This document shows, piece after piece, positions 1-64,000 of a stretch of DNA of 64,000 bases; positions within the stretch are counted from its first letter, which is position 1, and each line of letters begins with the position of its first letter. Position numbers and translations under genes: made by a program. Location of the stretch: positions 364,921 through 428,920 of the forward strand of contig JAKMXF010000297.1 in the NCBI GenBank assembly GCA_024704765.1, in the 5' to 3' direction. Source of the stretch: Oopsacas minuta (Eukaryota; Animalia; Porifera). The notes beneath the pieces are model-generated. The model did not search any database and was not told the DNA's origin. It worked only from the letters and a program-made list of their open reading frames with translations.

Positions 1-102
1 TATTGACTAAAAAAGTAGCATTATGCATATTGCCTGGACATTATGCATATTGACTAAAAAAGTAGCATTATGCATATTGCCTGGGCATTATGCATAATGC
101 CC
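1..102. repeat. Two tandem 47-bp units ending in a perfect 20-bp palindrome (probable end of a repeat element)
   Basis: Unit tattgactaaaaaagtagcattatgcatattgcctgg(a/g)cattatgca at 1-47 and 48-94; gggcattatgcataatgccc at 83-102 is self-complementary. Confidence 0.85.
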
Positions 103-405
103 AATTTCTCATATTGCCCATAACATATATATCACAGAGTATACACGCATGTAATTAGTTTAAGCTAATTGTATATTTTGCGTTTTCGTTGCAAAGATGC
201 ATTTACGATGATAGTTAACAAATTACGTATCTTAATAATGAAGTAAAGGCGTTTTACTTATATTATTTATATAATTATATTGCTAAAAGTATTTATTGTG
301 TAACTCTTATAGGTAGAAGAATACTTCGTAACTCATAGGCGTTTCAGGTAATTTCAAATAGAGTAGATTTTACGAAGAAAAGTAACTGGGATAAACAAAA
401 CAAAC

Positions 406-3400
406 CTCAACTCAACAGTGTGTGAGTAAGTAGAATCCAAAATATTCAGAGCTCCACATCTATAACTTCCTATATCTGACTCACTGAACACTGCAATTCT
501 ATAAGAACTCTGTATGCCAGTGCTAAGTGTGACGTCATTGCTACCTGATAGAACTGATCCATCTCTCTCCCATGTGACAATAGGACTGGGGTTTCCAAAC
601 ACTGTACATGTTAGAATTAATTCAGCTCCAATGTAGATAGGGAGTACTGCCTCCTCGTGTGGATGCTGGAGCCAAACAGGTGCAGAAGTCTCACTGCCTA
701 CCATTAATAAAGCAGTGCCTGACCTGACCTCAATATCAGGGAAGTAGGAGCTAGTAGCTACACATGTGTAGGCTCCTATGTCTGACGGCTTTGCTTGGGA
801 TATCGTCAGGGTACTGTAGGAATGTGTAAGCAAATGTAAACTCACAGTGAATATTAATATTAAGAATGTTTAGAAAAGAATGCCTAACAATAATACAAAT
901 TATTTTGTTAGAAAGTGATTAATTAACTGTCTTTTCAGTTACAAATGATTTCGAATTTAGATGAAAAAGTAATCATAGATAATTTAATGGGGATCTCCCA
1001 TGCTTTACACAACTCTTTTTTATATAAAAGATATTTTTAATAAATCTAATCAATTATCAAATTGCCTGAGAATTGAAAATTTTAATTTCCTAAATATGTT
1101 AACAATACCAATAAATGAAGGAACGTACAATAGCCATAAAACAAATAACATAACAATAATCCCACATTACATATAAACCATTCCTCAAATTCTCGAATAG
1201 TAAATCAACATATATTTTAAGGATAATTGTAGTATTCGAGATAACACTTATGTGCTAATTAGCTATTTAATCTAATCTTTGATAAACTGCTTTATCATTA
1301 TCATTCAAACAGAGAAATTATCATATGTTGAACTAATCAGTGAAATTATATTTCTATTGAACATGGAAAATACCCAAGTTTTACTGAGGGACGGGTAAGA
1401 GTTTCAAACTTGAAATTTGACATGTGTAATCAGTATAAAATGGCTCAACTTGAAGAAAATCTTCATCTATGAGAAAAGTAATACAGTCGAACCTCCGAGA
1501 TCCGGACCTCCAAGATACGGCACCTCCCTCAACCGGGCACCCTTATTTTATATCAGTCCAAAAGAATTTCACCATTTCATATAATTCTCCTCATACTAAC
1601 GTTGACTTCAGTTACTATACTTCATATTGGATTACATTTGTATACAGTATGTAAACTTAATAACAGAATTCGAATACCTAAGGGAACTCATATGTACATT
1701 ATGGGTTGTAACTACCATAGAGTTAATGATATTTCCGAGATCCGGGCACCCTCCGGTCCCACACTACCCGGATCTCGGAGGTTCTACTGTAATATGTTCT
1801 AACCAGTATATTATAGAGACAAACACATTCAATAGTAGATTGATGAACTGGTAAGAGCTACAGAATTGAAATTCAGGTGTGCAGGTGTATGTAATATGTC
1901 TGGGAATACAATCTAAGCGATATCTCTGAGCAACAAGTATATATCTTGAATTATTGAAGGTTTACCCAGTTAGTGTAGGAGGATTTTGAATTGGCTTAAT
2001 TATATTATACAAGATACGTATCACTGGTAATACTTTTTTGAGACTGTAAACTGAATTAATTTATATTAGATTTTGACCAACTAAAATTAATTAAAGGATT
2101 ATTACATATTATAATTATATGATAATGCGACGACGAAGGGGTGTATGAATTTGTAAACAAAATATATGCAACGTTTGTGTACAGCTATTGCTACTTTACG
2201 AATCAAATGACTGGGTAGACATACTAAAACCAAACATATACTCCATTATAAATCTATCCAGACAACTCAAATAGCCAGTGAAAGACTATGAAACAACTGT
2301 TGGGGGGGTAGAAATAGAGCTAATCCATAAAATAATAAAATAACCATTCACTCAGTAGAATTCCAAGATATTTTCTAATGGGTATAAGGCTATAAGCACT
2401 CAGTTTCGGTTGGCAGAGACCGTATTGTTGTGAATTTACATAGAGATATCAGTATTTCTTGTGTTTGTTTCCGAAAAATTAGCGTTACTGTAGTAATAGG
2501 AATTCTTTTTTTTGACAATAGTGTATGAGTTTGGGTTATATAAATTAAAGTAGAAAATATATACAAGGAATTTGGGGAGAATTACGACCTAGCGTTGAAA
2601 TAAAATTGGTAGACAATAGTAACCATCAAATCTGTATTAATTTATTAATCAATGAGTCAATGGTTGAGAACATTCCTATTTTAGAGAAACAAATTAAAGA
2701 TTTTTAAGCAGATTACTGGATAGAAAGCAACTGGGCTGACTTAAAATAGTGAGAGGGGTACCACACATTTGCTAAATTACAATTAGATTTGTAGTTCACA
2801 CTAAAGTGTATTGTCTCAAATTAACTATAATCAACTAATTTTCAATGGAACCAACAAACTTAAATAGCATAGCTGTTGTTAATATATTATTGCCGACTAT
2901 GTAACGAAAGTAATTGTTGAAATTACGGTAACGCCATCCTGTGTTAAAATAATACAAACCATAACAAATGCTAGACTAATTTTAAGTCTAATTAGATTAT
3001 ACAACTTGTTGTATAATGAATACATATAGATGCAGAATAGGTAAATTAACACATTGAGTGATAAAATAATATTATGGAGAACTGTAAGATTGACTACGTT
3101 GAAATATAAAGATTGAAATATATTTCTAGACACATGATGTTATCCCTCAAAGTCAAAATAAATACGATGACAGAGTATGGGAAGTTGAAGTCAACCATAA
3201 CCATATACGTATTAAGCAACTTTGTTGCCCACAACTGTTACGACGTGAAGAAGTTAGCATCACGTATAGTTAGAGAGTTGCATACAACATGTTGCAAATA
3301 GAACATGATCAATATTCCTGCAACATTATTGCAAGAAAAAATTATTCATACAGCATTATTGTAGCGTGTATATTGTCTTGTTGCTGCACGAATGTTGTAT

Positions 3401-5233
3401 ACAACAAGTTTGCAAAGTTTAAGTTGGGGCTTAACTTTTATACAGAGTAAATAATTTTGCAAATGTACTTGTATATCGCTAATGAATTTCTATACAATAG
3501 CATTGTATCACAGCGTACGTAATTTAAAATAAGTAAATACAGTCAAACCTGCTTAACGATCACCTGCACATAGCGGCCACCTAAAAACAGTCCCCTCCGA
3601 TTTAGCATTATAATGACCTCTCTATAGCGGCCACCTGCTCAACGCGGCCAGTGGCCACTAATTTATTTAGAAAAAATATTTACATTATTGAGGTTTAATT
3701 ATATTTTAAATAATTCTTTATTCCAAGTTTTGCCGGGTGTTCCTCAACCTTTTCGAACTGCGGCACACTCTTTTCATCTCCACTTTATCAAGGCACACCA
3801 GTTAAGAGTGAATTCAAATTTAGTTTAACCGCAATATCAATGTTGATGATGCCATATATTTCAAAATATTAGTTTTAAGTTTCTAGTTCTTATTGACTTT
3901 TAGTAATATAATCATCAGAGGCCCAGAAAATAAGCCCTGAAAGAAATATAAACAGATTTGTTTTACGCAAGTGACATTTTGGTGGCACACCTAACAATGT
4001 TCTGAAGCACATTAGTGTGCCGCGTTACGCCGGGTGAGAACCACTGTTCTAACATAATTACTACAGTAGAACTCTCTTAGTACTAATTTTTGTTTCCAAG
4101 GGGTACGTCTTGTCCGAGTTATACTATATCTTCCTCAATTATAGCTACAGTCCAAACCGGTTGTTTCACACTATTTCTTTGCAGCATAAAATACTAGTTA
4201 GAAAAACCGGTTTCGACTGTATTAGAATATATAAGCGTAATTCGGGTAGAATGTAATATTATTATGGCAAATGAATTCAAATATCGCTATTAGTGGCTTC
4301 AGAACGTGAAACATAGATCAAATGAACAAACTACATAACCAAGGATTATAATTATAAGTTATAATCTAGACAGCGATATTAATAGTTTTATTTTTAGCAT
4401 AAATAATCAGTACAAACCTAGAGGCGACAACATTCATCCCAACAGTAACAGTTGTGGTTATGAATGAGAGAGAGGAGTCGATTTGTGAATTCTTCAACCA
4501 AGTAATATTAGCAGGAGGATGTGACTCCCCATGGGAGCAGAACAAATAAACTGGACCCTCTCCTACCATCGGAGATTTACTCTCAGGATTAGTAAGGAAA
4601 TTTTCTGCTAAAGTAGCTATCTCGAGAAGAGCAGATTCAGATGTTATAAAACTACCATTATTGACTGACAACTGACAGGAATATTGACCTATAGAAAATG
4701 TAAATAATAATATTTGAATAAATCTAGCAAGAAGCACACTAGTAATGTATAGAATCAGAATACAACCCAATAATTTAGTGTGGGGCTATCCAAACACTTC
4801 TGATATGGTGGAGATTCTAGCTATACTGCTATACTAGCTATAGTATAATTAGTTCGTAGGTAGTTTCCCAGTTGAGTAGCATGTGTTATAATGTAAAATT
4901 GTATAAATTTCCCATTTATTTAAAATATTATATAAAACCTGAATCGTTTAAGATTATCTCCGTAATAAAGAGGGTAGATGTGAGAGAGGATGTGTCTAAT
5001 GAAGAAGATCTCCTAGTTAACCCTGAGGGAGGAATTAGGTTTAGGATATTTCCATTGAATAGCCAATCTATGTTGTAAGGTTGAGTAAGGTCTGGTGTCT
5101 GTTGGAAAAGACAAGAGAAAGAGAGCTTGGATCCTAACCGGGCTGTCCTATCTGTGGGTGGAGTAGAGATTTTGAGATTATAACAGAGAAGAGGTAAAAG
5201 TGAGATGAATAGAAGTAGAGATAAGGAACACAT
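406..5233 (-). CDS. Multi-immunoglobulin-domain secreted or cell-surface protein, 5' part (continues left of 406)
   Basis: Exons 5233-4939, 4688-4418 and 813-406 join in frame at GT-AG sites. Signal peptide MCSLSLLLFISLLPLLC; Ig motifs LSFSC..W..DSG|QYSC, LFC..ANITW..DIGAYTC and LILTC..VTW..DIGSYRC. Confidence 0.85.
1484..1789. mobile_element. Tc1/pogo-type MITE (306 bp)
   Basis: TIRs CAGTCGAACCTCCGAGATCCGG ... CCGGATCTCGGAGGTTCTACTG, TA on both flanks; a related copy lies at 36437-36774. Confidence 0.85.
3734..4046. mobile_element. Degenerate hAT-like MITE
   Basis: Right end gtgtgccgc..ccgggtgagaaccactg, left end resembles its complement (gggtgttcctcaacc..gcggcacac). The same right end recurs at about 16465-16499 in HMGCR intron 2. 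No clean TSD. Confidence 0.5.
4148..4219. mobile_element. Minimal 72-bp CAGT-type MITE
   Basis: TA|CAGTCCAAACCGGTT ... AACCGGTTTCGACTG|TA; 14/15 TIR match. Confidence 0.75.
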
Positions 5234-7344
5234 TGTTATAATTATGCTAGCTAAATAAGAATGTACGACATAATGCAGTTACAGGGTTTTACCAGTTACA
5301 AGGTTAAATATGCTTCATGGCATTGATAGCATTTTAACTTGATGTCACGAATCGGGATAATTCGGATGTACCGTATTTACTCGTATGTAGCACTAACTCA
5401 GTAACTCGAAAAAGGCCCCTCTATTAATTAATAATCTCATACCCTGTCCTGAATAGTTATTAATTAATAAATTTACTGTCTTTTAGGATAAACAGTACAT
5501 ATGGATACATGTACTTGTACTTACAAGTATAATAAGTTCAGTATTCAATGTTAGCTCCCAGGAGGATGGCAAAATTAATAATCTCCTGATATAGTATCAC
5601 TACATGAAAAATGTGAGGGTGATCCTTCATGATTAATGGCTACCTTGCATCTAGAAATTCAGTAGTAGGCCATGAGCCAGGAGGGTTGGTTGGTACGATC
5701 TTGAAGAATAATGCTAATTGTGATTTTTAGGCAAGGAATACATCTTTGAACATAGAAAATGCCTGTTAGCAGTCAATTGGTGGTGGCTTTCGTTTGTTAT
5801 CACCCACAAAGGCCGACTGTCAGCCGAACAAGGGGGAAAATTTTTCAAATCCACCTAACTTTTGTAAATAGTGTGTATGTTGATTTTGTCAACTCGATAT
5901 TCAAAATGTATATGTTATATAATCACGATTTAAACTTAGGATAGATTGTAAAATAAACATATCGAATTAGAAACACAGAATTAACTTCTAAACTCAAGAG
6001 GATCAATATTTAGCCAAAATCGAAATGTTAATATTATAAAACCGACATAACATAACCTGCTGAAAATATAATTGGTATTCATTAATTTGTTGAGCGATTC
6101 ACAAATAAACCTCATCAATACTGCACTGATCAGATATATGAGTCTCATAAAATTATAATATATTACAAACCTATTTAGACAAAAATGTTGATGGGTTCAT
6201 CAACCAAACTTTACTTCTAGTAAACCATGGCAGTGATCATCAGTGGCTTATATCAAAATCCCTATAGAATATCTAGTGATGATTGGTAGACTCCATCGAT
6301 GTGAGCTACGATACGAGAAAGACACATTAGGACTATCGTTTGAGATTTATCATTGGTGATATCGATGTGATCAGTTGGGTAAGTATTTTCAAAATATTTT
6401 GTCGATTAATATAATAATAATAATAGTGTTATTCTAGTTGCTAAACAACAGTACATGTTGTAAAAAGAACTATTATAACGTATAACAAGTGCTTATAATA
6501 AAGTACGTTAAAAAGCAAAATTGTAAAATCAAGAAAAGTAACAGTTCCAGGTTCTTCTAGAGATAGAACCGGTCAGCTATTTTATGACTCAATGAAACAG
6601 TAGAAATTGTAAAAATATGGACCAAAAAGTAACATAATTTCATTGGTAATTTCGAAATCCGCATATATCGAAGATTATCGCGATCCCTTGAGCTTCAATA
6701 TTACGGCAGTTGGCTGTATATTATAAATAACTTTTAGTGAGGATAATGTTGGTTTACGTTAGTACCTTAAAATAATATTAGATCAAATTTCTAAGTCACC
6801 AAAAACACACTTCAGAGGAAACACCAATTAACTTTGAAGCTAATTGAGCAACCATCAAAATAAGAACCTATACATATACGAACTAATAAAAAACAACAAC
6901 GATGATTAGGGGAGACCAACTAGCATAGCGTATTTAATACAATGTAGATAAGTGAACAAAAATTGTCAGCCTATCTTGCTGTATCTTTTGATATCTCACA
7001 AATGCTGAAGGTTAGTAATGTTTGAAATAAGTATCATACACGTCAATGGTCAGGTCATTGCGCTTAACTTTTGGTTGGTCATTCAAAAAATTTTTGTCTC
7101 GTTATCTAACTTCTCATGCTATGATTTGAGGTAAGTTCAAAGAATTATAAATGCTACGTAACTACGACTGATAAGATAACTTAGTAGTGAAGTTTGTCAA
7201 ATTTAGTTTGCGGCGTTGAATGAGAATTTTAAATCTAAAAAGAACTGAATAAGTGCTAAGAGTGTGTGAATTAGTTTACTATCAAGAGTAAATTACAAAC
7301 AGCATTGTCATACGTTACTAAATTTTCGTAGCAACATACAATAT

Positions 7345-7775
7345 ACGAGCCTTTGGCTCGTCGCTTCGCGATCAACTCGGCGCATTGCGCCTCGAGGTAT
7401 TCAACGGACAAACAATCAGACAAGAACAATTGAGATTTAATAATATTGATGTTGTTTACAATATTCAGACTCAGCATACTCGATTACCCCAGTAGAATCG
7501 TTGAAAGTATGATTCTACCTCAATTTTGAAATTTGTTTACTTTATATTCATAAGAACAACAATAAATTTACATATGATTAACTCAAAAGTGTGAAAATCG
7601 GATTCAACATGTTCGATGCATTTAGTGAAGTTTTATTGAATTCTATTTACTTCCTTGATAAACACGATAAATACATACAAAGTTATAAGACAATTTCAAA
7701 ATTGCATACCGTCAATCCTTTCCTTGACAACGGACAAACAAACAACAATTGTGATTTAATAGTATAGATTTTCCT
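7345..7775 (+). mobile_element. Dispersed non-autonomous repeat, copy 1 (Helentron/DINE-like by inference)
   Basis: Terminal hairpin cgagcc-ttt-ggctcg, GC-rich subterminal block and acaa/agacaa microsatellite; homologous to 12455-12878 and 49630-50338. Right boundary approximate. Confidence 0.7.
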
Positions 7776-8568
7776 ATAAATTGTATTTGTAGAAACATGT
7801 TGCTATAAAATTTTTGGTATAGCAACATATGCTGTTTACTAATAAAGACTCTTTATTATGCTTAATAAAGCATTTTGAAGCTGGGTGACGATATTGTACG
7901 AATTGTTAAAGAACCGTAGAAAAATAAAAACTTGCAATACTCCATAATCTAACCCCAGCCCCGCTAATCAAACAGCATCTTATTCTAATTTTGGGTCTAG
8001 AAAACTACAGTCAACTCCCTGCTATATAGAAATACCCGCCCGCTTAAATAGAAGTATGAATTGTACAATTATGGCCCAAACTAAACCGTCAAAGTAGCAT
8101 AAATCAGTTATATCGAACTCCGCATACAAAGTAATTAGCGCGGTCCCTTGAGCTTCGATATAAATAACTTATAATGGTTAAAAACACAAAAAGGAATATC
8201 AAATTCTGGGTTGGTAGAAATAATAATATTAGAATATGCGAGTATATGTCCCAAATATTCAAAAATATATCAGTTTGATTATAAACAGAATTAAAGAATA
8301 TTTTCTAATACTTAATTAGCAAATTTGTATGGGAGAAACTACTTGTTTATCGTACCAAGTATATCCAACTTTGTTGTTGATAGGAAATTGTAGTGGAAAT
8401 GGAAGTAAGGCTTCACTAATCGGTTGAATAATGCTAACTCTGTTTGATGTTTATATGACATAGCTAAAGAGAGTAGGGCTAGCCATTTGAAAGGAATAAT
8501 ATATTATGAGATGTTGTTCTATATAAATCTGTTTAAATAATCACAAATATACAATTGTGATTATAATT

Positions 8569-11500
8569 ATGAAATCGGTCAAATTGTTTCTACAGAAGTC
8601 AATCAATTATTTGGCATCAGCCATGAAGTTGAAGACTGTGTTCCAAATTCTAAGACTTTTGCTCAAGTTTGGCTCCTGCATACTTTACGTTCTCCAGACC
8701 ATGAACGATGAAAATTATACAGATAGAGATTTTGTCTACCCTAACTGGTGTTGTCAGGGTGGCGATATCTCATTGCTCAAAGATTTCTCTCAACCTCACA
8801 TAAGCACCGTTCTACATAATGTTATACGAGATAATAAATTATGTCCTAATTCGCAGATGCATAACTACACAATCTCTACAATTAATACGACTTTTCCACA
8901 ATACACAGTTTATAGAGAATGGGAAGATACTGGACTCTGTTACCAAATCAATCTAACCAATTATTCTTGTGATTGTGCCCTGAAGTGTGGAGAGTATAAT
9001 ATATGTGCTAACAAACTCGATAAAATTTCAAATACTACAAGTGTACTACCTTTATGCATGTTTGATTATGCTGGATTGGAACAACCTTACCGTTTCTATT
9101 TGAAGTATATATTTTACCCAAAAACTTTTCAAATTTGGCTATCTCAATGCGCGTTTGGTATAATTGATATGACCCTTTCTCTTATCAGCACACTATTTTT
9201 GTTCAATGCTGGAAGGAAATGGATCAACTTATTCGACCTTCATAATATTCTTGATATCATGCTGGGATTCATGTTTACGGCTACTCTATTATTTCCTCCA
9301 TGTCTGAAGAATATTTTCATTCCAAGTTTCCTCCAGTCTCTCTCAGGGGTCTCAATCGTCACGTGGTTATTACTGGATATAGATACCTTCACGAAACACC
9401 GTCGCTTTTTTACATACCACATACAGAAGGCCATCAGTATTATTTTGAACGTCATAGCATTTATATTTATTAGCACATGTGCAATTGAGTATGTGGAGAG
9501 AGTACAGATAGGAAGTAGGGGGGATAGCCAGCCGAAAAACCTAGCAGAAGCCATATATTTGCTGCTTATTACTATAACAACTGTAGGGTATGGAGATTTC
9601 TCTCCAGGTACTTGGGTTGGTCGAGCACTCATTTTGATCATTATATTCACAGTACTGCTCTATTTACCAGGTATTATTGAAGAAATGCTGGAAACTTTCA
9701 AAGAATCTGGGATTTACAGTCAGTCAGTCCATGGTTTGTCAACTTCCAAGCACATTGTAGTTTGCCTAACCAGTCCAAGGTTACATTTTTTGCTCGACTT
9801 TTTGAGTGAAGTTTATGCACAAGAAAATACCAGATTGGGAACTGTGATATTATCTCCGCGTGTTGCAGACCGCATGCTAGAAACACGATTGAATAGCCCT
9901 ATGTGGCGAAAACGCGTAATAATGCTAACTGGATCAGCTCTCAGACCTCTGGACCTCGACAGGGCTGGCATAATGACATGCACCGCTTGTTTTATAGTTT
10001 CAGATCGTCACTCGGATGAGCCAGAAGCCAGCGATCAAGAAACTATACTACGCGCTCATTCAATACACAGCTACTTTCCGAAGTGTAAACTTTATATATA
10101 TATCCTAAAAGTGGAGAACAAGCCACTCGTTTCGTTTGCTCGTAACGTCGTATGTGAAGGAGAGCTAAAACATGCAATATTCGCAGCAAACTGTGTCTGT
10201 CCGGGATTCTCTACCTTCATAAGCTTGCTGTTACACACAACCTCGGGTGCACCACATGGTGAGAATGCAGTTTACAATTACTGCTCAGGAAATGAGATAT
10301 ACGATATAGTCCTGAAGGATAGCAAGCTATTCAAAGATATGATAGGAGTGGTATTTATAAACGCTGCTTTATTCATTCATAAAAAATACGGAATTCTACT
10401 TATTGCTATTCAGAAACATGGTAGTGATGATATCCTATTGAATCCTGGGAGGAAAGTAACTCTAGAGGCAGAAGACAAGTTATTTTACTTCTCTCAAACC
10501 AACGAAGAAGATGCAGAAGGAATGCAGAAGATGAGACGTGAGAATGAGAGTATTCAATCCTTGGCAGCTCAACAAGTTATATTAGCAAATCAACTATCGC
10601 TAGACTTTTCTAGAGAGTCAGATGAAACGTATGTTTCTGGTACAACTCTGGTAGCAACCTCAACATCAACTGATTCTCCAGGGCATTCTACAAGCAACCT
10701 AATCTCATTTGACAAGACAGAAAGTGAAACGACCAGAAATATTAATTTTGAGGGAGTGGGAAGGCCGCTATCGCCTAAAGGTAGTCATTTAAAACACGTG
10801 TTCCATAGTCAAGCAAGTAAAGCAGGTGGAGTAAGACTGGGAGCATTTACATTCACAGGTCATAAAACTACCGAATATATGAGTAGTAGTAGAAGTACAC
10901 AACCACAACAAAGTTCATTGAAACCAATGCCAAATCCCAAACTTAGAACCTTGTGTTCTCAAGCATCTGAAGATGAAGCTATTAATCTTAGCGATTACAC
11001 GAGTAACTTACAACCTTATCAAATGAATCTCTCATTAACTAAAGGAGTCCCGAAGCAAGCTCTATTTATGTTACCTGTAAGAAACAGGTATCACACAACT
11101 AAATCTAGCTATCTCTGTTGTTTACAAACTGGCTGGAAGTATCCTTGTCATGAGAACAAACGAGGAATTTCCGTAGCTAGGAGACTCAGCATTCCTTTTC
11201 AACAAGAACTAGATCTCTATCATCACAGTTATCAGAATCCAATCATAGTGATTGCAGATGAAGCTGGTCCTCAGCTCTATAACTTTATCTTACCACTCAG
11301 GGCAGCATATATTCCAATGAAAAATATACATCCTATCATATTGCTGCTACCTACTAATCCAAACGTTAGATTCTCAGAAAGCATCTCATGCTTTCCCCTG
11401 ATTAAATACATGACTGGGAACGCTAACAATGTAGATGATTTACTGATTGCTGGTATCTTAACTGCTAAATTAGTGATTTTATGTTTGGGGGATGGAACAC

Positions 11501-12273
11501 CCATTGAGAAGGAGGAACAACACATGACTGATGCTACCAAAATACAAACATTCCTCAAGTACAAGCAGATTTTTCCGAGGACTAGATTTCTAGTTGAGAT
11601 ATTCCATCGGTCTAACATGGAGATTCTCTGCTCGGAAAGAAGAAAATCTACGGATATCAACGGTTTCCTTACGACGCCACACTTTATGTCTGGTGAAGTT
11701 TTTAGCCCAAGTCTCCTGGACACTATCTTATATCAATCTGCAGAGAAAGAGTACATAATTAATCTGGTCAGGTTAATGCTAGGCTTGGAGCAAGGTTCTG
11801 GTAACCGATCGCTTACCTGTATCAGTAGAACTATAACAGAGTTACGAGGTCTACGAACATATGGAGAGATCATGGAACGAATTGCTAAAGAATCCGAAAT
11901 GCTGGCTATTGGTATTTACCATTGCGAATTCATAGGAAGGAAAGATAATGAAACAGTGAAAGATTACGATACGAACATTATTCCATTTGTTAACGATCAA
12001 CTTGAAAATTTGAACCTTAGTTCCAAAAAGATGCTGGCGGGAAGGTTCAGAGAATATGCATATAAAGTGTTAGTCAACCCTGTAGCAAACATTATAGTAC
12101 ATGAGAGAGATATTATCCTTGTTATAAAATCAACAGAATCAGCTGACAGCACCCAAGAGAGTAATGTGCATCTAGGCTCCACCTACTCTATGGGGACATT
12201 GACTGAAATGAGTTGTAACGAGACTACAGAACAAATCCAAGTTGACTCAGGTTGCACAAACCTTGAAAATTAA
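8569..12273 (+). CDS. KCNT: Slo2/KCNT-family potassium channel, intronless, about 1234 aa
   Basis: Pore TITTVGYGD; Slo2-typical motifs GSALRPLDLDRA, DQETILRA, VVCEGELKHAIFAANCVCPG, FMSGEVFSPSLLDTILYQ. First ATG at 8569; in-frame TAA at 8524 with no AG between them. Confidence 0.93.
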   Translation: MKSVKLFLQKSINYLASAMKLKTVFQILRLLLKFGSCILYVLQTMNDENYTDRDFVYPNWCCQGGDISLLKDFSQPHISTVLHNVIRDNKLCPNSQMHNYTISTINTTFPQYTVYREWEDTGLCYQINLTNYSCDCALKCGEYNICANKLDKISNTTSVLPLCMFDYAGLEQPYRFYLKYIFYPKTFQIWLSQCAFGIIDMTLSLISTLFLFNAGRKWINLFDLHNILDIMLGFMFTATLLFPPCLKNIFIPSFLQSLSGVSIVTWLLLDIDTFTKHRRFFTYHIQKAISIILNVIAFIFISTCAIEYVERVQIGSRGDSQPKNLAEAIYLLLITITTVGYGDFSPGTWVGRALILIIIFTVLLYLPGIIEEMLETFKESGIYSQSVHGLSTSKHIVVCLTSPRLHFLLDFLSEVYAQENTRLGTVILSPRVADRMLETRLNSPMWRKRVIMLTGSALRPLDLDRAGIMTCTACFIVSDRHSDEPEASDQETILRAHSIHSYFPKCKLYIYILKVENKPLVSFARNVVCEGELKHAIFAANCVCPGFSTFISLLLHTTSGAPHGENAVYNYCSGNEIYDIVLKDSKLFKDMIGVVFINAALFIHKKYGILLIAIQKHGSDDILLNPGRKVTLEAEDKLFYFSQTNEEDAEGMQKMRRENESIQSLAAQQVILANQLSLDFSRESDETYVSGTTLVATSTSTDSPGHSTSNLISFDKTESETTRNINFEGVGRPLSPKGSHLKHVFHSQASKAGGVRLGAFTFTGHKTTEYMSSSRSTQPQQSSLKPMPNPKLRTLCSQASEDEAINLSDYTSNLQPYQMNLSLTKGVPKQALFMLPVRNRYHTTKSSYLCCLQTGWKYPCHENKRGISVARRLSIPFQQELDLYHHSYQNPIIVIADEAGPQLYNFILPLRAAYIPMKNIHPIILLLPTNPNVRFSESISCFPLIKYMTGNANNVDDLLIAGILTAKLVILCLGDGTPIEKEEQHMTDATKIQTFLKYKQIFPRTRFLVEIFHRSNMEILCSERRKSTDINGFLTTPHFMSGEVFSPSLLDTILYQSAEKEYIINLVRLMLGLEQGSGNRSLTCISRTITELRGLRTYGEIMERIAKESEMLAIGIYHCEFIGRKDNETVKDYDTNIIPFVNDQLENLNLSSKKMLAGRFREYAYKVLVNPVANIIVHERDIILVIKSTESADSTQESNVHLGSTYSMGTLTEMSCNETTEQIQVDSGCTNLEN

Positions 12274-12454
12274 ACTCACTTAACGCGGCATTTCACATCT
12301 AATATTTATTATGTTTTTACTTATTATTTTATTGTTAGTGTGAATGTTAAGTATATTACGTCTTTGTTTTGTAGCATTGGCTCTCCCATAAATGAAGTAA
12401 TTGACAACCTAAAATATAATATTTGGGTGATGCATAATGGTATATAAAGGGGGA

Positions 12455-12878
12455 GAAGGAAAGGATTTACGGTATGCAATTTTGAAATTGTCACATAACT
12501 ATGTATTATCATGTTTACCAAGGGAGTAAATAGAATTCAATAAAACTTCACTAATATCCAATATGCTGAATCCGATTTTCACACTTTTGAATTAATCATA
12601 TGTAAATTTATTGTTGTTTTTATGAATATAAAGTAAACAAATTATCTAAATCTCAAAATTTTCGTAGATACTTGCGCTCAACGGCTACAAAAGGGGTTGA
12701 TCTTACAAAATAATTCAATAATATATATGCCATATACGTATATTTGTGAATTACATTGCTCTAAATATATCTATATTATTATTATTATTACTCAAAGGGG
12801 CCGTCAATTTGGAGAATAATGGATACCTCGAGGCGTAATGCACCGAGTTCATCGTAAAGCGATGAGCCAAAGGCTCGT
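12455..12878 (-). mobile_element. Dispersed non-autonomous repeat, copy 2 (inverted relative to copy 1)
   Basis: Reverse complement of 12821-12878 matches 7345-7402 at 51/58 nt; internal AT-rich blocks are shared with copy 3. Left boundary approximate. Confidence 0.7.
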
Positions 12879-13419
12879 TATTATAAATATACAGTGTTCG
12901 TATTAACGAAGTTCCATTGTACTTGTCAAATAATATCGCGTTTCGGATTTGAAAATTATGCTAAGGAAAATCCAGGAATTTGTATGTGGAAATGCTCCAA
13001 TGTATATGATTTATACCTAAACATGGTGGTCACCCTAAAGTAGAGGCTAGGGTAATCGTGTGTACATTTACAAAATAAGAAATTAAATATATTAATTAGA
13101 CTAATGGAAAGTATTTGACAGTACAAGGCTGTAAAGGTGTTAGTTAACCAGTTTCCGATATAATTACACAGGTAAAAAGAAATATATGACTTTTCTGAAG
13201 CGACAAATAAAAAACTATCAGTACCTTACATCTTAAAAAGCACTGAGATCAAAACTGGGGACTCTAGTATATAGTATAGTCGACAGGGTAAAATCTTAAA
13301 ATCAGTGTATTAGTAATATAAATTGCAACTAAATACATATTCTACTATGCATGAGCTATTATACTTATTAAGATCATGTGATTTCTCAAATACAAATTCA
13401 ATACACATTCAATACACAT

Positions 13420-16400
13420 TCAATGGTTAGGTTCTCTGACAGTTCTTAGATTGAGACTGATGCTAGACCTATTGTGTCTCAGATGGCTCTTCACCAGATG
13501 TCCAGCTGCTAGAGCAGACATTAAGCTCAATTCTCCTGCTAACACGGTACTGCAAATTAGTCGGGCAAACAGACTAGCGTGTCCACCTGAATTCTCAAAA
13601 TCTGGTCCTTCTACACCCATCATCTTCAGACAGGCACTCTGTGCCGGTAAGATGGTACCACCCCCAACAGTACCCACCTCCAGGGAGGGCATGGTACATG
13701 AAATATATAGGTCATCTCCTGTAGGACCGTAGCTTTCCATGAGAGTCATACAGTTAGCACTACCAACTACTTGTGCGGGATCTTGTCCGCACGCGATGAA
13801 AATAGCAGCTACTACATTAGCTGAGTGAGCGTTGTAGCCTCCTAGAGAACCGGCCATAGCTGATCCAACGAGATTCTTTGATAAGTTAAGCTCTACCAAT
13901 GCTTTAGCTGATGTCTTTAGGACTTGTGTAATAACCTAAAAATATATAATCAATCTTATTCGAATTGTATAAACTATGTAGTTACTACCTTTCCAGGAAT
14001 AGTTGATTCTGCTACAACACTCTTGCCCCTTCCTTCTAGCCAGTTGAGAGCAGACGGCTTCTTGTCCACACAGAAGTTTCCACTGAGAGATAAAATCTCC
14101 ATATCTGGGAATTCTTTATTGAGCTGTGCTAGGGATTTCTCTGTTCCTTTTCCTAACATATTCATTCCCATAGCATCTCCAGTCACAGCTTTGAATCGGA
14201 TGTACAGCAGTCTTCCTGCTAGAGCTACTTTAAGTGACTTCAGCCTAACAAATGATCTCACATAAATACATAGCTATAATAAACAACATATGTATATTAA
14301 GATAATATAAACTTACCTAGCATATCTACTTGTAGAATCAAACCATTCTTTTACTGTAACAAAATTAGCTTCCTGTTCGAACCAATTCTTTATCTCAGCA
14401 GCTCTGACAGCTGATGGGAATCTGACAACAGGACCACGACTCATGCCATCATTTGTCACACATGACTTTACACCTCCTGCGCTTGTGAGAGCTCGACAAC
14501 CGCGATTTGTGCTTGCGACCAGACACCCCTCAGTGGTGGACATAGGAATGTAGTAACTGATTCCATCCATCAAAAGTGGACCTGACACTCCAATAGGAAC
14601 AGGAATATACCTGAGGGGAAACATATCAAAAATAACTAAATACCCATATATAATCAAGTAGCTACAGTAGAATACAATTGGCATTAATACTGCGATTAAT
14701 ACAAACTCCGAATAAGCGAACATAATTTGACCGTCTGTTGGTATTCGTATTAACGCGGTTATACTATATAGCCGCCAATAACTATCTTGTATAAATATTA
14801 ACGAATACATAATGATAACATTAATACACATTAACTAACCCTATCACATTTTCACAGCAAGCACCCATCACCATCTTATAGTTGTAGTCCTGATATGGAA
14901 GTTCCTCTAGCACGCCACCCTCAGGTAGCTTCCTCTCTATCATAGCTCTTCTTATCCTCACACCCCTTAAAGGATCCCCTAGTGCATCCTCTAGCTTGTA
15001 GGCTTGAATATACTTTTCTTCCACAAGGAATTCTATCTCCTGATCACTGAGGAAACTGGGTCCAGCTTTATCAGAATTAAATAACTCTACACATGCGGAG
15101 AAAGGACGTGGTTCAGTGGGTAGCTCTGTCTTAATTATTTCAGCCTCTTGATGTATATCCTCAGTAGAACTACTAGAAGAGCTCAAGTAGAATATTCCAG
15201 TTTTAACAGGTGTCACTACCTGCTCACTCTCTGTTTGTGTACTAGCCTCACAGACAGATACAGGTGTAGAGCTTGTTACTGTATCTACTGCCCTATTATT
15301 AACTCCCTTCACTACAGTCGTATCCTGGAGAAGCGCGGATGGAATGATGGTGTGAGGATCTTCCCTAGCTTCCTGTTGATCAATCAGTGTGTATTTAAAC
15401 ACCAGAGATATAAAGAAACCTAGTGCTACGTATTTCTGCGGAGATAAGCGTGCAAGCTCATAGACTATGTGAGTTATTACGTAGAATGCATCAGGCCAAG
15501 GTATATCCTTGCTTAGTACTGAGGCGAATGGAATTCTGCTATTCAGATAGATTACTGCTAATCCAGCAAACATGATCAGACGAACCTGAATGCGTATAAA
15601 TGGATAAATATACAGTGTAATCCGCTTAACTAGGCGAAGAATATCCGTTTTACTATAATCAATACATCAGTCATTAATAACTTACCCTGTGAACAACAAA
15701 GTTTCGTCTGATCCTGTTTTTCCCTGCCATAGCTCGTGTCAGACTGTCTAAAGGTTTGAAAGGTTCTCCAGTCGGTCCTGACTCAAACAACAGAGCAAGA
15801 GCAGCAGGTAGGAAGGTAACGAATAAGAAATAAGAAGATATAATCCAGAGAATACCGAAGAGACATAGCTCGGCTATACCTGGAGTTATATATGAGGTGA
15901 TTATGAGAATACTTGTGAGGAATATACTCTCTATTGTTACACCTGTTCCTACAGACGAGATGCCTTGACGAACTCTAGAGCATGCATCTTTCCTATATAA
16001 AAGTCAAAATTTGTAAATTAATACGTATTAAACGTATAATACGTTATACGTAATCTATTTGAACTTATTATACGTCTATGGTAACTTTGAAATATGAGAT
16101 TTTGAGATTGTTATACTTGTTGTGTGTCACGTTATTATCAAGTATTATATAATTTGGTTAACTATGCTGAGATTTCTCATTAACAATTCGAGAATTACTG
16201 TTTTGATGCAAAATATTTATTGCAGAAATTAGCCTAATAGAAGTTACGTCACCAAAAATTGTAGATTGAACATATAATACGTAATATAAAAGACGTAGTA
16301 AACGACTTAGGCTAATACACGATATTGATAACTAGGGACTGGTTCAAGAGTATAAGTGATGATAGCTCTTCATATTCAGACAGAAAAAGCCCCTGAAAGC

Positions 16401-17134
16401 ATTATAAAGAAATTTTGGTCCAGCTAGTGAAATCTTGGTGACACACTTAACGTCCTGAGGCACACAAGTGTGCCGCAGCATACCGGTTGAGAACCATTGA
16501 TCTAACCTACAAAATGGAACCGACCTGTTTCGTGCTCCATACGCATATATTCCCACCTGCTTGACTTTCCCTAGATCTGTAATGAAGAAGAAGAAAGGCA
16601 GAGCTTGATCACATGTAGGAATAGGACAACCAAGTATGATGAGACATTGAAAAGTAAGCATTAGTGAAGCAAATAGCATGAATATGCCTATTATAGTGAA
16701 TGTGAACTTGAACCCGAGCTTCTGAAGCTGATGAAACTGTGTGTAGAGATATCCAACTGCCAGACAGTTAGTGACAAGTGATAGCAGCCTCTATGTAATA
16801 TATTACGCATAAAATTGATTATTGTAATAGTAAAAGAAACATATAAAGGACCAAATCTTACCTCCTCAACTTCAGAATCACTCTCTGTGTCCTCAACTCC
16901 CTGTGGTATAGATCTGACCAGACCACAGCTAACCACACACATGGTGAGGGTAACTATTGTACAGATAGCTTCCCATGCATGAGTAGCACAGAAATAACCA
17001 TAAGCTCCGAGGATCCGTTCAAGCCAATAGCACAAAGATTGTGGAATGAAGTTGTGATATTTTGATGGATGATTCTTTATATTCAATTCTGTGTAGTCAG
17101 TGAGTGTCTTCTTCACAGGATCAGTATCTGCCAT
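13420..17134 (-). CDS. HMGCR: HMG-CoA reductase with membrane/sterol-sensing and catalytic domains, 7 exons
   Basis: Exons 17134-16862, 16790-16525, 15992-15686, 15585-14840, 14610-14317, 14244-13989 and 13935-13420 join in frame. Motifs [47 protein letters not shown]. Confidence 0.96.
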
Positions 17135-18066
17135 TATAATATACAAATTAGTATATGGTAGTAGTAATAATTTCTGAATTCCTAATTAGCCCACTCTATA
17201 ATCAGGATACTATATACTCAGAATCAAGGAAAGATGATTACCGTACTAAGAAATTATAAGCTGATTCCAAACACATAGAATGATACTGATAAACTATCAT
17301 AGTGTGATCAATATCATGATCAACACGTCTCGCGTGATGAGATAGGGAAATTTATATGAGTTCATTGAGTCTAGTTTCAAAGGTTATGAGGTTTTGTGAT
17401 ATGGAAGTGGTGTTAATTTTAAGATATGAACTATATAGCAAAATCGGCATAGATGATAGATCGTCTTTGTTGAAACAATCCCACTATTAGATTTCTTATT
17501 AAAGCCATTTCAAATCCTGGTTCAGTTACTCACCATTAGAGTTTGAGTAGAATAGTTTGGCAAGAATAACTCCGTAGAGAAGCATGCGAATGTAAGCAAT
17601 AAAGTTGATAATAAATAATGTGTAGAAGTTTGCCTTTGTCAAATATATAGTAAAGATTCATAATATAATACTTAGTAGATAAATTACACTGCACCATCTA
17701 CGTTGCACAATAAGTTACGCTATTCCAAATAGTGGTCAGTCTGACATTATAAATACGCACGTGCACCAGTACAACATGTGACTATTTATAGAGTTGGAAA
17801 TGAGATTAAAAATAAAACTAATGAAATGAACAAGAATAGAATTATATTAATCGTATTGAGCCAATGAGATCGTTTGACTTCAGATGCCAGTAGACACAGT
17901 TGCGAGAAAATATCTGTGAATCGATTCAATGATTGATAGGTAGATACTGAAGAGACTGAAATCACACATAAATTATAAATTTCCGATAATTAGTCGAGAT
18001 AAATTATATAAATATAATAACTATATACAAATTAGCTATTACTAAACTAATATAGTAACACGTGCG

Positions 18067-21000
18067 CTACGCGAAACCATCTAAAAAATCTGATTTTGGT
18101 TGCTCAATGAAATCAGCTGGTCTGAAGAAGAACAGATATAAATTATAGAACTTGAGAGCTAATGAGCGAGCTGGTATCTTGTTAGTCAGATCCCTATTAC
18201 CTGTGATATTGAAATACTGAGTACGTCTAGCAGTAATATAGCTGAACTGTACATAGCAGAGCAATCCTCCCTGTATAACCACCAATATATTGTATGTCCA
18301 CATAGCAGTGACCCAAGGCTCGTATGTCCATCCGTATGAGAAGACAGGATATGGATGTGCAATCCCTGCCGCCTTAGCTAAACCGATGTATCCCATTACC
18401 AGCCATAGAACAGAACAAGTGAAGAGAAGTGCTACCATAATGACAAACACACGATGGTTACGGTGGCCCACACAAGTATTCATCCAAGCACAGTGGTGAT
18501 CAAATCCCCGGACACACCAGTCACATAACTTACAGTGTTTCGTTTTTGGGGGCTGAAAAATACCACAAGCAAAGCAATAAGTATATTCAGGGATGATATT
18601 CTTAGCGAGGTCTCGAATTGTAATATCTCCTTTTATGTGTTCCTTCCTCACGACTCCTGGATCCATGAACTTAGCCCGCAGGTAAAGGAAGAGTGCTACA
18701 AACCCGAGTATAATGTCAAATGTCATAAAATGTCCATAGTCTTCCCAGAGCAATGGCACGCCCCTATAAAGCGCACAAACAGCCGAATGTATCAATCCAA
18801 GGACTAGCCAGCCCATGGCAGCTGGGTTGGAGGGTCCGGCAGGATGAGGAATCCTGTGGGTGTGTATCAATAACTGAGGTACACCTACTATTAGAAAAGC
18901 AGCAGTCGGGAGAGAATACCAGAGGGAGTAATAAGTGAGCAGATAGAATGCTACTGCCATGGACAAACCAGGAGTTAGGAAATTAAACAACCAGTTATGA
19001 TACGGCCAAGCTAGTCGCGGGTAATTTGCGATAAATTCAGCATTAGCAGCCCGCACCTTCCCCACGAATGGGTCCATAGCTCCAGCTAGTTCTCCTGGGG
19101 TGTAATCTTCTCCATTCTTCATACGTATCTGCTCCCTACCTCTCCTTCTAAACAGCTCCCAGATAATCCTGTTGTTGGTAAGTCCCTCTTTGAGAGCATA
19201 ATGAAGAGGAATGTTATTGACTGAGTCCTGACATACAGGATCAGTCCTCATCTCTCTCATCAGGAATACTACCATCTCGTAACAATTCCCCTTAACAGCT
19301 ATGTGTAGAGGGGTTTGTAGCTTGCTGTCTGTTGTGGAACAGGAAAATGAGTGTACATCACTCAGATATAGAACTATCTCCATACAGTTATAGGCAGCAG
19401 CTAGATGCATACAGCTCTGTTCTCCTGGAGCTAATGAGTGTAAATCTGCTCCTAACTCAAACAGCAAGTTCAGCAGATAAAGGTTTCCTTTCTTAACAGC
19501 TATATGGACAGGGAAATAGTCCTCTCCATCTGGTGTGTTCATGTCTGCGTTGTTACGAGCTAGGACAGTTAAGAGGTGTGGCCTTTCTCCCTTAGCAGCT
19601 TTATGGACTAACGTGTCACTCTCCATGTCCCGTATATTGATGTCTAGGTTCTTTTGCTGGAGAACAACCTCAAAGTCGGCCAGCGGTCTCCCGTCCCTAG
19701 CAACCAGGAGGTATGCATCGAATACATCCTTTATCTAAAGGGAGATGTATCAGCAAACATACATATGATAGCATAGAGATATAACTTATAAGTGATTAAT
19801 AGCCAAATTAATAGGATAATACACGAACTATTCTGTAGATTATAAGTGCTATTATTATAGAGAGTAGGATAGAGAAGTATAGACTGTCTGGTGCAGTAGT
19901 TAGTTCTGTGTCTTGTAAGTACAGAGACTGGTAGAGAGGATAGAACAGCTGATCAGTGTCGTAGCAAGGTTCACGACATACAGGAGTGTGTTTCAGATAG
20001 GAACGAGGTGAGGGAGGGGGAGGTGATGTAGGTACTAGTATAAACTCTATACTTGCGGTTACAGGTATTTTCCAAATACCATCAACCAGAAAAAGCTGTA
20101 GATCTGGTACTCTCGTGTACTCCACCTCAGTAGCAGCTCCTACTATCTCAAGGATTTGGTAGTCATTAACAGCACCTGTATTAGAGTACAGATATCTCAT
20201 AGATAGATGGGAGGGCAGGTAGCAGTGAGATGAATTAGGAGGGTTAGTGAGTGGTTGATTGATTGATACCCAATGTTCTGGATGTGCCTTAGAGGCACGT
20301 CTAGATCTAGCTACATGAGTAGCACTCAACATACCATGGATAAACTGTTTCAAATCTTGTTGGAGATTTGTACAATTAAAATTAGAAGAGATCATAAGAT
20401 AACAGCCTGAGTACAAGTTGTTAAGAAATTTGATATTCCTCTTTATAGCTGTAGAGCAGTATCCGTTAGAAGAGGTTATGATAGAGACAACTGATAGATA
20501 GAATGAGTTAGTTGTATCATTCAGAGATCCGAACAGAAGATTACTCCCCTGTATGTAGCCCAAAGTAAGCTGATCACTGGCTACGGTGTCTAGTGGGAGA
20601 GTTGTATTGGATATATGTTTGTAAGATATAGTATGTTCTTGTTGTATGATGGGTATAGGGAGGTGTAATGGTAACCGGATGAGCACAATGTCGTCTTCAA
20701 TACCTATTACTCCATCTCGTAACCAGGTTATGACTCTGTGTGAAGACAAGAGTACGTATTGACAGCTGTCAGGTGAGCAGGATAAGTTAGAACACTCGTA
20801 AAACACAGATGTATTCGGTAGAGATATTCCATGAGTATTATCTGCTGTGTAAGATAATACCCAATCTGTGTAGTTAGTACATAGATAACTAGATGAGATT
20901 GATACCAGATCGACAGGTGAAAGAATAGATGATAAAGAGAGTGAGTAGGGAGTATAAGATATACAGGTAGATTGTATTCCATGTAAATAGGGAGTGGGTG

Positions 21001-21544
21001 AGAATAAGCACTCACCATGTGGACCAGGGACAGGATATGTAGAATAGTGTGGAATATTGTATGTCAGTGAGAAGGTAGGGTCACCATACTTATAATAAGT
21101 ACTAATTCCAACGGACGGAGTGGTGGTTAAGAGAGGGGACTGGAATAGTTGGTTCCTGGATACCAGAGGATCAAACTCAGCAGAAGAGATATTAGTAGGT
21201 TCCAGGTAGAATAAACCAAGGTATGGACTGTTATCAATAGATACAGATAGAAAATTATTAAGAGAGAAGGACAGAGTCTGCTTAGCAACAGGAGATGTGT
21301 TACAGAATGTTAGTTGTTTATATTTCTCACTACAATCTGTATCACAACAGCAGCTGAGCTCGCAGGTTCGTGTTACGAGGTTACAAGGACAGGAGAGCTG
21401 TGCAGTGATAGTTGTCAAAGTAACCAGATACAAGAATAGAAGTGAGTAACATCTGAGATAAACCATGTACATATAAGGATACTAGTATATTGTATAAGTA
21501 GCATGTAGTTAATCACTCACCTCAAGACTTTCTATTTTATCCAT
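18067..21544 (-). CDS. Ankyrin-repeat DHHC palmitoyltransferase (ZDHHC13/17/Akr1-like); exon 1 21544-21521, exon 2 19734-18067
   Basis: Ankyrin repeats ([20 protein letters not shown]) and [18 protein letters not shown]. The frame is open 36 codons above the annotated ATG up to a ccctttAG acceptor; a phase-0 ATG mini-exon with a GTGAGT donor lies at 21544-21521. Family call is firm, exon 1 is inferred. Confidence 0.85.
19808..21472 (-). CDS. TCTN: Tectonic-family ciliary transition-zone protein, intronless
   Basis: Signal peptide then the signature [20 protein letters not shown]; GY..G and F..N..SGC blocks; hydrophobic C-terminus. Confidence 0.88.
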   Translation of the reverse strand: MYMVYLRCYSLLFLYLVTLTTITAQLSCPCNLVTRTCELSCCCDTDCSEKYKQLTFCNTSPVAKQTLSFSLNNFLSVSIDNSPYLGLFYLEPTNISSAEFDPLVSRNQLFQSPLLTTTPSVGISTYYKYGDPTFSLTYNIPHYSTYPVPGPHGECLFSPTPYLHGIQSTCISYTPYSLSLSSILSPVDLVSISSSYLCTNYTDWVLSYTADNTHGISLPNTSVFYECSNLSCSPDSCQYVLLSSHRVITWLRDGVIGIEDDIVLIRLPLHLPIPIIQQEHTISYKHISNTTLPLDTVASDQLTLGYIQGSNLLFGSLNDTTNSFYLSVVSIITSSNGYCSTAIKRNIKFLNNLYSGCYLMISSNFNCTNLQQDLKQFIHGMLSATHVARSRRASKAHPEHWVSINQPLTNPPNSSHCYLPSHLSMRYLYSNTGAVNDYQILEIVGAATEVEYTRVPDLQLFLVDGIWKIPVTASIEFILVPTSPPPPSPRSYLKHTPVCREPCYDTDQLFYPLYQSLYLQDTELTTAPDSLYFSILLSIIIALIIYRIVRVLSY

Positions 21545-22341
21545 AAGGTTGAATCATCAATAACAAGCTAGTTAGGGTTGTAATTGTAAATTTTGCCAGT
21601 TTGTAAATCGTAACAATCTAATTAGCCTAATAATAGGTCGTATCTTAAATGAATTTCCCTTACTATGAGAGGAACCATTTATAAATTATAATTTCACATT
21701 AAAATTTCTATTTCCGTTGAATCACTTGCTAAATAATATTATAGAGCAATTGTTAATAATCTATTATCTCTGTATGAACATATAATTTGAGCAATTTCGC
21801 CTTTCATAACTCCAAACCTAGTGTAACGCCTGTATTACTGTAATTCTATGCGAAGTAAATAGTATTTTGGGTTGGTGATTATATATATATATATAAAGAT
21901 TTGTTGAGGTTGAGTGCACTAAGGCATCGTATTGATCATTGTAGATATATAATTAATTGATTGAATTGCAAGTGACACTGTTACTTGCGAGCAAGTTGCA
22001 TTGTGTATTTGTATGGGGCTTAAAAGGCTAGAAAAAACACTATCATAGTGAGTTCGTCAACCATTGTTATCTGGTGTTGTATGTTGTAACCAACATGAGT
22101 TATACAAAAGCTTAAAGTTCATGAAAATTGTAAATTATTGACTTCAAAACTGTAGTCAACAAAGAAACGTAGATTCGGAAACACACCAATGTCATTTAAT
22201 GTATTCACAAATAAATTACAACAAATATACCGTATTCAAATACAAATATAAATACCTCAACAAGGCTTGTAGGTAATACAAGCTCAAGTCTATTTCCTAA
22301 TACAAAATACACAAAGGATAGCAATTACATTACAAGGGATA

Positions 22342-24771
<2,430 letters not shown>

Positions 24772-25282
24772 TTACAAACGTATGATATGACTCAATAATA
24801 ATCTTTCTGGTATATCATGAGCATATAAAGATCTTCAGAAGCCGATTCGTTATAGAGTTCATATGAGATATTTACTGCTTTGCATTAATTCAACGAATTT
24901 GGTTGCGAATGTCATTATTGGGGTTTGCAGCTGCAACTCTGCTCTGCAGTCAATTTATCTATGTATTTAAAAACAAATAGATATATATTCATTATCAATT
25001 CTCTTGAAAATGGGGAGAGGGGGTATATGGAAAGTGTGACAACACCATTCTTTTGTATTACAAACGAGTGACACAGGGAAGGGTAGGGGTTAAATTTTCT
25101 GGAATTTTGCGTTACATAACGTTTGAACGGGTCCCAAATATAAAAGTTGCAAATAAGATTCAAATATCTTGCAGCTAAAACATGATCCAATTAGCCAAAT
25201 AGTAAATTATACGAAAATTATACATTATATTTAGCTCAGAAATATGTAATAATATAATTGACTAAATATTACAAGTGATAAT

Positions 25283-26104
25283 TTATTTTTTCCTCCTTTT
25301 CCGTCTAATCATTCTATACCCGCTCTTAAAACACAGATAATCTACAGAACTCCATACTGTAGTTGTAGCAGTGAGGTACCATAGAAACGGGAATACTGAG
25401 CTATCAGAGAACTCAAACACTTCTGCTAACAGGCTGGTTGTAATGAGGAGTGCCTGTAATACTGTGTTTATCTTGCTAACATAGGAGGGCGTAGCTTCTA
25501 CAGTTTTTAATTTCAAATTGAAGAATTGCTTTAGGGTTACAGGTGGGGGAAGAGATATGTAACGGAGATAAGCTCCGAACAGAACCAACCCTACATCTCT
25601 AGATATGTAGAGAATTACAAGAGGCAAGGGAAGTAAGCCAACTATACCCAACGTTATAGTTGCTGTACCAATCATTAGTTTGTCAGCAACAGGATCTATT
25701 ATAGAACCAAATATACTCGACTGTCCGTTTACATTCCTAGCTATATAGCCATCGACCAAGTCAGAAACACAGAGAACAACAAAGATGCCTGTAGCATACA
25801 TATGATTGTTATTGAGAATTAGGTAGCCAAGACCTGGAGTTGCAAGCAATCGAGCAAGAGAGATAGCATTAGGCAGAGTCAATATGTTTTCTTTGGAAAA
25901 GTTTTTGACAGATTGTAATTTAGTTTTTATCTTTATCTTATGACTTCCTAAGTTTTGTATAAACTTCTGATCTATCCTACTGACAACTCTACCTCTAGTG
26001 TATGTGTAGTTAGAAACAGAGACTAAGGGAGGGAAATTACAGGGTCTGAGGAGGGAAGGCAAGACCTTGCCAATACTTGCTGAGAATTTGAATCTGGGAA
26101 TCAT
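25283..26104 (-). CDS. CRLS1: Cardiolipin synthase (CDP-alcohol phosphatidyltransferase)
   Basis: Basic presequence; ENILTLPNAISLARL; D..DG.IAR and IIDPVADK motifs. Confidence 0.9.
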   Translation of the reverse strand: MIPRFKFSASIGKVLPSLLRPCNFPPLVSVSNYTYTRGRVVSRIDQKFIQNLGSHKIKIKTKLQSVKNFSKENILTLPNAISLARLLATPGLGYLILNNNHMYATGIFVVLCVSDLVDGYIARNVNGQSSIFGSIIDPVADKLMIGTATITLGIVGLLPLPLVILYISRDVGLVLFGAYLRYISLPPPVTLKQFFNLKLKTVEATPSYVSKINTVLQALLITTSLLAEVFEFSDSSVFPFLWYLTATTTVWSSVDYLCFKSGYRMIRRKRRKK

Positions 26105-26348
26105 CTAATAAGGTAATCACATCCTACTACTATAATTGGAAAAATTATAAGTACCGGTATACTATTGATTAATAAAACAGAATTGTGTGGAGATATAATT
26201 GTATGAAGTTAAGCTGGGGAACGCATACATCAATACAAATACGTACATCTATTGGAATATGCAATTTAATTAAAATGAAACAAAGAATAATGTACAAATA
26301 TCTCCAACAATTGCCAGACATAGAAACTGGGATCCATGCAACTAACAA

Positions 26349-28238
26349 TTAAGAAAGCAGACCTAGATAGTAGGAGAGGAGGTTAGTTTCCTGGTCGAGT
26401 GATATGTCAAGATAATCTTCAGATCCCTGCCAATTCGCTACGAAATCTACCACCTCTTCATCTTCAGGTTTCGGCTTAACAAAGTCAGGATCATCACCAT
26501 TAACTGTAGCAAAGAATAACTCATTAACAATAGCGTATAAATCTCCATTATGTTTGTCTATAGCAGCTCTAGCCTTAGTCTCATCAGCTCCTAAGATTAA
26601 CAGCTGAGACATCAAGCTGTCTAGTGAAGGTATTGGGTTAGTAATAATCGGGTTAACAGTAGCTCCTGCAGATTCAGAATCTATAGGGATATCTTCTATA
26701 GGAGGTGTAGGTTGTTCTGGACCTGGTGATATCTCCATCAGCTGTTGAGCTGCACTCATCAGCTGTATAGCTTGGTCCATGTCATTATTAGAAACTCTGA
26801 GAGCTCGCTTAACCAAGTCCTTAGGAAATCCCATCCCCTTCAAGAGCTTGTACTTATCAGCATCTACCTGCTCTCCAGCTGCTGTCTTCCCCAGTTTGTT
26901 TCTGAGTAAGTTTAATTTATTCTCAGCCCTGTCTTTCTCATATCTCTCTCTCAATTCAAGCTGTCTCTGTTGTATGTAGTCAATAGAAGCCATTACATCT
27001 CCCTCACATACACGTAATGCTAATCTAACATCCTTCAATTCAAATCCCATATTAATAAGAGATAGGAGAGATGATTCGTTAATCTTGATTTTTTCAGCTA
27101 GCTCTTCAGCTTTGAATAGCTTAATCTTAGCAGTGAGATGATCATCTATATGGTAAGCTACTATTCCCTGCATCAAGTACAGTCGTACCAGCAGAGAATA
27201 TTCCTGAATACTCTCTTTGTTCTTTAGCTTGCTTAGACGGGATAGATCTCTTCCGTATGAACGGTAGAATGCAGTTTCACATCTTTTGAGTCGTTCATCT
27301 GCTGAACTAAGCTCAGAGATCTGCTCCAGGTTAAGATAGCACCAACACAGGTCAAGAGAAAGGATAGCGTAGTTATCCACTACATCTAGAATACTGCTAC
27401 GGCACTGATTAAACTCTACATCAGCTTCACAGAGCAGAACTAAAGCATCTGAGTATTTGCATGCGTTTATCAGCACTTTTCCTTTTTCGTGCAGGGCCAT
27501 TGCACAGCTGAGCGCCTCCTTCTCTGTAGGAGGAAGACTGATAGGTTTTCCATTCTGATCCTGAATCTCTAAGAAGTATTGAGAATCACTAACTCCACGC
27601 TCTGCTAGCTTCTTAGCTGCTTGTTTGCTTTTCTCTACCATTTTATTCTGTTCCTGTTGAGTGTGTACTCTCTCCCTCTCTTGTAATTCATGTTCTGACA
27701 GACACACACACATTATCTTACTCATGTGTTTCACACCTTGATTAGCGATTAAGTCATCACCTGACACAATCCTACCCTGATGGATTAACTTGATGGATAG
27801 AGGGGTCAATGCATACATACTACTAGCCAGCTGTACTAGCTCATCTCCTGTTATGTGTAAGCTACATTCCAATTCAAGAGATGGGTAGTCAGGAGACGTG
27901 TCAGATTTGGTAGGTTTAAGTATTAGAGTTGCAATACCTGTTCGCTGAAACTTCATTTTAGCTGCTAGTTTTGATAACGCTACTTTTCGCAAGTGTTCAC
28001 ATGCTGTAATAAAAGTATCTTTTTCAAGACCAGACTTAGTTGAATATTTTTCAATAAATTCTTTGGAATAAGTTCCACTACCAAGTAGATCGTTTTGATC
28101 TTCTGTATACGGTACTTGCCATAGCTTAACCTCGTTTTGATTGAGTAGCCGACGTACAATTGTTAGTATATCATCACCCACTTGAGATCCCATCTGGCCT
28201 GACATGAAGTAATCTACTTCCATTGAAATTAGATTCAA
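26349..28238 (-). CDS. NUB1: NEDD8 ultimate buster 1 (UBL plus UBA domains), intronless
   Basis: UBL (IKLIHQGR), ALSCAMALHEKG, VDNYAILSLDLCWCY, LYLMQGIVAYH; UBA repeats (LINMGF, LKGMGF). True start may be the ATG of MEVDYF. Confidence 0.9.
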   Translation of the reverse strand: MNLISMEVDYFMSGQMGSQVGDDILTIVRRLLNQNEVKLWQVPYTEDQNDLLGSGTYSKEFIEKYSTKSGLEKDTFITACEHLRKVALSKLAAKMKFQRTGIATLILKPTKSDTSPDYPSLELECSLHITGDELVQLASSMYALTPLSIKLIHQGRIVSGDDLIANQGVKHMSKIMCVCLSEHELQERERVHTQQEQNKMVEKSKQAAKKLAERGVSDSQYFLEIQDQNGKPISLPPTEKEALSCAMALHEKGKVLINACKYSDALVLLCEADVEFNQCRSSILDVVDNYAILSLDLCWCYLNLEQISELSSADERLKRCETAFYRSYGRDLSRLSKLKNKESIQEYSLLVRLYLMQGIVAYHIDDHLTAKIKLFKAEELAEKIKINESSLLSLINMGFELKDVRLALRVCEGDVMASIDYIQQRQLELRERYEKDRAENKLNLLRNKLGKTAAGEQVDADKYKLLKGMGFPKDLVKRALRVSNNDMDQAIQLMSAAQQLMEISPGPEQPTPPIEDIPIDSESAGATVNPIITNPIPSLDSLMSQLLILGADETKARAAIDKHNGDLYAIVNELFFATVNGDDPDFVKPKPEDEEVVDFVANWQGSEDYLDISLDQETNLLSYYLGLLS

Positions 28239-29325
28239 AATATTGATAAAATGTATTTGTCATATTTATAGGATATCATTACGGAAGAGTATGTACTCTC
28301 TGCTGTAATATTTCGCACGATAGGTAATGAAATTCATTTATGAAGCCAGTGATACACAACAATTTATTTTCGCGAGACATACGCGTGAACTTTTCGATCA
28401 GATGGGCAATGAGTATAGAATAATTCCCAGTATATAGAAACTTGTCAAGTTAAAGCAAATGCACTAAGACAAACGAAGTGCAAATCATTCGAAGATTGTC
28501 AAAATTCTCTATTACATGAATGAGCATTTGGTTCGTTGCTTCGCCCTTCGAGGTATCCATGACAGCTGAGGGCCTCAGGTTAGCTTAAGTATTAAACAAA
28601 CTATTTGATGTCATACCTATTTATCCCAAATCTACACTTTACGGCATTAACTCATCCATACTACGTACGTGCCCTAATGTATCAGAACGCTATAGCTCCA
28701 TCTTAGATTCTCGATAGAACTTCAGTTGAATGTCCCTTCTATTTCAGGCTCAAAATGACAATTTTAGATACGCCATATTTCCCTGACAAGCGCTCGGGTG
28801 CTTCTTTTTGTGGGCATTTTTTCTTATATATTTTTACGATTTTTGATAATACAAATGAGTTTGGGAAACTAAATTGTTGCACAGTCAAATGGGGCGAAAA
28901 TTTCATCAAAAAATTCTCCTAGAGGGTGGTGATAAATTCGTATTCATAAGTCTTGAAGCCTTTCTCTTGCCCCCGGCGCTTATTCAGTGAGATACGGTAT
29001 GAATATATACAATTCAATTGTAGTGAAGAGAGTCAGTGTTGCGAAGTGTTCGTGTCCACGTAGGGAAGAGTCAGTGAAGCGAAGTATACTCAATGCGGCT
29101 GAGTTTACATATTATCATGGATTATGGAAGTGTAAAGATGTAAAAAATGTTGAATAACCTTTAGATGAATCTTAGCCTACATAATAATAATAATAATATT
29201 TGTAAATAATTATTAAAAATTAAATACACTAGGAGCTACTAAAACGATAAATATATAAATACTAATCAAAGCTAGTCTAACATGTTTCTGTTAGTATGCA
29301 ACGAAATTCATTCACGAAAGTGATA

Positions 29326-30249
29326 TTATTGAACTTTAGGCTTTTCTTTCTTCTTGAGGGCTCTAGCGCGGATGGAGAGGGTTGCTTTTTCAGTGAGGTT
29401 AGCAATTACTAATTTGGGTAGAAGACCAGTAAGAAACACTTGGATTTCATGGGCGAAACAACCAGGAGTCACTGGTAGCTTCCCAACAGATCTCAATGCA
29501 GAATTTACATAGGAACCAGAGTCAGGGGAGAAAAAGCCTGGCCGCATCTTGCTCAATTTGGTAGAAACTATACCAGGTGGTATATATTGTATAATGATAG
29601 ATTTCTTATTCCTGTACTCATATTGTATACATCTTGTGAAGAAGCTAACAAATGCCTTAGTTGCTGAGTACTCAGCAAGCAAAGGGACCGGGTCTTCACC
29701 TGCTAAAGAACCAATGTTGATAATGATTCCTTTCTCGCATTCCAACATACGTGGAAGAACAATGCGAGTCATCTCTGCAACAGAAAGAGTGTTAACATTG
29801 ATTAGTCCTTCTAGAACATCTTTTGAAATTTCATGGAAATATTCTGGATGATCATAAGACATTCCTACATTATTAACCAGTACTCCTATCTCTAAGCCAG
29901 CTAGTTCTGATGTTAACATGTCATAAATATCACTTTTTGAGAAGTCAGCTGCTATCACCTTCGTTTCGACATTATACTTATCTCTCAGTTCTGCTGCTCC
30001 AGCCTCCAGCTTACTCAAAGTACGACTCACTAGAACAATACTCATCCCTCTCTTAGCTAATTGCTTTGCGTAAGCCTTCCCTATACCATCTGTAGCGCCT
30101 GTCACTACTGCCCACTTACCGTACTTTTTGAAGTCAATAGTTTTTGACAAGAAAAACACGTAAAAACAATACACGAGACTTAACAAGCCACACAATACGA
30201 ATTTAGCGATTAGGATGACTCCAACTAGGAATACGAATTCTGTAATCAT
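29326..30249 (-). CDS. HSD17B12: Very-long-chain 3-oxoacyl-CoA reductase / 17beta-HSD12-like SDR
   Basis: N-terminal TM; YGKWAVVTGATDGIGKAYA; LVNNVG; catalytic YSATK. Confidence 0.9.
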   Translation of the reverse strand: MITEFVFLVGVILIAKFVLCGLLSLVYCFYVFFLSKTIDFKKYGKWAVVTGATDGIGKAYAKQLAKRGMSIVLVSRTLSKLEAGAAELRDKYNVETKVIAADFSKSDIYDMLTSELAGLEIGVLVNNVGMSYDHPEYFHEISKDVLEGLINVNTLSVAEMTRIVLPRMLECEKGIIINIGSLAGEDPVPLLAEYSATKAFVSFFTRCIQYEYRNKKSIIIQYIPPGIVSTKLSKMRPGFFSPDSGSYVNSALRSVGKLPVTPGCFAHEIQVFLTGLLPKLVIANLTEKATLSIRARALKKKEKPKVQ

Positions 30250-31066
30250 CTCACAATACTAAATTAATCACTAATTACTTATCATAAATAAGGTCAGAAA
30301 AGTCAATAGGACGCATTATTTCGCATTCAATACTCATTAGAGACAACCAAACGAGTCTATCCTGACTAATGACGTTGAGTTGTGGGGGCCATGTTCGGCC
30401 GCACACTCCGGACACTCCTAAATCCGGTACTGAGTGTAATGTCTGTAAGTAGTAAAATAAAGGAAGATAAAATAATAGGGCGTAATATTGCATATTTACA
30501 TTTCTGGCATATCGCAGAAATACTTTTAGCAAATGATATAAAACTATAATTACAACCACTAATATGAGCATACAACAGTGATTATGTTAGATGTTAACGT
30601 TCTACAGGTAAATCTACGAAAGCGATAGCTCCGAAATGCGGGAGACTTAACAGATACAGTACAGCCCTATTACCATGTGTTAGCCTTTACTAATACTACA
30701 ACATTTGATGTAACCACTGAAATACGGCAGATGTAACACCCGTCAAAAACTTTTGCATGACAGGCCATGTAGTACTAGCATAATATTAACAACTACTGGG
30801 AACTTAGTAATACAGGGGCTTACAACTGACATGTTTTCATAGCACCATGGATGGTGCATAATAGTTGTAAGTTCTGTATTACCAAGTTCCCGCAACTACC
30901 CATAAAGATACACAGACCAGGAGCTGTGCTCCTAATAATATTCTGACAATATAATAATAACCTCAAATATTAATAAATGGATTATCAAACATTTCTAGAA
31001 GCAATGTATATATAAATATTGAGATTTATAACTCACTACACATGGAGAGAACTAATGCAAGGTAAA

Positions 31067-32600
31067 CTATCTTGTACCCTGTGGTGCAGGTGTAGGTACC
31101 TGTTGTATTGAACAGATCTTTGTTATATAATAGAGAACTCCACGGATAATACGGGATAAAATATCTGGACAGTAACGGTGGTTAGCAAAAGATATGAACA
31201 TCATCTCTAAGCCTTGAATGTTCAGTAGTATGTATGGGTTTGATCCTGACATTACACGCAGCTTAAAGAGACATATATTGATTAATTAACAAGCTGAAAT
31301 AATATAATAGTACATACTACATATCACATACGTATAGTAAATACAGTTTAACATTATTATATGTTGTGTATTGAACTGAAATTTCTATTTAGTACATTAA
31401 AAGTGCGGCAATTCAAAGATTGAACTATTATTTTATGCGAGTTGAGGGTATTTTGTCGAAGTGAATGTCCTCAGAGATGTGAACTCTTTGAAACGCTGAA
31501 CAGTGTCTCCTAACAAAACAAAGAGTCCACGACTTGTAATTACGGGTTTACTACAGAAGTTTGGAGGTTTGGAAGAATTCCACAAAAATAAAAATGATAA
31601 ATCTCATGGCCCAAAAATATTAGAGAACACTTCACTAAATGGAATAGTTACAGAACAGTGTTACCTTGAGGTAAGTAAAGTAAATAAAGGGTTGTAGTAT
31701 AGAAGCGTGTCCAGATGTTAAGTGTAAGATAGTGATTGGTAGAGCTAAGATCTCAAACATAGCACTGATCCTCATTAACTGAGCTTGATGGGAAGTAACT
31801 AGTTCAGAAAACTTTTTGATCTTCGGCCGCATTTGGGGTGAAAGTAGATTTACGAAACTTTTGGTAAATAACCCAATATTGAGCACTGCTGTGATTAGTA
31901 TAGGTATTGATAGAGGGAGGGTAGGGTAGCTTTTCAAAAAAATGAAAGCATAAGTGAAGGAGAGGAATGATTTCTCTAACATAGCGAATTGTATAAACTG
32001 CATGCTGAAGAATGGTATGGTACAACTTGTATACCGAAAGTAGAATCTTGCTAGATTCAGCACACAAGCTATAAATATAAATAGTTAAATACTACAACTA
32101 ATTAATTATTCAATACAATTGATGAGTATAACGTTACCGGTTAAGAAGATAAGATAGTAAGTAGTCGGTGTGTAGTAGTAGTCCTGAGCTAAACATAGAA
32201 TGATATACAACACTCCCATTAATAGTATGAAACATCTAGCACTAAAATAAGCCAATGCATCCTTATGAACAGATATGTATCTCTCGAATGGACTCTGATC
32301 ATGCTCTCTGTTAGCATTTGAATCTGAAGAAAATACATTGATTACATTAGTTAGGTAGATAGAATGGGTGGGCCGTGGGGGTAAGTAGTGTGACAACGTA
32401 TGATAGGCCATGCAGCCATGGGAGGGTATATACGTATGCGTTGGGATGTATAATTTCAGGAATTTTCGTGGTCCAATACTTGAAGGTCAAGTAGTGAATA
32501 GTTATACGTAAAACTTACTAGATCCATTCCTTCTCTCAGTATTATTGTCTTCCCCATTTTCTATTCTTGTACCGAATAATTTCGTCACAACACCTCCCAT
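31067..32600 (-). CDS. TMEM33: Transmembrane protein 33 (Pom33 family), 4 exons, 288 aa
   Basis: Exons 32600-32519, 32323-32138, 32068-31665 and 31261-31067 total 867 nt in frame. Motifs SYPTLPLSIP, SILQPFIYFTYLK|LRVMSGSNPY and ..CP.. resemble TMEM33. Exon 1 is inferred. Confidence 0.85.
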
Positions 32601-32992
32601 AGCGTATCTATTAATTATTGATTATCTCTCTTAGAAGAACAATGTGGCGTAGATTCAGCTTCCTCAACAGTCAGCTTATTACAACAGTAAAATAGTTTTT
32701 GAATTACAGACTCGCACTTGCTCTAATAACAAATATAACTCATAGAATATTATTTCACATAAAACATTGATAGCATTTTCTTGATTAATAAATACTTTAA
32801 CGAAAAAATACCGTTGCGCATATGTACTAATTTTCATTTTACCCACAATGACGCAATCAAAGTTCATGCCCATATATGGTAGTTTAAGTTTTAAGAATTT
32901 CGGAAAAATTTGACAAAAAGGAAAAAAATTACTGTGTGTTATCAATACCACTTAATATCTACCTATTATTGAGTTCATTCGCTTCGTAAGTA

Positions 32993-33146
32993 CAGTAGAA
33001 ACCGGAGAAGACTTACACCCTCGGGAAACAAAAATTAGTATGTACTATCCGAGGGTCCACGTTAGTTTATCCGAATAGGTATTGTATTATAATGAATGGG
33101 AACTAATGGGATCAAAGAAACAGTACGTCTTATCCGAGTTCTAGTG
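32993..33146. mobile_element. CAGT-type MITE (relatives near 4064-4115, 23662-23780, 48930-48990)
   Basis: Starts TA|CAGTAGAAACCGG and ends ...gtcttatccgagttctagtg|TA; shared ttatccgaatagg / ttatccgagtt motifs among copies. Boundaries approximate. Confidence 0.55.
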
Positions 33147-34699
33147 TAACAAACAACCTTGAATAAATTTGCTGAATAATATTTAGGCTTTTGGGTAATG
33201 AAATAAGTAGCTGAGGATTGAACTACTGGCGTATAATATGATTCATATCAGATATCTTTCATATAGGACCGTTATACGTATATTAGCAATTCCAACATGT
33301 GTTTCCTCCTGTTCATTGAACGACACATTTTATTCCTAAATATGGCATTGAAATATTCGTTGGTGGGCTGGGGTTCAAATACAGTACACTCCGCTTATCA
33401 GAACAGCACTGTTCCAATTGCAAAATAATTCGTTCGGATTAGTGAAATGCATTGAAACTGTCACGAAATATTTGGTTAGGCTGGACCAAATACGTATATC
33501 AGAAATATTTGGTCTGGGATAGCTTTGGCTCCGGCCAGATCGAAAAATATTACTGAAATATTTGCTCCATATGAATCCGGTGTAACAGTGAATAGTGTTC
33601 CCGGTAAATAATGTTCCCCCCGAAAATTATTACCTAGGGAATATGGTTCTCCTCTGTGAAGTGCTCCCCATATTCAGTGTTCGGAGGAACATTATCCACT
33701 AGGGAATTGTGTTCCTCGAACATTATAAACTAGGGAATCATGCTCCTAGGAGCTATCAAAAATGTGAATCCGAATTCGTAATATATACATCTATGCGGAT
33801 TAAGTCATTCCGCATGCGGAACTTGTACAAATTTAACCCGTCCCAACATCAAAATCTTAACCTGTTTCGTAAATATAAACCCAGATCCCCTCCCAACGGA
33901 AGTGTATTAACTAATGCAGACAAACAATCCCCAACATCTCTCAAAGCCTCAAATGTAGTACTTATCCCACATGCGGATTTACATTATTAATAGCTCAATT
34001 AGGGAATTTTACGTTACGTAACGTTTGAACGGCCCTTGAATTGGCAGAATGATAAATACGTACCTGATCGTATTGACGAGATTCAAGACAAATTTGTATA
34101 GCACAGGCTTCTCGTTGGCAATAGTTTGACTTATACGTTGAATTAGGACTATGCGTCTTATTAGATGAGAACAATGGCATCTATTAACTAATTCAGAATT
34201 TAATAAATATATAAGTTCTATAGTAATTCTATAGTAGTAAGTACTTAAGTGATGTATTCTAATTATTTATGTAACTTTGGAGATTCAACTCCCTCCTCCG
34301 TTTATTCCACCCCCTGTTTTGTTATATTTCCAATATTTTCCAACCCTCTCGTGTGTTCGTACCCGCAGAGTGCTGTAGTATTAGAAATTCATGGACGTAA
34401 AGTTCATTCTACACTTCGTTTAGTTCAATAGTAGCAAGTTCTCATGTACTTTGCGAAATATGAAAAACAATGCAAACACCTGCCGTATAGTATATCTGTC
34501 TCACCCGAGTGTATACTGTACAGTAGGCTATGACAGATTAATTATAGACCCTGGCCTACCAATGTTGATTTTGAAATTACATTCGATTATTAGTTGCCAA
34601 ATAGAATTTAATTCCAAAATGAACCTTAGAGAGAAAAATTCATAAAATACAGTAACTAAAATTCAGTAAGGATGATACAAAATATAATTTCCGTAAAAA

Positions 34700-34833
34700 A
34701 TTATCCCCGAGTCACGTAGTGCCGAGTATATTACCCGGTTTGTAGCGACCCAAACCATTAAAAAATATTTCTTACTTAAGCTAACCTGATGCACTAAGCT
34801 GTAGGCAGCCACCTAGCAAGCGAAGCGTGCTAG
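34700..34833 (+). mobile_element. Helitron-like 3' end fragment
   Basis: Ends ctagcaagcgaagcgtgCTAG|T; homologous to 42820-42974. Confidence 0.55.
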
Positions 34834-34893
34834 TATATGTAAATGACAAAATCTTATACAAAATATATTATTACAGCTAAAATTAAATCATGA

Positions 34894-35919
34894 TTAAATT
34901 TTGTTTGTATCAATTCCCAACATATCTTCACTCATTATCCAGAGTTTACGGGCAGTAGTCTTGTTGACAAACCAAAATAAATATCCTTCTGATGAGTTTG
35001 CAAAATATTTCCCTGATTTCCCTAGCACCTTATCTGACACAGCACAGTATATTGAAGTCTTAGCTCCTTGAGTAGGAGTATCCAGAAACATTCCTGATAA
35101 CAATGTATCCCGCGTCGCCGAGCTGATATTTGTTTGTACGAATCCTGGATGCACACTGTAGGTTTCTACGCCAGAGAGACGCAATCTCTCAGCAAGTTCA
35201 ACAGTAAATAATACATTGGCAAGTTTACTCTTTGCATAATTATGAGATATTCCACAGCCATTACCTCGTCTAACGTTCTCAGGAGTTAGATATGGGGTGC
35301 CTAACTTGTGGGCAATAGAGGATACATTGATAATCCTGCTGGGAGCTGATTCCTTGATTCTATTCAATAACAGGTGTGTTAGATAGAAAGGTCCTAAATG
35401 ATTCACACCGAATGCTAATTCAAATCCATCTACTGTATCTTCAGGTGTATCACTAAGGAGACCTGCATTGTTGATGAGAATATCAATTCGTGCTTCTTCA
35501 CTCAACAACTTTTGTGAGAACTCTTTTATCGATGCCATACTACCCAAATCGATTTGTCTGAAGAATATCAGTTCACTGCTTGATTCTGTTCTCAGGTTCC
35601 TTTCTGCTTCACTACCTCTCGCTTCATTCCTACATCCTATTATAACTCTAGCTCCTCTCTTAGCTAGGTCTAGAGCTGTAGCGTACCCTATACCACTGTT
35701 ACCGCCTGTCACAATAACAGTTTTACCGTCCAATCTCACTCCAGGACACTTGCGTCGTATATTAAACATATCAAATATGTGTCCATAGAAGAGAAAGTGT
35801 AAGATTGACGAAGCAGGTACAATAGACAACCAAAGGGTAGGGATGGGAATTAATAAGATTAGAGGGAAGATGAAGAAGAGAATAATTTCAATGATACAAA
35901 CAGTTTGAATTGTAACCAT
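34894..35919 (-). CDS. Retinol dehydrogenase 11/12/13/14-like SDR, copy A, 341 aa
   Basis: TGGNSGIG, GCRN, LINNAG, NVSS, YAKSK, VHPGFV. Confidence 0.92.
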   Translation of the reverse strand: MVTIQTVCIIEIILFFIFPLILLIPIPTLWLSIVPASSILHFLFYGHIFDMFNIRRKCPGVRLDGKTVIVTGGNSGIGYATALDLAKRGARVIIGCRNEARGSEAERNLRTESSSELIFFRQIDLGSMASIKEFSQKLLSEEARIDILINNAGLLSDTPEDTVDGFELAFGVNHLGPFYLTHLLLNRIKESAPSRIINVSSIAHKLGTPYLTPENVRRGNGCGISHNYAKSKLANVLFTVELAERLRLSGVETYSVHPGFVQTNISSATRDTLLSGMFLDTPTQGAKTSIYCAVSDKVLGKSGKYFANSSEGYLFWFVNKTTARKLWIMSEDMLGIDTNKI

Positions 35920-36436
35920 TCTAAGAATCAATAGAAGAGAGATAAATAATACAAGTTACGTTTTATAGCGAACATCTTCATAAAGAAACCTAAGTTAAGA
36001 GTGAGCCAAAATTAAGGAATTAGTAGTCATGTTTCTAGTGATCAGCCAGAAAAATTGAGTTAACAATAAGTTCTAGTTATAAAGTTGAAGTAAGAGATCT
36101 ACCAGGGTAAGTGACGTAAGCGTACCATTTTCAAAACCCTGGGTCAAATAGGGATGGAATCTTTGGGTGGAGCACAGCGAGACTCAAATACTTGCCTAGA
36201 AGAGACGTTAATTGGATGATCTAAAGAGAGCACGAACACCAGTGTCAATGTAGCTAATGATAATTTGGATTCACAAAAATTACACCTTACATATGATAAA
36301 TAGTGGCTTATTGATCGTCGAACGATAGAAGCATAAGGCAGATATTGTGGACGAAATCCAATGTTAAAATTTGACCTAAGTTCTGCTTATAAATATAACA
36401 AGCACAGTAGCACACAAGCAATAAATATACTAAATA

Positions 36437-36774
36437 TACTCTAACTTCCCTTATCCGGGCAGTCCCGGCCAGGATATAAGGAAAATGTACTTAAACAAAA
36501 TAGCATTAAAAATGAGGATATGGGAGGTGCCCGTATATGCGTATCTCAGAAATCCGGTTAACATGGGCGCCCGTAAGTCGTAATTCAGAAAGGAAATTTG
36601 AATGGCATTCTAAAATGTAAAAATTGACAATTTATAATTTATGGCTGAGTTTAAACAATATATTGCTCAGAGGTTATCGTAACTTGAGATCCGGATCCAA
36701 TCCTTCTGGAAAAATGGTGACCGGTTGAGGGAGGTGCCCGTATCTCGGAGGTCCGGATAAGGGAGGTTCGAGTG
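36437..36774. mobile_element. Tc1/pogo-type MITE between the two SDR copies
   Basis: TA-flanked; right end ggttgagggaggtgcccgtatctcggaggtccggataagggaggttcgagtg is the complement of the family left end seen at 1484. Confidence 0.75.
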
Positions 36775-36981
36775 TACAACAATAAAAATTATTATTCAAG
36801 GTAAAAAGATGGGATTGATGCCAATAACAATTCCAGTATAAACATGCAAATGTAAAATACATTTATTAGATATTATGAGCATAAATAATATTCAAATCAA
36901 CCTACAAATAAAAATATAAACATATTCTTTAAAATAGTTGAATACTCAAAGAAAATTATTATACGATAATTCGAATTGTAA

Positions 36982-38007
36982 TTAAACTTCGTTTGTATCA
37001 ATTCCCAACATATCTTCACTCATTATCCAGAGTTTACGGGCAGTAGTCTTGTTGACAAACCAAAATAAATATCCTTCTGATGAGTTTGCAAAATATTTCC
37101 CTGATTTCCCTAGTACCTTATCTGACACAGCACAGTATATTGAAGTCTTAGCTCCTTGAGTAGGAGTATCCAGAAACATTCCTGATAACGATGTATCTCG
37201 CGTCGCCGAGCTGATATTTGTTTGTACGAATCCTGGATGCACACTGTAGGTTTCTACGCCAGAGAGACGCAATCTCTCAGCAAGTTCAACAGTAAATAAT
37301 ACACTGGCAAGTTTACTCTTTGCATAATTATGAGATATTCCACAGCCATTACCTCGTCTAACGTTCTCAGGGGTTAGATAGGGAGTACCAATCTTGTGAA
37401 ACATAGAGGATACATTGATAATCCTGCTGGGAGCTGATTCCTTGATTCTATTCAATAACAGGTGTGTTAGATAGAAAGGTCCTAAATGATTCACACCGAA
37501 TGCTAATTCAAATCCATCTACTGTATCTTCAGGTGTATCACTAAGGAGACCTGCATTGTTGATGAGAATATCAATTCGTGCTTCTTCACTCAACAACTTT
37601 TGTGAGAACTCTTTTATCGATGCCATACTACCCAAATCGATTTGTCTGAAGAATATCAGTTCACTGCTTGATTCTGTTCTCAGGTTCCTTTCTGCTTCAC
37701 TACCTCTCGCTTCATTCCTACATCCTATTATAACTCTAGCTCCTCTCTTAGCTAGGTCTAGAGCTGTAGCGTACCCTATACCACTGTTACCGCCTGTCAC
37801 AATAACAGTTTTACCGTCCAATCTCACTCCAGGACACTTGCGTCGTATATTAAACATATCAAATATGTGTCCATAGAAGAGAAAGTGTAAGATTGACGAA
37901 GCAGGTACAATAGACAACCAAAGGGTAGGGATGGGAATTAATAAGATTAGAGGGAAGATGAAGAAGAGAATAATTTCAATGATACAAACAGTTTGAATTG
38001 TAACCAT
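36982..38007 (-). CDS. Retinol dehydrogenase-like SDR, copy B, 341 aa
   Basis: Near-identical tandem copy of 34894-35919 (offset 2088 nt) with the same motifs. Confidence 0.92.
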   Translation of the reverse strand: MVTIQTVCIIEIILFFIFPLILLIPIPTLWLSIVPASSILHFLFYGHIFDMFNIRRKCPGVRLDGKTVIVTGGNSGIGYATALDLAKRGARVIIGCRNEARGSEAERNLRTESSSELIFFRQIDLGSMASIKEFSQKLLSEEARIDILINNAGLLSDTPEDTVDGFELAFGVNHLGPFYLTHLLLNRIKESAPSRIINVSSMFHKIGTPYLTPENVRRGNGCGISHNYAKSKLASVLFTVELAERLRLSGVETYSVHPGFVQTNISSATRDTSLSGMFLDTPTQGAKTSIYCAVSDKVLGKSGKYFANSSEGYLFWFVNKTTARKLWIMSEDMLGIDTNEV

Positions 38008-38586
38008 TCTAAGGGATCAATAGAATGGAGTTTAATAATACACATTTCGCCAATAAGGAAAGATTAAGGAACTCTTAAATATCCAAATTTTAGAACTTGG
38101 GGGCAGCAGTAAGTTCTAATTTGAGAGTTCAAGCAGAAGATCTAAAGGGTAAGAGGCACAAGGGTACCGTTCTGAAAACCCTAGGCCAAATCTGGAGAGA
38201 ACAATTGGGTGGAGCATAGCGAGAGTCGAGTACTTGCCTAGCACGGATAGCAGTGAGATTAATTGAATGATCTAAAGCGAGCGACGAATATAGACACGCA
38301 GCTCTGGTGTCATTTTGCCCATAATATAATAGTTTTTGCACCACCCAAAATGATTCCTTTCATATTATTCATCGTCGAGCGGTAGAAGCTCAAGTTAGAA
38401 AATGTGGGTTGTACGAGAATCAATTTTAAAATTTGACCTGTAACTGCAACTAATAACTATATTTTCATGAATGTAATATCATATTTCTAACCAATCAAAT
38501 ATGAACAAGATAGACACAGATTAGAACAACCAGGAAGTTCAAAACCTAATATAAAGAAAGTTTTAGGAATAATTATATTGAACTAA

Positions 38587-38796
38587 ATGACAGACAACAA
38601 ATTCTTTCGGTCAATTAGCAACTCCATCTGGGGAGAAGATCGTGAATACAAGGCTAACTCATATTCAAGACATCTAGTACATAAAGCTTGGCATGACATG
38701 TATGACACAAAAGAAGATAGGAGAAGATCGGAAGAACATAGGGTTGAAATGGAAAGGATAAAAAAAGAGAAAACAGAGAAAACAAAAGAAATTTAA
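38587..38796 (+). CDS. Small 69-aa ORF of unknown function, charged C-terminus
   Basis: ATG start, non-repetitive composition, AATAAA at 38799-38804 just after the stop, ttttAG about 20 nt upstream. No recognised homology. Confidence 0.4.
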   Translation: MTDNKFFRSISNSIWGEDREYKANSYSRHLVHKAWHDMYDTKEDRRRSEEHRVEMERIKKEKTEKTKEI

Positions 38797-38999
38797 ATAA
38801 TAAATTTTCGGAATTTAGTATATTTACGTATGTTAGGAGCATAATGCTCCATCCTTGTGAGTGCATATACGTGTACATTCTAGGCATGTCGGGTACAACA
38901 TGTTAATGTATCCTCTAACTCTGCTAACAAGGATTTTCTATATCCTGTATATTTTACCCGTCTACTTTAAATAATACTAATTTCACATATGAATTTGAC

Positions 39000-39264
39000 C
39001 AATGCCGTAACTACTTTGTGTGGGCCCCCCGCCTAATTAGGTTGGTGGCCCCTCTTAAGCAAATCATGAAATTGGTTAGCAAATAAAGACCTAATGCAAA
39101 ATTAGGTATCAAAAACAAGCAATCAAATATGCATGCGAAATGTACAATTGTATTTATCAAAATAATTTTCGAATTATCAGCCAAGGGATAATGCCCGTAA
39201 TGGCCCCTTAGTGCTGGGGTCCTCCGCGATGGCGGTGTCGCTGGGGGGGGGTAGTTACGGCCTG
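39000..39264. mobile_element. hAT-type MITE (265 bp)
   Basis: TIRs CAATGCCGTAACTAC / GTAGTTACGGCCTG; 8-bp flanks aatttgac and aatgtgac (7/8 match, a TSD). Confidence 0.8.
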
Positions 39265-39468
39265 AATGTGACACAACTAGAATTCTGAATATTTGAGTCT
39301 GTTATAATACTGATACATATGTATTGATATATTAAACTAGGCTTGTCTAATGAAAGATAATATTCTATAGATGCACACACTAATCCAGTTACAGTTAAAC
39401 ATGTCATAAGAGAATAGAGAAAGTTACATCTGTGGCTAGTTGTGCATAAGGTGTGAACACCTGAGTAA

Positions 39469-41459
39469 CTAGTCATAGAATTTCCTTGTTAAGCTAGCAC
39501 CAAACAATATTCCTCTGATCTCTGGAATCATTTGTTTGGAAAGCAATTCGAGTCTGCTCTCAAACGTGTTACTAACAGAGATTGAATGAGTCTTATCGTA
39601 TAGTATTACACCTCCGGAACATTCTTCTGGGAGGAAGTTAACTTTGTTGATTTCTACAACAACCTTAACTCTAGTAGCCTTTGTATACTGATCTATTCCT
39701 GCCGGTATAGCTGCTTTAACCACTTCCATGTCTTGCTTGCGACAAAGGATGTTAACCTGATTAGACAAATATATAAGAATTGTGAATATAGATATACTCA
39801 ATAAACCTTTCTTCCATTCTTCGTTCGCGTATTTGATTATAAGCACAATCATACCATTTTATGATTTACGGCTCTTTACCCATTGTTGTAGTTTAAAATT
39901 ATTGGAAAAAATGCTATGCACCCCAGAGTGGGCCATAGGTCACGAAAATTGATGGGTCATGGGTCATGGTCACAGTTCCATGACACATTACGTATTTCGA
40001 TGTATTGTAAAGTTATTATACGAATTACGCGTCAATAACTTCATAAAAACAAATAAGCTCTGAGATCAATACTGGGCGACTATACTATAGTAAAGTCGGC
40101 ACAATAAAAATATTTGATTTAAATAGAAAATTTTTTTATTTTTTCCAAAACCTGCCGGATAAACAATAATTAAATATTTTTATAAAAAATACAATAATTT
40201 ATTAGAAGTATTAGATACTCTTTGGAGAAATATACGATACGTATATTATACGTATCGTATAGTATACGTATCGTATATTATACGTATCGTATATTATACG
40301 TACTAAAACATATGTGCTTATGTACTTCAAATAAGTTACAGTGGAAACTCGTAATACAAACACCAATGGACGGCAAAATTTGTTCGCCTTGATCGGAGTA
40401 ATTTCAATTGAATAACGATTATAGGGACCTGATTCTGTGGAATTTTTTGTTCGCCAACCGGAAATTCGGATTTATGAGAGTCTACTATACATCTATGATA
40501 CAATAAAACATTTTGATGGTTAACCAATGGTGACCAATGGTCCACTCTGATGCAGTCCCCCCCGTTGTTTGAGTGACATATGTTTGATCTCCATAGACGA
40601 TAAAAATCCAGATTTAGGATGTAATAGCACGTAATAAAATATTAACTAACATGAGGCTCAATAAGCTGAAACAGCCCCTGAGCGATTAGCGAAGAGATAA
40701 TCTGTTGGTACTTAGCCTGATCCTTAGTTATCTCCCCCAGTTTCTTAGCTGCATCACTAAGGATTTTGTCTACATTATCATCACGTGACTTCAGGATAGA
40801 GAGACGGGCCTGATTTTGCTGGTTAGATCGTTGTATCTTTCTTTGCATCTCAACCTGTTTCTCTTTCCTCTCAAAGTAACTCTTCACTTTAAGCTTTTCT
40901 TGTTGCAAGAGTCGACCTATCAACAAAATTAAGTATTTTAATTATCATATAAAATATATAGCATCAGTCAAGGTTCTGGAATTAGTGATTTATACACACC
41001 TGGCCCCTTCTCCCAAGTAATTACACAGGTCTGAATCAATTTACTATATTAATGTTAAGTTATATGGGGATCCAGGGAACATACAAATTTTCTCCCATTT
41101 AATATATTTTTAATAATTCATACAACTAAAAGCATTGTGCTACATATATATGTTAGCACTAATTAGCTAGTACTACGAATATTTATCCAGAGATCATCGC
41201 TATGCTATAACCAAGTATACATCTTGTTGGAGTTTTAAAGTATTCTTAAATTGCAATTCTCATCACTAGACGCTACTGGCAATTGGTGCTGTTGACAATT
41301 GATGTATATTAAAGTAAATATATTATACTTACCTTTCTCAATGTTAAACTCCTCCTCAGCTTTAGTGTCTATCTCTTCCACTTTCTCTCCAGCCTCTTTG
41401 TTGATGAATTCAACCATGTGTTGTATCTGCTTAGATACTTCTGCGTCTGACAGAGCCAT
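39469..41459 (-). CDS. ATP6V1E: V-type ATPase subunit E, 3 exons, 226 aa
   Basis: Exons 41459-41333, 40916-40651 and 39756-39469 total 681 nt. [26 protein letters not shown]|RL; NTFESRL..RGILFG..RKFYD. Confidence 0.96.
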
Positions 41460-42066
41460 ATGTACTACTCAACTGAATTATATTAATGAATCCGAAAAGA
41501 TTAATAACTACAATTGGGTTAAACTGCCAGAATAATTATTAATTTGAGTAAATTCAACTCTAAATTCTTAAATTAATTGGGTAACGTAGATTTATAAAAA
41601 GTAAGTACAAATAAGTAATTATTCTTTTAGAGATAATACTCTGGAATAGCATAATATACTCTAATACGGATTGATAACAATACCAAATGGAAGAGAAGCC
41701 CTGGGTTGGATATGTGAGATTGAATTCAAATGGTACGAGCTGGATACATATGTTTATCATGTACGTCTTCCTACTGTCTGCTCTCAGCTAAGTAAGCCAT
41801 TATAGTATCAAGTTATATCTATGAGCATGGTCAGATTCCAATGTATGCACGTACGTACATAACGTACAGGGAGGTCCAGGATCTGGCATATCCGGGGAGA
41901 ATCCTCAGGTTATAATTATTAAATTGAATTATATACGAAGTTTAGCATTATTAGCTTGTAAAGAAATCAATAAGAGAATTAATATCAAGTAGTGTAGGTA
42001 AGAAGTACGCAGTAACCTTTTAGCAGACAAGCCCCACATGAAGAGATTAATATTATGCTGTATTAA

Positions 42067-43342
42067 CTATAACGACAATCCCAGTAGAATTCCAGAGAGC
42101 AATCCTGTGTTGAGATAACTGTGTTTAGCCAGTGCCTGCCACAACCTGTTTTCTCTCAGTTTTAATAGAATTAATTGTGTGGTAGTCTGACCAAGTTGTT
42201 GTTGTTGTTGTTGTTGTTGTCCCTGATAAGCAGTATTAACAGCCTCGCCTACACGTCCCCAATTAACCTAATTCAAAAATATGTGACTAATTTCAATTCC
42301 TATTTTGATTTTAAAAGAATGAATTAAAACGCGATTAATCTGTGTATGTGTTTGTATTTTCGGAATTGATTGAAGAAACTAGAAGAGCCCCAAGGCTGAT
42401 TTTTGGCATACAGGGGTATTTTGGGCCTGGCTCGGACAAGTGCGAGTCTTAGACTAAAATTCACAACTATGACGAAATTATGACGCCATTGTCACCTTTT
42501 TATATTTTCGAAAATTACATTAATTAGCCACTGCTCAGCCAATATACACGATAGATGGTTGAAATTTGATTCACAGGTACCTCATAAAATGTCAAATGTC
42601 CTGACGTCATCACTTTGAACAATTGCAAACTTATCACGACTCTTCAAAAAAATACAAATAATCCAAATATCAAAAATTTTAGAATTTCTTAATACCCGAG
42701 GGACAAAGTGCCGAGTTTATAAACCAAAAGCCACGTAAGACTTCCAGTATACCACAGAAGGTTATTAAATGGAATTTGGACGAATCATGGAAAATAAAAA
42801 ATAAAAATATCCTCAAAAGTTAAACTCGAGACACGTAGCGTCGAGTATATCCCTTCGCGTAGCGACCCAAAGCACTGACAAATGTAGCTGTTTCATACTT
42901 ATGCTAAAACAAGGGACAAAGCTTAAGGATATTTCCGCCCGTCGCGCAGCGACCTAGCAAGCGAAGCGCGCTAGTAATAACAATAATTCGCTAGCAAACT
43001 TCGCGTTAACACACTTACTTGAACGACTCCTGAGTGGTTAGCCAGCTGTAAAACGATGATACCTGAGGCCAGTAGGAATAGGACGGATGTACCCACCTTA
43101 CGACCCATTACTCCACACGCCCAGCCTGTACCCACACCGATACCCAACTGTGCGAAAGGGTGCTGTCTGGAGACAAGACCAATCACACCCTCCGTATAGC
43201 CTACGATATCTCCTGAGGATGTGCCTGCCTCAAACGGGGGTACATATGGGAGATCAGCTAATTCTGCGGCTAGCTCCTGTCCAGTGTTTCCGCGGAAATA
43301 AGCAACACGTTCTTGAGAGAGCTCTGTATCTGTATCTGACAT
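42067..43342 (-). CDS. FUNDC: FUN14-domain protein, 2 exons, 174 aa, with a Q8 tract
   Basis: Exons 43342-43019 and 42267-42067. QLGIGVGTGWACG..RKVG, LQLANHSGVVQ|VNWGRV, C-terminal GLLSGILLGL. Confidence 0.88.
42339..42974 (+). mobile_element. Non-autonomous Helitron-like element in the FUNDC intron
   Basis: A|TC(tgtgtatgtg...) at the left and a GC-rich subterminal stretch followed by CTAG|T at the right; the 3' end is shared with 34700-34833. The 5' boundary is inferred. Confidence 0.55.
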
Positions 43343-43502
43343 GAGGGATCTAATAATATCTGAAATGAGGAATAAATATGATCAATATAGTGAATATCTA
43401 TTATATCTGTACATTAATTAAGGTAGGAAATTGGATGATATTCTTGTGTAAATAAATCATAAACACTCCTCAGTAAGACTTGGATTAGTGAGCTAAATAC
43501 AT

Positions 43503-45596
43503 TCACTGTATCTGTGTATATATAGTAGCACTTGGTACTAAATTAGCATCTTTAAATGAAGTAATAGGATCAATGTTGTTCAATACAACTCTTGGATGAG
43601 TAGATACTATCTCGAATCTGTCTTTATCTACACCGTGATGTTTTAGATACTCAAAGAGACTCTGGAGAAATAAATAAATCCAATTTAGAAATATAACAAA
43701 ACGTTGTTCTCAGCTTGATATCAAAATACTAAAAAAGCACTCCTAATAGTTTTACATTCTGCAAGGCTACATATTAACCTGAATTGAGTTAGATTGAGAG
43801 AATGTAACAGGTCTTCTAGCCCCATCAGTACATCTTATTAGTATGTGAGTAATAGGCTCTCCTGGTGTAAGAGTAGGATAGTAGTCTGAGTATATCCATG
43901 GAGTATCAGGGATTGAGTTTATAACTGATTGATTAGTATGTTCACAATGCTTTAAAGATGCCTCTATGGCAGTAGACAAGTCTTCATCTTCAGTACAAGA
44001 AGGAATCTGTATCAAAAAGGCAAAAGAATAATTATCTAAGGGTGGGTGTATATAAATCAGTAACACAACCTGAGTAATTTGCTTTGAAGGAAATTCATAA
44101 TTAGAGAGGAACTCTTCAACTACACAATGACATAAAATATTCAGAATCACATAGATATAATATTGGGTTACTAGCTACGTGTATCGACACACCTAGTGAT
44201 GAGAACTTATCGTGGTCTGTTGTCTTGATTTCCATTAATAATTTTCCTAAAAATAAAGTTTGAACATAAATAAACGGTAAGTGTAGTGGGGTCCAAATAT
44301 CAGACCAGAGAATATAAGTGAGTATCATTCCCTAATTAGGCGTTACGATTATATAAAATTACAAATTACCTGTCGTAGAATCCAATATAGCTACATAAGG
44401 TAGAGGATTAACATCATAAAATCTAGAGAACCATCTAACATCAGATCCATCTTTATTAATCTAGAATTAAAACAAATAATACAAACCATGGATGACGTAG
44501 TTCACATCCAAACATATCAATTCAATAAGTACTTGTATTAATTGAAAATAGTAAACACACCTGCCATAATGTAAAATGGTTAACTAAGTGTTTTCTAATA
44601 ACAGCGCTTCTCCAGATGTCTCTGTTGAGAAGATGAGAATTGAAATTGGTCATGTCTTGAATGTTAACTATTAGCCAATTGTCACATTCTTTAGCGTGTT
44701 GTTTCGCCTAAATCAATTATCTGAAAATTTCAAAGATTACTCCCTCTTCTCAAATATCAAATCTAATAGCTTGACATTCATAGTTGATATCAGTTAATGT
44801 TCTATACCTGATCGAAGGAACCTATAAATGCTATGTCTGCAGGAGACTTGTATAAGTCATGAAGTCGTCTAGTCTTCTTTGTAGGACTGCCTAACAAAGA
44901 TTTAATAAATATACCGCCAGGGACACTTATTAGATTATGAAACAAATCTTCTAAAACAAAATTCCATTATGTTGGTTGATATATTTAAAATTCTGTGAAA
45001 TATGAAAAAGGTTGGGAATTGTATATAAGTATATAGTAAGCTGAAAATTACTTGGGTAGTGATCACCATTGAAAACCGAGTCAGTGAGCTTTCTCTTAAC
45101 ATTGTAAGGGTGCTGTAGTCCTTCTAAAAAGCATGTAATGATTAGCATAAATGCATTCATTCAGTCATTGGGTAAGAGTTAGTTAAATTACCGATTGGTT
45201 CTTTAACTAGACACTCCCTTACTCTAGGTTGTAGAGGTCTTAATGCACAGCTAAATATATGTAAATAAAATTAAATATTCAAAGAAATCAACAATTTGTA
45301 CGTACAATATAAACTAACGTATTATCAGATAAAGTAGATTGAAAGTACATAGCAATTGCCTCATTGATATCATCTTGACATGAAGAGAGATAATTTTGTG
45401 CTAAAGATTCATCTGTTTGCGTTATATTCATGAATTTAGTTAGAAGTGACTCAGTTGTAAAGTCCCTCTCTTCACAAATTTTGGGGATATCTTCTTCACA
45501 TTCATTATTCGTATCTAGCTCGGTATAAATCTCTCTTCCATTTCTTATGTCTAAATCTTCACCAAATATATTTGCTCTGTCGCTACCTTTCTTCAT
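43503..45596 (-). CDS. UBXN7: UBX domain protein 7 (UBA-like, UAS, UIM, UBX), multi-exon; start codon uncertain
   Basis: UBA-like KFMNIT..AQNYL..DINEAIAMYF; LHDLYKSPAD..GSFDQ; UAS WLIVNIQD..LNRDIW and LPYVAILDSTTG; UIM EDEDLSTAIEASL; UBX ending LVPSATIYTQIQ*. Confidence 0.85.
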
Positions 45597-45895
45597 TAGA
45601 CATCGGATATATTGCTAAGTTTCTTAGAGCTCATCAATTCCCATCCTCATTTATCCGTGAACCCTCTCATAGACTCAATACAAATATTGACATCCTGTGG
45701 ACCTCCTACTTTCGTCCGTAGCCGTGGACCACCAAGGGGCCCATGACATGGACAGGCTGGGAACCACTGATTTGGAGGAGTAATTTTATCGATTAACTAT
45801 TAAATTATATATTTTCACAATTTCTAGCAATAATTGTAATATGTATGAACTTAAAATATACAAACTAGTGTTGCTGCAATTTGATTTTTTGATAA

Positions 45896-48199
45896 TTAAT
45901 CTTTTCGGTTTTTTATAGCAGCACTAGGTCGTAGCTCTTGCTTTTGTTTTGAAGAAGTTGAGCCTCTGAAGTGCATCAAAACAACTAGAACGAGTCCAGT
46001 CACCAACAAAGTTATAAGATTTGTGTAAGATTTCCCAGAAGCATGACTCAACTGGAACCCAATGTAATTGTCTCTACAGATAACAATGACATCATTCACT
46101 CCATTACTATCAAAGTCAGCAATCACACTAGGTGCTACAGGGGAGCAGGGGAGATCCAACTCACTCTCAATTGTCCCATCTTCAAGAGAGACAAGTGACA
46201 GGTCGCTAATACCCACCACCAGTAAATGTGTCTGCTTGCCGTATGATAGAACACTAAGAGGAGCTGCATGAGGTATGAAGCTATGAGCCATGAGACCCTT
46301 CTTGCCAAAAGGAAGTGGGTTAACTGTCCTTAATCTGAATTTTACTGCATCTCTCCAACCAGCATTCACGTAAGTTTGCCAATTCAGATGTCCTTCTGGG
46401 CCAAAACTAGTAACACGACCATTAGACAGGATAAATATTACGTCATAACTGGTAGCTCCTCCCACATGGAATTTACCTCTGACAGTCTTTGTGAAGTGTA
46501 AGTTAAGAGGAGAGTGTGTGTAGTGTACAGAGGGAACCAGTAGAGGAGGGAGACCTTGTAATTCACTGATGTCAACTTCTTCTTCCCCCCACAGCTGCAG
46601 TTTAACTTGTCTTATGGTGTGTTCCTGCTCTCTAACATTAACATCAAATCCAAGGATTTGTAAAACATCTAATAGAGAAATGGTTACGTGAGAAGCAAAT
46701 GAAGAAGCAAGATTATCGATACCGTGAGGATGGGAACAGAGCTCAGCTTCCCATGCTAACTGACGTCTACCTCCGGAGAGTGTATGGATCTGTCCGCGAC
46801 AGATTTGGAGTTCATTTTTGAGTGTCACCCATTTCTGAGATTCATCCTTACGTTTCCCTTCATCTTCATTCCCTGGATGCAGCTCTACATGAATCTCTTC
46901 TATCTCTCCGTCTCCTGAAATATCTCCCAGCGCGAGAGCACCTACCTGTAACTCTAGAGAAGAGAGAGGTCTACCAGAAGAGAGGTCCAGGAGCTGTATC
47001 TGCTTCTCGGAGTACAGGAATATAGCATCTGGGTTCTGTACACGCTCTGATGGGGAGTGAGGCTTGAGACCTCCAAACAGAAGACCTGACACATACTCCT
47101 GGTCCAGATCCATGACTGTACGGAACTTGTAGTCCTCTGCTTTATTCTTCTCTATGCTTCTGGGTGGTCCCACGCTGTCAACTCTCATTTTAGTATCGTA
47201 TGCACTCGACCAGGTGTAGGGGAGAGCGCGACGGAACGCCCCCTTGTACTCAGACCAATCCTGTTCCCCTCGATGTTTTGAACTCCATTTAGTATCGAAT
47301 TTAAAGTGAGAGTAATTAGGAAATGGACTCTTCCGCTCCTCTTCGAAGTCCCCTGGCTCATGACTCCATCGGGTGTCTCCAGTACGACCGTCTAGTGCGT
47401 AGAGAGAGAAATGATGTAAAACCTTAGTACTCCCCTCTTGGTTACCAGCAGCTCTCATTCTCTGCTCGAGGTCAGGGTACTTAAGCACATCCAGAGCCCC
47501 ACCTACTATTATAGAACCCAAATCTCCCTCTTGTAAGGAGTGAGAGAGAACTAGCAGGGAGGATTCCTTCAGATAGAGAGCGGTTTCTGGGTTTAAAGGT
47601 GAGTCGCTGAGACTGCGAGACCACTGCAACTTCAAATCTGAAGTGAATAGAAATACCATACTGTCATTAGTAAGCACAACGATAGCTTGTCGTCTCAACT
47701 GTCCCATGCCCTTATATGTCTCTAAGAATCCAGTCTCTACATTGATAGCGTGTCTAGGATTGGTGTCAATAGAGGAGAGACTGTAATCAAATTTCTTATC
47801 TAGACGAGGGAGAGGATAATCTGCTCCAGGAGTTACTGAGGCGTATTTAGCTACAACAATATGTCCCTCTGGAAAGGACAGGATTACTTCATTCTCTCCG
47901 TCACTCTCCAGGTCAGTGACCAGGGGATTACTGACACGCTCCCAGTCCTGAGGGTAATATTCATTACTGTACATGTTTGTTTGAATGGGTTGGAAGAAAG
48001 CTGGCTGTAACGAGACTCTATCTCTCATGTTAAATAGATAGCTAGCCACCATTGTAAGTATGATAAGGATGACGTAATCAGATCTCTTCATGCCTAGTTT
48101 CTCCAGGACCCACCTGCCTATACCAGACAAGTTCTGACCCTCTTCATAATGCTTGGAGGTAACAGAGCTAATATAGTTCGTACTGTCTTCAGATAACAT
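45896..48199 (-). CDS. FG-GAP-repeat membrane protein resembling the plant NERD1/At3g51050-type family, intronless
   Basis: MKRSDYVILII, TDLESDGENEVI, GDLGSIIVGG, HHFSLYALDGRTG..RW, GDISGDG, IADFDSNGVNDVIV; C-terminal TM. Family assignment is from recalled motifs. Confidence 0.75.
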   Translation of the reverse strand: MLSEDSTNYISSVTSKHYEEGQNLSGIGRWVLEKLGMKRSDYVILIILTMVASYLFNMRDRVSLQPAFFQPIQTNMYSNEYYPQDWERVSNPLVTDLESDGENEVILSFPEGHIVVAKYASVTPGADYPLPRLDKKFDYSLSSIDTNPRHAINVETGFLETYKGMGQLRRQAIVVLTNDSMVFLFTSDLKLQWSRSLSDSPLNPETALYLKESSLLVLSHSLQEGDLGSIIVGGALDVLKYPDLEQRMRAAGNQEGSTKVLHHFSLYALDGRTGDTRWSHEPGDFEEERKSPFPNYSHFKFDTKWSSKHRGEQDWSEYKGAFRRALPYTWSSAYDTKMRVDSVGPPRSIEKNKAEDYKFRTVMDLDQEYVSGLLFGGLKPHSPSERVQNPDAIFLYSEKQIQLLDLSSGRPLSSLELQVGALALGDISGDGEIEEIHVELHPGNEDEGKRKDESQKWVTLKNELQICRGQIHTLSGGRRQLAWEAELCSHPHGIDNLASSFASHVTISLLDVLQILGFDVNVREQEHTIRQVKLQLWGEEEVDISELQGLPPLLVPSVHYTHSPLNLHFTKTVRGKFHVGGATSYDVIFILSNGRVTSFGPEGHLNWQTYVNAGWRDAVKFRLRTVNPLPFGKKGLMAHSFIPHAAPLSVLSYGKQTHLLVVGISDLSLVSLEDGTIESELDLPCSPVAPSVIADFDSNGVNDVIVICRDNYIGFQLSHASGKSYTNLITLLVTGLVLVVLMHFRGSTSSKQKQELRPSAAIKNRKD

Positions 48200-49334
48200 A
48201 TGACATGTCTAATATTATGTAATATATGTAGCTGTTAGTAAGCCGGAGTAAGTCGGAATAAAACAGATATAATACCATACTTGTCAACCCTCCAGGAATT
48301 TGACGTAATATCCAGGGATAAATTGGATATTTCTAGCAATTTTCTGACAAAATACAATTCATATTATTTAATAAAATTAGAAATACAGGGAAATAGCTAG
48401 AAAGTTTGGTAAGTATGAAATACATAATCTGAAGAAAGATCTAAAAAATATGTCAAATAGGTAAAAAAATATATACACATTTTGTGTATTTTTAGAAGAG
48501 TTAATTCAGTCTAATTAAGTGTCCCTATCTTCATCGTCAGAATAATCATCATCGTAGTCAGAATCTAATCAGATATTTCTATAACGATACGTCGTGCTAG
48601 AAGCTACATCATTACTTTTAGATGGCTGAGGTGGTTCTTCCTTCCTCCTCTCAACTATACGCAGAGTAAGCTAGTGTGACTTTGTGTAAATAGTACGTTT
48701 GTGCACACATATCAATGGCAGAATTAATCCTCACTGGAACTCAAATAGGACGTTAAAATATACTGGAACAACATCCAGGTCACAAATCTCTCCCTCCGTT
48801 ATACAGCATACAGTAAACCTCGTTAGTACGTAAGCGTACACAAGGTTCCGCCAAATTTCTACTCCTTGTGACTTATCTAGAGTTAATATTACCGGAGTAG
48901 ATATTATCAATACAAGTACGTGTCATAGGAAAGGGATTCTGTACTAACCGTACTTACGCATTATCCGAGTTCTAACGAGGATCTACTGTATGCTGCAATA
49001 CTAAGATCTTTAATCTTGTAAAGGTATTAATATGTTGTCAGGGTAATTCTGGACATGTAGGGTACGATTTTTGAAATCTTCAGAGCCTGAAATGGAAGCT
49101 ACAAATTCACAAATTTTCATATGATTATTGATATTCATATTTCAAAATGATGTTAGAAATTAAAAATTACGTTTCAACGACTATAGTCAAGGGTAATCGC
49201 ATATAATCGAGCATGTAGATTCTCATTTTGACACTTGAATCTATATCTACATGATTTATCAGATGATTAACCATTTTTCACGCCTTTAGGACTATACTTA
49301 AAATCTATCAGATGATACTGAAAATTAGGCTATA

Positions 49335-49482
49335 CAGTCAACATTCGCTAACTCAAACATTAGTTATCTAGAGCGAATAGCCACTACCGTTCGTTGTACT
49401 TTTAGTACCTATCGTATCCGTTAACTCGGACATTCGATTTTTCGAACAGATCTTCAGGGTCGGAGTTACAGAATGTTAACTG
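49335..49482. mobile_element. CAGT-type MITE (148 bp)
   Basis: TA|CAGTCAACATTC ... GAATGTTAACTG|TA. Confidence 0.75.
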
Positions 49483-49629
49483 TAGAGTATATTACTTAAT
49501 AATATAATTTTTTACATATCTAACAACTAAACAATATACCGTTTCGCTAATCTCTCTATTGTCATATATCTACGGGGTAGTAAGAGCCAGGTACTGATAG
49601 AAGCAAATTTACTCTTACGTATAAAGTAT

Positions 49630-50338
49630 GTAATCTATATTATTAAATCACAATGAATGTTTGTTTGTTTGTTTGTTTGTCCGTTGTCAAGGAAAGGATT
49701 TACGGTATGCAATTTTGAAATTCTCGCACAACTATGTATTAATCGTGTTTATCAAGGAAGTAAATAGAATTCAATAAAACTTCACTAAAATATATCGAAC
49801 ATGCTGATTCCGATTTTCACACTTTTGGATTAATCATGTGTAAATCTATTGTTGTTTGTATGAAAATAAAGTAAACAACTTATCCAAATTTCAAAATATA
49901 CGTATAGGTTTGCTCTAAACGGCTACCCAGGGGTAAGTAAGTACGCTGAATCCGAATTTCGTATTTTCAAGTTTCTCATATGTAAATTATTGTTGTTTTT
50001 ATGAATATAAAGTAAACAAATTTCAAAATTGAGGTAGAATCATATTTTCAAAGACTATTCTATGATAATCGAGTATGCTGAGTCCGAATATGATATTGTA
50101 AACAACATATTGTGAACATTAGTTATTTTTATGTACATAAAGTAAACAAATTTCAAAATTGAGGTAGAATCAAATTTTCAATGACTATACTGGTATAATC
50201 GACTATTCTGAGTCTGAATATTGTAAACAACATCAATATTATTAAATCTCCATTGTTGTTTGTCTGTTTGTTTGTCCGTTGAATACCTTGAGGCGCAATG
50301 CGCCGAGTTCATCGCGGAGCGACGAGACGAAGGCTCGT
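49630..50338 (-). mobile_element. Dispersed non-autonomous repeat, copy 3, with internal subrepeats
   Basis: Same terminus (..gaggcgcaatgcgccgagttcatcgc..aaggctcgt); tttg microsatellite; repeated aaagtaaacaaatttcaaaattgaggtagaatca. Confidence 0.7.
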
Positions 50339-51289
50339 TACCATTAAATTTGCAGTCAGATCCGCTAATGTGGACGAAAGTCTGCATATTATGGAAGAAT
50401 TTGTTTTATGAACAAGGTCGTCACGACAGGGCCTATGGTCCACATGAAACCGTAATTAGCATTTATCAATAATTATACAATCAGGGTCGCTTAACCTTTA
50501 GCGTGAACTAGCTTATAATGAACTAAGTCGGTGTTCCAATAAAATTATTCCCATTAATCCATAGGATATTAATTAAATTCAGTTCGCATAATAATATAGG
50601 AAGAATTATGAACGAGATTCTTTGTTCAATGAATCTTCATAGTGTACCTGATTTTTCCTCAATTGCTACATTCGTGAATGCACTGCCATTGACCGTGGGG
50701 CTATGTCCAATCACGAGGTATATTCTACTTGCCGAAATATATCTTGGTAAGTAGAATATACCCTGCGGTTTGGCACAGTATAAGCAGCAATACTATTATT
50801 GTATTAACCGGATCTACAAATATCTCTCAGTGTTTCATTTATTGTATTTACTAAGCTAGATAATCGATATTGGAGTTTTAGATTCTGTTCACAAGGTAAT
50901 ACAAATTGTTATAAAACTAGATCGATAGGATGGCAACTGTGTAGATGTTACCGACTCCGAACCGGGAAATACGGGTGACATCAGGAACAACTCAGAGATA
51001 CTGTACAAAATTTTGAGCTGTAATTGTAGGGAACTTTGTATAGAACCAAATTGATGAAATCATAACAGGTGAGGGTAATCACTGAGGAGATTATTTGGAG
51101 GTTTCGCAACAATAATCCTACCCGTATTTATATCATATAAATTAGCATAACAATGTGGCATATTGAATACACAAGATTATCTCTGATTCACTGGGCATAT
51201 AAGTTATACACTAATATTACTATTACTGATATTAGTTAACAATATTTGCATTGGTTCAGAGGTATAATGAAAAGTGCATTGTAATACGC

Positions 51290-54046
51290 ATTACGCATGT
51301 ATATGAGCTGTGTAATATTATCTGCAATAAGTTTCACGCTTGATTCCTAATAAATCAGCTCATGCACGTCGTCATATGTGAGCTGATGAACTGATCCAGA
51401 TTCTAATGGACATTCTCCTACAATTGAATTGGATGATGTGAAGCCATTAGGAATCAATTCAACAACAATGAATAACGTAGAGATATGCACGTGAAGTACA
51501 TTACCGTAATGTGTGCACCACGCGTGGATTTGTTTAAGTATAAAAGACTGCATCTTACGTGATAATACAATATCAGTGTTTTAAACTGAAGGTAGATAGT
51601 ACATTCTATGAATTACAAACACAAAGAAAATATGTCAACAGTAATCCGGTCTAATCTCGCCAAATTGGAGAGTACATATGCACTAGAGATTATAAGCAAT
51701 CTTCAGCAATATTTGGAATGTTCAATAAATTCAGCGCCTACCAGCCCCAGAACGGGAGAGTTGTATCTTTTTGTGACAGAACACATATCAAAGAAAGGTA
51801 AATATACTATTTTATAAATAATGTTAGCAAATAACTACAATCATAGCTATGCTACAATGAATAAGAATTAATTATAGGCAAGAGTGGTAAGTAATTTATT
51901 GCTCCCATAAGCTATGATAAATCCTCACGATTGGTAACATGAATACTTGTACGCATTATACAATTATCAAAATTCTCAATCTTGAAAATATTATAACTAA
52001 TAGCTGTATATTATCCGTTTGCACCGAATATAGAACAATTCGGATGTATCCTCCTTCGAAAATGGAAATATATCCATGGAGAGAGGTATGCAATACAAAT
52101 TGTTATCAATTTAGTAAATTTACGTATAATTCCCTAATTTAAAATACAAACTCTTTAGATGAGTGGAAATATGACAATCTGAAGTGGATCAATAACTCAA
52201 GCAGATTATGTCAGAGAGGAAAATTTCAGATAAAACTACACTACTTTACCATAAATATCGGTTTTAGGAACAGAGGTCTGTTCTTTAAACAGGTATATGC
52301 TACACAAGTAGGAGAATTATACATAGCTCTCATATATTATCACGGAAGTAACGAACATGCAATTAAACTACCACACAGCAAACTCAAACAATTACAAAAC
52401 AGCATACAAGTTTCTCCAGTAGTAAACACGTATCAACTGCCACCAAAACGAGACCTTGCAGAATTAGACTTGGTATCTCCAACAATTCTTCTACACAGCC
52501 CTACAAAAACCTCTTCAGATGACTTCAATACCATTTCACCTCAGATCAACAAGACTATACACATTCCTGACTCAACATTAAGGATGGACAACAACACACG
52601 ACAACTATACATTCTTGCATTACATCACAAAGCTGAACAACATCCAAATTTAATCTATCAGCTAACAAGCATACCTCAACTCACAGTCATATTCGGCTAC
52701 AACGACCTCATTCAAGAATTTAGACATTTACTCAGAACTTATCCTCTCCCACAACAAATATGCCTGTCACTGGACATCAGTGTTAGAATGGATAATTTCT
52801 ACGTCACACCTATTTACATTAACTATCCGTGCTTTTCTGAGAATCCAAGTTTCCCTGTCTTAGTACTTATCCACGAAATGAAAACATATCAAGCTTACAA
52901 CTGTCTATTGAATGAGTTGATAGAATTAATGCCAGAACTGCTATGTGATAACTATACAGTCAAACTAGATGACAACGAGCTTTCACTCAATAGCTTTAAG
53001 AAACATCTCTCCAATGTTAATATACACAAAACTGCTTCACAACACAGCCTATCACGTTGTAGCGAGGATAGAGCGATATTGAATAGTCTCTTGTTATTAC
53101 TTCCCTTGTTCCAATTGAATTAATAGAAATCATGAATAATCATCAGAAAGATATCCTCGAAGAGATAAGTAGGAGCTACAAATCAAAGGGACAATACTGT
53201 TTACAAGGACAACAGGCTGCTTGTCTACAGAATAGCACCTACCAGGTTCTGAAGGTAATTTACTAACTAATCAACCGATTACTGTTGGGATGTTTTTGTA
53301 GTCCAAAAGTGTGGGAAGACGTCGATGTTTTACTGAAATTGTGAAAACCGTCCGATTCATCTCTACGATCATAAATTTCTACCGTGATCGGTTTAATTTA
53401 CTGAAACGGCTAAGTAATAATAAATCTAATTTCCGTACTTTTAGTTTGTGGCAGAATCCAGCCAAAATCACTGTTTCACGTAATCGGGGTGAACAATTTA
53501 CCTAAAATTCAGCAGGCCCTAGTCTTACCAGTAATTGAATTAAACATTCCTACAGGCTTCCCAAGTAACCATTCAAGATATTCCAGGAATAAAATGGCAA
53601 TTTCAGAGCAGCCCTAACCAAGAACATGACCAGTGTGTTGGCTTTAGCTCCTATGTCATGCTAGAACAGAGCTCAGGTGAGGATTCTCCTAATCAAGGAT
53701 CTACTACTCCTGTGGTAGTTGATGTTAATCATTATGAGAGTATCATTTCACAGTCAAATGACAAGTTAATGGACCATTTAGAAATACAGCAGTTCTAGCA
53801 GATGAGCTCTCTCTCGTCAATCTTGAACCAATTTTTGGAATAGGTGTTTCATTTGTAAAACAAAGTACAACAATCCTATTTAGGATTTTATAGGCTGATA
53901 ATATCTCTGATACTTCATGTTTGTCCAATTTTCCTTAGGATTGTTACAGTATACTCTATCTATGATTAGTTTTATAATCTTATACGTTGGTTTATCTGTT
54001 ATATTGTTGTATACAATCCATACAATTCAATAAAGAATTAAATTAT
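51290..54046. repeat. About 2.75-kb block nearly identical to 60366-63130
   Basis: Colinear at offset 9076 over most of its length; about ten differences seen by eye; no TIR or TSD at the ends. Confidence 0.95.
51608..53798 (+). pseudogene. Frameshifted copy of the MULE-transposase-like gene
   Basis: Same exons as 60684-62874, but one C is missing after 53094 (ttgt-tattac versus ttgtctattac), giving a stop at 53123. Confidence 0.7.
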
Positions 54047-55741
54047 TACACATAACTGTTTTGAAATGATTATTATAGTTACAGAAAAATTTAACTAAAA
54101 CTGAGAACTCGATTAGTAATTAGCAGAAATTGTAATTGGTCCTTTCGCGAATGTTCGACTTAACCGATGCGATAAGTGCTATAGGTACAACGAAGGGAAA
54201 TGAATATCCGTGATAACGAATGTTCGAGTTAACGGGCATTCGAGTTATCCGATGTTAACTGTATATCCACTATGCAATATTCTTCTTAAGTAGAATTGAT
54301 ATTTCAAGAATAGCAATGTAAGTAATTGAGAACATTTTCCAATACTTACCAATTCCGAATTCGTAAGAAATACAATCTAAGATTTGAATACGAATGAATC
54401 TAATCAATACATCAACATACTTTTATGGTGTTCATCTTGAAATTCCTTATAAAATCTTGTATGCATCTTTCTTATGGGTCCATTACTAACTCCTTTAGTC
54501 CCCTATCTCTTCTTCCAGTCTTTCTTCTCTCTCAATAATTACAGGTGCAGGTAGTCAGGATCTGTGTACAGCTTCATGGCATCCTTACAGTCCTCTCGTA
54601 GATGCGTAACACGATGGAAGTTTGGAGGCGATTCACAGTCCTTATATATATTGCTCCTATACCGATCAAAGAACGATAATATACTAATAGAAAGTAGTGC
54701 AGTGATGCCAGCAGTAACATTGAAGTAATACTATATAGTTGCTATTCGGTTGGTGATTCTGTGAGGCTACTATTCATGAATACTGATATTAGGTTCGAGT
54801 GGTCTCCACCTTGGCATAAGCCAGCAATATACAATAGGGGATAGTTTATGATTAAGATAATCGAACATTTGGTTACTTTGGTTAAAATGTGGACAGAAGT
54901 AAACAAGTTATTGCTATGTAATTCATGGCTAAGCGTATTCATACTCTAATAAATATCTACCAACAGTAATAATAGTCAATAATTGTAGTATAATATATTT
55001 ATACCTGTAGTGTAGGAGAGTGTACTAGAGACAGAATCTTCTGTTTTTTCGATTTGTCTGATCCTGAACTTCTTGGTTGGCCTCATGTGTCCAGAGGCAT
55101 TGATTCGAAATATTTATTGGGGGAGCAAAGTGGATAATAAGAAATGTTCCATAGCTAAAATATTATTATTCAAAGAATTCGTACTTGATTTACAACTTCT
55201 TATGAGCGGCTTAAAATGTCCAGGCATATATGAGAACCCTTTTCCAGAGCAGAAGATGGAGCTTATTCCGGCATGTTCTTATATCCAGTGCGGTTATAAC
55301 CGGCATCTACTGTATTCGAATATTAATGGAAGTCTTAAACTTAAGCGACTGAACATAGTATACTACAATTGTAATATTTATACATGTTTTATTAGCTTAC
55401 AATACACAATGCCAGTTTGGTGTATGCAACAATTGCTCGTGATGGTGGGTTGAAATTTCTGGCATTAACCAACAAAGCAGTTGTGTGCAACAGAGATTCA
55501 CCGGTCTGTATGCATAGACAATCACTCAATAATATATTACAATGTACATACACAAACATTACATACAGTTTCTGGTGTATACCAACACGCTTACTAATAT
55601 TCTAATAAAATTATAATCACAATACGCTGACTATAATGAATACAACTATCAACAGATAGAATACACACTCTCAAGAGGATCTAAGAAATACTTACAAAAT
55701 ATACACATGAGTTGCATGTTTTTTGTGAGATTTAATTCAGT

Positions 55742-58700
55742 CTAATTAGTGTCCCAATCTTCATCGTCAGAATAATCATCATCGTATTCAGAATCTGAGT
55801 CAGATATTTCTATAGCGATACGGCGCGCTAGAATAGAAGCTACATCATTACCTCTAGATGGCTGAGGTGGTTCTTCCTTCCTCTTCTCAACTTTACGCAG
55901 AGTTGTCCCCTAAACAAGAATTACTTTAGTAGCTATAATGTAATATATGGTTAAGCTTAAGTTATACTGTGAATAATGACATACTGCTTGTCAGACGACA
56001 TTAGCGGTGCAACAGGCACAGCGAGCGCTTTACCACTTTTTGAAGGAAATGCGACAGTGTGACTACTGTATGCTACGATACTAAGATATTCTTACTGGCA
56101 ATTACATAATCTCTGTTATTGTAATACGCGCATTGACATCATGTGAGAGAATGTGTTGATATTATCGGATACAATATTAAGATAATCAGACAACAGACCT
56201 GTTTAATCGATAAAAGAAGACCGTCTCTAGCATCTATAGGAGCAGTTTTCTTCTCAACAGTCTTCAACATGTCTCTAGCTGCTCCCATCTCTCCGAGTAT
56301 TGACGACCGAGCATCAATGGTTGAGTCAGCTGGAAGAGGAGGGGAAGGGGGGAGATCATCAGGTACATTGGGCATATTGGGAGGAGGAGCAGGGATGTTG
56401 GCAGGAGGTGGTGACGGCTCTCTGGGCTGTTGAGGAGGAGGAGGTGGTTGACAATACGTTGAAGTAGCAGGGGTGGGAGGGGAGTAGGTAGGAGTAGTAC
56501 TTGAGGGTTGTGGAGGGAGGGAGGATGGAGGAACGGGAGCAGGGGCAGAGGGGGCAGACCTTTTAGGGTGTCTGTGTCCAGTTTCAGACGTCATAGAATC
56601 AGTTGGTATTGGATCAGATGGTACGTATGGAGCGGAAGGAGGAGTGTTAGTGGGATGATGGGGAGGGGCGACAGCTTGTGGGGAGTGAGAACGGGATAGT
56701 TTTGGAGATGGATTGTTTTCTATTCCATTCTCCTCGACGTGGACTTTGGAGGACTCATTAGTGTCTACTGTTGCTCCATCATGAATAGGAACAGAGGGAG
56801 AGGGAGCTGCTTTCTGTTCTAAAATTATAAATAGCAAGATTGATCAAGAAATTTGCATATAATGACAAGATTACTCTCGTAATAATCATATACAAGCACA
56901 ACGGTCATAACGCCGAACTATTTAGATTGTCTCCTCTAATTCTAATTTACTATTACAATCTCAATAAAATATTTCGTAACTATAGCTGAGTGATGGAATT
57001 TTCTTTTATTGTATTACAACATTAAGTAATTAGCAGTAGCTGATCCAGAATTCTCTCAGGATTAGGATTGACAATCAATGGTAATTGCCAAGCAATTATT
57101 ATAAAATTAGGGTATGTCCCCAGAAAATGTGATAATTATTTATCAAATATCATAAAAAAGATTAATGAATTATCATAAGAACCGTAGCAACTAGCAAGAA
57201 ATAATAAATTTGTCCAACCAGATTGTAACTTTGTTACTCTATTGTAGTTTAACGAAATTTATCTCTGATTAGTATCTATTAAATATTAGCATCAGATGTA
57301 AATTCTTAGTTCTCCTTTATGAATTCGCTATTTTATACCCACCAATGATACTGCATACCAACAAGAAGACAACCGAAGACCACATCTTGTTAAAGCAATT
57401 GAATCAATGTATTAACGACCAGATACAGTATAAAGTAGACTTTAGGAATGCAGCACTTTAGGACAGCTCTGACTTCTAATCTGCATGCTAAAATTCCAAG
57501 TCAATTGGAACATGGACGATGTTGCACACAAATAAGGACGTTGCCAGATGTACTGTACCAAGTACTTACTCATTTCTTTGATTTTGCTTAGACATATATG
57601 TTACACACAGTGATAAAATATTCATTCTACACGTAAAGTAAACACTTGTTTAGTATGAAGGCGGACTCAATTCAGACAAACATGCATCATAAATGGCAAA
57701 TCAAATAGTTTAAAGATGTCATTTCAGAGGGGTTAATTTAAGTAGCTTGATTCCATTGGGATTTACGAATAGAGACATTCCAACAGTATAGTTCCCTACT
57801 GATCCATCGAACAGATCTTTAACAGAGAAAGTTGAGTGTGTTTTATTGATGAGATTGAATAGAAGCTCATACTTGTGTGGGTTTGCAAAATCTTGTAAAT
57901 ACAGTACTGCGACTGCAAAGCTTGAATCAGAAAGTTCTTTCTTGAACACAAACCAGAGCTCATCAGGTGATGAATATACCATGCGTGCTTGTTGTCCCTT
58001 AGAGTCCTGATCTACAGCGATAACATCTCTATTGGATATAATCTGGAGAGCGTAATCAGCAAGGTTATTCATATCCACTGAGAGGATGAGGGGGGACGAG
58101 AACATCGCCCACATACCGAATTGAACTTCAGACTGACTCTTACTGAGTGAAAAATCACCCACCAATATCATGTCCGGATCATTCCAGTGACCTGGACCAG
58201 AAAGAGCAGCCATCCAATCTTGATTATGTGCATAGAACATAATTATCCTCTTCACAGAACTCCAGGAGTCCTGAATATCAAAGTAATTCCGCCACAAGTT
58301 GCAAGTATCCATCAGCAGAGTGTAGTTAATCTTCAGACCAGCATTCCAGACGTAAAACGGCCATGAACAGGAATACACCATGTGACGTTTAGTAGCATTA
58401 AGTGACCGCCCCATTAATTGATAACTAGAAGCAATGTCAGACAGCTTAATATTACACCCGTCTAGCTTAACATAGTCTACTCCCCATTTAGCAAAGGTGT
58501 CAGCGTCTAGTTGTTCGTGTCCCCAGGAGCCAGGGTACCCACCACATGTCTTAGATCCCATATCCCCATAAATCCCAAACTTAACACCAAGTTTGTGTAT
58601 TACATTTACAAGGTAAGACATCCCGTTAGGAAATCTCTCCGGGTTAGGGACAAGTTCTCCCGTAACATTGTCACGGGTGTCAGCTAGCCAGCAATCATCT

Positions 58701-61700
58701 ATAATGACGTAGTCGTAACCTATCTTATCCAAACCTTTCTCAATAAGTGCATGAGCTTGTGAGAGTATCAGCTTCTCACCGATGCAAGCATCTGGATAAA
58801 CAACACAATCTACAGTACAAGCAAATCTCTCCCAAGATAACCAACCCATTGGAGGAGTCAGGGCTAAACCGTTATCAAGAGCTCTACATACGTCAGACAA
58901 TGACAGGATAAGAAGACAGCATAAATAAATCAGATCCATCCCAACGATGGAAGTTATATGTTTGATAGTTTGTTAGCTATTTAATCTCTGTGTTATAAGA
59001 ATAGGAATTGACAGCCTATTTGAAATTATTAAATGTTCACAACTACAAAATTATATATCGTAAAAGATAAATGCGCAAATACTTATATTTATTGTAAATG
59101 TGAGAGTTGTTGGTTCAATCAACATTTGTTACAACCTAAGCCTAGAAGGAATTGTCTTCAAGTAGACGTAATGTCTAGTTAATTAATCAATAGTCTTCAT
59201 TTTACAACTGATCAGATATTTAATGAATTAATATTGCCATACAATGTTACAAGGTTCAAGAAATCATAGATAGAACCATCCAAACGGACAGATATGACGT
59301 TTAAGGGATATCAACTAACGCTATTTGTATGTGTAATGATCTGAATATAAGTCATCTTACTTAAGTGATGTATTTTAACCGAATGCTGCCGGTAAAATGT
59401 GTGATTTTATGACGTCAAAAAGTGCTAATATCTCGTATTGAGTGCGAGAATTGGTTAAAACGAAAAATTTAGTATTCCTTTTCATTACGAACGTAACGCT
59501 CATCCGCGATCGGTTATAGTGCAGTGGGAAATTTAAAAGGGCTCTTTTTAAAATGAGAGAGCTTCGCCCTCTCAGTTTGGTGAAAATTACTCCCCAAATT
59601 AACAAATAACTTATATATATATATATATAGCTCAGCTATACTATAGTACAGTTCTTCCATCTTCGAGGAAAGGTCATTTCGGATTAATGAAAGTCACCTT
59701 TCGAATGAGGACATGGGGTTTTTGTATAGCAAAAAAACGGTACTATACTATAGCTCAGGGGCCTTATTAACTAAAATTCTAAGAATTATTCTTACCTTAA
59801 TTCTAAGTGTAATTCTAAGAATAATTCTAAGAATTCATGAAATATTCTTAGTCTTCGTTAAGAATTCTTAACTTGGTTATACTTAACGGATTCTTAGAAT
59901 AATTCTTAGAATTAAGCAATTCTAAGAAAAATTCTTAGAATTGGGTAATTCTACTTGATTGATTCTTGCTATTGATTAATAAAATTTATGCCAATTCATT
60001 CGACTTCAATCGCTTTTTGAGAAGATATGCGCATAGTAGAAAATAATATCCTTCTACTTGTATACTTCATTTATCATTAATGAGATAATTGCCCCACCCA
60101 ATAGCGGGTATTACAACATGTGGATATGATAATCAAACATATTGTCTTAAGCGATGAACAATCTTCTTTGTAAATAAATGCGTATTGATTATAATTCCAT
60201 AGAAAAGTAAAATAAATTATAAGTTTAGTGTCCTCTTTACCTCACTAAATATTTTTCTTAGAATTATTCTAAGAATTTGACTTAAATTAAGCAAAATTCT
60301 AAGAATTTGACTTAAGAATTTTAGTCAATAAGGCCCCTGGTATATAAAAGGAACCTCCCAAATTAATTACGCATGTATATGAGCTGTGTAATATTATCTG
60401 CAATAAGTTTTACGCTTGATTCCTAATAAATCAGCTCATGCACGTCGTCATATGTGAGCTGATGAACTGATCCAGATTCTAATGGACATTCTCCTACAAT
60501 TGAATTGGATGATGTGAAGCCATTAGGAATCAATTCAACAACAATGAATAACGTAGAGATATGCACGTGAAGTACATTACCGTAATGTGTGCACCACGCG
60601 TGGATTTGTTTAAGTATAAAAGACTGCATCTTACGTGATAATACAATATCAGTGTTTTAAACTGAAGGTAGATAGTACATTCTATGAATTACAAACACAA
60701 AGAAAATATGTCAACAGTAATCCGGTCTAATCTCGCCAAATTGGAGAGTACATATGCACTAGAGATTATAAGCAATCTTCAGCAATATTTGGAATGTTCA
60801 ATAAATTCAGCGCCTACCAGCCCCAGAACGGGAGAGTTGTATCTTTTTGTGACAGAACACATATCAAAGAAAGGTAAATATACTATTTTATAAATAATGT
60901 TAGCAAATAACTACAATCATAGCTATGCTACAATGAATAAGAATTAATTATAGGCAAGAGTGGTAAGTAATTTATTGCTCCCATAAGCTATGATAAATCC
61001 TCACGATTGGTAACATGAATACTTGTACGCATTATACAATTATCAAAATTCTCAATCTTGAAAATATTATAACTAATAGCTGTATATTATCCGTTTGCAC
61101 CGAATATAGAACAATTCGGATGTATCCTCCTTCGAAAATGGAAATATATCCATGGAGAGAGGTATGCAATACAAATTGTTATCAATTTAGTAAATTTACG
61201 TATAATTCCCTAATTTAAAATACAAACTCTTTAGATGAGTGGAAATATGACAATCTGAAGTGGATCAATAACTCAAGCAGATTATGTCAGAGAGGAAAAT
61301 TTCAGATAAAACTACACTACTTTACCATAAATATCGGTTTTAGGAACAGAGGTCTATTCTTTAAACAGGTATATGCTACACAAGTAGGAGAATTATACAT
61401 AGCTCTCATATATTATCACGGAAGTAACGAGCATGCAATTAAACTACCACACAGCAAACTCAAACAATTACAAAACAGCATACAAGTTTCTCCAGTAGTA
61501 AACACGTATCAACTGCCACCAAAACGAGACCTTGCAGAATTAGACTTGGTATCTCCAACAATTCTTCTACACAGTCCTACAAAAACCTCTTCAGATGACC
61601 TCAATACCATTTCACCTCAGATCAACAAGACTATACACATTCCTGAGTCAACATTAAGGATGGACAACAACACACGACAACTATACATTCTTGCATTACA

Positions 61701-63759
61701 TCACAAAGCTGAACAACATCCAAATTTAATCTATCAGCTAACAAGCATACCTCAACTCACAGTCATATTCGGCTACAACGACCTCATTCAAGAATTTAGA
61801 CATTTACTCAGAACTTATCCTCTCCCACAACAAATATGCCTGTCACTGGACATCAGTGTTAGAATGGATAATTTCTACGTCACACCTATTTACATTAACT
61901 ATCCGTGCTTTTCTGAGAATCCAAGTTTCCCTGTCTTAGTACTTATCCACGAAATGAAAACATATCAAGCTTACAACTGTCTATTGAATGAGTTGATAGA
62001 ATTAATGCCAGAACTGCTATGTGATAACTATACAGTCAAACTAGATGACAACGAGCTTTCACTCAATAGCTTTAAGAAACATCTCTCCAATGTTAATATA
62101 CACAAAACTGCTTCACAACACAGCCTATCACGTTGTAGCGAGGATAGAGCGATATTGAATAGTCTCTTGTCTATTACTTCCCTTGTTCCAATTGAATTAA
62201 TAGAAATCATGAATAATCATCAGAAAGATATCCTCGAAGAGATAAGTAGGAGCTACAAATCAAAGGGACAATACTGTTTACAAGGACAACAGGCTGCTTG
62301 TCTACAGAATAGCACCTACCAGGTTCTGAAGGTAATTTACTAACTAATCAACCGATTACTGTTGGGATGTTTTTGTAGTCCAAAAGTGTGGGAAGACGTC
62401 GATGTTTTACTGAAATTGTGAAAACCGTCCGATTCATCTCTACGATCATAAATTTCTACCGTGATCGGTTTAATTTACTGAAACGGCTAAGTAATAATAA
62501 ATCTAATTTCCGTACTTTTAGTTTGTGGCAGAATCCAGCCAAATCACTGTTTCACGTAATCGGGGTGAACAATTTACCTAAAATTCAGCAGGCCCTAGTC
62601 TTACCAGTAATTGAATTAAACATTCCTACAGGCTTCCCAAGTAACCATTCAAGATATTCCAGGAATAAAATGGCAATTTCAGAGCAGCCCTAACCAAGAA
62701 CATGACCAGTGTGTTGGCTTTAGCTCCTATGTCATGCTAGAACAGAGCTCAGGTGAGGATTCTCCTATTCAAGGATCTACTACTCCTGTGGTAGTTGATG
62801 TTAATCATTATGAGAGTATCATTTCACAGTCAAATGACAAGTTAATGGACCATTTAGAAATACAGCAGTTCTAGCAGATGAGCTCTCTCTCGTCAATCTT
62901 GAACCAATTTTTGGAATAGGTGTTTCATTTGTAAAACAAAGTACAACAATCCTATTTAGGATTTTATAGGCTGATAATATCTCTGATACTTCATGTTTGT
63001 CCAATTTTCCTTAGGATTGTTACAGTATACTCTATCTATGATTAGTTTTATAATCTTATACGTTGGTTTATCTGTTATATTGTTGTATACAATCCATACA
63101 ATTCAATAATTCAATAAAGAATTAAATTATACATATGGACTGAGTGAATAATTCGTAATGAATATCACAGTGAATCCAGTTTATTATTATCATACCGGTT
63201 AATGGAATAAACTTACGTATTTTCATAAAACGTACAACACCTGACTCTGTAGCCTAGTTGCCTCAATGATTACGCCATCCGTAATTTTCGAAATTGAGTC
63301 TTGTCGCTGGAATACACAAGGTACATGTAGAAAATTAGGGACATTTGACCCATCACTAGTTTTCAATAGTTTAATAGTCTACGATCTACTTAAATAAAAC
63401 GACAGTTTACATGACTGTATTAGTGAAATAATTATCTATTAAATGATACTGAATACGAATGAATCTAATAAACATATCAACTTACTTTTATGGTGTTCAT
63501 CTTGAAATTCCTTATCAAGACCTGTATGCACCTTTCTAGTGGGTCCACTAACTCCCTTATTCCCCTCTCTCCTCTTCCTCTTTTCTCTCCTGTCTCTATG
63601 TCTCTTCTTCTTCTGTTCGATTTCCTTATTCTGCCCCTCTATCCACAGGTTCTTGAAGTAGTCAGGATCTGTGTACAGCTTCATGGCATCCTTACCGTCT
63701 TCTCGTAGAGGCGTAACACGATTCAAGTTTGGAGGCGGCGCACAGCGCCTATATTGCTC
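55742..63759 (-). CDS. WASF: WAVE/SCAR (WASF) protein, 3' exons; 5' exons lie beyond the window
   Basis: Exons 63759-63486 (CAPPPNLNRVTPLREDGKDAMKLYTDPDYF plus basic region), 56818-56199 (Pro-rich, DARDGLLLSIKQ) and 55909-55742 (GTTLRKV, NDVASILARRIAIE, DEDW). Splice phases are compatible. Confidence 0.92.
57719..58939 (-). CDS. GH27 alpha-galactosidase / alpha-N-acetylgalactosaminidase, intronless, 406 aa
   Basis: Signal peptide; LDNGLALTPPMGWLSWERF; nucleophile YVKLDGC; WRNYFDIQDSW; GPGHWNDPDM. Confidence 0.95.
   Translation of the reverse strand: MDLIYLCCLLILSLSDVCRALDNGLALTPPMGWLSWERFACTVDCVVYPDACIGEKLILSQAHALIEKGLDKIGYDYVIIDDCWLADTRDNVTGELVPNPERFPNGMSYLVNVIHKLGVKFGIYGDMGSKTCGGYPGSWGHEQLDADTFAKWGVDYVKLDGCNIKLSDIASSYQLMGRSLNATKRHMVYSCSWPFYVWNAGLKINYTLLMDTCNLWRNYFDIQDSWSSVKRIIMFYAHNQDWMAALSGPGHWNDPDMILVGDFSLSKSQSEVQFGMWAMFSSPLILSVDMNNLADYALQIISNRDVIAVDQDSKGQQARMVYSSPDELWFVFKKELSDSSFAVAVLYLQDFANPHKYELLFNLINKTHSTFSVKDLFDGSVGNYTVGMSLFVNPNGIKLLKLTPLK
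59756..60339. mobile_element. 584-bp MITE-like element filled with TTCT(T/A)AGAA repeats
   Basis: TIRs CAGGGGCCTTATT(A/G)ACTAAAATTCT at both ends; many ttctaagaa/ttcttagaa motifs inside; no TSD found. Confidence 0.8.
60366..63130. repeat. Second copy of the 2.75-kb block
   Basis: See 51290-54046. Confidence 0.95.
60684..62874 (+). CDS. Spliced gene (predicted 509 aa) with a Mutator/MULE transposase-like core, antisense within a WAVE intron
   Basis: Exons 60684-60873, 61235-62331 and 62632-62874 join in frame (1530 nt). N-terminal PTSPRTGELYLF..DEWKYDNLKW..LIYYHG...PH; core LSLDISVRMDNFYVTP..PCFSENPSFPVLVLIHE.K. Family call is from recalled motifs. Confidence 0.62.
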
Positions 63760-64000
63760 CTATTTCAATTAAAGAATAATAATATTCTAATATCAAGCAG
63801 TAGTAATAACCACCACCAATCGAAATTATTATAATTCTATTAATAATATCAATTAACATATCCACAACGATAATAACTCAATATATGTTATGTACTATCA
63901 TTATCTGGAGTAGATTCAACTGGATTAGTCAATTCTGTTATGTGTTCAGATTGAGTATGTGTGTCTTCATGCTTAACTTGAGAAGGGATAGCCTCCCCTG

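Follow-up and report, generated by a model that had tools for sequence, protein, structure and literature searches.

On the minus strand of the window, that is, the whole stretch of 64,000 nucleotides from Oopsacas minuta analyzed here, a tectonic open reading frame (ORF; 19808–21472) is read from the sequence and is followed, 73 nt on, by an ankyrin-DHHC ORF (18067–19734). The preliminary description of this region had placed the first inside an intron of the second and had named both proteins, and Pfam agrees with both identities (PF07773/PF25752 and PF01529/Ank_2, respectively). In the downstream ORF, the DHHC domain (PF01529) is matched at residues 383–508 with an E-value of 1.3e-24 and Ank_2 with 1.7e-24. 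Ank_2 (in three stretches), Ank_4 and Ank_5 are all N-terminal to the DHHC domain, which is the architecture of Akr1/ZDHHC13/ZDHHC17, and the DHHC motif itself can be read at 18500–18480. Residues 13–36 encoded by the exon 2 described below align with the N-terminal repeat of a DARPin, and its first 36 codons constitute the ankyrin N-cap. The gene is single copy in the O. minuta genome, which holds two more ANK-DHHC paralogues at 24–27% identity, and the best non-sponge match is just 26% identical.

The tectonic ORF is matched by PF07773 (DUF1619) at residues 305–455 (E 6.8e-12; score 46.5 bits, cut-off 22) and by PF25752 (DUF1619_N, cysteine-containing) at residues 26–69 (E 2e-07). Its N-terminus is hydrophobic and reads as a putative signal peptide, and another hydrophobic segment lies at the C-terminal side. 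Judged by family membership, a role at the ciliary transition zone may be predicted for it. The features of the locus are as follows.

21571–22341, minus strand: AT-rich spacer (GC 0.27–0.33) from the glutamate dehydrogenase stop to the exon 1 acceptor, with an ATTAAA at 22200–22195; outron and/or promoter region
21568–21570, minus strand: TAG acceptor before DHHC exon 1, spliced-leader recipient; TAG/CT invariant in 8 loci
21521–21567, minus strand: DHHC exon 1, 47 nt, from the sequence and an RNA contig bounded by the spliced leader (21569) and exon 2 letters (21521)
21537–21557, minus strand: upstream ORF of 6 codons (MIQPYG, then a stop) in the +1 frame, overlapping the main ATG; sequence reading
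21515–21520, minus strand: intron 1 donor GTGAGT, from the sequence and the RNA junction; GT(G/T)AGT in all relatives
19735–21520, minus strand: DHHC intron 1, 1786 nt, with the whole tectonic gene inside; RNA junction in run X4, DNA runs colinear
21482–21483, minus strand: AG acceptor 10 nt 5' of the tectonic ATG; the RNA contig of tectonic begins here
19808–21472, minus strand: tectonic gene, intronless, 554 aa; from the ORF, Pfam, an RNA contig and orthologues
19735–19807, minus strand: spacer of 73 nt from the tectonic stop to exon 2, which must house the tectonic 3' end signals as well as the exon 2 pyrimidine tract and AG
18067–19734, minus strand: DHHC exon 2, 555 codons and stop, with ankyrin N-cap, ankyrin repeats and DHHC domain; Pfam

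Exon 1 consists of a 23-nt leader, an ATG at 21544 and seven more codons. Its coding letters (21544–21521, ATG GAT AAA ATA GAA AGT CTT GAG) specify MDKIESLE, and a genome-wide search found the exon to be unique in O. minuta. The leader-bearing mini-exon, its donor and the second (tectonic) acceptor are all packed inside 90 nt. An overlapping upstream ATG comparable to that of the 6-codon ORF is present in five of the eight aligned loci. If intron 1 is retained, the exon 1 frame runs through to an 11-residue peptide, as read from the letters. The exon 2 acceptor (ctccctttAG) ends at 19735 and exon 2 opens at 19734 (ATA AAG GAT GTA TTC...); a TAG codon immediately precedes this, and therefore the DHHC frame opens exactly at the acceptor. 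The first in-frame ATG occurs only at codon 37 (19626), after 36 codons without one. This open frame was found at the exact coordinates given in the preliminary description, and the phase-0 mini-exon, the GTGAGT donor and the 1786-nt intron enclosing the whole tectonic ORF are also as stated there.

RNA junction and spliced leader

Run X4 is the one run that behaves as RNA: it contains a GT..AG joint (CT..AC on the forward strand) from 22734 to 23111 in the neighbouring glutamate dehydrogenase (GDH) gene. The O. minuta genome paper lists one RNA-seq library alongside its DNA libraries (PMC10280926). The depth of X4 is uneven along the stretch and goes down to 26 inside the GDH intron.

At the loose end of one X4 contig, the end of exon 1 (21521) is joined to 19 letters that are the reverse complement of 19734–19716, identical at 19 of 19 positions. 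This is the 21521 to 19734 junction that had been named in advance as the decisive test, and it was seen in one contig. The genome has one copy each of exon 1 and of the DHHC gene, which means that a DNA retrocopy does not account for the joined form. Moreover, contigs of the DNA runs X1 and X3 are unbroken and colinear across the intron region. A retrocopy or an assembly chimera as the source of the junction was ruled out on these grounds. The tectonic gene is complete and expressed (an X4 contig of 1645 nt), with the same strand as its host. In short, the first DHHC intron contains tectonic in the orientation of its host, and the host exons are joined in RNA. Approximate X4 depths, obtained by rough arithmetic on depth bins, are about 1250 for the exon 1 contig, 1100–1470 for the DHHC contigs and 470 for tectonic; contigs cannot reveal transcript starts, ends or amounts.

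Ahead of exon 1, the X4 contig also has 11 letters, reaching to 21569, that are not those of the genome there (AAAAAACTTAC, minus strand). Followed by AG, AAAAAACTTAC is the 3' end of the exon of a spliced-leader-like (SL-like) gene. The 11 letters plus AG occur nine times in the genome, against two occurrences for a control pattern, and all nine are then followed by GTAAGTTGG within a homologous unit, some 160 nt long, that has a TATA-like box. The SL-like gene family numbers about 20 copies in the O. minuta genome. The length of the SL-like exon is estimated at 41–45 nt, which fits the 41–45 nt of the A. vastus spliced leader (PMC10282587). The SL-like RNA folds no better than shuffled sequence (z = -0.54), and no Rfam family was matched by the SL-like gene or by the 64-kb window. 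The SL-like exon holds no ATG, which rules out the leader as the source of the DHHC start codon.

Conservation and the DHHC start codon

We compared the locus with eight related assemblies (ENA, Logan). The acceptor, the mini-exon, its donor, the nested tectonic gene and the 555-codon exon 2 are kept in all eight, so the arrangement put forward in the preliminary description is conserved in related genomes. Alignment of the orthologous DHHC N-termini, also envisaged there, showed that the mini-exon peptide is conserved and the internal ATG is not. The peptide follows MD(K/Q/G)I.(S/N)LE, with synonymous changes in its codons. The recurrence of this 8-codon exon with its donor and acceptor in eight assemblies, with synonymous changes, is more than chance when taken together with the RNA junction.

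Exon 2 comprises exactly 555 codons after its acceptor in 10 of 10 loci, and an out-of-frame ATG is always found at nt 8. Its first in-frame ATG is at codon 37, 25, 68 or 109 (109 in five loci). Since this ATG is not conserved, ranging from codon 25 to codon 109, the start is supplied by the mini-exon, and ATG 19626 was ruled out as the main DHHC start. For annotation, this means that the DHHC protein starts in the mini-exon (563 aa) and not at ATG 19626 (519 aa), a start which would lose the ankyrin N-cap. Automatic or prokaryote-style callers mis-start the DHHC gene in every related assembly, at GTG or at internal starts.

The tectonic orthologues share 45–59% identity and each lies directly upstream of DHHC exon 2, with the gene order GDH-tectonic-DHHC kept in the relatives. 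Interleaving of the two genes may explain why they have stayed adjacent in all relatives despite such divergence of tectonic.

Origin of the two mRNAs

The X4 tectonic contig aligns with 21483–19842, preceded on the 5' side by 3 letters that do not match the genome; no X4 contig covers 19735–19841, a span that includes the tectonic stop codon. The preliminary description had offered three routes to a tectonic mRNA, namely retention of the intron, intronic polyadenylation and trans-splicing at the AG 10 nt 5' of the ATG. The evidence favours the last of these, because the tectonic contig begins at that AG and a spliced leader was seen on exon 1. All relatives possess an AG 10–40 nt 5' of the tectonic ATG.

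Because AG is the end of the leader and of exon 1 alike, the alignment start alone fits either as the donor of the 3 letters. Exon 1 could be a shared first exon, cis-spliced either to 19734 or, over a 39-nt intron, to 21481, in which case 11 residues would be added to the tectonic N-terminus. Such a join to 21481 also gives an alignment from 21483 with unmatched letters, and it is in frame with the tectonic ATG in Oopsacas. However, in L010 the join hits a stop (ATT ATC TGA) right after the acceptor, and therefore the frame from exon 1 into tectonic is not conserved. An intron of 39 nt is also far under the 341-nt average of the genome (PMC10280926), and a contig reaching exon 1 should hold up to 30 letters, not 3. 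We regard a shared first exon as highly improbable.

We read this as a conserved glass-sponge locus in which DHHC is a two-exon gene with a leader-bearing mini-exon and tectonic is nested within it, and we think it probable that both mRNAs are alternative products of shared upstream transcription. Exon 1 (47 nt) gets the spliced leader at its 5' acceptor, codes for MDKIESLE only, and is cis-spliced over the 1786-nt intron to the 555-codon exon 2, giving a 563-aa protein that starts from exon 1. These steps were observed, as was the carriage by the intron of a complete, intronless, expressed same-strand tectonic gene. Trans-splicing of the leader to the AG at 21482–21483 would most likely create the 5' end of the tectonic mRNA, and cleavage inside the 73 nt ahead of the exon 2 acceptor would create the 3' end. 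The DHHC and tectonic mRNAs would then be mutually exclusive products, in that cis-splicing would remove tectonic while trans-splicing and polyadenylation would keep it. The tectonic acceptor is 38 nt past the exon 1 donor, and therefore any tectonic precursor has to begin in exon 1 or further upstream.

The same gap bears on the view that the two genes are independent transcription units, with a tectonic promoter overlapping exon 1, just upstream of it or in the first 38 nt of the intron. Tectonic mRNA would then never come from the DHHC precursor and the nesting would be merely positional. In other animals, the nested genes that have been studied are mostly driven by promoters of their own, and the apparent depths of tectonic and DHHC given above are unequal. 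Nevertheless, with 38 nt between donor and acceptor, the outron must reach into or past exon 1. Moreover, upstream of the exon 1 acceptor, the acceptor itself is the sole conserved feature: among the relatives we found no conserved promoter block upstream of exon 1, and no conservation past about 30 nt upstream of the acceptor. Independent units are in our judgement rather unlikely.

Shared transcription could also extend further, with GDH, tectonic and DHHC forming an operon with one polycistronic precursor that is resolved by the spliced leader; the functional DHHC mRNA would then arise by trans-splicing at 19734, leaving the exon 1 junction as a minor by-product. All three genes point the same way and are separated by short spacers, in an order kept in relatives, and a single X4 contig extends without a break from 22691, in the last GDH exon, to 21540; glass sponges are known to trans-splice (PMC10282587). 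Some leader may also be joined directly to 19734, as 155 rows lie beyond the loose ends listed. However, a contig spanning two genes does not prove a single transcript, the junction of exon 1 with exon 2 was observed, and the depth of the exon 1 contig is DHHC-like. An mRNA starting from 19734 would meet the out-of-frame ATG at nt 8 and no conserved in-frame ATG, whereas the protein sequence of the mini-exon is conserved in all loci. Operons have also not been reported in hexactinellids (PMC7986045). Such an operon seems distinctly improbable.

Returning to the two-exon host gene with a nested tectonic, we tentatively suggest that trans-splicing of the leader may be how glass sponges extract same-strand genes from the introns of their hosts. 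A single precursor beginning upstream of the mini-exon could give DHHC by cis-splicing, or tectonic by trans-splicing and polyadenylation in the 73 nt before exon 2. If true, this would be an interleaved kind of polycistronic expression and would give the first indication that hexactinellids transcribe genes in an operon-like manner, and it would explain why glass-sponge genomes tolerate thousands of nested genes.

Comparison with known systems

Nested genes and leader trans-splicing in glass sponges have already been published, and the tectonic-DHHC locus is a well-supported further case. In A. vastus, 2432 nested genes (12.4%), mostly single-exon, have been described; nested genes are conserved between hexactinellids and easily mis-annotated, and the automatic annotation of O. 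minuta contains merely 83 of them (PMC10282587). The rarity of same-strand nesting implied in the preliminary description is not upheld, since nested genes make up about 12% of A. vastus genes (PMC10282587). Being compact, conserved and RNA-supported, the locus is a handy test of the competition between trans- and cis-splicing for intron-nested genes in glass sponges.

Like the nested genes of A. vastus, tectonic is a complete gene, mostly single-exon in that set, in the intron of another gene; the tectonic-DHHC pair, its strand relation and a leader-bearing host first exon of 8 codons are absent from that paper (PMC10282587). The cholinergic locus of C. elegans (unc-17 in cha-1 intron 1) and unc-60 likewise encode two unrelated or distinct same-strand proteins; the first intron of one gene contains the other, the 5' exon is tiny, and alternative pre-mRNA processing decides which product is made (PMC3875643). 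However, the mRNAs of those C. elegans loci share their first exon (PMC3875643), whereas in Oopsacas the RNA contig of tectonic begins at an acceptor of its own and a shared exon 1 is not supported. ChAT and VAChT of the cholinergic locus act in sequence, whereas the tectonic-DHHC pair has no known common pathway. With the SL-resolved operons of nematodes and tunicates, the locus has in common close, co-oriented genes, a leader added a short way ahead of the coding sequence, seen here for DHHC exon 1 and probable for tectonic, and the need to form a 3' end within a few dozen nt of the acceptor that follows. In contrast to those operons, the Oopsacas genes are interleaved and not serial, and DHHC coding begins upstream of tectonic.

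The arrangement of the locus and its conservation

The preliminary description placed the tectonic gene on the same strand within intron 1 of an ankyrin-DHHC gene, and all the elements that it named were found at their coordinates on reading the sequence. The minus strand carries glutamate dehydrogenase, an AT-rich spacer, the block of mini-exon (exon 1), tectonic and exon 2, and then more co-oriented genes.

Features of the locus (window positions)
Between 24771 and 22342, minus strand: glutamate dehydrogenase exons
21544-21521, minus strand: DHHC mini-exon, ATG GAT AAA ATA GAA AGT CTT GAG, with GTGAGT next
19808-21472, minus strand: tectonic ORF, 554 aa (PF07773 6.8e-12, PF25752 2e-07)
Ending at 19735, minus strand: exon 2 acceptor, ctccctttAG

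Exon 2 is preceded directly by the codon TAG, so its reading frame opens exactly at the acceptor; it is 555 codons long, has its stop at 18067 and encodes ankyrin repeats together with a DHHC domain (PF01529 1.3e-24). The earliest in-frame ATG is codon 37, and the codons ahead of it are coding, because residues 13-36 align to the capping repeat found at the N-terminus of designed ankyrin proteins. The genome contains exon 1 only once and has a single copy of the DHHC gene, whose paralogues are no more than 27% identical to it. Two of these ankyrin-DHHC paralogues lie at C111:303647-304900 and C300:120613-122097 of the O. minuta assembly G000 (ORFs of 560 and 562 aa, 24-27% identity). Moreover, a short upstream ORF (MIQPYG and a stop codon; 21537-21557, minus strand, +1 frame) overlaps the DHHC start codon; comparable overlapping upstream ATGs are present in the related loci L010, L018, L019 and L011 and absent from L014, L015 and L020.

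Orthologues were sought by protein search with each exon separately and were found only in ENA/Logan assemblies, with 75-83% identity for DHHC (53% in one) and 45-59% for tectonic. Eight distinct loci have enough flank (L010, L011, L013/L014, L015-L017, L018, L019 and L020), and all eight keep the arrangement: both genes are on one strand, and tectonic immediately precedes the DHHC ORF; the dehydrogenase lies upstream wherever the flank extends far enough. In every locus an invariant TAG/CT acceptor (TAG, cut, CT) stands with the rest of the mini-exon block 72-99 nt before the tectonic ATG, followed by 17-26 nt of leader sequence, a mini-exon ORF of exactly 8 codons, MD(K/Q/G)I(E/D/A/N)(S/N)LE, with synonymous differences (ATA/ATC, CTT/CTG), and a GT(G/T)AGT donor. 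The exon 2 acceptor is pyrimidine-rich in each locus, and exon 2 then begins with I(K/N)DVFDAY and is exactly 555 codons long. Insertions after tectonic make intron 1 vary in length, between about 1.8 and about 3.4 kb. The insertion in L010 (about 830 nt) carries a palindromic CAACAACCGC..GCGGTTGTTG motif that is also found upstream of exon 1 there (sites L010:2860-2885 and L010:5205-5235), and that in L013 is about 1.6 kb. Assembly ERZ25069837 contains the locus in two versions, L013 with a tectonic ORF of 579 aa and L014 with one of 547 aa.

The earliest in-frame ATG inside exon 2 shifts among codons 37, 25, 68 and 109, and an out-of-frame ATG stands at nt 8 of exon 2 in all loci. In most of these species an mRNA begun at the acceptor of exon 2 would therefore be translated poorly. 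The DHHC start is the conserved mini-exon.

Leader, exon 1 and exon 2 in one RNA

The RNA evidence consists of contigs of public runs, not single reads, and three runs (X1, X3 and X4) come from one sample. X1 and X3 are DNA-like: their depth is flat (77-92), and single contigs match 17700-22656 and 17700-21764 colinearly. X4 has the marks of RNA: it contains the canonical GT..AG joint 22734->23111 in the glutamate dehydrogenase gene at depth 570, against 26 within the intron, its depth is very uneven elsewhere, and the spacer positions 19738-19809 are covered by none of its contigs. According to the genome paper, RNA-seq was sequenced together with the DNA libraries (PMC10280926). Inside this intron (22735-23110), positions 22953-23090 are a short high-copy repeat that looks like a miniature transposable element, with a summed DNA-run depth of about 1800-2100 versus about 80 alongside and many contigs branching off. 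X5, a 2024 run labelled as another organism, is colinear over 18083-21436 with 67 differences over 2399 nt (about 97% identity), has nothing over the spacer 21580-22161, and probably represents DNA from a close relative or a divergent population.

The splice 21521->19734 had been set beforehand as the decisive test, and it is present in X4. The contig on exon 1 stops matching at 21521 and continues with plus-strand CATCGAATACATCCTTTAT, the exact reverse complement of 19734-19716. By rough arithmetic on depth bins, its depth is about 1250, closer to the DHHC contigs (1100-1470) than to tectonic (470). None of the DNA-run contigs branches at 21521, which together with the single-copy exon 1 and DHHC gene rules out a DNA artefact.

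At the other end, exon 1 is matched up to 21569 and is preceded by 11 letters absent from the genome there (minus-strand reading AAAAAACTTAC). A pattern search of the genome found AAAAAACTTACAGGT 9 times and its reversed control 2 times. The nine sites all carry the same repeated unit: a TATA-like box, an exon of about 41-45 nt with CTTACAG at its end, the donor GTAAGTTGGC, and a small hairpin showing compensatory changes; similarity search gave 20 copies.

Spliced-leader-RNA-like genes (about 20)
G000 C10:47219-47379 (also given as L001:1440-1600), and about 19 other sites on C10, C16, C19, C41, C133, C166, C312, C313, C335 and C348

The exon is about 43 nt, ends in CATAAAAAACTTACAG, and in this estimated length fits the clipped leader of Aphrocallistes vastus (41-45 nt; PMC10282587). 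The 11 letters belong to this spliced leader. The leader exon has no ATG and is thus ruled out as the source of the start codon. The leader gene matched no family in Rfam, and its RNA folded no better than shuffled sequence. The RNA joins the leader to exon 1 and exon 1 to exon 2, tectonic lies within the removed intron, and the proposed gene model is correct and conserved.

The tectonic RNA

Tectonic, too, is represented by abundant RNA. Its X4 contig (1645 nt, depth 470) matches from 21483 to 19842 after 3 unmatched 5' letters, so its start coincides with the AG located 10 nt ahead of the tectonic ATG. X4 has no contig over 19735-19841, which holds the final 11 codons of tectonic, its stop codon and the 73-nt spacer; a filter, polymorphism or heterogeneous 3' ends may be responsible.

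We suggest that the 5' end would be made by leader trans-splicing at 21482/21481 and the 3' end inside the 73-nt spacer. Leader and exon 1 both end in AG, so the contig start alone would also fit exon 1 cis-joined to the tectonic acceptor; however, this joining is disfavoured, as it would need a 39-nt intron, its frame is shut by a stop in L010, and the contig has only 3 extra 5' letters. With trans-splicing as the preferred reading, the precursor must still include or start within exon 1, because the tectonic acceptor lies 38 nt past the donor. A common upstream transcription region for tectonic and DHHC is therefore likely, and the idea that one promoter yields two proteins is a plausible hypothesis.

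One X4 contig runs continuously over 22691-21540: it links the last exon of glutamate dehydrogenase to exon 1 and covers all 770 nt of the AT-rich spacer between them; ATTAAA occurs in the spacer region at 22200-22195. This contig may represent read-through, a long 3' UTR or an outron. As contigs cannot show single molecules, it is only suggestive of a longer precursor.

Comparison with known systems

The main value of these results is a corrected DHHC gene model, and the locus is a compact place for testing how cis- and trans-splicing compete. Mechanistically, the closest analogues are the cholinergic and unc-60 loci of C. elegans (PMC3875643), in which splicing can join a tiny first exon to different gene bodies downstream; unlike there, sharing of exon 1 is not supported in O. 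minuta. Leader trans-splicing has been published for glass sponges, and operons have not (PMC7986045). Nested genes are a published hallmark of glass-sponge genomes: A. vastus has 2432, of which many are conserved, and the 83 listed for O. minuta reflect under-annotation (PMC10282587). Nesting and leader trans-splicing are thus already known in glass sponges, and the tectonic-DHHC pair is a new, well-documented case.
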